From Octopus vulgaris (taxonomy: Eukaryota): 64,000 bases of DNA. Within the stretch, counting starts at the first letter, position 1. Every line of letters begins with the position of its first letter. A program made the translations under genes and the position numbers. The notes under the pieces are model-generated. The model saw only the letters and a program-made list of their open reading frames with translations, ran no database searches and had not been told where the DNA came from. The DNA is taken from positions 13,206,001 to 13,270,000 of the forward strand of contig OX597840.1 of assembly GCA_951406725.2 (NCBI GenBank). Direction: 5' to 3'. This document shows, in pieces, positions 1-64,000 of the stretch.

Positions 1-169
1 AATTGGCTAGCCCCTTCCCCAAAATTTCAGGCCTTGTGCCTCTAGTAGACAAAAGACCGAGACCTCCAGGGATATGCTGTGACTACGAAGACCCGACAAA
101 TAAAGTGAGTTCATGGCTGTATCCTACACCAGTTTTGCATAACCAATCCAGCCCCAGATTGGATTGTAG

Positions 170-525
170 AGCAACCTGCTGTGCTTGAGGAGACCTATGG
201 AGTCAAGTACATCAAATGGAAATTGTAGTTGTGATACCTGTGCCGGTGGTACGTAAAAAGCACCATCTGAAAGTGGCCGATGCCAGCACCACCTTGACTG
301 GCTTCAGTGCCGGTGGCACGTAAAAAGTACCCACTACACTCACGGACTGGTTGGCGTTAGGAAGAGCATCCAGCTGTAGAAACACTGCCAGATCGGACTG
401 GAGCCTGGTGCAGCCCCCTGGCCTCTCAAACCCCAGTTGAACCGTCCAACCCTTGCTAGCATGGAAAACGGACGTTAAATCCTCATTATCATCATCATCA
501 TCAACATCATCATCAGCATCATCAT
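170..525 (+). mobile_element. 3' end of the same RTE LINE family (5'-truncated copy)
   Basis: GGTTGGCGTTAGGAAG..CATCCAGC and CCGTCCAACCC..GCTAGCATGGAAAA motifs match the 3'UTR at 55801-56000. Other copies at about 18020-18225, 19870-19980, 39270-39360 and 53310-53515 (+), and 23781-24155, 30078-30448, 39032-39218 and 52103-52320 (-). Confidence 0.8.
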
Positions 526-527
526 CA

Positions 528-1071
528 TTATTAGTATTGAGTGAGAGAGCAGTGCATGCCATGAAAGTGACACTGGGGTAAAATATACGAAGCCCAGTAC
601 ACCCATCATGACTACCCATCTGATAAGGGTACACCAGGCACATGCATCACAACCACATGTGCGCAACATGGTGATCTCATATCAAGATAAACAGTGCATG
701 ACCTTGCAGGTGGGGCCCAGCTAGAATTTTCTTCTGGTCGAGTAACCCATTCCACTCAAATGGTCTCTGAATAAGGGTTGTTTAAGGATGATGAACGAAA
801 CACCCATGTTTCCAGAGGTGAATTATTCAAACCCCAAAGAATCCCTCTCAACACACGGCTATGATGCTCCCCCACTACTTCTGCTTGTGATCAGAGATGC
901 ACATATCGTCAGCCACTAAACAACTGACAAGCAAATCTGTGGTATTGAGCAGAATATTTTCTGTAGCCCATCTTTTATACCAAGACAAAACAATGTACAT
1001 GATAACACTTCCACTCAGTTAAGATCAGAAGCCATGAGAGCTACTACTGCCTAGTACTTCGTCAGGGCATT
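528..1071 (-). mobile_element. ~540-bp non-coding interspersed repeat (family D) ending in (TAA)n
   Basis: Near-identical copies at about 27063-27620 (opposite strand), 44970-45350, 46590-47070 and 52500-53053. Strand is assigned only from the position of the TAA tail. Confidence 0.85.
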
Positions 1072-1927
1072 CATCATCATCATCATCATTATGAATGCAG
1101 TGAGCTGGCAGAATTGTTAGCACTCCAGGCGAAATACGTTGCAGTATTTCACCTGTTGCTATGTTCTGAGTACAAATTCCGCCGAGGTGGCAATGATGAT
1201 GGTGGAGAGGAGGGTGGTGGAGGTGGGTGCTGTTGATGATGGTAGTTGCGATGATGGTGGAGGTGCCGGTAGAGATGGTGATGTTGATGATGACGGGGGG
1301 GGGGGGGGGTGATAATGATGATGATAGCAGTTGTGATAGAAAAAGGTGGGAGTAGTAGTGATAGTAACTACTCCCACTAAATGCAAGAACAGTTTGTCAG
1401 ACACCATTCCTTCCACCCATTCTAAGAACAATTCCAAAGTACAGTCAGGTCATTCTGGGCATTGTCATTTCAGAAATAAAGCAATAAAGATTTCTTACAT
1501 TGGCACTGGGCCAGAAACATTGGTGGGAGGAAGGGGGTGGGGGCAGGGCCAAGTTAATTAACGAGAGTTTAATCAGTTTAGTTGCTGTGAGGAGGGTCTA
1601 AGGTTGGATACTTCAGGTTGTTACAGTTTGTCTGAGAATGAGGAAAATACAGAGAGAGAAAGAGAGAGAGAGAGAGAAAGTGATGCTGTTTACTTGGGAC
1701 GGAGAAAATGGTTAAACTCTACATTCTTCAAAACTGGTGAACTTAGTGGGGAGGGGAGATAGAAAGACAGAGAGGTAGATAGATAGATAGATAGTAAGAG
1801 TGAGAGAAAGTGATGTTTGGAATGGTTAGATTCTGCAGTTTGTTGAACTTAGGAAGAGAGACAGACAGACAGACAGACAGATAGGCAGATAGACAAATAG
1901 ATAGATAGATAGACAGATAGATAGATG

Positions 1928-1993
<66 letters not shown>

Positions 1994-2475
1994 CATATAG
2001 ATAAATAGACTGACAGACATAGATAGATAGAAAGTGAGAGAAAGTGATGTTTGGAATGGTTAGATTCTGAAGTTTGTTGAACTTAGGGAGAGAGACAGAC
2101 AGATAGATAGTAAGAGAGAGAAAGAGAAAGTGATGTTATCACTTGGAATGGAGAAAAATGGTCAGATTCTGCATTCTTCAAAACTGCTAAACTTACCAAA
2201 CTTCGCTGCAAATTAATTCTTGCTGACATAAAGACCATCATTAATTTCAATGAATTCTTGATTTTACCAAAGTTAATTAAAGGCCAATGCACGGAGAAAT
2301 GGTGAAGGTACATGGCCTAATGGTAAGAGAGTTACGTTCATGATTGCAAGATAATGGGTTCAATTCCTGGACTGGAAAGTGCATTGCTGTTTTGAGAAAA
2401 ACTTTTTTTTTTATTTCACATTGCTCCAGTTCACTCAACCGTAAATGAGTTACCCTTCATGTCTCTTGCCTACAA

Positions 2476-2830
2476 GCACCACCATCACCTCCACTACCAC
2501 CACCATCACCTCCACCATCACCACCATCACTTCCACCATCACCTCCACCACCACCTCCTCTACCACTATCACCTCCGCCATCACTTCCACTAACACCACC
2601 ATCACTTCCACCATCACCACCACCACCACCTCCACTATCACCTCCACTATCACCTCCACCATCACTTCCACCATCACCTCCACCACCAACTCTAACCCTA
2701 TCACCATCGCCACCACTGCCAACTTCACCGCCATCCTTTCCCCATCATCATCAACACCACTGCCTCCACAATCACCTCACCCATCATCACTTCCAACATT
2801 TTCTCCACCATCCCCTCCATTATCATCTTA
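2476..2830. repeat. (ACC/ATC/TCC)n trinucleotide low-complexity tract
   Basis: Direct inspection. Similar tracts at 1195-1325, 14400-14640 and 55008-55220. Confidence 0.9.
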
Positions 2831-3189
2831 TCATCAGAACTGGGTCCCTAGACATGTGAGGCCTCAGGGCAAATCAGTGCACTGGGCCCCTAGACCCATG
2901 AGGCTCCTGGGCAAACTACCCAGTGTGCCCATGTCTTAAGGCAGTACTGGGTGACCCTATCCTGTACCCTTCTTGTATGCTTTAGTCACAGGACCATTTT
3001 CTGCTGTTTGACCCATAGTGCCTTTGATGTGTACTACCACTCTGAACTAGGGAGCATTTGAGCGTGGTGACTAAAGATAAATCCATACTCTCCAAAGATC
3101 CTGACATCCTGGATATAGTTTAATACTTTGGCCAGGATAAGTTGATTAATTCAAAGGTTTTAATGCATAAATCCATAAACCATTTTATT

Positions 3190-3540
3190 TATTACCTCCA
3201 CCTAAGCGAAGGCGGAGGTATTGTTTTCAGTTGTGTTTGTTTGTTTGCCCATTGACAAGATATCTCAAGAACCACTGGATGGATTCAGATGAAACATTCA
3301 GAGATGTTTGGCCTCATGACTGACATAAACTGATTAGATTTCAGGATTGATCCAGTACTAGACAAGGATTCTAGATTATTTTTCCTGCTTTTTTTTTACT
3401 TAATTTCTGAGAGCAGTCAGGTTTGTTTTTAGTATTCTCAGTCGAGTTTATTTCAGATATTCTCATTTAAAAAATCATCTCTGGCTAATCATTGAGAGGA
3501 TGTTGGTGTTGATTTGGTACAAGTTTGGCTCTCTGAGTAC
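3190..3540 (+). mobile_element. Helentron-associated (HINE/DINE-1-like) element
   Basis: Starts TTATTACCTCC..GGCGGAGGT inverted repeat followed by (GTTT)n. A second copy lies at about 48682-49045 and a minus fragment at about 49445-49640. Confidence 0.6.
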
Positions 3541-4733
3541 TTTTGCTTTTATATTTGTTCTACAAATTTTTGATTTGAAATAATGTGTTGAAATTGGTTT
3601 TTTTTTTTTTGTGTTTTGGGAGGGTCATCTTGCCAATTATAATGCACACACTGGTTATGGTTCACTTCAGTTTTATTATCAATTAATTAGATAAATTAGA
3701 TTATTTGATTGTTAGTCCATTGACTATTCTGTCAAGGATCTTTTGTTATAGTTTGTGACCTTATTGATAATGACGTGTCCCTCATACACATTGCCTATGT
3801 TGGCATACACTTCTTCTTTTAGCTTCGTTCCAGAATTGAATTTACCATTTCTGTTATCCACGAATCAGTCTTGGAGGGTTCAACAGAATGTTGTAAAGAT
3901 TTAATCCAAAGACAGATGGATAGATCCTGAAAACAATATGCATCCATCACTGATGAGGTTTGGATATTTCGCCAACAGTGACTTGTCAGAGCATTTCATG
4001 ACTCACTGCTGGTCATAGCCATCTTGCATTTCATTTGGATGAAGTTTTTACACCATACATCTGTATTGAGTTCTTCATTGGTTTATGTTACTGTTTCTAG
4101 GGACTCTTTTCTATAAACACGTGTCTGTAATTGTGTATAGAATTATACTAAGTCTTTAAAAATACACATTATCTTAGCTTTGTTTTATTTTGTAATAGTA
4201 TTATATATTACCAAGTATCATAGTTTTTTTGTCATATACATATATATGTATACATACACACATGTGTGTGTGCATGCATGTATATACATATGCATGCATG
4301 TGTGTATATGCACATAAGAAGGAGAAAATAGACAAATGCAAAAATATTTACATTTTTTGTTGTCAAAATATACTACTGGTTTCAATCTCTTTTAAGGCAC
4401 TTTAGTCATACTGAAATAAAAGGGGCAATAAAATGAAAGAAATTAAATTAATCTTTTATATCATGTCTGGAAGTTTATGTTTTTCTTGCTAAAATCACAG
4501 AGGGCTGATTTTTTTTTTTCATAAGAAGATCATGTGGCTTTCTAGAACTAGTATCAGAAAGATATTTTAAATTTGTTTACTTTTTCATTTCGGCATGACT
4601 AAATTGCCTTTTTAAGCAACTGAAACCAGTAACATATTTTGATATTTCTTGATGAAATTCTCGAAGCATTTTCTTCTTTTCCTTTAATGTAAATTTACCT
4701 TTTCAATAGGTGGACAGACTGACAGATACATAA

Positions 4734-5235
4734 CACTGTGTAATACGATATTTGTCCTTGAGTAACAATTACTATTTCCTATTTGCTTACACTGAGAAAG
4801 TATGAGCTAGGGTGCATTTGAGGGTGGTAACTAAAGATAATCCTATATTCCCCAAAACTCTTGACACCAGGGTATGAAAAATTGCTTATAGTTCCTTCAA
4901 GCTTTGCTTTTCTTATGTTTTTTCAAACTCCAAAGATGCACATTGTTGATCACTAAGGGACATGCTCAAGTGGTTAAGGTCAAGTAACTGACAAGCAAAT
5001 CTGTGGGATTGTACAGAATATTTGCGATAATGATATCTCTGCTTCAGCAACTCAGCGCTGAATCTGTCTGAAATGGAATGGAAAATAGGTCAGTTTCAAA
5101 ACATTGGCATCCAGATCAGAAAAGCAAAGTTTGAAGGGAAGAACAGACATTTCTTTTGATTTGTAGATAGAAGCAAATACGAAATAACACTTACTGACCA
5201 AAGACAAAGAAAACTAAAATATTTTTTACACAGTA
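4734..5235. mobile_element. MITE with CACTGTG termini (copy 1)
   Basis: taa|CACTGTGTAA ... TTACACAGTA|taa, with long imperfect subterminal inverted repeats. It is an inverted homolog of 5688-6407. Confidence 0.6.
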
Positions 5236-5687
5236 TAATCTGTGTATATGTGTGTGCGTGTTTACAGATAGGTGAACAAGCAAAGAAGGTGGTGAGCTGG
5301 CAGATTTGTTAGTGTGCCGGGCGAAATGCTTAGCAGTATTTCATCTGCCTTTACGTTCTGAGTTCAAATTCTGCTGAGGTTGACTTTACCTTTCATCCTT
5401 TTGGGGTCGATAAATTAAGTACCAGTTATGCACTGGGGTCAATGTAATCAACTTAATCCCTTTGTTTGTCCTTGTTTGTCCCCTCTGTTTAGCCCCTTGT
5501 GAGCAATAAAGAAATAAGATAGGTGAACAAGCAAAATAAAGTTGTACTCAGTACATTTAGTCAGAGTTATAAGTATTTAATAAGTTTATTCAGCTTCACA
5601 ACACTTAAAGGTTCATAGATTTAGATGGGGGTCTACATCTTTCAGATATCATCAGATGTTTGAGTCAGAGTAAAATTAATTTGGTAA

Positions 5688-6407
5688 CACTGTGTAACAA
5701 CATTTTTCTTTGTCTTTAGCCAGTAAGTGTTGTATTTCCTATTTGCTTCTATTTAGAAATCAAAGGAAATGACTACTATTCCCTTCAAACTTTGCTTCTG
5801 TCACTTGGACATCAATGTTCTATTTTCCATTACATTTCAGACTGATTCAGTGCTGAGTTGCTGAAGCAGAAATATCTATTTCTTTATTACCCACAAGGGG
5901 CTAAACACAGAGGGGACAAACAAGGATAGACATAGGTATTAAGTCGATTACATCAACCCCAGTGCGTAACTGGTACTTAATTTATCAACCCCTGAAAGGA
6001 TGAAAGGCAAAGTCGACCTCGGCGGAATTCGAACTCACAACGTAATGCAGACAAAATACCGCGAAGCATTTCGCCCGGCGTGCTAACATTTCTGGCAGCT
6101 CACCGCCTTAGAAGCAGAAATATCATTATAGCAAATATTCTGTTCAATACCACAGATTTGTTTGTCAGTTTCTTGACTTTAACCATTTGAGCATGTCCCT
6201 CAGTGGCTGGCGATATGTGCATCTCTGATCATGAGCAGAAGTAGTAGGGGAACATCATAGCCATGTGTTGAGAGGAATTCTTTAGGGTTTGAATAAATGT
6301 AAGAAAAGCAAAGTTTGAAGGGAATATTGGCCATTTTTCATACCTTTTAGGGATAAGCAAATAGGAAATAAGTCATTACCCAAGGACAATAATCATGTTA
6401 CACAGTG
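5688..6407. mobile_element. MITE with CACTGTG/CACAGTG termini (copy 2) containing a SINE B insertion
   Basis: taa|CACTGTGTAACA ... TGTTACACAGTG|caa. The SINE B at 5877-6109 is flanked by the direct repeat GAAGCAGAAATATC. Confidence 0.65.
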
Positions 6408-7127
6408 CAAGGGCTTTCAGGTAAGAATATTGAGGGAAGGGGATTCTGTTAATTCAAGAATGTGAATAGTTTTAAAATATGGCTGTGCCAAAAAAATTTA
6501 TATGATTCCATGTTGCAGAGGGGACAGTCTGTTAGTGTTATACAGTGTTGTGGAAGGATTCCAACCAATCCCTGGGGACTAAAAGTGGATTATCTCATTG
6601 TTTTACAACAAAGAACTGTGAGCGATTGGCAGTTCATGTTGGTAGCAGTTCACTGTGAGCCCTCTATACAGAGCGTTGAGTCTTGTATAATAGTAATAGT
6701 AGTGTGTTGTGTATATACTGTCTTCCTCCCTGCTTTGTTATATATCCAATACAAGGATATTATTTTTTTTATTTTTATGTGGCCTTTTCAAACCTAGCCA
6801 GGCTCATGGGCCCAGTTTCTCCAGTTTCTGTGGCGTACATGTCCAGTCCATCCCAGCATTACTCAAGAAACAGGAAGAGAGAGCAAGAGAGGAGATGGTG
6901 GTGAAGACGTGTCAAGGCGTATCTATGACTGATGGGGTGGGGTGGGGTGTTCACAAGTGAAGTGGCACAGGATGGGTTGGAGCCAGTGGGCACCAAAGTT
7001 CGCAAGAGTGCAAACTAAGAGTTGGCGATTGAAGCCAAGTCATAAATCTCCTCAACAATTTTCACAGAATTTTTGAAAATTTCATTTTATTTTCACCCAC
7101 ACACACACATATATATAAAGACAAAAA

Positions 7128-7169
<42 letters not shown>

Positions 7170-7616
7170 TCACAGACATACATTTTCTTGTCTTTCCTTT
7201 TGCATCTTCAGTTTGAATCAGTCTTCCGCAGTCTTGATTTCATTCCTAATCATTCCTTTAATTACATTTCCAATTTCGAGTCTTTGAGTCTTGTAAAGTC
7301 TCCAGAGCAGTAACCTCTTCTTTTTAGAGGCTGCAAAAAAAAAAAAAAAAAAAAAAAGAAGAAAGATAAGAGAGGATAAAAACAAAAATGAAAGTGTGTT
7401 TCTGCTTGAGATGCTTACAATTGTGAAGATTTAAAAATCACAAAAACAAGAAAAATAACAACAACAACAGTAGCAACAACAACAATAATAATAATAACCA
7501 TAATAAAGTTAGTTTGGTATTGCTTATGGTAAACAACTGCAGGGGTTTGATATTAATCATCTGTGTACAGTGTTAGGCAAGTGAATGTGTGTGTATACAC
7601 ATATACATACATATGT

Positions 7617-7647
<31 letters not shown>

Positions 7648-7670
7648 CACATATAGATATACATGTATAC

Positions 7671-7742
<72 letters not shown>

Positions 7743-7775
7743 GATATACATATATACATGTATACATACATATAC

Positions 7776-7847
<72 letters not shown>

Positions 7848-10526
7848 GAATATACATATATTTATATACATGCATTCTCTATGTATGCACATACACATGT
7901 ATGCGTGTGTATATATGCATGTATACAGACACACACATTCACACATGCGTGTGCTTGTCTTTGTTTGACTTATTCATCTGGCTGTGTACACAGAAGATCA
8001 TTTCATTCTTCCACTTCAAAGAGTGACGGCGGCAACAACTGTCCATTTCAGAGGAAAATATTTTCTTTCCATCTTTCTTTCTTTCCTTCTTTCTTTCTTT
8101 TTCAAAAAATGATTCAAAGATATGAAAATAACTAAGTTATAAAGTAATAGAATCTTCCATTGGTTTTAATGTTCTCTTTGGGAATTGTTCTAGAGCTGCC
8201 GAAATCTCTTGAATGCATTAACTGTGCAAAACTGGCACTGAAAGAAAAATAGAAAAAGGAGGAAGAATATTCATAAAAATCAATCATTTTTTGTTCTGCT
8301 GAAATTATGGTTGCAGAGGAAAGGAATATGAAGGTGTGTGGGGAAGCCATGGCATCAGAATATTCGGCAAAAGTTTCTTTGTCTTCCTAAGCTTCTCATT
8401 TCTGGTTTTGTAGTTCTGTAAATATATGAACTTGGTTAAAGGAGATTTAGACTCACCTCTGTCAGGGACTCTAGGACTCATAGTGTATCAGTGATTTGAA
8501 ACCAAACTGCTAGGAAGCCAGACAAACATCACAACCTAACCACATTAGTTTCACATGATCCGTCTCTTAAGCAACAAATCAGCTTCAAGCCATTGTGTGA
8601 TTGAATTTTTTTGAATTTTCTCTTTGTGTCCTGTAAAAAGGTGGGTTTTAGTGGTAATCGCAGAATGTTGAGGCAGCCATATATTGTATTTTCATTTGTG
8701 TCACATTGAATCGATTAAGACAAATGGCTGATAGTAGACAGAAATTTTCATCACCATTTTAAATTTTTTTATCTTTTATCTTGTTCCAGTCATCAGACTG
8801 CAGCCATGCTGGGGCACCACCTTGAAATGATTTGACCCCAGTCCTTGTTTTTTTAAAGTCTAGTACTTATTCTATTGGTCTCTTTTGCCAAACCACTAAG
8901 TTACAGGGATGTGAATACACCACCAAGTGATGGTGGGGGACAAACACACACACACATGCACACATATAGATGACTGGCTTCTTTTAGTTTCCATCTACCA
9001 AATCCCTTCACAAGACTTCGGTTGGCTGGAGACTACAGTAGAAGACACTTGCCTAAGATACCACACAGTGGGACTGAACCCAGAACCATGTGGTTGGGAA
9101 GCAAACTTCTTACTACACAGCCACATCTGGGCAATTGACCAGATGTCATGACTGGAAAATAATTGCCTAGATGTGGCTGTGTGGTAAGTAGCTTGCTTAC
9201 CAACCACATGGTTCCGGGTTCAGTCCCACTGCATGGCACCTTGGGCAAGTGTCTTCTACTATAATCTCCGGTCAGCCAAAGTCTTGTGAGTGCCACAGAT
9301 TGCTGTATCAGTATGGTTGTTGCATACCCCAAGCAGTATGTCTCTCCCAGGGTATTTGTTAAAGACCAACACATTGAAAAGTGTAAGTGCCCCAGTCCAC
9401 TCAGCTGTAAATGGGTCCCAGCAATAGCTGTGCAAGTTAACCCTGCAACAGACCAATGTCTCACTCAGGCGTGAGGGTTGAGTAATGTCACTCATATGCC
9501 ATGGGAACAAGGTTAATCGTTCATGGGTGTTGTCAGTCAATTCTTCATATGGCCTGAGAAATACATTTTTAGTCATCACTTCAGACTAGCTGACAACAAC
9601 AAACCACAACAACACCTGCCACAACAGTAGTTTCCATTGTGTATCAGTGAATGAAATTACAATGCTCAATTTCTAACTGAATTGGGCATTGGTCTGTCGC
9701 TGGGTTAATTTGCCCAGATGTTGCTGAAACTCTTTTGGAAATGAGTGGACTGGAGCGACGTGAATTGAAGTGTTTTCCACAAGAACTCAATGCACTGCCC
9801 TGTCTGGGAATTGAAACCATGTTCGTACAATTGTGAATACAACATTATTACCACTAGGCCAAATGTCTTCTCTCGGCTATTGCTGGGATCCATTTACAGC
9901 TGAGTGGACTGGGGTAACATGAAATGAAGTGTTTTACACAAGAACTCAATGCACTGCCCTGTCTGGGAATTGAAACCAGGGAACTAAAAAGAAAGTTGAG
10001 TTTATGGATCCTGGGATCCGTAAGATTTAAGTGAACCTTGTTCCCATGGCATGTAAGTGACTGACATTACATTACTCAAGCCCCCCCCCCTAAATGAGAC
10101 ATTGGTCTATTGCAGGGTTAATTTGCCTAGCTATCGCTGGGACCCGTTTACAGCTGAATGGACTGGGGCAACATGAGATGAAGTGTTTTGCTCAAGAACT
10201 CAATGCGCTGCCCTGTATGGGAATTAAAACTGCAATCTTACAGTCCTGAGTACATCGTCCTAACCATTAGGCCATGTGCCTTCTTCCATCTCTTGCTGGA
10301 AGCCATTTACAGTTGAGTGGACTGGTGCAGTGTGAAATGAAGTGCTTTCTTCAAGAACACAATACAATGCACCACCCGGTTGTGGAATCAGAACCATGCA
10401 ACTGTAAAGAAGTTGGGGTTTCAGTCTCTGGTCAGTCCTGTAACTCATGAAGACAGTGTTTAACTTGGTGAACAAAAAACTAAGATTACCATTCTTGGCA
10501 CCATTGAACAGGGTTCTGGTCCATTG

Positions 10527-11062
10527 TATTGGGTTGTCTGGAAAGTTTGTGCCGATTTTTAAAGGGAAGAAATAGGTCGATAAATACTTGCCATTACATT
10601 TTTAATCAACCAAATATGAACCATTTCATTGCACAATATGCGTCTCCATCTTTCCTTTAACTTGAAAATACCCTCTTCCCAGAATTGAGGTGGTTCATGG
10701 CAAAGAATTCATCCAAGGAATTGAAATTTTTACCATTAAGACTATTCTGCAGAGACCTGAATAAGTGGAAATCCAAAGGAGCAATATCTGGTGAATAGGG
10801 AGGGTGGGGTAACATATCCCAGCTAAGCTGCAGCAATTTTTGTCTGGTTCCCAAAGCATCAAGTGCCAAAAATGAACTTTCTTAGCTTCCATTTTAAAGA
10901 GTTACAGAATTAACACAGGTTATAGGAACATAAACCTTCTTCCACGAAAAGATAGCTTAAACTGTACTCTAAATGGAGGTGTAGTGAAATCCTATTTTAT
11001 GGACTCAACCACATTCTAAAATAAGTCAAAAGGTAAGCATGAACTTTCCAGAAAACCCAATA
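10527..11062 (-). mobile_element. Internally deleted mariner element with intact TIRs
   Basis: TIRs TATTGGGTTGTCTGGAAAGTT and AACTTTCCAGAAAACCCAATA with TA ends. Transposase N-terminus MEAKKVHF is joined directly to C-terminal HPPYSPDIAPLDFHLFRSLQ. Confidence 0.9.
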
Positions 11063-12519
11063 GAATTGTGTTGACTTGCCTGGCCATTGCTAGAACTGGT
11101 TTCTAGTTGGTTGAACTGGAGCAACATGAAAAGAAGTGTTTTGCTCAAGAATATAAGGCACTGTTCAGTCTGCACATTGAAAGCATGGAGCTGAAAAGAA
11201 GGTGGGACTTAGGTCCAATATGAGCCCTACAACTCATAAAGTTTGAGCAACCTCAGTTTTCATGGCATGTGAATAACTGACATTACAACACTCAATTCTA
11301 CCCTTGACTGGGATGCTGGTCTGTCGCAGGGTTAACCTGCCCAGCTATTGACGGAACTGATTTACAGTAGAGTGGACTGAAGCAATGTGAAATGTGTTTA
11401 GCTCAAGAATGCATTGCAATGCACTGACTCATCTGAGAGCATCTACATGGTCATTCGGCCTGCTAAAAATAGCAGCAAAATAAACATCATTACCAATCCC
11501 TGTACATTACTGTGTCGAGTCCTAGAACTTGTAGGGCTCGATTTTCATGGCAGATAAGTGACCCAGTTCACAACATTCCACCCTCAACAGGATGCCAGTC
11601 CATGGCAGGGGGTCATTCATTTACAGCTGAGTAGTGGTTAAACGGACTAGAGCAACATGGAATGAAGAACACCAATGGACTGACCCATCTGGAAATTGAA
11701 ATCATGCAACTGAAAAAAAGCACCTGGGACTTGGGTTTGTGATGAGCTCTAGGACTCCTGAGGTTAGAATTTAACTTGGTTTAACAAGTAAAAGAGAGTA
11801 AACTGAAAAGAAGAGAGTGGTATTTAAGTTAGTCCTTAACCCTAGGACACATAAGGTTTTAGCTCACCTGGTTTCCATGGCATATAAATCTGAGATTATA
11901 ACACTCGATCCACCCTCCCCAGAATGCACAGAGATAAATTCTCAGCTGTTATTAGAACCCATTTACATTCGAATGGACTTGAGTGACATGAAATGAAAAA
12001 TTTTACTCAAGAACATATAGGTGCAGGAGTGGCTGTGTGGTAAGGAGCTTGTTTACCAACCACATGGTTCTGGATTCAGTCCCATTGCGTGGCACCTTCG
12101 GCAAGTGTCTTCTACTACAACCTCGGGTCGACCAAAGCCTTGTGAGTGGATTTGGTAGACGGAAACTGAAAAGAAGCCCGTCATGTATATGTATATATAT
12201 ATGTGTGTGTATGTTTGTCCCCCCCACAACATCGCTTGACAACCGATGTTGGTGTGTTAATGTCCTTGTAACTTAGCGGTTCGGCAAAAGAGACCAATAG
12301 AATAAGTACTAGGCTTTCAAAGAATAAGTCCTGGGGTCGATTTCCTCGATTAAAGGTGGTGCTCCAGCATGGCCAAAGACAAACGACTGAAACAAGTACA
12401 AGAATACAGAGTAACACAACACAATGCACTCTATGATCTAGTGATTTTGTGTGCAACTCCCTGACCATTAGGGTCCATGTGCCTTCTCTCAGTTATTGGT
12501 GGAAGTATTTTTATAATTG

Positions 12520-12872
12520 ACTGGAAGAAGACTGAGGATGGGGATGCTGGGTTGGAGGAATCGGTGGAACAGCTGGCAAGGGCGAATGGAGTGTGGTGGT
12601 ATGGACGTGTGTTGAGGAGGGATGAGGAGCCTGTTCTGAGGATGGTGCTTGAGTTTGAGGTAAATGGACCACGAAAGTGAGATAGACCAAGGAAAACATG
12701 GAGGGGACAGGTGGAGGAGATTGGGAGGGTTAGCTTGAGAAGGGAGGACACCCTAAACCAGGTAAGATGGTGTGAAGGTGGTTGCTATGGCATTGAAGTA
12801 GATCCAGCCACCCACCCCCCGTTAACAGGGACAAAACCCAGATTTAAAACATGATAATACTGATGATGATGA
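12520..12872 (+). mobile_element. RTE-type LINE 3' fragment (second family)
   Basis: Encodes WWYGRVLRRDEEPVLRMVLEFEVNGPRK*DRPRKTW and ends in a GAT-repeat tail. Confidence 0.7.
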
Positions 12873-13109
12873 ACTGAAGCAATGTAAAATGCACTGCCTT
12901 ATCTGGGAATTGAAATTGTGACCTTACAATCCCGTGTACAACACACTAACCACTATGATGACACCCTCCTTCTCCCAGTTATTATTTGAGCACATTTATA
13001 GTCGAGTGAACTGAAGCAATTTGATATAGAAGTGTTTTGCAGAAGAACACAACACAGCAACCATTCTGGGAATTGAAACCATAATCTTATAATCATGAGA
13101 GCAGAAAAA

Positions 13110-13840
13110 AAGGGAACCCTTCAGTCATGAATGACCATGGGATTTCACCTAGAAAGTTACCCTTGGAGGCACAAGTCTGGGCAAGGTTGTTTATGGAAGA
13201 CCAGCAGTCGACCATGCATACCAGCCTCCCCTCTCCATGCCACTGATGTTATCCAAGGGAAAGGCAAAGGGGCCGATACAGTTTGGCACCTGTGACGTCA
13301 CAACTCATGTCTACAGCTGAGAGAACAATGTGAAATAAAGTGTCTTGCTCAAGAACACAACACAACTCGGTCCGAGATATGAACTCACAACCTTACGATC
13401 GTTAGCTCGACGCTCTAACCACTGAGTCATGCACCTTGACCACATCAGTGTAATTGATAGATAAATTAGGAATATATATATATATATATATGTATATTGC
13501 TGAGACCCCTTTCGGTCATGACTGACCATGGGATTGCACATAGAAAGTTACCCTTTCAGGTACAAATCCAGGCTAGGTTGTTTATGGAAGACCAGCAGTC
13601 ACCCATTCATACCACCCTTCTCTTTCCACGCCACTGATGTTATCCAAGGGAAAGGCTAAAGGGGCTGATACAGCTTGGCACCTGTGAAGTCACAACTCGT
13701 TTCTACAGCTGAGTGAACTAGAACAATATGAAATAAAGTGTCTTGCTCAAGAACACAATGCACAGCTCGGTTCAGGAATCAAACTCACAACCTCAAGATC
13801 ATAAGCTCGACACTCTAACCACTGAACCATGCGCTTTCAC
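13110..13840 (-). mobile_element. Two tandem tRNA-derived SINEs (family F) with a Nin/Deu-like central domain
   Basis: Copies at about 13110-13435 and 13503-13840. Minus strand has CAGTGGTTAGAG (A-box), GAGTT(C/T)..T (B-box) and TGTGTTCTTGAGCAAGACACTTT. The domain assignment is from recalled consensus. Confidence 0.7.
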
Positions 13841-13977
13841 AATCACGAGGGTAACACCCTAACCATTACTCTGTGCGCTTTCTCTCAGCTATTGTCGAGA
13901 CTCATTTACAGCTGAGTGAACTGGAACAGCATGAAATGAAGCATTTAGCACAAGAACACAATGCACTACCCTGTCTA

Positions 13978-14280
13978 AATAATAATAATAATAATAATAA
14001 TTGTGTACAGTGCTCAGGTGCACTACAACTCATCTAAAGTGTATATATAATCAGGTGTAGTTTCGACGGATTTCGGAAAGCATGAGGGCCTTAAAGGATG
14101 CAGTGTCATGGCAGTCAACAACTGACGCAGGCAGTTTATTCCATGCTTCAGCAACTCTGAGTGTGAAGAAATGTTTCCGAAAGTCATGGGAGCTGTGTTG
14201 TTTTCTGACTTTGTAGGTATGTCCACGTGTGTTAGACACATGGAGATCAAAAAGGTGTTCAGTGTTGTTATTGGTGAGGG
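13978..14280 (-). mobile_element. CR1/L2-clade LINE 3' fragment
   Basis: Encodes TRGHTYKVRK..FRKHFFTLRVAEAWNKLP, with a (TTA)n tail. A homologous copy lies at about 21600-21970 (-). Confidence 0.8.
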
Positions 14281-14496
14281 AATCGAACCTGTGTTCTTAC
14301 AGTCATCAGTACAACACCCTTAACCATTAAACCTCACTCCTTCTCCCAGTTTTTATTTGAACACATTTATAGGGGAGTGGACTAAAGCAACATGAAATAA
14401 ACTACCGCAATCACCACCACCACCACCAATAGTGCTACATCTGCTACTACTACTACCACCGCCACCACCACTACTAGTGCTGATAGCTTACACCCC

Positions 14497-14527
<31 letters not shown>

Positions 14528-14924
14528 TGATGGTTACGACAACTACCACCACCATCACTACTACGACGGCTTACACCCCCCACTACTACTACTACCATCA
14601 CCAACACCACCACCACTACTGCTACTACTATTACTACCTCTGTTGCTGCAGTAGGAGATAAGCAAATGAAGGCGCTCCTACATGGTCAGTCAATCAGCTA
14701 GAAATAATAGCCAAATCTCCCTCAAAAATCACACATTAAATTTTTTAAATAAATGACACATTAGATAACATAGTCAAAGTAGAATGCCTAAAGGAAAACA
14801 GGAGGGATTGTCATGGCTGAAATCTCCTTCAATCATATCTGTAGGGGCCTAAACAACAACAAGACATGGGTGAAAGGATATTTAACAGAATCCCATAATT
14901 TTTTGCCCAATCTTTAACTTACTC

Positions 14925-16050
14925 AGATATGCTTCCAGTGGGTGTATATATTTCAGTTTCAAGAGGATGTATAACTCTTTTCTGAGAATGTGTATTATTC
15001 TTTTTCAACAAGTTGTATAATTCTTCTTCGAAAGGTTGTATAATTCTTCTTCCAGTGTGTGTATAATTCTTCTTCGAAAGGTTGTATAATTCTTCTTCCA
15101 GTGTGTTTATAATTCTTCTTCCTGAAGATGTACAATTCTTCTTCCAGTGAGTGTATAACTCTTCCAATGAATGTATAATTTTTTTACCAGACTTTGTATG
15201 ATTTTTGTCCCAGAGTGTGTTTAATTCTTCTTCAAGGGTCTGTTTAATTCTTTCACCAGTGAGTGTATAATTATCCTTACAGAGTGTGTATAATTTTTCT
15301 CCTAGAGAGTATATCATTCTTATTCCTAAGAACATATAATTTTTCCTCCAGAGAGCATGTATAATTGTTCTTCCAGAAATTGTATAATTTTTCTCCAAGA
15401 GGGTGTATACAATTTTTCCACAAAGGCTATACAATTCTTCCACAGAATGTATAATTCTTTTTCCACTGTATGTATAATCCTTCTTTAAGAGCATATATAA
15501 TTCTTCTTCCAGTGAGTGTATAATTGTTTTTCCTGAGAGTGTATGATTCATCTTCAAGATCTATAATTATTTTCAAGTGTGTGTATACATATTTTTACAG
15601 AGCATGTATAATGTCTTCTATAGAGAGTGTATGATTTTTCTCCCACAGAGGGTGTATAATTATTCTTCAAAAGACTGTATAAACCTTTCACAAAGCATAT
15701 AATTGTCCTTCCAGAGAGAGTATATAGGAGAGTGTGTAGTTCTTTAAAAAAGAGTGTATAAGTCTTCTAGAAAGTATAAACACTCTTCAACAGAGTGTAT
15801 AATTTTTCTAGAAAGTGAATATTTTCCCAGAAGGTGCATAAATCTTTTGCTAGAATGTGTATAATTCTTCTTCTAGAGAGAGTGTATATTTCTTATTCAA
15901 GAGAGTGTTTTATTCATCTTCAAGAGAGCATATACGTTTCTTCCTCAAGAGAGTGTTTAATTCATCTTCAAGAGAGTGTATATAATTCTTCTTCAACAAA
16001 GAGTGTACAATTCTTCTTTAAGAGGGTAAATAATTCTTCTACTTGAAGAG
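14925..16050. repeat. Degenerate ~23-bp minisatellite
   Basis: Unit approximately GTATAATTCTTCTTCCAGTGTGT, repeated for about 1.1 kb. Confidence 0.9.
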
Positions 16051-16431
16051 AGTATGAATATAAAATGCAGAATCTGGTCTACAAAATTACAGGAATATCA
16101 GAGAAAGAGAGAGAGAGAGAGAACAAGCCTTATATGCTATACACTATATTTCATTTATTATTTCTCATCTATTTTATAGGAGGCTTTTTATTACCAGTGG
16201 CATTGTTAGTTCTTGGTCTCCAATGAGCCAATCACTGGTTGGCTGGAATTTATGATGGTGAGAGTGACAAGGAAATGTCTGTGCATTTTGCTGAGAATAA
16301 ATATCACACAGGGTATTTTTGTTCAAATGCACAGGTTTATCAGATTTCTTGTTGTTATTTATATTTTACATCTGTACCATTACACCCGCCACACACACAT
16401 TTCTGTGTGTGTGTGTGTGTGTATAATTTAC

Positions 16432-16466
<35 letters not shown>

Positions 16467-16468
<2 letters not shown>

Positions 16469-16876
16469 CGCAGGAGTGGCTGTGTGGTAAGTAGCTTGTT
16501 TACCAACCACATGGTTCCGGGTTCAGTCCCACTGCGTGGCACCTTGGGTAAGTGTCTTCAGCTATAGCCCCAGGCTGACCAATGCCTTGTGAGTGGATTT
16601 GGTAGACGGAAACTGAAAGAAGCCCGTCGTATATATGTATATATATATATATATATGTGTGTGTGTGCGTGTATGTTTGTGTTTCTGTGTTTGTCCCCCT
16701 AGCATTGCTTGACAACCGATGGTGGTGTGTTTATGTCCCCGTCCCTTAGCGGTTCAGCAAAAGAGACCGATAGAATAAGTACTGGGCTTACAAAGAATAA
16801 CCCGGGGTCGAGTTGCTCGATTAAAGGCGGTGCTCCAGCATGGCCACAGTCAAATGACTGAAACAAGTAAAAGAGT
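16467..16876 (+). mobile_element. tRNA-derived SINE family A (bipartite, with internal TA/TG microsatellite), representative full copy
   Basis: A-box TGGCTGTGTGG, B-box GGTTCAGTCCC, then ACCTTGGG.AAGTG. Other + copies at about 9170, 12019-12405, 16920-17210, 36224-36630, 40403-40797, 42385-42790, 55478-55790, 59877-60270 and 62463. Confidence 0.9.
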
Positions 16877-19778
16877 ATATATAACTATATATAATGCATT
16901 ATATATAGTTATCTATATAGGTGCATGCGTGGCTGTGTAGTAAGAAGCTTGCTTCCCAACCACATGGTTTCAGGTTCTGTTCCACTGCGTGGCACCTTGG
17001 GCAAGTGTCTTCTACTATAGCCTTGGGCCAACCAAAGCCTTGTGAGTGGATTTGGTAGACAAAAACTGAAAGAAACCTGTCATATATTATATATATATAT
17101 GTCTCTGTATCTGTGTTTGTACTTCACTACCACCACTTGATGGCTGGTGTTGGTGTGTTTACCTCCATGCGACTTAGTGGTTTGGCAAAAGAGATCGCTA
17201 GAATGAGTTGATTTGTGTGATGGAACACCTTGAGAACTACGTTAAGGATTTGTGTGTCTGTGGAGTACTCGGCCACTTGCATGGTAATTTCACCAGGTGG
17301 CTGTTCGGCTGATCAGACCAGCTAGAACCCTCATCATCATAACTGATGGAACACCTCGAGAATTACGTTAAGGTTTGTGTGTCTGTGGAGTACTCGACCA
17401 CTTGCATGTTAATTTCACCAGGTGGCTGTTCGGCTGATCAGACCAGCTAGAACCCTCATCATCATAACTGATGGAACACCTCGAGAATTACGTTAAGGGT
17501 TTGTGTGTCTGTGGTGTACTCAGCCACTTGTACATTGATTTCAAGTGCTTGCTTTTCTGTCGATTGGATCAACAGGAACCCTCGTCATAACTGATAGTGC
17601 TAGTAGAACAGTATGAGGAGTTCCAGATTTCTGTGAAATGGTGCTAAGAATGGCACCCACCTGTAGGTACCAAAGTAGAAATTGGAACATGGTGCAGCCC
17701 TCTGGCTTGTTTATTCATGTGGAGCAATACAGCCCATATCAGCATGGAAAAAGGGATATTAAATGATGATGATAATATATACATTATATGTTATTGCATA
17801 ATAAATAAATATATATATGGATATGGATATATTTATATATAACATACAAGAAATAGACTCCCTCATATGTCAGGGGACCAAAAATTCTGGTGGTTTTGCT
17901 GTTTGAGAAGACACGTCAAGCTGAGTAAAATCGCGGTTGTCCTTGCATACAGGTATGTCCCCTGCATCCCTCTTCAACTGATTGATCCTAGTCTGGTGGG
18001 CTCATGGATGCTGGTTCCAGGTAAAAAACACCTATACTGGTGCCACGTAAAGGCACCCATGCTGGAGCTGCATAAAAGTACCCAGTAAACTCTGTAAAGT
18101 GGTTGGCATTAGGGAAGGCATCCAGCCACAGAAACCAAGCCAAAATATATATGGAACATGGGCAGCTCCTGTCAAACTGTCCAACCCATGACAGCATGGA
18201 AAATGGGCGTTAAATGATTATGATGATTATACACACACACACACATATACTAACAAAGCAGGTTACATAATTAATGATTTTGAGTAAGGCTCCATTGACC
18301 TCTAGTCATCATTTGTGCCTGTTTACATCCAAAATGACCTCTGTAAAACAGCTGTTGAGGATGTGAGATGAGATGTACCCACTCACCATTTTGGAAAATC
18401 AAATTTTTTGTTTCTAAGGAAAAATATTCTTAATGCAGGGCAAGGGGTCAGGGCTGAAAGAGTTACATCACGTGATATGAGAAACGATAAAAAAATTGTT
18501 AAATGGTAAATAAAAGTATGAAAGGAAAGGAAAATAAAAATAAAGTGAGAAGAAAAGTGTGAGGGAGAGAGAAAGCAATAAAGGCTGAAAGAACTATCAG
18601 AAGGAGAGAGGGAAGAAAGAAGAGAGGAATGCAGAAAAAGAAGAAAGAATGGAATGAAGAGGTTGGACAAAGGTCAAACAAGAAGCAAATGTGGCAACTG
18701 TGCTATGGTAGCTTAGACAAGTAGCAGAGGAAGTATTTCTTCTTGTGCAAACAAGGTGCAAAAGTCTCAAACTTAGAATTCAGTTATAATCCATGTTAAT
18801 GACTATTAGTCTCTTTTCCATTTTATATTGGTTTATGATCCACACCAAATCACACACAATATATACAGTACATTTTACATACAAGATATCATATATATAA
18901 CGTAAATATATAGTACATTATATGTAATATATATGTGTGTATACATTATATTTATATAACATATAATATACATCTTATATAAAATAAAACTGGTTCTCCT
19001 CTTGTCAAGAGTTCTGGATGAGCCTTCCTCATGGCAGGAAACCCAGATGAGGCAGCAGCAACAAACTCGCTCATTCACTAGATGCTACATATCAGTGGAA
19101 GTTTCAAATAATGAAGGTGTAGAAAAACCAATGGTGGTGCCCCAGCATGGCCACAGCTTCCAAACTAAAACTAGTTAAAGAATAAAGAGTTTATATACTC
19201 TATTACATACTAGAGTACTTCCCATCAAACTACAGTATCTTTTGAAGTGTGCCTTTGTGACCATGGGGCACAGTCATTATATATATATTTATCTATCTAT
19301 CTATCTATCTATATCTATATATATATGTATAAAGGGCAAATACCCCGAAATATGTCTGCAGATGCCTGACCAGCAAGGGGAAGCGGCTGACCTTCCCTGT
19401 TCAAAGGTTATAATGGACACTAGCTAGAGGCGATGACCTCTTGGAGCTAATCAACGGCAGTTTTTGTCCTATATTTATGGACTGCCATATTAGCTCGGAG
19501 ATAACTATTAATATCCTGTACCACTGCCATAGTCTCCTTTAGAGAGACTTAGAAATAATAATATTTCTATTATATATATATATATATATATATATTATTA
19601 GTGAATGGAATAAATGGAGTTGACTAATAATATTAAACTTCAATTATCCGCTCCAACGCACGGTTGCAACACCAAATGGTCTTATCTCCAACCGCGCTGT
19701 TTTCCGGTGTGATTTTGCTACCCAGGTATCGGTTAAACCTTTGAATAATCTGTCACAAGAAAATTCATCTTTCTATTT

Positions 19779-19852
<74 letters not shown>

Positions 19853-20921
19853 TATATACATATATACACTGCCAGTTCAGACTGGGTCTGGTGCAGCCTC
19901 CTGGCTTCCCAGACCCCAGTCAAACCGTCCAACCCATGCTAGCATGGAAAGCGGATGTTAGATGATGATGATGATGATGATATATACACACACACATACA
20001 TACCTCCTTGTGACAATGTAAACTCATCCTTGGTTCTGTTCGCTATGAAACATATGTAGCGCAGATCTTATCTATTCCATTCCTTAGCTCTTGTATTCTT
20101 AATTGCACACCCAGCAACCCTGGTCACCTACCGTGAAATATAAAAAGAACTTTTTTCAGTTTATCATACTTCGATAAAAAAAAAAGTCCACAACCTTCCG
20201 TCTCAACAAACCACTATTGTCCCTGAAAGTTGTTTTTTATATTTACTACAGATTGCTTTAAGCTGACTTTCTACCTATACCTTGATCCTTGAATCTTTAT
20301 ATATATATATCTTAGTCAGTCAGTGGAAGAACTTCACTACCTCATATCTTCTTAAAATTTAAATCCACACCTTTGTCTGTATATCTACCTTCTCTATAAT
20401 GTTGCCACTTGATTTGAAAATGTTTGTAGTAATGGAAAACCTCTATAATTGGCTGATGAGTACTCAACATCTTAAATCTGTTGTAATACTTACAACATTT
20501 AATAAAATGATGTAGTATGAAATGATCGTACCAAATTACCGGAGTCATTCTTGTTGCTTATTTTGAATATATATATATATATAGATATATATATATTTAA
20601 AATAATAAGGGTGAAAAATTGAATGTTAATTTGATTAATATCAATTTAAAACCAGTGGTCTAGCATATAGAAAAATCTGAAGATTCAGAAAAATTATATT
20701 ACATACATATAAGAGCATCATCCCTCTTATATGTATGTAATTATATATATGTATGTATGTATGTTTGTTTGTGTATTTATCAACATAGAAACATGCATAC
20801 ATAAGCGCGCTCTCACACATACACTCGGACTAAGAGGAGAGATATAATGTCCATGCAGATGCCGAATTTCTCCATGTAAAATACCAAGACTGGTTCCTTC
20901 AGATGGTGCTTTTATGGTAAA

Positions 20922-21298
20922 CTAGCAGTATCGCCCGGCGTTGTTCGGGTTTGTAAGGGAAATAACTATAAAGCATTTTTAGAGAGTTATAGCCAAAAAA
21001 TAGCAAAAAAATGTAAAAAAAATTATGGTAAATTTTTTTGAGAGTTAAAAAGGTCGAGTTGCGTCCCCTAGACATTCTGTGGTTTGTGTTTCTGATTCTC
21101 GACCCCATGTCGAATTTATCGATTTTTTTTCAGAACTGGGGGAACTTTTCAAAATTTTTCTCTGCGTTAGTTTTGAATTATGACATTGGGCTATGTGTGT
21201 GTCAAGTTTCATCAGAATCGGTTGAAAGCCGTGGTCAGGGTGAGGGTACAACCTGACAGACACACAGACAGACAAACTGCCGTTTATATAGAGAGAGA
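20922..21298 (-). mobile_element. Non-autonomous Helitron
   Basis: Minus strand starts A|TC and ends CTAG|T, with a subterminal hairpin CCCG-aacaacgc-CGGG and a (CTGT)n tract near the 5' end. Confidence 0.75.
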
Positions 21299-23062
21299 TT
21301 TCCTTTAACCTCCATCTGATGTTACAGTTTTTTCCTGGTTACATAAAGTGTAAAGTAAAATATTGATAATAAGGAGAAAGAAGAATTTGAACATTCAAAC
21401 TTTGTTTATTTACAGTAGGTTTATTCATGATAATTTTCTGATACATTTTCATTCTCGTTAATTGCATATTGTTGCATATTTATATGCACCAATTTATGCA
21501 TTATTAGTACAATCTCTTCAGTGTGTATAAATATGACATTGTTCAAACTGGAATTTTCCTCCTCTATTAGTTTGAATTAGGCTTGGTAGTAGTATGACTA
21601 ATAATGATAATGAAATTATTGTATATAGTGCTCAGGTGCACTAAAACTCATCAAAGGTGCATGTACAGTACATAGAATTATATGCAAAAGTCAGACAAGC
21701 GAACAGTGTATGTGTCATGATATACATGTGTGCATGCATATAGAGGCAGAGATATCAGGTGTAGTGTTGGCAAATTTCAGGAATCATGGAAGTTTTGAAG
21801 GATGCAATGTCTCAGCAACTAACAACTGATGCAGGCAGTTTGTTCCATGCCTCAGCAACTCTGAGTGTGAAAAGATGTTTCCAAAAGTCATGGGAGCTGT
21901 GCTGTTTTCTGACTTTGTAGGCATGCTCACATGTGTTAGACACATGGAGTTCAAAAAGGTGCTCAAGGTGGTTCCTCTCTGGTCAATGTCTCATCAACCT
22001 CTTCAAGTATCACTTGAAAAGGAAAGTGAGAGTAGAGAAGCAAGTTTTGTCTAGCGAATGTTTCAAAAAAAGACGGGTGAATGTAGCAAGGATGGCACGT
22101 ATGAATGACGAAGCCACCTTGAGCATAATCCTATGAACCCGGAAAAATTTAAAACAGAGAGTTACTTACTTGCAAATAAATGTGTTAACATGTGACATTA
22201 TTGACCGAGGTTACCGTGGTCTTTTCCGTAGGCTTTTCTTTCCATGGATAAACCTCATCTGCTTCCCTCTTTACACTTTACATCATGACATTTCTGTGAT
22301 ACATGATTCCTATTGATCGTGTTTTTTTTCTTTCTTTCCTTTTTACGATCCCTTTTGATTGAAAACCTACCCCACTTTTTTTTCTCTCCCCAAAAAGAAA
22401 AGCTCTACTTTCTAATTTGTCCTGTCTGTGTTCAGCCCTGTGTGGCTAATAAACAAACATAATAATTTTGTGGGTGTTTACCAAGTCAGCTGCCAGAGAA
22501 GCAAAGTGTTCAGTAAACCATGATGTTTATTGGTGAGCTGTTTTCCACAACTGATTGTTTGAGTACCGTTCAGCATTTTCACCTATATATATATCATCAT
22601 CATCATCATCATCATTTAATGTCAATGCACGCCGGGCAACATGTTTAGCTGTATTTCGTCTGCTGCTATGTTCTGAGTTCAAATTCCACTGAAGTCAACT
22701 TTGCTTTTCATTCTTTCGGGGTTGATAGATTAAGTAGCAGTTACGCACTGGGATCAAAGTAATTGACACATACCCTCCCAAAAATGTCAGGCCTTGTGCC
22801 TATAGTAGAAAAGATTACTATTATTATCAATATCATTATTATTATTTTCACCCATGTTTACGTTCTGAGTTCAAATTCTGCCTTGGTTGATGTTTCTTTT
22901 CATCCTTTCGGGGTCAATAAAATAAGTACCAGTTTAAGCACTGGAGTTTAACTTTCCTCAGCTTACACCCTCTCCCAAAAATTGCTGGCCTTGTGCCAAA
23001 ATTTGAAACTTATTATATAAAGATTTCTAAAATAATTCCCTTTCTTTTCTCTTTTTTTCCAG

Positions 23063-23398
23063 GTCGACATAAAAGTTTCAAATTACGTCTCCCATCTATT
23101 AGAAAAGATTTTAGGGCCCCTAAGACAATTAGCGGGCTCCAAGATCCAGAAAATCCTCCTATTCTCGAAGAATCTGTACCTCTTAACCAAATTTCCACTC
23201 CTGATTCAACAGTTCCACATCAGACGTCGCCATCAAGAAAGAAGATTGAAAGCCTACAATCTGACTCCAGTAGCCTACTTGAACCTAAGTCACATCTGGA
23301 GGATCACAGTGAGCTGAGGAGAGCCTCCTCGTTAGAGGGATTAACTCAGCACCAATCGCTCGATGCTGATGACAAGATTCGGACTAATAGTGAGCCAC
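23063..23398 (+). CDS. KCNH2: ERG/KCNH2-family K+ channel internal exon (proximal N-terminus, equivalent to hERG exon 4), phase 1-1
   Basis: Acceptor ttttttttccAG (23061-62) and donor cac|GTAAGT (23399). Encodes GRHKSFKLRLPS (cf. hERG GRAKTFRLKLPA) and LRRASS (cf. hERG VRRASS). The symbol denotes the ERG subfamily, not 1:1 orthology. Confidence 0.85.
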
Positions 23399-23560
23399 GT
23401 AAGTTGAATACTTCTCTAAGTCTACAAAAAAGATAATAAACGCAAAAAAAAATTAACATTATTTGATATATGTTTAATGAAAATATATTTTGGCTACTTT
23501 CCTATTTATCTGTACCTATGTATCTGTCTGTCTATCTGTCTCTGTCTCTCTCTCTCTCTC

Positions 23561-23599
<39 letters not shown>

Positions 23600-24161
23600 G
23601 TATATATATGTATATGTATATATATGTATATGTATATATATGTATATATATATGTATATGTATATATATGTATATGTATATATATGTATATGTATATATA
23701 TGTATATATATATATGTATATGTATATATATGTATATATGTATATATATATATATATATATGTTATATATATGTATATATCATCATCATCATCATCGTTT
23801 AACGTCCATTCTCCATGCTAGCATGGGTTGGACGGTTCGACCGGGGATCTGGGAAGCCAGAAGGCTGCACCAGGCTCCAGTCTTATCTGGCAATGTTTCT
23901 ACAGCTGGATGCCCTTCCTAATGCCAACCACTCCGTGAGAGTAGTGGGTGCTTTTTACGTGCCACCTGCACAGGTGCCAGGCGAGGCTGGCAACGGCCAC
24001 GGTCAGGTTGGTGTATTTTATGTGCCACCGGCACGGAAGCCAGTCGAGGCGGTGCTGGCATCGGCCACGAGTCGGATAGTGCTTTTTACGTACCACCAGA
24101 CCAGGGATCCTGGCTGGTTCAATTCGATTTTGATTTCGCTTGCCCCAACATGTCTTCGATA

Positions 24162-24212
<51 letters not shown>

Positions 24213-24341
24213 CCTTTATACTGTATCAAAATTTCGTGCATTTATTTGAAAAGTTAAGGAAGTTATTAAAAATTGAAACCCATCAGTGACTTTTGGGACA
24301 CTCTGTATATATCTATGTGTGTGTGTGTATATACTTTAGTC

Positions 24342-24463
24342 AAAAGTAGCAGAAATATAACAAAAGCTGTTACTCGGAGTTTCACGTTCCCGTTAACAAA
24401 ACTGTCCGACAAACAGGAACGTGAAACTCTGAGTAACAGCTTTTGTTATATTTCTACTGCTTT
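24342..24463. repeat. ~120-bp fold-back palindrome with a hammerhead-like motif
   Basis: AAAAGTAGCAGAAATATAACAAAAGCTGTTACTCGGAGTTTCACGTTCC pairs with GGAACGTGAAACTCTGAGTAACAGCTTTTGTTATATTTCTACTGCTTTT. Confidence 0.85.
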
Positions 24464-24949
24464 TAAATAATGCATATTACTCTACCTCTGGTATTTGAGT
24501 ACTCTTTTTCCCACCTTGTTTCACATTTATGTGCTTACTCCGGTGTATATATATATATATACATATATATATTGTGCGTGGGGAGAGTCATGTTATCTTA
24601 ATGCTTTATTATCTAACACACTCACTGATTTGATTTCCACTCATTTATTGTTTATTTTTTTTCTTACAAAATTTTTTTGTTTTTTGCAACTTTGTATATG
24701 GATAAAGGCAACAAAAATTTTGGAAGAAAGAATAAAAATAATAAATGAATGGAAATCGGACTGATGTGTGTGTTTGTGTGTGTATGTTAGATAGTAAGGC
24801 ATTAAGACAATATAACTCTCCCCAGACACAACATAATTTGCTTCAATTCATGAATTCATATAAAGAATATTGCAAACCAGACACAAAAACGAAATTGTGT
24901 GTGTATGTGTATGGTCACTCAGTTTTTCGTTGGAGATAGTATGTAAGCA

Positions 24950-25340
24950 TTGCATATGTAAAGTGCCAAGCTGGTTGATGTGCTTTCATAACAGTGAGGT
25001 ACTAACAATATGAAACGTATCAGGTATTGAAGCCATCCTCATCAAAATACAGCTAAGATGGTCAGGTCATCCCTCACATATGAGTGATATCAGAATTCCA
25101 AAGCAACTTCTCTTAGGCTAATTCCCAACAGGGAGGTCTGTTGGAAGGACCCGTTTGCACTTCAGTGACAAACTGAAAGACAATCTGAAGTGATTCAACA
25201 TTGCTTTTTCTTCCTGGTTCCTGGGAAAGCTAAGCATCAGAACACAGAACCTGGCACCAATCCTGTTTCTCTTCGGTTCAAAGACCTGACCGAGTCAACT
25301 CCAATATTGGCACCAACTTCGTGCAAGCATGAAGGCACAT
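24950..25340 (+). mobile_element. Degenerate RTE-BovB-like LINE C-terminal fragment
   Basis: Translates as SGIEAILIKIQLRWSGH..MSDIRIPKQLL and GRTRLHFSDKLKDNLK. Confidence 0.65.
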
Positions 25341-27062
25341 TGGCAAAATGCTGCTCCTCTAAATGGATAATAAAATTTTTGTTACACAGTATACTCTCTT
25401 TTACTTGTTTTAGTCATGTGACTGTGGCCATGCTGGAGCACCACTTTTAGTCGAACAAATTGACCCCAGGACTTATTCTTTGTAAGCCTAATACTTATTC
25501 TATCTGTCTCTTTTGCTGAACCTCTAAGTTACAGGGACGTAAACACACCATCGTCGGTTGTCAAGCTGGCTGGAATGGCAGTCTGTCATAGGATACTTCA
25601 GGGCCCTGTGCCTAAAGTAAAAAGAATATTTTATCATCCCTAAGGCACCAAGCTTGGCAGAAATGTTAGTATGCTGGGTGAAATGCTTGGTGGTATTTTG
25701 TCTGTCTTTATGTTCTGAATACAAATTCCACCGAGGTTGACTTTGCCTTTCGTCCTTTCAGGGTTGATAAATTAAGTACCAGTTGCATATTGGGGTTGAT
25801 CTAATTGACTGGCCCCTCCCCTCCCAAAATTTCAGGCCTTGTGCCTAGAGTAGAAAAGAATATTATGTATATATTCTTATATATTCTGTTTCAAATATTA
25901 TGCTTATAATATGTTTGCTGGTGTATTTCTTATTCAGTTTGAGAATTCCGATAATGATACTAACAACAGTCTGTCTGATTAGAAACTGAGAGTAATCAAT
26001 AAGCAATTTATATTGATTTATCAATAGTTGTGAGGTGGGTCTATGGAATTGTACTTTGAGTTTTATCTAAGAAATCAATTATGCTAAGGTCCTCTTGGAC
26101 AGATTGTTAATGGTATTTTGTATGATACTGCCATGCAGCACTGAAATAACAAAGAGGAAAAAGATATTAGCTGTATTGATAATAATAATAATAATAATAA
26201 TAATTCTTTGTGCATCAGGCACAGGGTCTGAAATTTTGGGGTAGGACCATAGTCAATTACATTGACCCCAATGTTCAAATGCTACTCATTTTATCGACCC
26301 TGAAAGCATATATTATTATTCTTTCCTACTCTAGGCACAAGGCCTGAAATTATGGGGGAGGGGGCCAGTCAATTAGATCGACCCTAGTACATAACTGGTA
26401 CTTAATTTATCAACCCCGAAAGCATGAAAGGCAAAGTTGACATCGGAAGAATTTGAACTCAGAACGTAAAGACAGACGAAATACTGCTAAGCATTTTGCT
26501 TGGCATGCTAGCCACTCTGTCAGCTCGCCGCCAGGATATATTATTATTATTATTATTATTATTATTTTTACTATTAAGGCATCAAGCTGGCAGAATTATT
26601 ACTTTGCCATAATTGGGATAATAATTCTTTCTACAAAAGGCATGGGGCCGGAAATTTTGGGATAGGGAGCTCGTCAATTACTTCAACCCCAGTATCTAAC
26701 TGGTACTTATTTTATCGACTCTGAGAGGATGAATAGCAAAGTTGACCTCACTGGAATTTGAACTCAGAACATAAAGATGGACGCAATGCTGCTAACCATT
26801 TTGTTTGGTGTACTAGTGATTCTGCCAACTCACATCTTTGTATTGATGATTATGATGATGATGATATAATAATAATAATAAGTCTTTCTACTATAGGCAG
26901 AAGGCCTGAAATTTGTGGGGAGGTATAAGTCGATCACATTGAGAGGGGAGTTGATCACATGACTGGTGCTTATTACATCGACCCTGAAAGGATGAAAGGC
27001 AAAGCAGACCTCAACCAAATATGAATTCAGAAGTTCCTAATAATAATAATAATAATAATAAA

Positions 27063-27620
27063 ATGCCCTGATGCAGTACCAGGCAGTGGTTCTCATGGCT
27101 GCTGATGTTAACTGATTGGAAGTGTTATCATGTACATTGTTTTGTCTTGGTATAAAAGATGGGCTACAGCAAATATTCTGCTCAATACCACAGATTTGCT
27201 TGTCAGTTGTTTGACCATAGCCAGTTGACCATGTTCCTTAGTGGCTGATGATATGTGCATCTCTGATCACGAGTAGAAGTAGTGGGGGAGCATCATAGCC
27301 GTATGTTGAGAGGAATTCTTTGGGGTTTGAATAATTCACCTCTGGAAACATGAGTGTTTCATTCAACATCCTTACACAACCCTTATTCAGGGACCTTTTG
27401 AACAGGATGGGTTACTCGATCTGAAGAAAATTCTAACTGGACCCCACCTGCAAGGTCGTGTGCTATTTATCTTGATATGAGATCACCATGTCATGCACAT
27501 ATGGTTGTGATGCATGTGCCTAGTGTACCCTTATCAGACGGGTAGTCATAATGGGTATACTGGGTTCCGTATATTTTACCCCAGTGTCACTTTGATGGCA
27601 TGCACTGCTCTCTCACTCAA
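27063..27620 (+). mobile_element. Full-length family D element between (TAA)n tracts
   Basis: Starts AATGCCCTGATGCAGTACC after (TAA)n and ends CTCTCACTCAA followed by TAATAGTAAT. Confidence 0.85.
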
Positions 27621-27927
27621 TAATAGTAATAACAATAGTTTCAAATTTAGGCACAAGGCTAGCAATTTCAGGGGAGGGAGTAAGTTGATTACATCAACCC
27701 CAATACTGAACCATTGTTATTATTATTATAATTATTATTATGGCAGAGTCATTCAGAATACAATTAATGATCTATCCAAGAGGACCCTAACATAACTGAT
27801 TTTGTAGATAAAACTCTAAAAGTACAATCCCTTGGACCCACCTCACCACTACTGATAAATTCATATTGAACTGGTACTTATTTTATCAACTTTCAAAAGG
27901 TAAAAATTACCCTCAGCATATATATAA

Positions 27928-28153
27928 GGCGGCGAGCTGGCAGAAACGTTAGCACACCGGGCGAAATGCGTAGCTGTATTTCGTCTGCCGTTACATTCTG
28001 AGTTCAAATTCCGCCGAGGTCGACTTTACCTTTCATCCTCTCGGGGTCGATTAAATAAGTGCCAGTTAAGTACTGGGGTCGATATAATCGACATAATCCG
28101 TTTGTCTGTCTTTGTTTGTCCCCTCTGTGTTTAGCTGCTTGTGGGTAATAAAG

Positions 28154-28157
<4 letters not shown>
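27928..28157 (+). mobile_element. SINE family B (Pol III-type head), representative full copy
   Basis: GGCGGCGAGCTGGCAGAA..GAGTTCAAATTCC (B-box). About 20 copies or fragments, e.g. 5289-5517, 25650-25860, 31144-31495, 46125-46570, 48393-48625 and 59298-59500 (+), and 5877-6109, 26320-26830 and 35370-35578 (-). Confidence 0.85.
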
Positions 28158-28203
<46 letters not shown>

Positions 28204-28220
28204 CACGTATGTGTGATGTA

Positions 28221-29262
28221 TATTGCGTCATCTCATAAATAATGTGGTTTTTTATACTTCTTTTATTTTTCAAAATTCAGATAAACAAAGTTCTTTTTTA
28301 ATCTAAAATATACTCTCCTTCATTTTCTACAATGCTCTTCCATCTTTCTAGTAGACTTGCAAGGCCCCTCTTCCAAAATTCACTTGTCCATGACAAAAAA
28401 TACTCCCCCATTACTGTTCTGACCTTGTCTTCAGAATTCAGATATTTCCCATCCAAGTGGTTTTGAAGACTGCAGAATAAATGATAATCAGATGGGGCAA
28501 TGTCCGGTAAATATGGTGGGTGGGGCATTGTTTCCTATTCAAACTGTTCCAACTTTTGGAATGTCATCCTCGCTGTATCTGGCCGAGCATTATCCTGATG
28601 CAGGAACACTTTTCATCTTGAAACTAAAGCTGGTCGTTTTTCTTTTAGCGCTGACTAAAGCTGCTCAAGCTACTTGCAGTAGATCTCTTTTGTTATCGTT
28701 TGGTTTGGGCTTAAAAGTTCGAAGTGGACTAAACCTTTCATAACCCACCAAACAGATAACACCTTACGTGGGTGCAGACCTTCTTTAGCCTGGGGTGCCT
28801 CTGTTTCTCCTTTTCTTGCCCACTGTCTTTGGCACTTGACATTTTTATAGAGAACCCATTTCTCATCAACAGTCACTATTCAGCCCCCAAAAGATTCATT
28901 TGTGAGACATGACAGCAAAGAAGAGCACACATTCACTCTCTGCATGCGATTAGACTCAGAAAGTTTGTGAGGGACCTATTGACCCGATTTGCTGAATTCT
29001 TCTGATGGCATGCAGCTTACACTTACTATTCCTTGCATTTACCATTGCATTGCTGCATTTATTGAACTCCTAAAGTAAAATATGCCAAATAAATAACTGT
29101 TAAAATTGAACTGCACTCTTCAAAACTTGCACTAAGAATAAGGACAAAGTAAAATTACTACCTGCTTTTATAGCAAGTTGATGCAGGTAGTTTATCCCAT
29201 CCCCCTCTAATTTTTAGTTCATGCAATTGTAAAAAACTGCATTATTTATGGAATGAGACAAT
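28221..29262 (-). mobile_element. Degenerate mariner transposon (DDD transposase pseudogene)
   Basis: TIRs ATTG..TCAT..CATAAATAATG. Motifs *VPHKL (from WVPHEL), VDEKWVLY, HQDNAR and HPPYLPDIAPSDYHLF, broken by stops and frameshifts. A solo TIR-like end lies at about 62665. Confidence 0.9.
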
Positions 29263-29413
29263 GTGTGTGTGTGTGTGTGTATGTGTGTGTGTGTGTGTGT
29301 AAGTTAATCTCTAAATATATGTTTTTTTTGCCTTGGCTTTTTCCTATATGTCAACATTAATTGCCTCCCTTTATCATTATTCTATTTCTTTCTGTTTTGT
29401 TATATATTTGCAG

Positions 29414-29616
29414 CTCTAGCTAACCATGTTAGGTCCAATTTTATCAGTCAAGCTTCAAGTGACTCTGAACTAGCCAAACATAAAACAAAAGGTTATGATG
29501 ACAGTATTGGCAATTTAATGGATGCCAAGAAAGACATAGACGGTGTTTTATCGACAACTAAACTTCTACCCAACGTTCAGAATATGAAACAAAATGTTAC
29601 AGAAAAATTAGGACTT
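29414..29616 (+). CDS. KCNH2: ERG/KCNH2-family exon (equivalent to hERG exon 5), phase 1-0; absent from the ORF track
   Basis: Acceptor tatttgcAG and donor ctt|GTAAGT. Open reading PLANHVRSNFISQASSDSELAKHK...VQNMKQNVTEKLGL (cf. hERG STSDSDL and HNVTEKVTQ). In frame with both neighbouring exons. Confidence 0.9.
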
Positions 29617-29873
29617 GTAAGTATATCAGGACATTTTCTCTTTTGTGTTTAATTTGGATGGATGTGTGTGGCATAGGGGGCAACTGTGTGTGTGTGACTA
29701 TTACATAATAATAATAATAATAATAATAATAATCCTTTCTACTATAGGCACAAGACTTGAAATTCTGGGGTATGGTGACATTACAGTGATCCCAGTGCTT
29801 GCCTGGTACTTATTTTCCCAACCCTAATATACACACATATGTGTGAGTATATATATACATACATACATATATG

Positions 29874-29919
<46 letters not shown>

Positions 29920-29998
29920 GGAGAATTCACAAAAAGCAAAAGACGAAAACTGGTGGTGTAGACAACAAACAGATGTATTCGTATAACATTCGGGGGTG

Positions 29999-30043
<45 letters not shown>

Positions 30044-31566
30044 CATACATACACATACATATTTATACATACATATATCATCATCATCATCGTTTAACAT
30101 CCATTTTCCATGCTAGCATGGGTTGGACGGTTCGACCAGGGTCTGGGAAGCCAGGAGGCTGCACCAGGCTCCAGTTTGATCTGGCAGTGTTTCTACAGCT
30201 GGATGCCCTTCCTAATGCCAACCACTCCGTGAGTGTAGTGGGTGCTTTTTACGTGCCAGGGGAAGCTGGCAGTAGCCACGATCGGTTGGTGCTTTTTACA
30301 TGCCACCAGCACGGAAGCCAGTCAAGGCAGCACTGGCATCGGCCACATTCTGATGGTGCTTTTTACGTGCCACCAGCACAGTTATCACAACTACAATTTC
30401 CATTTGATTTTTATCTTGATGTTGTTGTAGTTGACTCAATAGGTCTCCTAATATATATATATACATACACACTCACAGACATATATATGCTTCCCTCTCT
30501 CTCCCTATATATATATGTGTGTGTGTATACATGTATATGGGAAAAGTGATAGAAGTTAGATACACACATATGTGTGTGTGCCCATTACAAACAAATATGT
30601 GTGTATGTGTATGTATGCATGCACATATACATGTGTTAGTGTCTGATTATGTGTGTCAATGTGTGTTTGTGTATGGTTTTAGATAGACAGATAAACTGTT
30701 AGCTAAATATTAGGAAACAGAAGTTTACCATATTTTTCTCTTCACAAGCGAATACAAGTTGTAGGAAACATTCTATATTTATCAAAGAAATCTAAAGAAA
30801 AACACACAACGAGAACAACAATGCCAAAAAAAAAACCCAAAAAAAGAAGACCATTTCCAAAGCTTCCATAAGCCTTTCGGTGAAAATTGTTACATGTTTA
30901 CTTTCGGCATCCTCTTGCATTTTTGTTTGCCCTTGTTTTTTTTGTGTTTCTTTTCATTCTTGGTTTGGTTGTTTCTCATTGCTTGAACCAATATTCAAGA
31001 AACGACTCATGAGTGAATCTTAACAAACAAAGGAAAGAGAAAACTTTATCCAGTCAGGCTTTCTATTAGGACGGTCTCTGTGGCTTGTTTATCAATGGAA
31101 ATCATGGAATACAGTTTCTGATTCAATGATAATCTGTTGAAGAAGGCGGCGAGCTGCCAGAAACGTTAACATGCCAGGTGAAGTGATCAGCAGTATTTCG
31201 TCTGTCTTTATGTTCTGAGTTCAAATTCTGCTGAGGTCGACTTTGCCTTTCATCTTTTCAGGGTCGATAAATTAAGTACCAGTTGCATACTGGGGTTGAT
31301 CTAATCGACTGGCCCTGCCTCCCCAAAATTTTTAGGCCTAGAGTAGAAAAGAATCATTAGTACGCTGGACGAAATGCTTAGTGGTATCTTGCCCATCGCT
31401 ACATTCTGAGTTCAAATTCTGCCAAGGTTGACTTTGCCTTTCGTCCTTTTGGGGTCAATAAATTAAGTACCAGTTGCATACTGGGGGTCAATCTAATTAA
31501 TATCTGTACTTATATATGTGTGTGTATGTGTGTGTATGTATATGTATATATATATATATATATATA

Positions 31567-32319
31567 TACGAGCAAAACGCACCCCCGTCCAATGGACGGC
31601 GTTGAGTCGTCAAATATTTAAAACAAATTTTCTCAAAACATCTTGTCCGACCGTCCCATAGGCCTCCCCTTTTAGAAACACTGATTTAACCTAAATTTGA
31701 GACACCAGCAAAAGAAATAAAGACAGACTTTTTTTCTATTCCAAAGAAAAACGATTTTATTCACACAAATATGCAACCAAAGAGTTTAAAGTACCAGTAA
31801 TGATAAGGCTGTTGACTGGGAGAACACAAACATGGTTTAAACAGTTCTTAAAAAATAATTAAGCATGCCTTTATTTCAATAAAATTTTTGGTTTTGTTAA
31901 ACGAAGTTAAGGCAAAAAAATACTTCTTGAGAAACCAAATAGTCTTTCCTTCCTTTATGCGAAGTTTGAAGAAAATATCTCTTTTGCATCTTACTTTTTT
32001 GGTCTCTTAATTATACTGCATTTTGTGGCATTATTTCAAGCTGGCCGGCTTGTTTTGCGCGAACTGCACGTGCATTTTTCTCGTGTACATCTAGTATCGA
32101 TCGTAACAGCTAATGGACTTGTGCATACAAATGCATGTTCCCACGGCTTTATCGATTGCATTCTCACCTGGAATTGATTTTTGCAATTTTTTCAAGACTT
32201 ATACAGTCCCTGATACTGTCAGTATCTACATATCAAATTTGAGCGCAATCAGATGGAGGATGCCCGAGATCCTAGAAGACACACACACAGACAGACAGAA
32301 CAGATTTTATTTAACAGAT
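31567..32319 (-). mobile_element. Possible Helitron-like non-autonomous element
   Basis: Similar 5' end (ATCTG..CTGTCTGTCTGTGTG on minus) and a subterminal hairpin CCGTCCA.TGGACGG. The 3' end reads CTCG rather than the canonical CTRR. Confidence 0.4.
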
Positions 32320-33412
32320 ATGTATGTGTGTGTGTATGTATATACATACATATATATATATATATATGTATAATATGTGTGTGTATACATATATATAATG
32401 CATGCTTCTTTGAGTTTCCATTGACCATATCCACTCACAAGGTTTTGGTTGGTCCAGGGCTATATTACGAAACACTTACCCCAGGTGCCATGCAGTGGAA
32501 CTGAACATGAAGCCATGTGATTGGGAAGCGAGCATCTTAATCACCCACCCATGCCTGCTCTTGAATAACTGTTGTACACCATGGGGTAATATCTAGTACC
32601 ACTGATTTTTATCAGGCGGAGGTATTATCCACAGTAGTGTCTCTCTGTTGAAGTTATTGGTAGTGTCTCTACAGCCTTAGAGTGCCACAAAACCCAAGCA
32701 CACCAATTTTTATTGGGATATCTGAGCAGAATAGACCCACCTTCCCACTTAAAGAATGTGATAACACTCAAACCTATTCAAACCGGTCTTTCAATTCACT
32801 TACACTCCAGCACTTTAACCACATAGCCAATGGAATGTAGAAATAATACTTATAATAGAATCACATTAGGGGAAAATAATTTTACGGGATTTGATTCTGT
32901 GAATGGCAGAGAAGATAACTTTATAGAAGCTCTTGTAATTGGCTAAGAATACAATCATATTTTACTTCGGCATTGGAATTCATTTCAAATGAATGGATTC
33001 GGTGGAAGAATAATTATTGATGATTCCAAATAACTGGGAAGGATTCACTGGATTCAATACAGTATGACTTTTATGGAATACTTTATCCTCATTTCAAACC
33101 TGGCTAATTTCCAGAGTTGTTTTTATGCAGCTTACGGCTTGTTTCTTCTTAAAAGGATTCACTACTGTGTTCTGATGCAACAGAATGTGTGAGCAAGCCA
33201 ATGAATGTGTGCTGCTGGTGGTGGTGGTGGTGGCAGTGGGGCAATAATAATGCGTATATTAAACGCAATGCAAACAGCGGTATTCTTCACGCACAAAAGC
33301 TATACATTGGCTTTTATATTCTCAAGAATCACAGGAAATGGTTGACAAATTTCGGTATTGATGGAAACTCAATGTTTGAAACGTGATTCCTGTGTTTATT
33401 ATGGTTAGAAGC

Positions 33413-33414
<2 letters not shown>

Positions 33415-33453
<39 letters not shown>

Positions 33454-34070
33454 TAGATATATATATGTTTGTATGTGTGTGTGTATATATATATATGTTT
33501 GTGTGTGTGTGTATATATATGTGTTTGTGTGTGTGTGTGTGTATATATATATGTTTGTGTGTGTGTGTATATATATGTGTTTGTGTGAGTGTGTGTGTAT
33601 ATATATATGTTTGTGTGTGTGTGTGTATATATATGTTTGTATGTGTGTGTGTGTATATATATGTTTGTATGTGTGTGTGTATATATATGTTTGTATGTGT
33701 GTATGTATATATATGTTTGTGTGTGTGTATGTATATATATGTTTGTATGTGTGTGTATATATATATTTGTGTGTGTGTGTGTATACATGTTTGTATGTGT
33801 GTGTGTATATATATGTTTGTGTGTGGGTGTATATATATATGTTTGTATGTGTGTGTGTATATATATATGTTTGTATGTGTGTGTGTGTGTATATGTTGTA
33901 TGTATGTGTGTGTGTATATGTTTGTAGGTGTGTGTCTGTATATATGTTTGTATGTGTGTGTCTGTGTATATATGTCTATGTGCGTATATATGTTTGTCTG
34001 TGTGTGTATGCATATTCATATCTGTATGGGTGTGTGTATTTATATGTATGGGTGTGTGTGTGTATATATT
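33415..34070. repeat. Compound (TG)n/(TA)n microsatellite
   Basis: Direct inspection. Similar tracts at 7590-7950, 23520-23780 and many shorter sites. Confidence 0.95.
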
Positions 34071-35584
34071 TTGGGGTTTTTATTTATTTTTACCTGGATT
34101 TATTATATTGGGCTGTGGCCATGCTTGGGCACCACCTCCAATAGTTTTTCTTTACCTATTTCTGTGTAGCACTTAATTCTGTCAACCTCGTTTTATTAAA
34201 TGGCTAATTTTTTCCCTTGATATAAAAGGACCACAACTCAATGTGCTGTTTTATGCTGGTATAAACACAAACACACGGGTTTGTGTGTGTGTGTGTGTGC
34301 GTATATATGTGTGTCATGTTGGATTCTCTCGTTGAAAACAACAAAATGAGTGTTTCATAAAAAAATTTAAAAAACCCAGATGTTATGTTCTATGGACAAG
34401 TGTGAGTCTGTTAAGGCCTGATGGTGCCTTGCAAACCATTTTGGCAAATGGAAGAAGTTGTGGACGCGGTTTGCTGGAGTTCATGTGGATCAACTGCTAC
34501 ATGTTTTCTTGAGTGGACCGCAAGGCCTGCTTTGCTCCATGTCATGAAACCACAACAAGTAAAGTATTTAGGCACAAGGTGTAGTGGTTAGGATGTTGCA
34601 CTTCCAATTGTGAGATCATGGTTTCAATTCCTAGCCTGGGTGGTGTGTTGTGTTCTTGAGCAAATGTCTTCTAGTATAGCTTTGGGCTAACCAGAGCCTT
34701 ATGAATGAATTTGGTAAATGGAAACTGAAAGAAGCCTGTCATAGTTTGTATGTACATATTTATGTGTGTGTTTTGTGTCTGTATTTGTTCCCTGCAACTG
34801 CTTGAGAAATGGCAGTCAAGAGACTTATAGAGTGAGTATTAGGCTAAAAAATACAAGTCCTGGGGTTGATTTGTTTGAGTTAAGAACCCTTCAAGGCAGT
34901 GCCCCAGCATGGCCGCAGTCTAAATGACTGCAGCAAGGGAGAAGATAAAAAGATTTAAAAAAGACGTGTGTTTGGGGGGGGGGGCTATCCAGGGAAATAC
35001 TATTATCAACGGTGTGTAAATATATAACCCCTTCATTTGTGCCTAGTTTGATAAGTGCCGACCATGAAACTCTCAGCCCTTGAGTCACTCTGCTAACTTC
35101 TTGTGACTATTAATACACACATACATATGTATATACATACACACACGCACACATATTCGTACATACATACACACACATACACACGTAAGTACAGACATGC
35201 ATACAATCTCACACACATACATATATATACACACACACATACATACATACACATACATACATATATATATACACATATACATATACATACACATAGATAC
35301 ATACATACTTAAGTGCCAACATGCGAAACACTTGGACCATGAGTCGCTTTGTTACTTCTATGAAATATTCTTTTCTACTCTAGGCACAAGGCCCGAAATT
35401 TTTAGGGAGGGGGGGCAGTCGATTAGATCGACCCCAGTGCGCAACTGGTACTTAATTTATTTACTCTGAAAGGATGAAAGGCAAAGTCGACCTTGGTGGA
35501 ATTTGAACTCAGAACATAAAGACGGATAAAATACCACTAAGCATTTTGCCCGGTGTGCTAACGCTTCTGCCAGCTCACTAAATC

Positions 35585-35966
35585 TGGAAGCACTCCGTCG
35601 GTTACGACGACGAGGGTTCCGGTTGATCCGAATCAACGGAACAGCCTGCTCGTGAAATTAACGTGTAAGTGGCTGAGCACTCCACAGACACGTGTACCCT
35701 TCACGTAGTTCTCGGGGATATTCAGCGTGACACAGAGAGTGACAAGGCTGGCCCTTTGAAATACAGGTACAACAGAAACAGGAAGTAAGAGTGAGAGAAA
35801 GTTGTGGTGAAAGAGTACAGCAGGGATCACCACCATCCCCTGCCGGATCCTCGTGGAACTTTAGGTGTTTTCGCTCAATAAACACTCACAACGCCCGGTC
35901 TGGGAATCGAAACCGCGATCCTATGACCGCGAGTCCGCTACCCTAACCACTGGGCCATTGCGCCTC
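35585..35966 (-). mobile_element. tRNA-derived SINE family E, well-preserved CpG-rich copy
   Basis: Minus strand reads GGCGCAATGGCCCAGTGGTTAGGG (A-box) and GTTTCGATTCCC (B-box). A second copy lies at 63785-64000, and the 3' part is triplicated at 17220-17600. Confidence 0.8.
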
Positions 35967-36170
35967 CACAACTCACTAAATATTCACAAATATTAATAAA
36001 AATATACATATGCTCATATTTTGAGTTTTATTTTTCCTATTTGCATCAACACACACACACACACACACACATATATGAGTGAATGAACAAATAACAGAAG
36101 AGTACTCAATACATTTATTGGGTGTTACATGTAGGGATCAAAAAAGTTTTGATTCATGCATAAGAATATA

Positions 36171-36226
<56 letters not shown>

Positions 36227-36639
36227 CGCAGGAGTGGCTGTGTGGTAAGTAGCTTTCATACCAACCTCATGGTTCTGGGTTCATTTCCACTGTGTGGCAC
36301 CTTGGGCAAGTGTCTTCTACTATAGCCTCGGGCCGACCAAAGTCTTGTGAGTGGATTTGGTAGACGGAAACTGAAAGAAGCCCGCCATATATATGTATAT
36401 ATATATATATGTGTATGTGTGTATGTGTTAGTGTGTCTGTGTTTGTTCCCCCACATCACTTGACAACCGATGCTGGTGTGTTTATGTCCCCGTAACTTAG
36501 CGGTTCGGCAAAAAGAAAACGATAGAATAAGTATGAGGCTTATAAAGAATAAGTCCGGTGGTCGATTTGCTTGACTAAAGGCGGTGCTCCAGCATGGCCA
36601 CAGTCAAATGACTGAAATGAGTAAAAGTAAGTAAGTAAA

Positions 36640-36679
<40 letters not shown>

Positions 36680-36728
36680 GTGTGTGTGTGTATGTATATA
36701 TATATATATATATACGTGTGTGTGTGTG

Positions 36729-36781
<53 letters not shown>

Positions 36782-36845
36782 TGGTAAAACGGTAAGATAA
36801 CAAAAGAAAGAAAGAGACCTCAATATTATGTAAATAGAGGAAATT

Positions 36846-37082
36846 TATCTGTAAAATAATATGTTACAATTACTCAATAGTCAAGATAAAACTCTGAGTT
36901 TCAGATGCTGAGGTGGAAATCCACACCACCGTCTCTTCGGTTATCTGGCAGCTGAAAAATGCTATCTTTTTTCAGATGGCCAGATAACCGAAGAGATGGT
37001 GTTGTGGATTTCCACTTCGGCATCTGAAACTCAGAGTTTTTATCTTGGCTATTGAATAATTGTAACATATTATTTTATAGAT
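36846..37082. repeat. ~235-bp fold-back palindrome within TA microsatellite, with a hammerhead-like motif on each arm
   Basis: Arms 36846-36958 and 36968-37082 are near-perfect reverse complements. Confidence 0.85.
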
Positions 37083-37083
37083 A

Positions 37084-37123
<40 letters not shown>

Positions 37124-37230
37124 TAGGTCCCGGGTTGAGTCGGGGTTAACCACAGTAAATCAGGTACTCAATACATGTCAGAGTAAAATTAATTTATTTT
37201 ATAGAAGGAACTTCTACAGGACTAGAACTG

Positions 37231-37302
<72 letters not shown>

Positions 37303-37447
37303 GCAAAATTATCAATTTATGATCAGTTATGCTCTCTCTCTCACAAACATACAAACAAATATATATTATGGATTACATCATTCTCATCTGCTTGTATGTG
37401 TGTCTGTATAAAGATCTAGATAGATAAGCACATAGATTTGTGTGTAC

Positions 37448-37506
<59 letters not shown>

Positions 37507-37759
37507 TATATCTACATACTTTGTTTCCATTTTAATGATTATACTAAAATGTTTGTGACTATAAATATGCTGGTTATTAGAATTTCTCAAATGTGTCTTC
37601 AGGGTTGGTAGTGCCAGAGATTCCATTGCAAGAATATAAGCTGAAAAAAAAAAAGATTTAAAACTATTTTTAGAAACATTTGAAAAAATCTCCTTCTATG
37701 TTCTTTTGTGAAGCAAGTCTTCTGTTTATTGCAATTACATCACTGTTCATTTTGTCTCT

Positions 37760-38064
37760 CTGTCTGTTTGTCCCTCTATCCATCCATTTATCCTTCATTC
37801 CATCTGTCTGTCCATCCATTTATGTTTCTAGTTATCCACTTGTCTATTTATCTCTCTCTCTCTCTCTCTTTATCTATTTATTTATATTCATCTATCTGTC
37901 TGTCTATCTCTCTTTCCATCTATCTATTTATCTCTCTCTCCCTCTGTCTGTCTGTCTCTTTCAATCTTTCTATCTCTCTACGTATCTAACTATCTCTCTG
38001 TCTATCTGACTATCTTTCTGTCTATCTGTCTGTCCAGCTATCCACTTCTCTATCTGTCTGTCTG

Positions 38065-38110
<46 letters not shown>

Positions 38111-38347
38111 GTCTGTCTGTCTGTCTATCTGACTATCTATCTATCTATCTGTCTGTCTGTCTATCAATAAATTAAGTACCAGTTATGTACTGTGGTCGAT
38201 GTAATCGACTTAATCCGTTTGTCCTTGTTTGTCCCCTCTGTATTTAGCCCCTTATGAGTAGTAAAGAAATCTATCTATCTATCTTCCCATCTATCTGTCT
38301 ATCACTCTGTCTAATGTATTTGGTCAATCTGTCCTGTCTGCCTACCT

Positions 38348-38394
<47 letters not shown>

Positions 38395-38640
38395 ATCTGT
38401 CTGTCTCTTTTTTCATCTATCTCTCTGTTTCTCTGTGTATCTATGTATCTGACCATCCATTCCGCCCCCTATCCGTCACTCTATCCATCCACCCCACATT
38501 CTGTCCCTTCTGTTCATGTCTATGCCTGTCTATCCATATATCCATTTTGCCTACCTATCTACCTTTCCATCTGTCCTTCCTTCTCTCTCTCTATGTATCT
38601 GTCTGTTTGTCTATCTGCTTCCTTCATTCTTTCTTTTTCC
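37760..38640. repeat. (TCTA/TCTG/TC)n pyrimidine-rich tract
   Basis: Direct inspection. The complementary (GATA/GACA)n tract occurs at 1650-2130. Confidence 0.9.
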
Positions 38641-38726
38641 TTTCTTTCACATCATATATATTGTAATGTATTGTAATATATGTCTACCCCAGTATGTATA
38701 TATTGTATGCATGTTTGTAGCCATTT

Positions 38727-38786
38727 GGGTCTGACGAGTTGCCTATGCAGCTAAGTGCTTTATAGGTGTGAAACCAATGGTCACTC
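38727..38786 (+). ncRNA. Minimal type-I hammerhead ribozyme-like motif
   Basis: GGGT-CTGACGA-stem II (CCTAT/ATAGG)-GAAA-CC aat GG-TC|ACTC. Predicted cleavage after C38782. Confidence 0.55.
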
Positions 38787-39218
38787 TCTGACCAGTCATA
38801 ACAATCAATCCTCTAAATATATATGTATGTATATGTATATATGTACATGTATGTATATGTATGTATATAACTTTGATAGGTTTCTGCCAGTATAGGCCCA
38901 GGCCATGTCTAACTCAATAGCACCATATATGTATGTATATGTATTTTTGTGTATCTGTGTGTATGTATGTGTATGTGTATGTATATATATATATGTGTAT
39001 GTGTGTGTGTGTGTGCGTATATATATATATATCATCATCATCATCATCATTGTTTAACGTCCGCTTTCCATGCTAGCATGGGTTGGACGGTTCAACTGGG
39101 GTCTGGGGAGCCCGAAGGCTGCACCAGGCCAGTCAGATCTGGCAGTGTTTCTACAGCTGGATGCCCTTCCTAACGCCAACCACTCCGAGAGTGTAGTGGG
39201 TGATTTTATGTGCCACCG

Positions 39219-39262
<44 letters not shown>

Positions 39263-39711
39263 GTGGAGAACCAGATCAGATTGGAGTCTGGTTCACCAGA
39301 CCTCAGTCAAATCGTCCAACACATGCTAGCATGGAAAGCGGACGTTGAACGATGATGATGATATATGTATGAAGGTGTGTGGTCTAATGGTCGACCTCGG
39401 CGGAATTTGAACTCAGAACGTAGCGACAGATGAAATACCGCTAAGCATTTCGCATATCATACTAACGTTTCTGCCAGCTTGCAGCTTTATACATATACAT
39501 ATATATTTACATATGCACACACACACATATATATATATATATATTTACATATGCATACACTCACACACACATATATATATATATATAACATATACACACA
39601 TCAGAGATGTCTTTTCGTCATGTCTTATGTACCAAGACATTTTGTTTTTGTTTTTTTTCTCTCAATATATATCGCATATTAAATTTCGATATTTTCTCTT
39701 TGTTCTTTTAG

Positions 39712-39756
39712 ATATTCAGGCGTGGAGTCAAAAATGGCACAAATGGAGTAGATGAG
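39712..39756 (+). CDS. Probable 45-nt in-frame micro-exon of the ERG channel (IFRRGVKNGTNGVDE), phase 0-0
   Basis: Polypyrimidine tract ttttctctttgttcttttAG (39710-11) and strong donor gag|GTAAGA (39757). Length is divisible by 3, there is no stop, and it sits in a non-repetitive island. Confidence 0.6.
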
Positions 39757-40238
39757 GTAAGATTCTGGTTCTTTTGTATTCTACAAAAAATGTTTCCTTT
39801 TTCTTTATTATTTTTTTTTCATTGTACCCCCCTTGGGAAACCCAAGTCAATTGATCAACCCAAGTGATACAAGCTGAAAGGACATTGAGGTCGATCCATC
39901 AGCCCGATGAAACAAACATTGGGAATGGTTGGTTTTAAAGTGTAATAGCCAATCAGAGATCATCTTTTAGTACATTTTTTTGTTTTGTTTTGTTTTTTCA
40001 CAGAAGATTTCATAATACCCTTTTATTCTTTTATATGTTTGTCATTTGAGTGTGGCCATGCTGAAGCACCACCTTAAAGGGCTTTAGATGAAGAAATCGA
40101 CCCCAGGACTCGTTTGTTGTAAGCCTAGTGCTTATTCTATCAGTCTCTTTTGCTGAACTGCTAAGTTATGGGGACATAAACATACCAACATCAGGTGTCA
40201 AGTGATGATGGGGCAAACAGACACACACACATACATAA

Positions 40239-40269
<31 letters not shown>

Positions 40270-40984
40270 TATATTCTACACAGTAATCCTTCACCATATC
40301 ACGGTTTATTATTGAAGCTTATGTCAGTTCCTCTGTGGTGTTGTTTTACATTTATAATAAAATAAATATAAACAAATTAGAAAAATAATACAAAAAGATA
40401 TACAGGAGTGGCTGTGTGGTAAGTAGCTTGCTAACCAACCACATGGTTCCGGGTTCAGTCCCACTGCATGGCATCTTGGGCAAGTATCTTCTGCTATAGC
40501 CCCGGGCCAACCAATGCCTTGTGAGTGGATTTGGTAGACGGAAACTGAAAGAAGCCTGTCGTATATATGTATATATATATATATGTGTTTGTGTGTCTGT
40601 GTTTGTCTCACTAGCATTGCTTGACAACCGATGCTGGTGTGTTTACGTCCCCGTCACTTAGTGGTTCGGCAAAAGAGACCAATAGAATAAGTACTGGGCT
40701 TACAAAGAATAAGTTCTGGGGTCGATTTGCTCGACTAAAGGTGGTGCTCCAGCATGGCCGCAGTCAAATGACTGAAACAAGTAAAAGAGTAAAGAGTAAT
40801 TGCATCAAAGCTGAAGTTAAGCCACAATATTTAATGCTTTCTGTTATATTTATATTAAAAATTTTCAAAATTACTGGAGTTTAGGGAGCGGATATTTTAA
40901 AACATATGCTATTTCAAATTGGCTAATTCATTTGAACTTATCCGCTTGATCTGTTGTAAATAATAGAAGGTCTAATTATTAAGT

Positions 40985-41605
40985 CAGTGGTTTTCAACCA
41001 GGGTTCCGCCAGTACAGTCCAGGGGTTCCACAAGAAGTTATAAAACTGCTAAAATCGGCAGTAATTTTTAATTCTCCTGTGCAGATATTCTCTTTTTTAC
41101 TCTTTTACTTGTTTCAGTCATTTGACTGCGGCCATGCTGGAGCACCGCCTTTAATCGAGCAACTCGACCCCGGAACTTATTCTTTTGTAAGCCCAGTACT
41201 TATTCTATCGGTCTCTTTTGCCGAACCACTAAGTAACGGGGACATAAGCACACTAGCATCGGTTGTCAAGCAATGCTAGGGGGACAAACACAGACACACA
41301 AACACACACACGCACATATATATATATATATATACATATATACGACGGGCTTCTTTCAGTTTCCGTCTACCAAATCCACTCACAAGGCTTTGGTCGGCCC
41401 GAGGCTATAGTAGAAGACACTTGCCCAAGGTGCCACGCAGTGGGTCTGAACCTGGAACCATGTGGTTGGTAAACAAGCTACTTACCACACAGCCACTCCT
41501 GCGCCTATGTGTGCATAAGACTATTAAATTATTGCACAGGGGTTCCTCGAGCCAGTGAAATGTTTCCTTGGGGTTCCACTCCAGCAAAAGGTTTGAAAAG
41601 CACTG
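40985..41605. mobile_element. hAT-superfamily MITE interrupted by a SINE A insertion
   Basis: TIRs CAGTGGTTTTCAACC and GGTTTGAAAAGCACTG, with a perfect 8-bp TSD TATTAAGT (40977-84 and 41606-13). Confidence 0.9.
41090..41507 (-). mobile_element. SINE family A, minus-strand full copy nested in a hAT MITE
   Basis: Reverse complement of the 16467 copy. Other minus copies at about 8775-9125, 25395-25565, 32400-32560, 40020-40215, 43778-44262, 48140-48300, 50575-50958, 59640-59830, 60288-60428 and 62970-63366. Confidence 0.9.
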
Positions 41606-42541
41606 TATTAAGTAAATAAATCATATTAGTTTTTCGTGTTAAAGGTTCCTACAGAAATCTATGCGTTTGTAAGTTAAGATATGAATAGATATTTACAAAA
41701 ATAAACCATGTATAACTCCCACCATATTTTATATTATCAAAATGCATGTATATACACATACATACCTACGCATATGTAATCAAATGTACATACGTTACAC
41801 ACCATAAATATACATCTGTTGAAAAGCATAGATATATACGTATATATCCACTCACATATACACAAATATACATGCACCCACATATATCCACATACTCTCA
41901 CAGAACATCACATTACACACATACACAGTCCTACCTACAATCCACATACACACACACATATACACATCCAAACATACGCACACACACATACCCATACACA
42001 CATGTACATACACATTCATTCCTACATCAACATATACAAATACCTACAAAATTAACTCTATAAATAAGTTTAGGTCTACAATTGAACAAATAAGCTAGAT
42101 ATGAGTTAAATAATTATGTTCCTAACATTTTTATTAAATAAGAACACAAAACGACAATTTATCCATATCCACAAGCATACTCGTAAAGACACATTCAATT
42201 CTCTATATGTATCGCTATTCGACAAACACACATATCTATACATAACCACAGACAACACAAATTTATACATACACACATATGCACATGCATTTATAAATAT
42301 ACCCATACATACACATGCATAAACTAGTACCTACATATATTATAATATATTCTCCACCATATTATTATAAATACATACATATATAGGCGCAGGAGTGGCT
42401 GTGTGGTAAGTAGCATGCTAATCAACCACATGGTTCCGGGTTCAAGTGTCATCTTGGGCAAGTGTCTTCTGCTATAGCCCCGGGCCGACCAATGCCTTGT
42501 GAGTGGATTTGGTAGACGGAAACTGAAAGAAGCCTGTCGTA

Positions 42542-42582
<41 letters not shown>

Positions 42583-43264
42583 TTGTGTGTCTGTGTTTGT
42601 CCCCCTAGCATTGCTTGACAACCGATGCTGGTGTGTTTACGTCCCCGTTACTTAGCGATTCGGCAAAAGAGACCAATAGAATAAGTACTGGGCTTACAAA
42701 GAATAAGTCCTGGGGTCGATTTGCTCGACTAGAGGCGGTGCTCCAGCATGGCCGCAGTCAATTGACTGAAACAAGTAAAACAGTAAAGAGTATATGCACA
42801 TGCATATATAAATATACCCATACATCCACATGCATAAACTAGTACCTACATATATTATAATATATTCTCCACCATATTATTATAAATACATACGCATATG
42901 TATATATATATTCTCTAAGAGTCCTTATATACATACATTTACTCGTATACATAAACTAAACCAAATACTATGCACATGCAAACCTACTTTATAACCCTAA
43001 ACCTAACACTAATACATATACATATGCATATACATACAAACATATACAGGTATATATGGAATATACATATATGTACACATGTATATATAACCCCACAGGT
43101 AATTATATATCCCAATCTAAATGAGTAAAAACACAAAATCAATATAAGTATAAGCTAGACTACATGCATATATATACATGCATGTACACACACATACATA
43201 CCTATATATATATTTTTATATATATATATATGTGTGTGTATTTATATATATATATATGTGTGTG

Positions 43265-43306
<42 letters not shown>

Positions 43307-44939
43307 GAGAGTTTATGAAAAAACAAAAGACGAAGACAGGTGGTGTACGCATATATATATATATATATACATACACATACAGGCATATACATATCATCAC
43401 ATACACAAATCTACACTATGATCTATCCATAAGATCTAATATACATAATTAATAACAAAATAATAATAATTGAAAACTAACACATACATGTACATAAATA
43501 TACATACATAACTACATACATATATCCATCTATACATATACGAATCCAAAAGTGTACTCAAGTGGGTGTGTACATGCACACATACTTTATACAGAACTTT
43601 ATACTAAATAACAAGTGTAAATATATATCAATATACATGAACAAATGGATATATATCTACAAACAAAAACAAGTACATCAAGAACATACATATATGTACA
43701 CACATATCGACACCTATGTATATAAACTTATTCACATACATTGTATATGTATGCGAATATGTTTATATATATATAGATGTCGAGCAAATCGACCCCAGGA
43801 CTTATTCTTTGTAAGTCTAGTACTTATTCTATCAGTCTCTTTTGCCAAACCGCTAAGTTACGGGGACGTAAACACACCAGCATCGATTGTCAAGCTATGT
43901 TGGGGGGACAAACACAGACACACAGACATGCATATATATATATATATGTATATAGATATATACATATATACAATGGGCTTCTTTCAGTTTCCATCTACCA
44001 AATCCACTGAAGGCTTTGGTCAACCAGAGGTTATAATAGAAGACACTTGCCCAAGGTGCCACGCAGTGGGACTGAACCAGGAACCATGTGGTTCGTAAGC
44101 AAGCTACTTACCACACAGCCACTCCCACTTGTTTCAGTCATTTGACTGCAGCCATGCTGGAGCACCACCTTTAGTCAAGCAAATCGACCCCAGGACTTAT
44201 TCTTTGTAAGCCTAGTACTTATTCTATCAGTCTCTTTTGCCAAACTGCTATGTTATGGGAACGATGGATATAAGTATGTGTAACCTATATTACATATGTA
44301 TATGAATATAAGTAAAAATATTCCTATATTACAAGTGTATATACAAATATACACACTCACACATACATATACACACATATTTATATACTATATATGTACA
44401 TACATATGTGTATACACTTATACATGCATATACATACATACACACATTATATATATATTCATACTCACTCACAGAAGATATATAATTGATTTCTATACAT
44501 AGAAATTTACTGAATTTTGGAATTAATTTTGAAGAATAAAAACATTTCATAAAGCAATTTCCATTTAATATTTTCAATGTTACCATTTTTAGAAGAATGT
44601 ACTTTTCTCTGGAGTTCATTTCATTATTTTTTTTCATTCTTTATTTTTCTATATCTTAATATAGCTTTTAATTATCATCATCATTATCATCACCATAATC
44701 ACCATAATCATCATCATTATCATTACTATTTTTTTTTAAGGCAGCGAGTAGGCAGAATCCTTAGCATGCTGGGCAAAATACTTTGCGGTATTGCGTCCAT
44801 CTTTATGTTCTGAGTTCAAATTCCACTAAGGTCAGCTTTGCCTTTTATCCTTTCCGAGTTGATGAAATAAGTACCAGTTGAGCAATGGGATCAATGTAAT
44901 TGATTTAACCCCCTCCCCCAAAATTTGAAACCATTATTA

Positions 44940-44971
<32 letters not shown>

Positions 44972-47068
44972 GAGTGAGAGAACAGTGCATGTCATCAAAG
45001 TGACACTGAGGTAAAATATACGGAACCCAGTATACCCCTCATGACTACTCGTCTGATAAGCGTACACCAGGCACATGCATTACAACCACATGTGCATGAC
45101 ATAGTGATCTCATATCAAGATAAATAGTGCATGACCTTGCAAGTGGGGCCCAGTTAGAATTTTTTTCAGGTTGAGTAGCCCATCCTGCTCAAAAGGCCCT
45201 TGAATAAGGTTTGTTTAAAGCAAATTAAGGTGAAATATTTTCTGTTGCCCATCTTTTATGCCAAGACAAAACAATGTACATGATAACACTTCTAATCAAT
45301 TAAGAGCAGAAGCCATGAGAGCCACTGCCTGGTACTACATCAGGGCATTTATGGAGCAGAATATTTGCTGTAGCCCATCTTTTACACCAAGATAAAATAT
45401 GTACATGATAACACTTCGAATCAGTTAGCAGAATCGTTAGCATACAAGGCAAAATGCATAACAGCATTTTGTCCGTCTTTACGTTCTGAGTTCAAATTCT
45501 ACTGTGGTCGACTTTGCCTTTCACCCACTTGGGGTTGATAAATTAAGTACCAGTGGGACACTGGGGTCAATGAAATTGAGCCTTGTGCCTTTAGTTGAAA
45601 GAATTATTATTATTATTGAAGATGCTACACCTTACCCATTATTGTGATGCTGTAGACTGGAGATATTTTGAGTACCAGGTTTTCACTGACTTTCAAGTTA
45701 CAACAAGGACCTCAGACAAACAATACTTTATGCAATATGCATGCAGTTCCAAATAATGCCAGTTTTTGCAATATGCAAAGATTGCAGGCTATTTCTAAAG
45801 TGCGCAGATGTTTCTTTAGGTTGGATCATATCAAACCCAAGAACAACTTCTATGTTTGACTCTCGCAGCTGCCACATCTTGGCGATGTCATCTCTCAAGT
45901 CTCCATATTTGTGGACCTTTTCTCATTTATTTTCCATAGGGTCATATACCTTGTGTACTTCCCTACTTTTAATGTATACTGTATATGCTTTTCTTTTGTT
46001 TTTTATTACCATTTCATTATATGTAAACCCCCACACTTTATGTCTGTCTCTGTATTGTCCCCCTCATCCTTCACCCTGGTGGCAAGTAAACAAAATCATT
46101 ATTACTATTATTATCATTATTGAGACAGCGAGCTGGCAGAAACATTAGCACCAGGTGAAATGCTTAGCAGTATTTTATCTGCCACTACGTTCTGAGTTCA
46201 AATTCCACCGAGGTCAACTTTTGCCTTTCATCCTTTTGGGGTCGATAAATTAAGTACCAGTGAAGTCAATGTAACTGACTAGTCGTCTCCCCATTAAATT
46301 TGAGGTCTTGTGCTTCCCATAAAATGGATCATCATCATCATCATCATCATTATTATCATCATTATTATCATTATTATTATTATTATTATTATGGCGTCGA
46401 ACTGGCAGAACTGTAAGAACTTAGCAGCATTTTGTCTGTTTTACATTCTGAATTCAAATTCTGCCAAGGTTGACTTTTGGAGTCAATGAAATAAGTACCA
46501 GCCGAGCGCAGGGTCGATGTAATTGACTAGTCTCCTCCCCCCAAATTTCGAGCCTTGTGCCTATAGTAGAAAGAATTATTATTATTATTATTGAGTGAGA
46601 CATCAGTGCATGCCATCAAAGTGACACTGGGGTAAAATATACCCAGTATACCCATCATGACTACCCATCTGATAAGGGTACAGTAGGCACATGCATCAAA
46701 AACCATATGTGCATGACATGGTGATCTCATATCAAGGTAAGCAGCACATGACCTTACAGGTGGGGCGCTGTTAGAATTTTCTTCAGGTTGAGTAGCCCAT
46801 CCCGCTCAAAAAGTTCCTGAATAAGGATTGTTTAAGGATGTTGAAAGAACCACCCATGTTTCCAGAGGTGAATTATTCAAACCCCAAAGAATCCCTCTCA
46901 ACATACGGCTATGATGCTCCCCCACTACTTCTGCTCATGGTCAGAAATGCACATATCGTCAGCCACTAAGGGATATGGTCAACTGGTTACGGTCAAACAA
47001 CTGACAAGCAAATCTGTGGTATTGAGCAGAATATTTGCTGTAGCCCAACTTTTATACCAAGACAAAAA

Positions 47069-47133
<65 letters not shown>

Positions 47134-47725
47134 TTATCCTTATTATTTCCCTTAAGTGAATACGCCACATATCAGTACCAAAATGTAATTTTCCACAATT
47201 AATCCTATCCTCTACTACCCCCCACACGCACACACTACATTCCAGTAGATAATTCCAGTAAGAATTTATAAAAGTGCACAAGGAATGGAGTGGTGCAGAG
47301 TGGAGAGGTGCATGGTATGGTGCAGGGGTTCGATAGATTCGTTGCTGCAGTAAGTAGCATGGTAGACAGTTTTAAGTGTAAAACAGTGTTTTCTGAAATT
47401 ATAAGATGTCGCACATTCCATTAACTTTGTCCCTTGGCGGTAGTCAGACGAACGGTTCTCCACCATTCAATTAATTATACAGCCTTCCACTCCCCATGGC
47501 CACCCCCCACTGCCACCACCTTCACTGTTATCTCCGTATCTCCTCTGTGGGTGGGTTTTATATATTTATAAACCTGCTCTACCCTCATCTCCCTCTTTCT
47601 CATTGCTTGAGTGACAGGGTTTGTATTCGTTTTAATTGGATGTTTCACACGCACACACACACACACACACGTATTTCCATATATACTCACATATACACAG
47701 GTACACGCACACATACAATATGCAC

Positions 47726-47757
<32 letters not shown>

Positions 47758-49139
47758 GCATACACACATATATATCTGTATCAACACAGAAGCACACACA
47801 ATATTCAGTGCTATTTTAAGTTTGTGAACACTTTTGTTCAAAAACAAGAGCATCATATAATGTGTGTGTGTGTCTGTGTGTAGATAAATATATATATTTG
47901 TATACGTGTAGGTTTATATATGCGTGCATTTATATATATATATATATATAGATATATAATTAATAATAATAATATTAGGGAGTAAATCCAAACTTACAGG
48001 GAAAAATTAGATTTAGGATTTTTATCTCTAATTTAATATATTTATATATATATATGTATATATATGCATGTTTGTGTATATAAATATATGTACACATGTA
48101 TGTATATAAATATGTGTCTATGTGTGTGTGTATATATATACTCTTTTACTCTTTTATTTGTTTGAGCCATTTGACTGTGGCCATGCTGGAACATTGCCTT
48201 TAGTCGAGCAAATCGACTCTGGGACTTATTCTTTGTAAGCCCAGTACTTATTCTATCAATCACTTTTGCTGAACCGCTAAGTTACACTAAGTTACAGAGA
48301 CGTAAAGGATTTAAATTTCAGGTATGTGGATGCATGACAAATAGGCTTGTCCCATGGACTCATGGATCTTCTCATATCCTACCTTGTCATGAAGGCAGTG
48401 AGGTGGTAGAAGCGTTAGCACGCGGGGCGAAATGCTTAGCGGTATTTCATCTGCTGTTACGTTCTGAGTTCAAATTCTGCCGAGGTCAACTTTGCCTTTC
48501 ATCCTTTCGGGATCGATAAATTAAGTACCAATTACACACTGAGGTCAATGTAATCGACTTAATACCTTTGTCTGTCCTTGTTTGTCCCTTCTACATTTAG
48601 CTCCTTGTGGGCAGTAAAGAAATAAGATAGATTTGTCCTATAGACTCATGAAAATTAGTCATATGCAACTGAGTCAAACTGTTATTACATCCGCCTTAGC
48701 CGTGGTGGAGGTATTGTTTTCAGTTGTGCTTGTTTGTTTGTTTGTTTGTCCATGGATAAAATATCTCAAGAACTGCTTAATGGATTTGGATGAAACTTTC
48801 AGAGATGTTTGTCCTTGTGGCTCGCATGAACTGATTAGATTTTGGGATTGATCTGGTATCAGACAAGGATTCTGGATTATTTTTCCGTTTTTTTTACTTA
48901 ATTTTTAAGAGCAGTTGGGTTCATTTTTAGTATTCTTGTTTGTGAGAGCAGTTGAGTTTATTTCAGATATTCTCATTTTAAAAATTATCTCCAACTAATT
49001 GTTGAGAGGACATTGGTGTTGCCTTGGTGGAGGTTTGTGCTCTTGTTTGTTTTTGTGTCTTTATTTATAACAAAATCAATTTTAACATAATATATATACA
49101 TACATACATATATATATATATATATGTATGTATGTATGT

Positions 49140-49390
49140 GCACACCTTTCAATGCCATGTATGCCAGAAGGTTTGCAAATCTAACGGAGGCATCAAAAGA
49201 CATTTTAAGATCCACAAAGATCAGAACTTATCGGCAGCTCTTGGTGGTCCAAATCAGATGAGCAATGTATGTGGGTGTCTTTCAGAACATTGTCTGGTTT
49301 AAAAAGCCACATCAGATGCCATGATGGTTCAAAGGGGTAGGTACAGGAGGTGGTCAGATTCTGCATAAGGAGTAGACAACAATCCAACCA
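49140..49390 (+). mobile_element. Probable LINE 3' end encoding two decayed C2H2 zinc fingers
   Basis: FQCHVCQKVCKSNGGIKRHFKIH, then a frameshifted second finger NVCG..FRTLSGLKSHIRCH. No splice sites compatible with the host gene. Confidence 0.5.
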
Positions 49391-49912
49391 TCCCAGTATG
49401 GAAAGTGAATGTTAAACAATGATGATAATGATAATGATGATAAACCTCCACCAAGGCAACACCAATGTCCTCTCAATCATTATCCAGAGATGATTTTTAA
49501 AATGAGAATATCTGAAATAATCTTGACTGCTCTCACAAACGAGAATACTAATAATGAACCCAACCGCTCTCAAAAATTAAGTAAAAAAGCTGGAAAAATA
49601 ATCCAGAATCCTTGACCAGTACTGGATCGATCCCGAAATTTAACTACTAACGACTAACCTGAGCAAGCAAATTCATTCTTTAGACTATTACTAGTCAGGA
49701 AATCATAAAGTGGCACAAACAGGCGACTTTTGGAATGTTTTAAATGTGTAATTCGTGTATATTCACCGGATAAAAACCGTTTTTTTTCCACATGATGTTA
49801 TATCTCTGTTCATCAATTAAAAAGTTTGTTGGAAACAGCTGTAGTGAATGACTCATTATCCATCTATTGTTCTACATATATATATTTACATATTGTTTTT
49901 CTGCTTTTGCAG

Positions 49913-50344
49913 GTACTTTCTCTTGGAGCTGACGTCATTCCAGAGTACAAACTGCAATCATCTCGCATCCACAGGTGCACAATTCTTCATTATTCTCCGT
50001 TCAAAGCTGTTTGGGACTGGATTATTCTTCTCCTTGTGATCTACACAGCAATATTTACTCCCTATGTTGCAGCTTTTCTTTTAAGTGAGGAACGTAAAAA
50101 GGAAGCTTATCAGAGCGTGCAAAACTCTTATCAAGATCCTCTCACCATTATAGACCTTATTGTCGATGTGATGTTTATCATCGACATTCTTATCAACTTC
50201 CGTACCACGTATGTCAATAAAAACGATGAAGTAGTCAGCCATCCAGGGAAAATTGCTGTTCATTATTTTAAGGGTTGGTTTCTCATTGATGTGGTGGCAG
50301 CCATCCCATTTGACTTGTTACTGTTCGGTTCAGAAACTGATGAA
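49913..50344 (+). CDS. KCNH2: ERG/KCNH2-family exon encoding S1-S3 of the voltage sensor (equivalent to hERG exon 6), phase 0-0
   Basis: Acceptor cttttgcAG and donor gaa|GTAAGT. Encodes [68 protein letters not shown], nearly identical to hERG. Confidence 0.97.
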
Positions 50345-50514
50345 GTAAGTACAAGCATATATGCGTATGTGCTCACACATGCACATACTTGCACCACACG
50401 TATGCACATAGATACATATGCACATAGATACATATGTATGTAGATACATACATGCATAGAAATAAAATACATGTGCACACACACACACACATACACACTA
50501 CACTGATATGTACT

Positions 50515-50558
<44 letters not shown>

Positions 50559-51884
50559 CACACACACACAAATATACTCTTTTACTTGTTTCGGTGATTT
50601 GACTGTGGCCATGCTGGAGCACCGCCTTTAGTCAAGCAAATTCTTTGTAAGCCTAGTACTTATTCTATCAGTCTATTTTGCCAAACCGCTAAGTTACAAG
50701 GACATAAACACACCAGCATCAGTTGTCAAGCGATGTTGAGGGGACAAACATATACACACACATACATATATATACACACACACACACATACATACGACGG
50801 GCTTCTTTCAGTTTCCATCTAATAAATCCACTCACAAGGCTTTGGTCGGCCCGAGGCTATAGTATAAGACACTTGCCCAAGGTGCCACGCAGTGGGACTG
50901 GACCTGGGACCATGTGGTTGGTAAGCAAGCTACTTACCACACAGCCACTCCTACGCCTATATATATTTATATATATATATGAAAATATACACACATATAC
51001 ATGCTGATACATTCCAGCATAGAACAAAATGTGTACACACACACACATATACACACTATACACAGATATGTACTTATATATGTATATGAAAATATACACA
51101 CATAAACATGCAGACACATACAAGCATACATGCATTGATATGTACAGACAAGCAGAGATTTAAAGTACATGTATACATATAGGCAGTGCTCCAGCATGGC
51201 CACAGTCAAATGACTGAAACAAGTAAAAGAGTATATACATTCACATATGCATATACACACTACACACAAGTATGTTCTTACTCATGTATATACACAGATA
51301 TACATAATGCACATAACTGTGTTGCATGTATACACATAGATATATATGTATATAGATACATAAAAGCATTGAAATATATATACAGGCACAGTCATAAAAT
51401 ATATATATATATATATATATTACATACATATATGCATACATGCACACACACACACACACATGAAAGCACATATATACACATATACATAAAGACAGACAGA
51501 TCCACACACCCACATACATATACATACATGCATATATACGAATATGTATATGCACATACACACATGCAAAAATGCATACATATACATTCACACAGACACA
51601 CACATGTATATCTGTGCATCCATGTCTTTACTTTTGAAATATTTCATTATTATTATTGTTGTTTATGTTATATATATATGATGTTCTGTGTTCAATTCTT
51701 GCCAAGGCCAGCTTTGCCTTTCATCATTCCAGGGTTGATTAAATAAATTACCTGTGAAGTATTGATTCACTTTGATCGACTACCCCCCCCCCCCATACAC
51801 ACACACACTGTCCCCCATCCCAGTTTGAGACCTTGTGCCAAAGTATGAAATTATTATTATTACTACTACTACTACTACTACTAC

Positions 51885-51923
<39 letters not shown>

Positions 51924-53177
51924 CCTTTTCTTTTGATTTTGTTTCCATTTCTTGCTGAGGGTCTTCTCGACATCTAGGGCAAAGAAACTCACTGGATAGA
52001 TTTGTAGGCCATTAAAACAAAATACACCCCATTGTTCATTTGCAAAGTCATGTGGTAGAAAAAAAGAGTAAGAAAGAAAGAAAGAATAAAAAATTTTAAA
52101 AATCATCATCATCATCATCATCGTTTAACGTCTGCTTTCCATGCTAGCATGGGTTGGACGATTTGACTGAGGTCTGGCGAACCAGATGGCTGCACCAGGC
52201 TCCAGTCTGATCTGGCAGTGTTTCTACAGCTGGATGCACTTCCTAACGCCAACCACTCCGAGAGTGTAGTGGGTGCTTTTATGTGCCACCAGCACGAGAG
52301 CCAGTCAGGTGGTACTGATGGATAAGAATTAAAAAAAAAAAAGAAAACAAAGAGAATATCTGGGTAAAAAAGGAAAGAAAATTCACAGCCACAATGCTAT
52401 TATCAATATGTGTGATGTACCAGTTAAAACAATCTTTGGAATTTCTTGCATGGTAAACCAGGGATCACCCTCAAATAATTTTCAGTTATCATTATTATTA
52501 TTGAGTGAGAGAGTAGTGCATACCACCAAAGTGACTCTGGGTTACAAATATACAGAGCCCAGTGTACCCATTATGCCTAACCGTCTGATAAGGGTATACC
52601 AGGCACGTGCATCACAACCAAATGTGCGCGACATGGTGATCTCATATCAAGATAAACGGCGCATGACCTTGCAGGTGGGGCCCAGTTAGAATTTTCTTCA
52701 GGTCGAGTATCCCATCTCACTCAAAAGGTCCCTGAATAAGGGTTATTTAAGGATGTTGAACGAGGCACTCATGTTTCCAGAGGTGAACTATTCAAACCCC
52801 AAAGAATCCCTCTCAACACATGGCTATGATGCTCCCCCACTACTTCTGCTCGTGATCAGAGATGCCTATGTCATCAAGGACTAAGGGACATGCTCAACTG
52901 GTTAAAGTCAAGCAACTGATAAGCAAATCTGTGGTATTGAGCAGAATATTTGCTGTTAGCCCATCTTTTATACCAAGACAAAACAATGTACATGATAACA
53001 CTTCCAGTCAGTTAAGACCAAAATCCATGAGAGCCACTGCCTGGTACTGCATCAAATTGAGAAGTGGTGATGAGTGACAATTCTGTAAATAGTAATAATA
53101 ATAATATTTAAGCTTAAAGCTTATAAGCAATCAGCATGTATTGACTAACGAAAATAGACTAATATTGAGGCATATAA

Positions 53178-53308
53178 GCCCTTAACAGAAAAAAAGTGGG
53201 TTTTCTGTATGCATGGCATTTGAATCTGCACTCCTTATATTCATGAATATAAGAGGTGTAGATTCGAGTCCTATACAAACAGAAAACCCACTTTTTCCTG
53301 TTAAGCCT
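53178..53308. repeat. ~130-bp palindromic MITE-like element
   Basis: CTTAACAG.AAAAAGTGGGTTTTCTGT ... ACAGAAAACCCACTTTTTCCTGTTAAG, centred on TATATTCATGAATATA. Confidence 0.75.
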
Positions 53309-53529
53309 CCCCTGACACCTGTGCCGGTGGCATGTAAAAAGCACCCACTACACTCACGGAGTGGTTGGCGTTAGGAAAGGCATCCAGCTGTAGAAACACT
53401 GCTAGATCAGACTGGAGCCTGGTGCAGCCTCCTGGATTCCCAGACCCCGGTCGAACCGTCCAACCCATGCTAGCATGGAAAATGGACGTTAAACGACAAT
53501 GACAATGATAATGATTCTGGGGGGCTGAC

Positions 53530-53900
53530 GATCATGGTAGGTCTTCCATTTGCTCATCGTCTTCCAGGGATGTTTTTTCCACTTTTTAAGCACCCGTGCC
53601 CCTCAGAACATTGCATACAACCCATTGCCTCATGGCTGTAAGCTTGCTGAAGCATGGTTAATGTCTCTGTAGCAGATTTCCCAAGTTTAACACGAAATTC
53701 ACGGCTCTTTGTTCTTTTCCATGAGAAAATCACAAACTACAACATACATCTGATCACAAAAATACAAATTTCACATCTTGTGAAGTACATACATAGATGT
53801 CACTTGGCATACTGCCTCATGAAGGTCACTGCTGGCTCTCACTGTGCTGCCATCTGTTGGTGCATTACAGAACTAGTCCAGGAACTTTTTTATACCACTG
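53530..53900 (-). mobile_element. 5' fragment of a mariner element (HTH region)
   Basis: Minus strand encodes EFRVKLGKSATETLTMLQQAY, typical of mariner N-termini. TIR-like end at about 53880-53900. Confidence 0.6.
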
Positions 53901-53944
53901 CCTATTTGTTACCAGCTTTTCTTGTGTGCTTGTGTGTCTCTGTA

Positions 53945-54655
53945 TCATCATCATCATTTAACATCCGTTTTCCATGCTAGCATAGGTTGGATGGTTCAAC
54001 TGGGGTCTGGGAAGCCAGGAGGCTGCACCAGGCTCCAGTCTGCTCTGGCAGTGTTTCTACAGCTGGAAGCCTTTCCTAACACCAACCACTCTGAGACTGT
54101 AGTGGGTGCTTTTTATGTGCCACCAGTACAGGGCCCAGAGGAGGCTGGCAAATGGCCTCAATCGTTTGGTGCTTTTACGTGTCACCGACATGGATGCCAG
54201 TCAGGCGGCGCTGGCATCTGTCACGTTTGGACGGTGCTTTTTACGTGTCACCAGCACAGGTATCTTAACTACAATTTCCATTCGATTTTTATTTTGATGT
54301 TAATGTACTTGACTCAATAGGTCTCCTCAAGAACAGCGGGTCACTCTACCATCCAAGGTTAGCACAGCAGGCCGTCCTGCAAGCCATGAACTCACTTCAT
54401 TTATCAGGTCTTCAGAGTCACAGCATATCTCAGAGGTCTCAGTCTTCATCATTTCCTCTGTGAGGCCCAATGTGCCACCAGCACGGGTATCACAACAACA
54501 ATATCCATATGATTTTTATTTTGATGTTGTTGTACTTGACTCAGTAGGTCTCCTCAAGCAAAGCAGGTTACCCTACAATCCAAGGTAAGCACAGCAGGCC
54601 ATCCTGCAAACCATGAACTCACTTCATTTGTCGGGTCTTCGAAGTCACAGCATAT
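53945..54655 (-). mobile_element. Longer truncated RTE LINE 3' copy with an internal ~190-bp duplication
   Basis: Shares the 3'UTR and GTCACAGCATATCTC..GTGAGGCCCAATG (end of the ORF at about 56185-56240). Segment 54270-54430 recurs at 54490-54655. Confidence 0.75.
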
Positions 54656-55800
54656 GTTATTGGAATATTTTATATATGGATTAATACAGTGTTGCTAATG
54701 GTTTCTTGACAAAATTAAAACAAAAACAGATAAGCCTAATTAATTATCAGTCAATCAATTAATCAATTTAAAACTTGTGACCTTCAATGATAATCTTCTC
54801 TCTCGCGAATTTACAAGATGAGTGGCTGGTTGCCTGTTATGCATGGTGGTTTTGAAGTGTTACAAAAGCCCAAGGACTCTGTGAAAAGCCCCTCTTAATG
54901 ATGACATTAAGAATCTTAAGAATTTCAGGAAAAAGAAGAGAAAGAAAGAAAAAGACTTTTGTATTGTCTGGTGAAACGAAGAACTTTTATGTGATAGAAA
55001 ATTACAGCCACCACCACCACCATCATCATCATCATCAGTGTTAGTATCATCATCACCACTCATCATCATCAATATCACCACCACCACCATCATAATCATC
55101 ATCACTCTCACCACCACCACCATCATTATCATCACCACCGTCACCACCACCGTCATCATCACTACCATCATCATCATTATCATCACCACTACCACCATCA
55201 TCATTATCATTTTAGCATCATCATTTCCAAGCTTCTATGGTCCAGATGGAATTCACTGAGGTAGATTTTTCTATGGCTGGATGCCCTTCCTGTCACCAAC
55301 CTTCATCTTTTATCCTAGCAAAGAGAATATTTCCCCATGGTTTGACATGGTTTTTTTTTTTATCACAAAAGATAGGAAGAACACTGCTTACATCATAGTA
55401 TCGCTCATTTAAAACTATCAGAAAATGTTGTGACCGAAAAACATTCACACACACACCATCATTGTCATCATCATCATTGGCTGTGTGGTAAGTAGCTTGC
55501 TTACCAACCACATGGTTCTGGGTTGAGTCCCACTGCATGGCACCTTGGGCAAGTGACTTCTACTATAGCCTCGGGCCGACCAAAGCCTTGTGAGTGGATT
55601 TGGTAGACGGAAACTGAAAGAAGCCCGTCGTATATATGTATATAAATGTGTGTGTGTGTATGTTTGTGTGTCTGTGTTTGTCTCCCCCAGCATCGCTTGA
55701 CAACCAGTCCCCGTAATTTAGCAGTTCAGCAAAAGAGACTGATAGAATAAGTACTAGGCTTACAAAAAATAAGTCCTGGGGTCGATTTGCAAAAATATAT

Positions 55801-58800
55801 CATCATCATCATCATCGTTTAACGTCCGTTTTCCGCGCTAGCACGGGTTGGACAGTTTGACCGGGGTCTGGGAAGCCAGGGGCCGTTCCAGGCTCCAGTC
55901 TGATTTGGCAGAGTTTCTACGGCTGGATGCCCTTCCTAACGCCAACCACTCCGTGAGTGGATTGGGTGCTTTTTACGTGCCACCTGCACAGGGGCCGGGG
56001 GGTCCGGCATTGGTCGCGATCGGTTCAAGCTTTTAACGTGCCAGCGGCACGGGGGCAACTGGGTCCGGGGTACTTTGGGGATCCGGGGTACTTTGGGGAT
56101 CTGGGGAACTTTGGGGATCCGGGGTACTTTGAATGGGTAGGGGGTATGTGGAATTGCTGCAGAAAGCAGCCCGGGTCTTTGCAGTCACAGCATATCTCCA
56201 GAGATCTCAGTCTTTCGCCATTGCTTCAGTGAGGCCCAATGCTCTGAGGTCATGCTTGACTACCTCATCCCATGTCTTCCTGGGTCTACCTCTCCCCCTG
56301 ATACCTTCAACTGTTTGGGAGTGGCACTTCTTCACACATCTCTCTTCATCCATCCGCAGCACATGACCATACCATTGCAAGCATCGCTCTTGCACACCAC
56401 ATCTGATGCTTCTTATATCCAGCATTTCTCTTAGGATGCTTACACTCTGTCTTGCGTGCACACTGACACTACACATCCAGCGGATCATGCTAGCTTCATT
56501 TCTTTCAAGTCTACGCATGTCCTCTGCAGTCACTGCCCATGTTTCATTACCGTGAAGCATGGCAGTTCGCACACATGCATCATACAATCTACCTTTCGCT
56601 CTGAGGGAGAGACCTTTTGTTGCCAGTAGGGGTAGGAGCTTTCTGAACTTTGCCCAGGCTATTCGTATTCTAGTGGTGATACTCTCTGTGCATCCACCTC
56701 CGCTACTAACTTGGTCACCCAGGTAGCGGAAACTATCAACTACTTCTAGTTTCTCTCCCTGGAGTGTGATGGAATCTGTTTTCTGAGTGTCTGTTGTGTC
56801 TATTGTCCCTGTGCATCTGCCGCACATGAAAGCTATCTTATCTGTTAATTTCCCTTTAATGTTGCTGCATCTCTTATGTGTCCATAACTTACATTGGGTG
56901 CATCTTATGGAGTTTCTACCTGTACCTTTCCTACAGATTGAGCAGGGCCACCTACCCGAGGGGTGTGTGCTGAGTACCTCTTGCTGCTTACTAATACTTT
57001 GGTCTTTGCTACATTTATTCTAAGGCCTTTGATTCCAACCCTTGCTTCCACACCCGAAATTTCTCTTCTAGTTCCGGTAGTGATTCTGCTATGAGAGCTA
57101 GGTCATCGGCATAGAGGAGCTCCCAGGGGCATCCCATTTTGAATTCCTCTGTTATTGCCTGAAGGACTATGATGAATAAAAGGGGACTGAGGGCTGAGCC
57201 CTGGTGCACACCTACTTCTACCCGGAATTCTTCACTATATTCGTTGCCAATCCTAACCTTGCTGACAGCCTCTCTGTATAGAGCCTGTACAGCCCTTATT
57301 AGCCATTCTTCAATCTCCAGTTTCCGCATCGACCACCAGATGAGGGAACGGGGAACCCTGTCAAAGGCTTTCTCCAAGTCTACAAAAGCTATGTAGAGGG
57401 GTTTATCTTTAGCTAGGTACTTCTCCTGCAGTTGTCGGACCAGGAATATAGCATCAGTGGTGCTTCTACCTGGTACAAAACCGAACTGCATTTCATCTAA
57501 ACAAATTCTCTCCCTAATGAGATGGGTTATGACCTTCTCTGAGACCTTCATCACCTGGTCCAACAGTTTGATACCTCTGTAGTTATTTCTATCTAGAGCA
57601 TCACCCTTACCCTTGTAGCAGTTGACTATGGTGCTGCTGCACCAGTCATTGGGTATGACTCCATTGTGAACTACCTGGTTTACAATGCGGGTGACTATGG
57701 TATAGCCCACATAGCCAGCTGTTTTAAGCATCTCAGCAGTGATTCCTGATAGGCCAGGGGCTTTGCCTGGTTTCATATCCTTAATTGCCTTATCTACAAG
57801 GGAGCTGTCTATTCGGGTAGCTGGTCCCTCTACTGGGTCAACATTTGGCAGGCTCTCCTCCTCCCATTCATTCTCCTCATTTAGCAGTCTTTCATAATGG
57901 CTTCTCCAAGCCTCTTTCTTTTCACTAGCAGTAAATGCAAGTGCCCCATCATCCATGCGGACACATTTCTCTCCTATAACATCACTATTTTCTCTGACAC
58001 ACTGTCTGGCAATCCGAAATACTTCAGCTCTTTGATCCTCGCGTCGCTGGACATTGGCAAACTTCTTCTTTTCTGCTACGTCTTTGGCTATGTATACCTG
58101 CCGCCCAGCCTCCCTTTTGGCTATCTGGTACAGTTCCCTGCTGCCCCCATCCTTCCAGGCTTTCCAGGCCCGTCTCTTTTTACAGATGGCTTTATCTACT
58201 GCACTATTCCACCACCACGTAATTCTAGGTCTGGAAGGGACTTTGCACCATCCACAGACTCGGTCTGTGGCACTCAGCAAGCTGTCCCGTAGGAATTCCG
58301 AGCTACCTTCTATGTCTGACGTCTGAAGCTCCTCCTCCCTCTCATCAAATTTCTTGATGAGTATGTCCCTAAATTTCTGACCATGTGAAGGGTTCTTTAG
58401 CCTCCAAATCCTTCTTTTCTGGATTGGTTTGTTTCTTGGAGTCCTTCTGGCCTCAAGCTTAAAGTCACTGATGATTAGTCTATGCTGAGGGATACATTCT
58501 TCACCCGGGAGGGTCTTTGTATTCAAGAGCAACCCTGCATCCCGCTGTCTGGTGAGGATGAAGTCTATTTGGCTAGCGGAGTCTCCTGACTGATAGGTTA
58601 TAAGGTGGCAGACTGGCTTCTTGAAGTTAGTGTTGCAGATTGAAAGGTTACATGCATCACAGAATTCCAGCAGTCTAGTTCCCTCATCATTTCTGGTGCC
58701 AATACCATAGCCACCATGTACCCCAGTGAAGATACCCGATTCCCGCCCAACATGCCCATTAAAGTCTCCACCTACAAAGATGAGGTCCTTGCTACTAGTC

Positions 58801-58827
58801 TTTGAAGTAGCCTGCAGAAGGTTATCA
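55801..58827 (-). mobile_element. 5'-truncated RTE-clade LINE (APE endonuclease C-terminal part, reverse transcriptase, PHD-like finger, 3'UTR, (GAT)n tail), frameshifted
   Basis: ORF 57015-58874 has GDFNGHVG, TYQSG..QIDFIL, DLEKAFD, GVHQGS and LLYADDL. ORF 56207-56827 has FRYLG, LQWYGHV and RGRGRPRKTW. Frameshifts at about 56960-57030. The element ends in GAT repeats at 55801. Confidence 0.93.
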
Positions 58828-59037
58828 TGTGTGTGTGTGTGTATTTGTGTTTGCCCCCCAACATCGCTTGACAACCGATGCTGGTGTATTTATGTCCCCG
58901 TTACTTAGCGATTCGGCAAAAGAGGCCGATAGAATAAGTACTGGGCTTACAAAGAATAAGTCCTGGGGTTGAGTTGCTCGATTAAAGGCGGTGCTCCAGC
59001 ATGGTCACAGTCAACTGACTGAAACAAGTAAAAGAGA

Positions 59038-59082
<45 letters not shown>

Positions 59083-60849
59083 TATATGTGTTTGTGTGTC
59101 TGTGTTTGCCCCCCAACATCGCTTGACAACCAATACTGGTGTATACGTCCCCGTAACTTAGCGGTTCGGCAAAAGAGACCAGTAGAATAAGTACTAGGCT
59201 TACAAAGAATAAGTCCTGGGGTCGATTTGCTCGATTAAAGGTAGTGCTCCAGCTTGGCCACAGTCAAATGACTGAAAACAAGTAGAAGAGGAAAGATGGC
59301 ATGCTAGCAGAATCATTTGCACACTGAGCAAAATAATTAGTGGTATTTTGTCCATCTTTACGTTCTGAGTTCAAATTCCACCATGGTTGGCTTTGCCTTT
59401 CATATTTTCAGAGGTTGATAAAATAAGTACCAGTTACGCACTGGGGTCGATGTAATCGATTTATCCCTTTCCTCAAAATTTGTGCCTACAATAGAAGGGA
59501 TTATGATAAAAACAGTTTTACTTTAATCTGAGGGATTACTCTAACCTTATGTAGAGTCCCAAATTAATTATTTGTAAGCAAGAGTATCGTTGGCAGTGAC
59601 TTCGAAGTTCCAACCAGTTAAGCTACTCTCATAAATATCTTTTACTTTTGACATCTTTCAGTCAGTAGACTGAAGAGATGCCGGGACAGTGCCTCAAAGA
59701 ATATTTAGTCAAATGGATTGACCCCAGGACTTATTTCTATTTTCTTAAGTCTCGCACTTATCCTCTTGGTCTCTTTTGCCAAAGGACATAAAAACACCAA
59801 TACCGGTTGTCAAGTGGTGGTGAACAAATACTGACACGCAATCACACACACACACACTCACAAATACATATATGTATGCAGGCATGGTTGTGTGGTAAGA
59901 AGCTTGCTTCCCAACCACATGGTTCCAGGTTCAGTCCCACTGCAAGGTACCTTGGACAAGTGTCTTATTCTATAGCCTCAAGTTGACCAAAGCCTTGTCA
60001 GTGGATTTAGCAGACAGAAGCCTATCGTATATAAATATATTTATGGGTGTGTGTGTCTGTGTGTCCCCCCTTTCCGCCATCACTTGACAACCAATGCTGG
60101 GGTGTTTATGTCCCCATGACTTAGTGGTTTGGTAAATGAGACTGATAGAATAAGTACTAGGCTTACAAAGAATAAGTCCTGGGGTTGATTCCTTTGGCTA
60201 AAATCCTTTAAAGCAGTGCTCCAGCATGGCATCAGTCTAATGACTGAAACAAGTAAAAGAATAAAAGAACATATGTATATATATTTATGATGGGCTTCTT
60301 TCAGTTTCCATCTACCAAATCCACTCCCAAGGCTTTGGTTGACCTGAGGTTATAGTAAAAAAAAGCTCTTGTCCAGTGTGCCACGCCATGGGATTGAACT
60401 TGGAACCATGTGGTTGGGAAGCAAACATATTGTTATTACTATTTATCTTTAAAGTAATCAAAGGCATTCCATCCATGCCCATCCTGTTTTGATTCAGAAA
60501 TCTGTTACTAGGACTATATTGATAAATCATTCCTCTGGTCATTTAGCCCCAGGTAACCCTTGGTCATGCAGATGCATGATCAAAGGCATTCCTTGGTATG
60601 GCCATCCTGTCTTTCAAGAAGTATGAAGGACTACATTATTCAGTGTCCTTCTTTTAAGATTTACAGTCAAAGACGTTCCAGGCGTGACCATCTCACCCAT
60701 TTATTTTTCTCAGATAGAAAAATATATTTTGAGTATTTTGTCTGTGTATTTGTTTTTAAGACAACGGGGTGTGGTTTGAGGGATACTTTATTAGTCTTTC
60801 TTAAGTAACAGCTGTTAATGACATATCTGTAATAATCCCAAAGGCTGTG

Positions 60850-61584
60850 ACACATGTACACACACACACACATACACAAATACTTACACACACACACAAA
60901 ATGTACGCCCACACACTCAGAACCTCAGCACATACACACACAAAACCCCATACTCTTATCCTTCTACACCCCTTGCACACACAAACCTCCCCCACAATAC
61001 ACACATGCTCACACAAAACCCCTACTTTCACTTACACTCACACTTTCTCACACAAAACCCCCACTCTCACTCACACACATACATACAAGCTCACACAAAG
61101 CCCCTACTCTCACTCACACTTGCTCACACAAAACCCCCACTCTCACTCACACTCACACTTTCTCGCACAAAACCCCCACTCTCACTCACACACATACATA
61201 CAAGCTCACACAAAACCCCTACTCTCACTTACTCTCACACTTTCTCGCACAAAACCCCCACTCTCACTCACATTTGCTCATACAAAACCCCCACTCTCAC
61301 TCACACATATACACACAAACTCACACTTGCTTATTCGCACACGCTCACTCACACACAATACGCATGCTCTCTCTGCCTGCTGTACACACTCTCATTCTCA
61401 CAGAAGCGCACACGTGCACACACACACAAACTCAGATCCTCTCTCTCACACATTCTCATTCTCATACACACACAGAAGCTCACACAAAACACACATTCTC
61501 TTTTTCTCTTCTGCACACACCCTTGCTCTCACACATGCACACACCTACACAAAACTTACATCCTCTCTCTCTCTCTCCTGCACA

Positions 61585-61634
<50 letters not shown>

Positions 61635-61949
61635 CTTACACACATGGTATCCCTCACATACACACACTCAGAATTCACACAAAGCACATTCTCTTTCTCT
61701 TCTGCGTACACACACACATATATACACACACAAGCTCATATCCTCCTTCTCTCTCTCTCTCTTCTGCACACACAGTCTCTCTCTCTCTCCCTCCCTCTCA
61801 CACATGCACACAATTCATACAAAATACACACAATTCACTCAAAACACACATTCTCTTTCTCTTCAGCACACACTCTGTCTCTCTGTCTCCCTCTCACACA
61901 CACACACACACCCATATCCTCCTCCTCTCTCTCTTCAGCACACACTCTG

Positions 61950-61983
<34 letters not shown>

Positions 61984-62097
61984 TCAGAATTCACACAAAA
62001 CATACATTCTCTTTCTCTTCTGCACACACGTTCTCTTTTCCTCTCTCTGTCTCTCTCTCTCCCTCACACACACACACACACACACATACACACACAT
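60850..62097. repeat. Compound (CA)n/(CT)n microsatellite-minisatellite
   Basis: Repeated ACACAAAACCCC(C/T)ACTCTCACTCAC units followed by CT/CA tracts. Confidence 0.95.
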
Positions 62098-62903
62098 CGT
62101 TGATGACGCCAGGGCTTTGACAAGCCAGCTAAAAACCCTCCCCTATATATTTGTTCAGTGATTCTCGTGTTGCTACTTCAGTCAGGTTTGTTTCTTGTTA
62201 TACAAATGTGAAATATGAGCGGAAGAAAAGATCAATAACTCACACAAACTTCATGGCTGCTATTTTCGGGACAAACAAGCTGTTCTGTGTGTGTGTCTTA
62301 CATTCTATAATTGTTATTGAGGGCGATGACGATGTTGGGGATGATGACGGTAACATACTACTTCAAAGAAACAAATTCATACTGTACCACAGACGGTTCT
62401 TGTGGTAGTGATGCTGGTTGTAGATCTAGATTTTAGTCTATTTCATTAATATAATTAATACGTACAGGAGTGGCTGTGTGGTAAGAAGCTTGTTTCATAA
62501 CCACATGGTTCTGGGTTCAGTCTTACAGCTTGGCATCTAAAGCTAGTATCTTCTATTATAGCCTTGGGCCAACCAAAGCCTTGTGAGTGGATTTAGTAGG
62601 CAAAAGCTGAAAGTGGCCCATCACACACACACATGCACACACACACACTCACACACACACATATATATTGGGTCATCCCATAAATAATGTGTATTTTATT
62701 TTTTATTGCAAGAACTAAAAGTCAGAGGAGGATAATTATTTATTCCTTTATCACCTTATTTTCTTATTAGTGCTCTATACTTAGCTAATGCTTTGTTCTG
62801 AAACACATATATTGAGTTCTACACCAGGTTATTAGTCTGACAGTACTCAAGTATGTGTATATATAAAGATATATATATATATGTGTGTGTGTGTATATAT
62901 GTA

Positions 62904-62935
<32 letters not shown>

Positions 62936-63682
62936 GTCGAAAAACACTTCTCTCTCTCTCTCTCTCTCTTTCACTCTTTTACTTATTTCAGTCATTTGAC
63001 TGTGGCCATGCTGGAGCACCACATTTAGTCGAGCAAATCAACCCCAGGACTTATTCTTTGGAAGCCTAGTCCTTATTTTATCGGTGTCTTTTGCCAAAGT
63101 TACGAGGATGTAAGCACACCAGCATCGGTTGTCAAGCAATGTTGGGGGGACAAACACAGACAAACAAATATATACACACACATATACATTTATACATATA
63201 TACGACGGGCTTCTTTCAGTTTCTGTCTACCAAATCCACTCACAAGGCTTTGGTCAGCCCTAGGCTATAGCAGAAGATACTTGCCCAAGGTGCCACGCAG
63301 TGGGACTGAACCCGGAACGATGTGGCTGGTAAGCAAGTTACTTACCACACAGCCACTTCTGCGCCTATTGTTATGTCCTGTTATTATTATTATTGTATTT
63401 ATGTAACCTTGTCCGTTTTTTTCCGTCCTTGTTTTTGTATACATTCACTGCTTTCTTCCAAGGAATCTAATGCTCTTAGATTAGTTTTTCCTTGGGGCTG
63501 GCCAGATTGGAGCAATCTCAAGTATAATCAGCCAAAATTGCGAAAACAATCTGGTACTTGACTGAGGAAAGAAAACTTCGAATGACCCGTCCTTGTTTTC
63601 TTTGTATCGTCTATCTGGATGTTTTGCTGTCCCATTTTTGTATCACCTAACTGTCTGGATGTTTTGTGTTCTTGTCCCATTT

Positions 63683-63739
<57 letters not shown>

Positions 63740-64000
63740 CAAGAAAATGAGGTGACAAAGGCAAAAATGATTATATTAATGTAGTTCTCAAGGAGATTCA
63801 GCATGACACAGTGTGTGACAAGGCTGGTCTTTTAAAATACAGGTACAACAGAAACAGAAAGAAAGAGTGAGAGAAAGTTGTAGTGAAAGACTACAGCAGG
63901 GTTCGCCACCACTACCCCTGCCGGAGCCTCGTAGGGTTTTAGGTGTTTTTGATTCATAAACACTCACCCCACCTGATCTGGAAATTGAATTCATGATCCC

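What the first reader, a model, noticed from the sequence alone, without database searches (positions are those of the whole stretch)
39712..39756. Extra 15-aa micro-exon inserted in the conserved pre-S1 segment of an ERG channel
Seen: strong AG and GTAAGA sites, 45 nt, phase 0-0, no stop, unique flanks. Known: in h[19 protein letters not shown] is contiguous across one intron, and this is also the acceptor used by the ERG1b alternative first exon. Inference: a cassette exon adding IFRRGVKNGTNGVDE to the cytoplasmic region next to the voltage sensor could tune gating in a tissue-specific or neural way.
Basis: partly seen in the sequence, partly recalled or inferred. Interest (0 to 1): 0.72.

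Follow-up and report, generated by a model that had tools for sequence, protein, structure and literature searches.

The report
Extra exon in cephalopod ERG channel
This is a real 45-base coding exon, shared with cuttlefish, that adds 15 amino acids ahead of the voltage sensor of an ERG potassium channel; it was present in every transcript we could read, so it is likely a fixed part of the cephalopod channel rather than a tissue switch, and its charges are predicted to shift the opening voltage.

Summary
The exon is real. 39712-39756 is 45 nt, AG…GTAAGA, phase 0-0, and the best-scoring of 84 candidate small exons on both strands. Spliced contigs from 4 of 4 runs laid (4 studies) join it to exon 49913. 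All 14 listed full-length proteins of a cuttlefish-type cluster include it, 14 of 15 residues identical. One of them is a public Sepia pharaonis model. The 'cassette' reading is unproven, because no skipped form was seen. The upstream exon has lost V-x-Q, found in 192 of 193 non-cephalopod homologues, and the new exon supplies V-D-E in its place. Its donor scores higher than both neighbours', and it lacks the UGC mark of neural microexons. I favour fixed or near-fixed inclusion (0.6) over a regulated cassette (0.33); contigs drop rare isoforms and the tissues are unknown. The same junction carries mostly unrelated optional inserts in bivalves and a hemichordate, so it is a hotspot of exon gain. 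The exon puts Arg-Arg…Lys at about the distance from VLSLG where hERG has its gating cluster KIKER; an effect on activation voltage is inferred, not tested. Interest is modest.

The parts
23065..23397 (+). ERG coding exon, proximal N-linker (ends approximate)
   Evidence: tblastn with P0001, 77% identical
29414..29616 (+). ERG coding exon upstream of the small exon; ends NVTEKLGL; weak donor CTT|GTAAGT (2.3 bits)
   Evidence: same boundary in genomic read-through proteins P0135/P0197/P0198 of the cuttlefish-type gene
39637..39711 (+). AG-free pyrimidine-rich stretch (73 nt) and acceptor AG; the AG is part of an in-frame TAG; no TGC within about 155 nt of the acceptor
39712..39756 (+). 45-nt coding exon, IFRRGVKNGTNGVDE, phase 0-0
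   Evidence: sequence; spliced to 49913 in 4 of 4 runs; 14 of 15 residues identical in P0001/P0002
39757..39762 (+). donor GTAAGA (6.4 bits, higher than both neighbouring donors)
49913..50344 (+). ERG coding exon VLSLGADV…ETDE (pre-S1 to S3)
   Evidence: contigs cover exactly 49911-50344 with loose ends on both sides

Best explanation
A 45-base coding exon is spliced into the ERG (KCNH2/6/7-like) potassium channel mRNA at the end of the cytoplasmic N-terminal linker, and it is likely included in all or nearly all full-length transcripts of coleoid cephalopods rather than switched by tissue. Shown: splicing to the pre-S1 exon, translation in frame, conservation in a cuttlefish, and inserts at the same junction in other animals. 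Inferred: the exon arose or survived in an intron that tolerates inserts and became fixed. The old V-x-Q end of the upstream exon then decayed to L-G-L, while the exon's own V-D-E end took its place before VLSLG. Inferred and untested (about 0.4 on its own): its Arg-13, Arg-12 and Lys-9 (counted from the V of VLSLG) act electrostatically on the voltage sensor, as reported for hERG's KIKER cluster at -15 to -11, and so shift the voltage of activation.
For: Inclusion in 4 of 4 runs laid, 4 studies, 2 organism codes; each run gave one unbroken contig and no second path. Inclusion in 14 of 14 listed full-length members of the P0001 cluster: 13 Logan proteins on 37 contigs plus Sepia pharaonis model CAE1295831.1. 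14 of 15 residues identical, against 142 of 178 in the two upstream linker exons (the difference is not significant, p 0.18). With the tripeptide left free, 192 of 193 non-cephalopod proteins that carry the upstream anchor end in V-x-Q, including those with optional inserts; the window and 17 of 17 cuttlefish-type records that cover the site end in LGL. Own donor 6.4 bits against 2.3 upstream, the reverse of the pattern described for fly eMIC exons (PMC8797185, passage). HMMER aligns the exon with hERG residues about 363-376. KIKER charge swaps shift activation V0.5 (PMC7580876 and PMC3557309, passages citing Saenen 2006).
Against: Only 4 of 20 holder runs were laid. They were chosen for holding the downstream exon, their tissues are unknown, and assembled contigs drop rare variants. 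Only 15 of 40 cluster members were listed, and the heavy A>G-type variation suggests they may all be neural. In bivalves and a hemichordate, inserts at this junction are optional in the annotated isoform sets, which raises the prior for a cassette. The 193 homologues are redundant (many birds and isoforms). Net charge of the last 15 residues before VLSLG is +1 with or without the exon (read), so any electrostatic effect would depend on position. The structure model was too poor to test contact with the voltage sensor.
Confidence: 0.6

Rival explanations
1. A regulated cassette exon: included where the gene is highly expressed (probably nervous tissue) and skipped elsewhere or at other stages, giving two channels with different gating.
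For: The length is a multiple of three, phase 0-0, so skipping keeps the frame. Optional inserts at the same junction: Mytilus 10 of 16 records, Argopecten 3 of 5, Mercenaria 2 of 3, Crassostrea virginica 11 of 17, Ptychodera 2 of 3. My RNA sample is biased to high-expressing runs and cannot show rare forms. [quoted passage not shown]
Against: No skipped form in 4 of 4 runs or 14 of 14 listed proteins. A search of shorter proteins found 1 hit among 46 candidates, a genomic read-through. The V-x-Q end that species with optional inserts keep is lost here. No UGC near the acceptor, no YTRAY branch motif in 200 nt, and a strong own donor.
Confidence: 0.33
2. The 45 nt is the 3' end of an ERG1b-like alternative first exon that yields a PAS-less channel.
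For: Mussel and snail models have PAS-less first exons ending RRSA(I/V)xE on this same acceptor. Their last 8 residues resemble the exon's end weakly (shuffle p 0.02-0.07).
Against: An in-frame TAG lies directly upstream, there is no in-frame ATG in the 45 nt, and the next Met is inside S2. The cuttlefish-type proteins show it as an internal exon after LGL. Contigs extend 228-1403 nt upstream of 49911, and the two longest fit a full PAS-bearing N-terminus (fit by length only).
Confidence: 0.04
3. A real but functionally neutral spacer: fixed by drift in a disordered linker, with no effect on gating.
For: Inserts of 3 to 73 residues, mostly of unrelated sequence, are tolerated at this junction. 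hERG constructs lacking residues 141-380 still function, though with a shifted V0.5 (PMC7580876, passage). Conservation is not significantly above the flanking linker.
Against: 14 of 15 residues are kept between this species and cuttlefish, and the basic residues fall near the hERG KIKER spacing. This rival concerns function only and is compatible with fixed inclusion.
Confidence: 0.35

Closest known systems
hERG (KCNH2, Kv11.1) proximal domain with the KIKER cluster, K362-R366
   Same: Same channel subfamily: PAS, six-TM and CNBHD domains, best PDB hit hERG at 1077 bits against 596 for EAG1. Basic residues lie about 9-15 positions before VLSLG in both.
   Different: In hERG the cluster is encoded upstream of NVTEKVTQ and the junction is contiguous. 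Here NVTEK is displaced by 15 residues and the basic residues come from a separate exon. No sequence homology between the exon and KIKER is claimed.
Optional inserts at EKVAQ|VLSLG in bivalve, hemichordate and teleost ERG gene models (e.g. XP_069110947.1 against XP_069110948.1)
   Same: Same junction, in frame, short.
   Different: Unrelated sequence (end-anchored shuffle p 0.07-0.95). In the bivalves and the hemichordate the inserts are optional in the isoform sets, and these species keep V-x-Q. The cephalopod exon was always included, and V-x-Q is lost.
Chiton Liolophura sinensis ERG model XP_064613900.1, 32-residue insert
   Same: Same junction; starts IVIRS and ends TSGVET, resembling both ends of the cephalopod exon (shuffle p 0.0004-0.0007).
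   Different: 17 residues longer, a single gene model, keeps VAQ. The comparison was chosen after seeing it, so homology is only a lead.
eMIC/SRRM4-dependent neural microexons
   Same: Short, frame-preserving exon in an ion-channel gene; AG-free zone and TCTC motifs upstream.
   Different: No UGC near the acceptor, a strong own donor, an AG-free zone no longer than those of the neighbouring exons, and no skipping seen.
ERG1b-type alternative first exons (hERG1b recalled; mussel and snail PAS-less models P0148, P0171, P0187)
   Same: They use the same downstream acceptor.
   Different: This exon is internal and has no start codon; no such first exon was found in intron 29617-49912.

Membership tests
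Erg subfamily (Kv11) of EAG channels - host gene | N-terminal PAS (eag) domain, six-TM pore domain and CNBHD in one gene | tested here: met
   Exons matching P0001 residues 1-149, 341-687 and 684-835 lie in order on G000:C27 13.01-13.31 Mb; Pfam PAS_9, Ion_trans, cNMP_binding on P0001
Erg subfamily (Kv11) of EAG channels - host gene | Closer to hERG than to Eag or Elk | tested here: met
   hERG 1077 bits, EAG1/EAG2 584-596 bits; no tree was built
Internal coding exon | Spliced to the downstream exon in mRNA | tested here: met
   4 of 4 runs
Internal coding exon | Spliced to the upstream exon in mRNA | tested here: inconclusive
   Shown in cuttlefish-type proteins; in this species only 30 upstream letters were displayed
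Cassette (alternatively skipped) exon | A skipped isoform exists | tested here: inconclusive
   0 of 4 runs and 0 of 14 listed proteins skip it, but contigs drop rare forms and tissues are unknown
Cassette (alternatively skipped) exon | Tissue-dependent inclusion | not testable with these tools
   Runs carry no tissue label and are contigs only
Microexon | Length at most 27 nt (strict) or 51 nt (wide); thresholds recalled, not from a call | tested here: inconclusive
   45 nt meets the wide definition, not the strict one
eMIC/SRRM4-dependent neural microexon | UGC close to the 3' splice site | tested here: not met
   Nearest TGC at 39552, 160 nt upstream (feature from PMC8797185 passage)
eMIC/SRRM4-dependent neural microexon | Long AG exclusion zone, UCUC-rich tract, strong branch point | tested here: inconclusive
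   AG-free 73 nt, but the neighbours have 108 and 66 nt; TCTC three times; no YTRAY in 200 nt
eMIC/SRRM4-dependent neural microexon | Weak own 5' site with strong upstream 5' site (fly pattern) | tested here: not met
   6.4 against 2.3 bits on a generic matrix
ERG1b-type alternative first exon | Own in-frame start codon and no upstream splice | tested here: not met
   In-frame TAG at 39709-39711, no in-frame ATG; internal in P0001

The most novel reading that the evidence does not exclude
The intron before VLSLG is a gating-tuning slot of ERG channels that bivalves, acorn worms, sea cucumbers and teleosts have each filled with their own small exon. Coleoid cephalopods fixed an old molluscan exon (possibly shared with chitons) that rebuilds a KIKER-like basic cluster next to the voltage sensor, converging on the human channel's electrostatic control of activation.
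Probability: 0.2. Interest if true: 0.6.

Novelty: new member of a known kind. Interest (0 to 1): 0.33.

Why it matters
It shows that the cephalopod ERG channel differs from other ERG channels at a segment that is otherwise nearly invariant, and that any functional study of it needs the 15 extra residues. The wider point is that one intron has taken up mostly unrelated small exons in several animal groups, next to a stretch known to set hERG's activation voltage, which offers a natural panel for testing how the proximal linker controls the voltage sensor. The exon is already part of a public cuttlefish gene model, and lineage-specific small exons in ion-channel linkers are a known phenomenon, so surprise is limited.

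Tried and rejected
Chance splice-site match: rejected. Alternative acceptor at 39720 (37 nt): frameshifts, scores 4.2 bits, and the cuttlefish proteins use the first acceptor; not excluded as a minor event. Search for a molluscan-type b first exon in the intron by tblastn with 8 N-termini and a motif scan: no significant hit in the rows printed (output cut; best E 0.45); the two motif hits are copies of an interspersed repeat. Origin by duplication of the upstream exon's end: 14 of 26 nt match (shuffle p 0.012, window chosen after looking), and the peptide end resembles both the canonical end and the b-exon ends weakly (p 0.007-0.07); undecided. AlphaFold2 model of P0001: mean pLDDT 47.8, residues 136-371 below 50, so uninformative; no fold search was run. 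The 50% representative search gave 21 hits, none with the cephalopod LGL end, so no date from nautilus or vampire squid; the IFR start of P0202 belongs to a truncated Plakobranchus model and was set aside. No octopus-named ERG protein came up in three protein searches. A first count of 128 of 128 V-x-Q was circular, because the pattern demanded it, and one mis-hit (P0187) had been dropped; it was redone with a free tripeptide (193 of 232 proteins had the anchor, 39 fragments or other N-termini did not). No run is on record as RNA (no RNA holder listed); the contigs' exon-exact ends show that they are spliced. No laying covered the small exon, the intron and the next exon together. Rfam: 0 matches in 39300-40200. 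Literature: 10 searches listed no paper on a cephalopod ERG exon; subscription journals are not covered, bioRxiv supplements are closed (the exon tables of 10.64898/2026.09.05.749416, which includes Octopus bimaculoides tissues, may list it), and Saenen 2006 and Sale 2008 were not held. Earlier scan findings: none.

Full report
Setting. The window is G000:C27:13206001-13270000 of a 2.8 Gb genome. It is rich in simple repeats, and its channel exons are 94-95% identical to a protein clustered with Sepia pharaonis KCNH7. I infer a coleoid cephalopod, probably an octopus; no call names it. The gene spans about 295 kb, with PAS exons upstream and pore and CNBHD exons downstream of the window. The cuttlefish-type protein P0001 scores 1077 bits with hERG and under 600 with EAG1/2, so the host is an Erg-subfamily channel.

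Observation. 39712-39756 is flanked by a pyrimidine tract plus AG and by GTAAGA, is 45 nt long and reads IFRRGVKNGTNGVDE; both neighbouring exon borders are phase 0. On a generic splice matrix of my own it is the top candidate at 15.4 bits among 49 plus-strand and 35 minus-strand in-frame candidates in the window; the next scores 9.4.

It is a real exon. (a) Of 20 runs holding the downstream exon I laid 4, from 4 studies and 2 organism codes. Each gave one contig covering exactly 49911-50344, with no intron cover, and in 4 of 4 the letters before it were 39725-39754. The tool only guesses that these runs are RNA, but exon-exact ends show splicing. (b) P0001 reads [32 protein letters not shown]. 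Of 40 cluster members 15 were listed; the 14 that cover the site all include the exon, among them the public model CAE1295831.1. Identity is 14 of 15, against 142 of 178 in the two upstream linker exons (not significantly higher). The upstream junction 29616>39712 is shown only in these proteins; in this species the contigs run 228-1403 nt further upstream, but the letters were not displayed.

Cassette or fixed? No skipped form was seen. That is weak on its own: contigs drop rare isoforms, tissues are unknown, runs were picked for holding the gene, and 25 cluster members were not listed. Sequence evidence adds weight. In 193 of 232 non-cephalopod homologues the upstream anchor was found, and 192 continue V-x-Q (125 VAQ, 65 VTQ, 2 VVQ, 1 VTH); the set is redundant but spans molluscs, an annelid, insects, hemichordates and vertebrates. 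The window and all 17 cuttlefish-type records covering the site have L-G-L instead, and the new exon ends V-D-E. The simplest reading is that the exon now supplies the residues before VLSLG and the skipped junction is no longer under selection (inference). The exon's donor (6.4 bits) is stronger than the upstream one (2.3), there is no TGC within about 155 nt of the acceptor, and the 73-nt AG-free zone is no longer than its neighbours' 108 and 66 nt. It therefore does not fit the code described for fly eMIC exons (PMC8797185, passage). I put fixed or near-fixed inclusion at 0.6 and a regulated cassette at 0.33.

The junction is a hotspot. Annotated isoform sets show optional in-frame inserts at EKVAQ|VLSLG in Mytilus (10 of 16 records; 10 or 14 residues), Argopecten (3 of 5), Mercenaria (2 of 3), Crassostrea virginica (11 of 17; 15 or 73 residues) and Ptychodera (2 of 3). 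There are none in the gastropods Haliotis (0 of 12), Patella (0 of 3), Biomphalaria (0 of 6) and Pomacea (0 of 7); PAS-less records and fragments are left out of these counts. Further records show inserts in a chiton (32), Ostrea (52), Glandiceps (15), a sea cucumber (12) and two teleosts (3). These are gene models whose read support I did not check. Of 9 inserts compared, only the chiton's resembles the cephalopod exon, at both ends (shuffle p 0.0004-0.0007, comparison chosen after seeing it). Mussel and snail models also have PAS-less first exons on the same acceptor. I found no such exon in this intron, and the 45 nt cannot be the coding end of one: an in-frame TAG precedes it and it holds no in-frame ATG.

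How it most likely works. The insert sits at the C-terminal end of the proximal linker, 25 residues before HYSPF. In hERG, K362-R366 (KIKER) lies at -15 to -11 from V377 (numbering). Passages of PMC7580876 and PMC3557309 report, citing Saenen 2006 (not held), that reversing these charges shifts activation by about -41 mV and that the proximal domain acts on steady-state activation rather than deactivation. The mollusc sequences without insert mostly have one Lys in that interval; the exon puts Arg at -13 and -12 and Lys at -9, with Asp and Glu at -2 and -1. I infer an electrostatic shift of activation voltage, about 0.4 likely. Against it, the net charge of the last 15 residues is unchanged, the site tolerates very different inserts, and the structure model was uninformative (mean pLDDT 47.8).

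Comparison and novelty. It works like a lineage-specific small exon in a flexible channel linker. [quoted passage not shown] Ten searches of the held library listed nothing on this exon, but it is already in a public cuttlefish model, and closed supplements with octopus exon tables may list it. All papers were seen as search listings or passages only. Verdict: observation confirmed, the cassette interpretation unproven and less likely than fixed inclusion, new member of a known kind, interest 0.33.

Noticed in passing
P0001 cluster (P0004-P0015): The 1170-residue members differ only by substitutions that fit A>G changes (R/G4, Y/C368, D/G508, N/S541, S/G623, K/E760, I/V767, R/G866, M/V1039, T/A1112), the pattern expected of A-to-I recoding of this channel, including the S4-S5 region and CNBHD.
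   Followed up: no
window 50084: A>G in the contig of run X14 only (1 of 4 runs), turning Ser (AGT) into Gly at the start of the S1-S2 loop; editing or allele.
   Followed up: partly
L002 1439-1920 (G000:C9, about 105.93 Mb): A second Erg-like gene, 67% identical in S1-S3, whose corresponding exon seems to lack the [15 protein letters not shown] segment (read by eye); fits the reported molluscan Erg duplication.
   Followed up: no
P0148, P0149, P0171, P0177-P0179, P0187: Mussel and two snails share PAS-less ERG first exons ending R-R-S-A-(I/V)-x-E on the acceptor recalled for hERG1b; a conserved b-type isoform in molluscs that I could not find in this intron.
   Followed up: partly
P0079, P0118: Two teleost ERG models carry a 3-residue insert (VTQ) at the same junction, possibly a 9-nt microexon or a shifted donor.
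   Followed up: no
window 56207-58889, minus strand: Two adjoining open frames (270 and 624 residues) that look like a LINE (RTE-like) endonuclease and reverse transcriptase, inside the intron after exon 50344; named by eye from motifs.
   Followed up: no
window 28298-28534 and 10657-10881, minus strand: Short frames resembling mariner transposase C-termini (PPYSPDIAP-type motif, recalled), in introns.
   Followed up: no
window 39718-39719: A second AG 8 nt inside the exon could act as a minor frameshifting acceptor (4.2 bits).
   Followed up: partly
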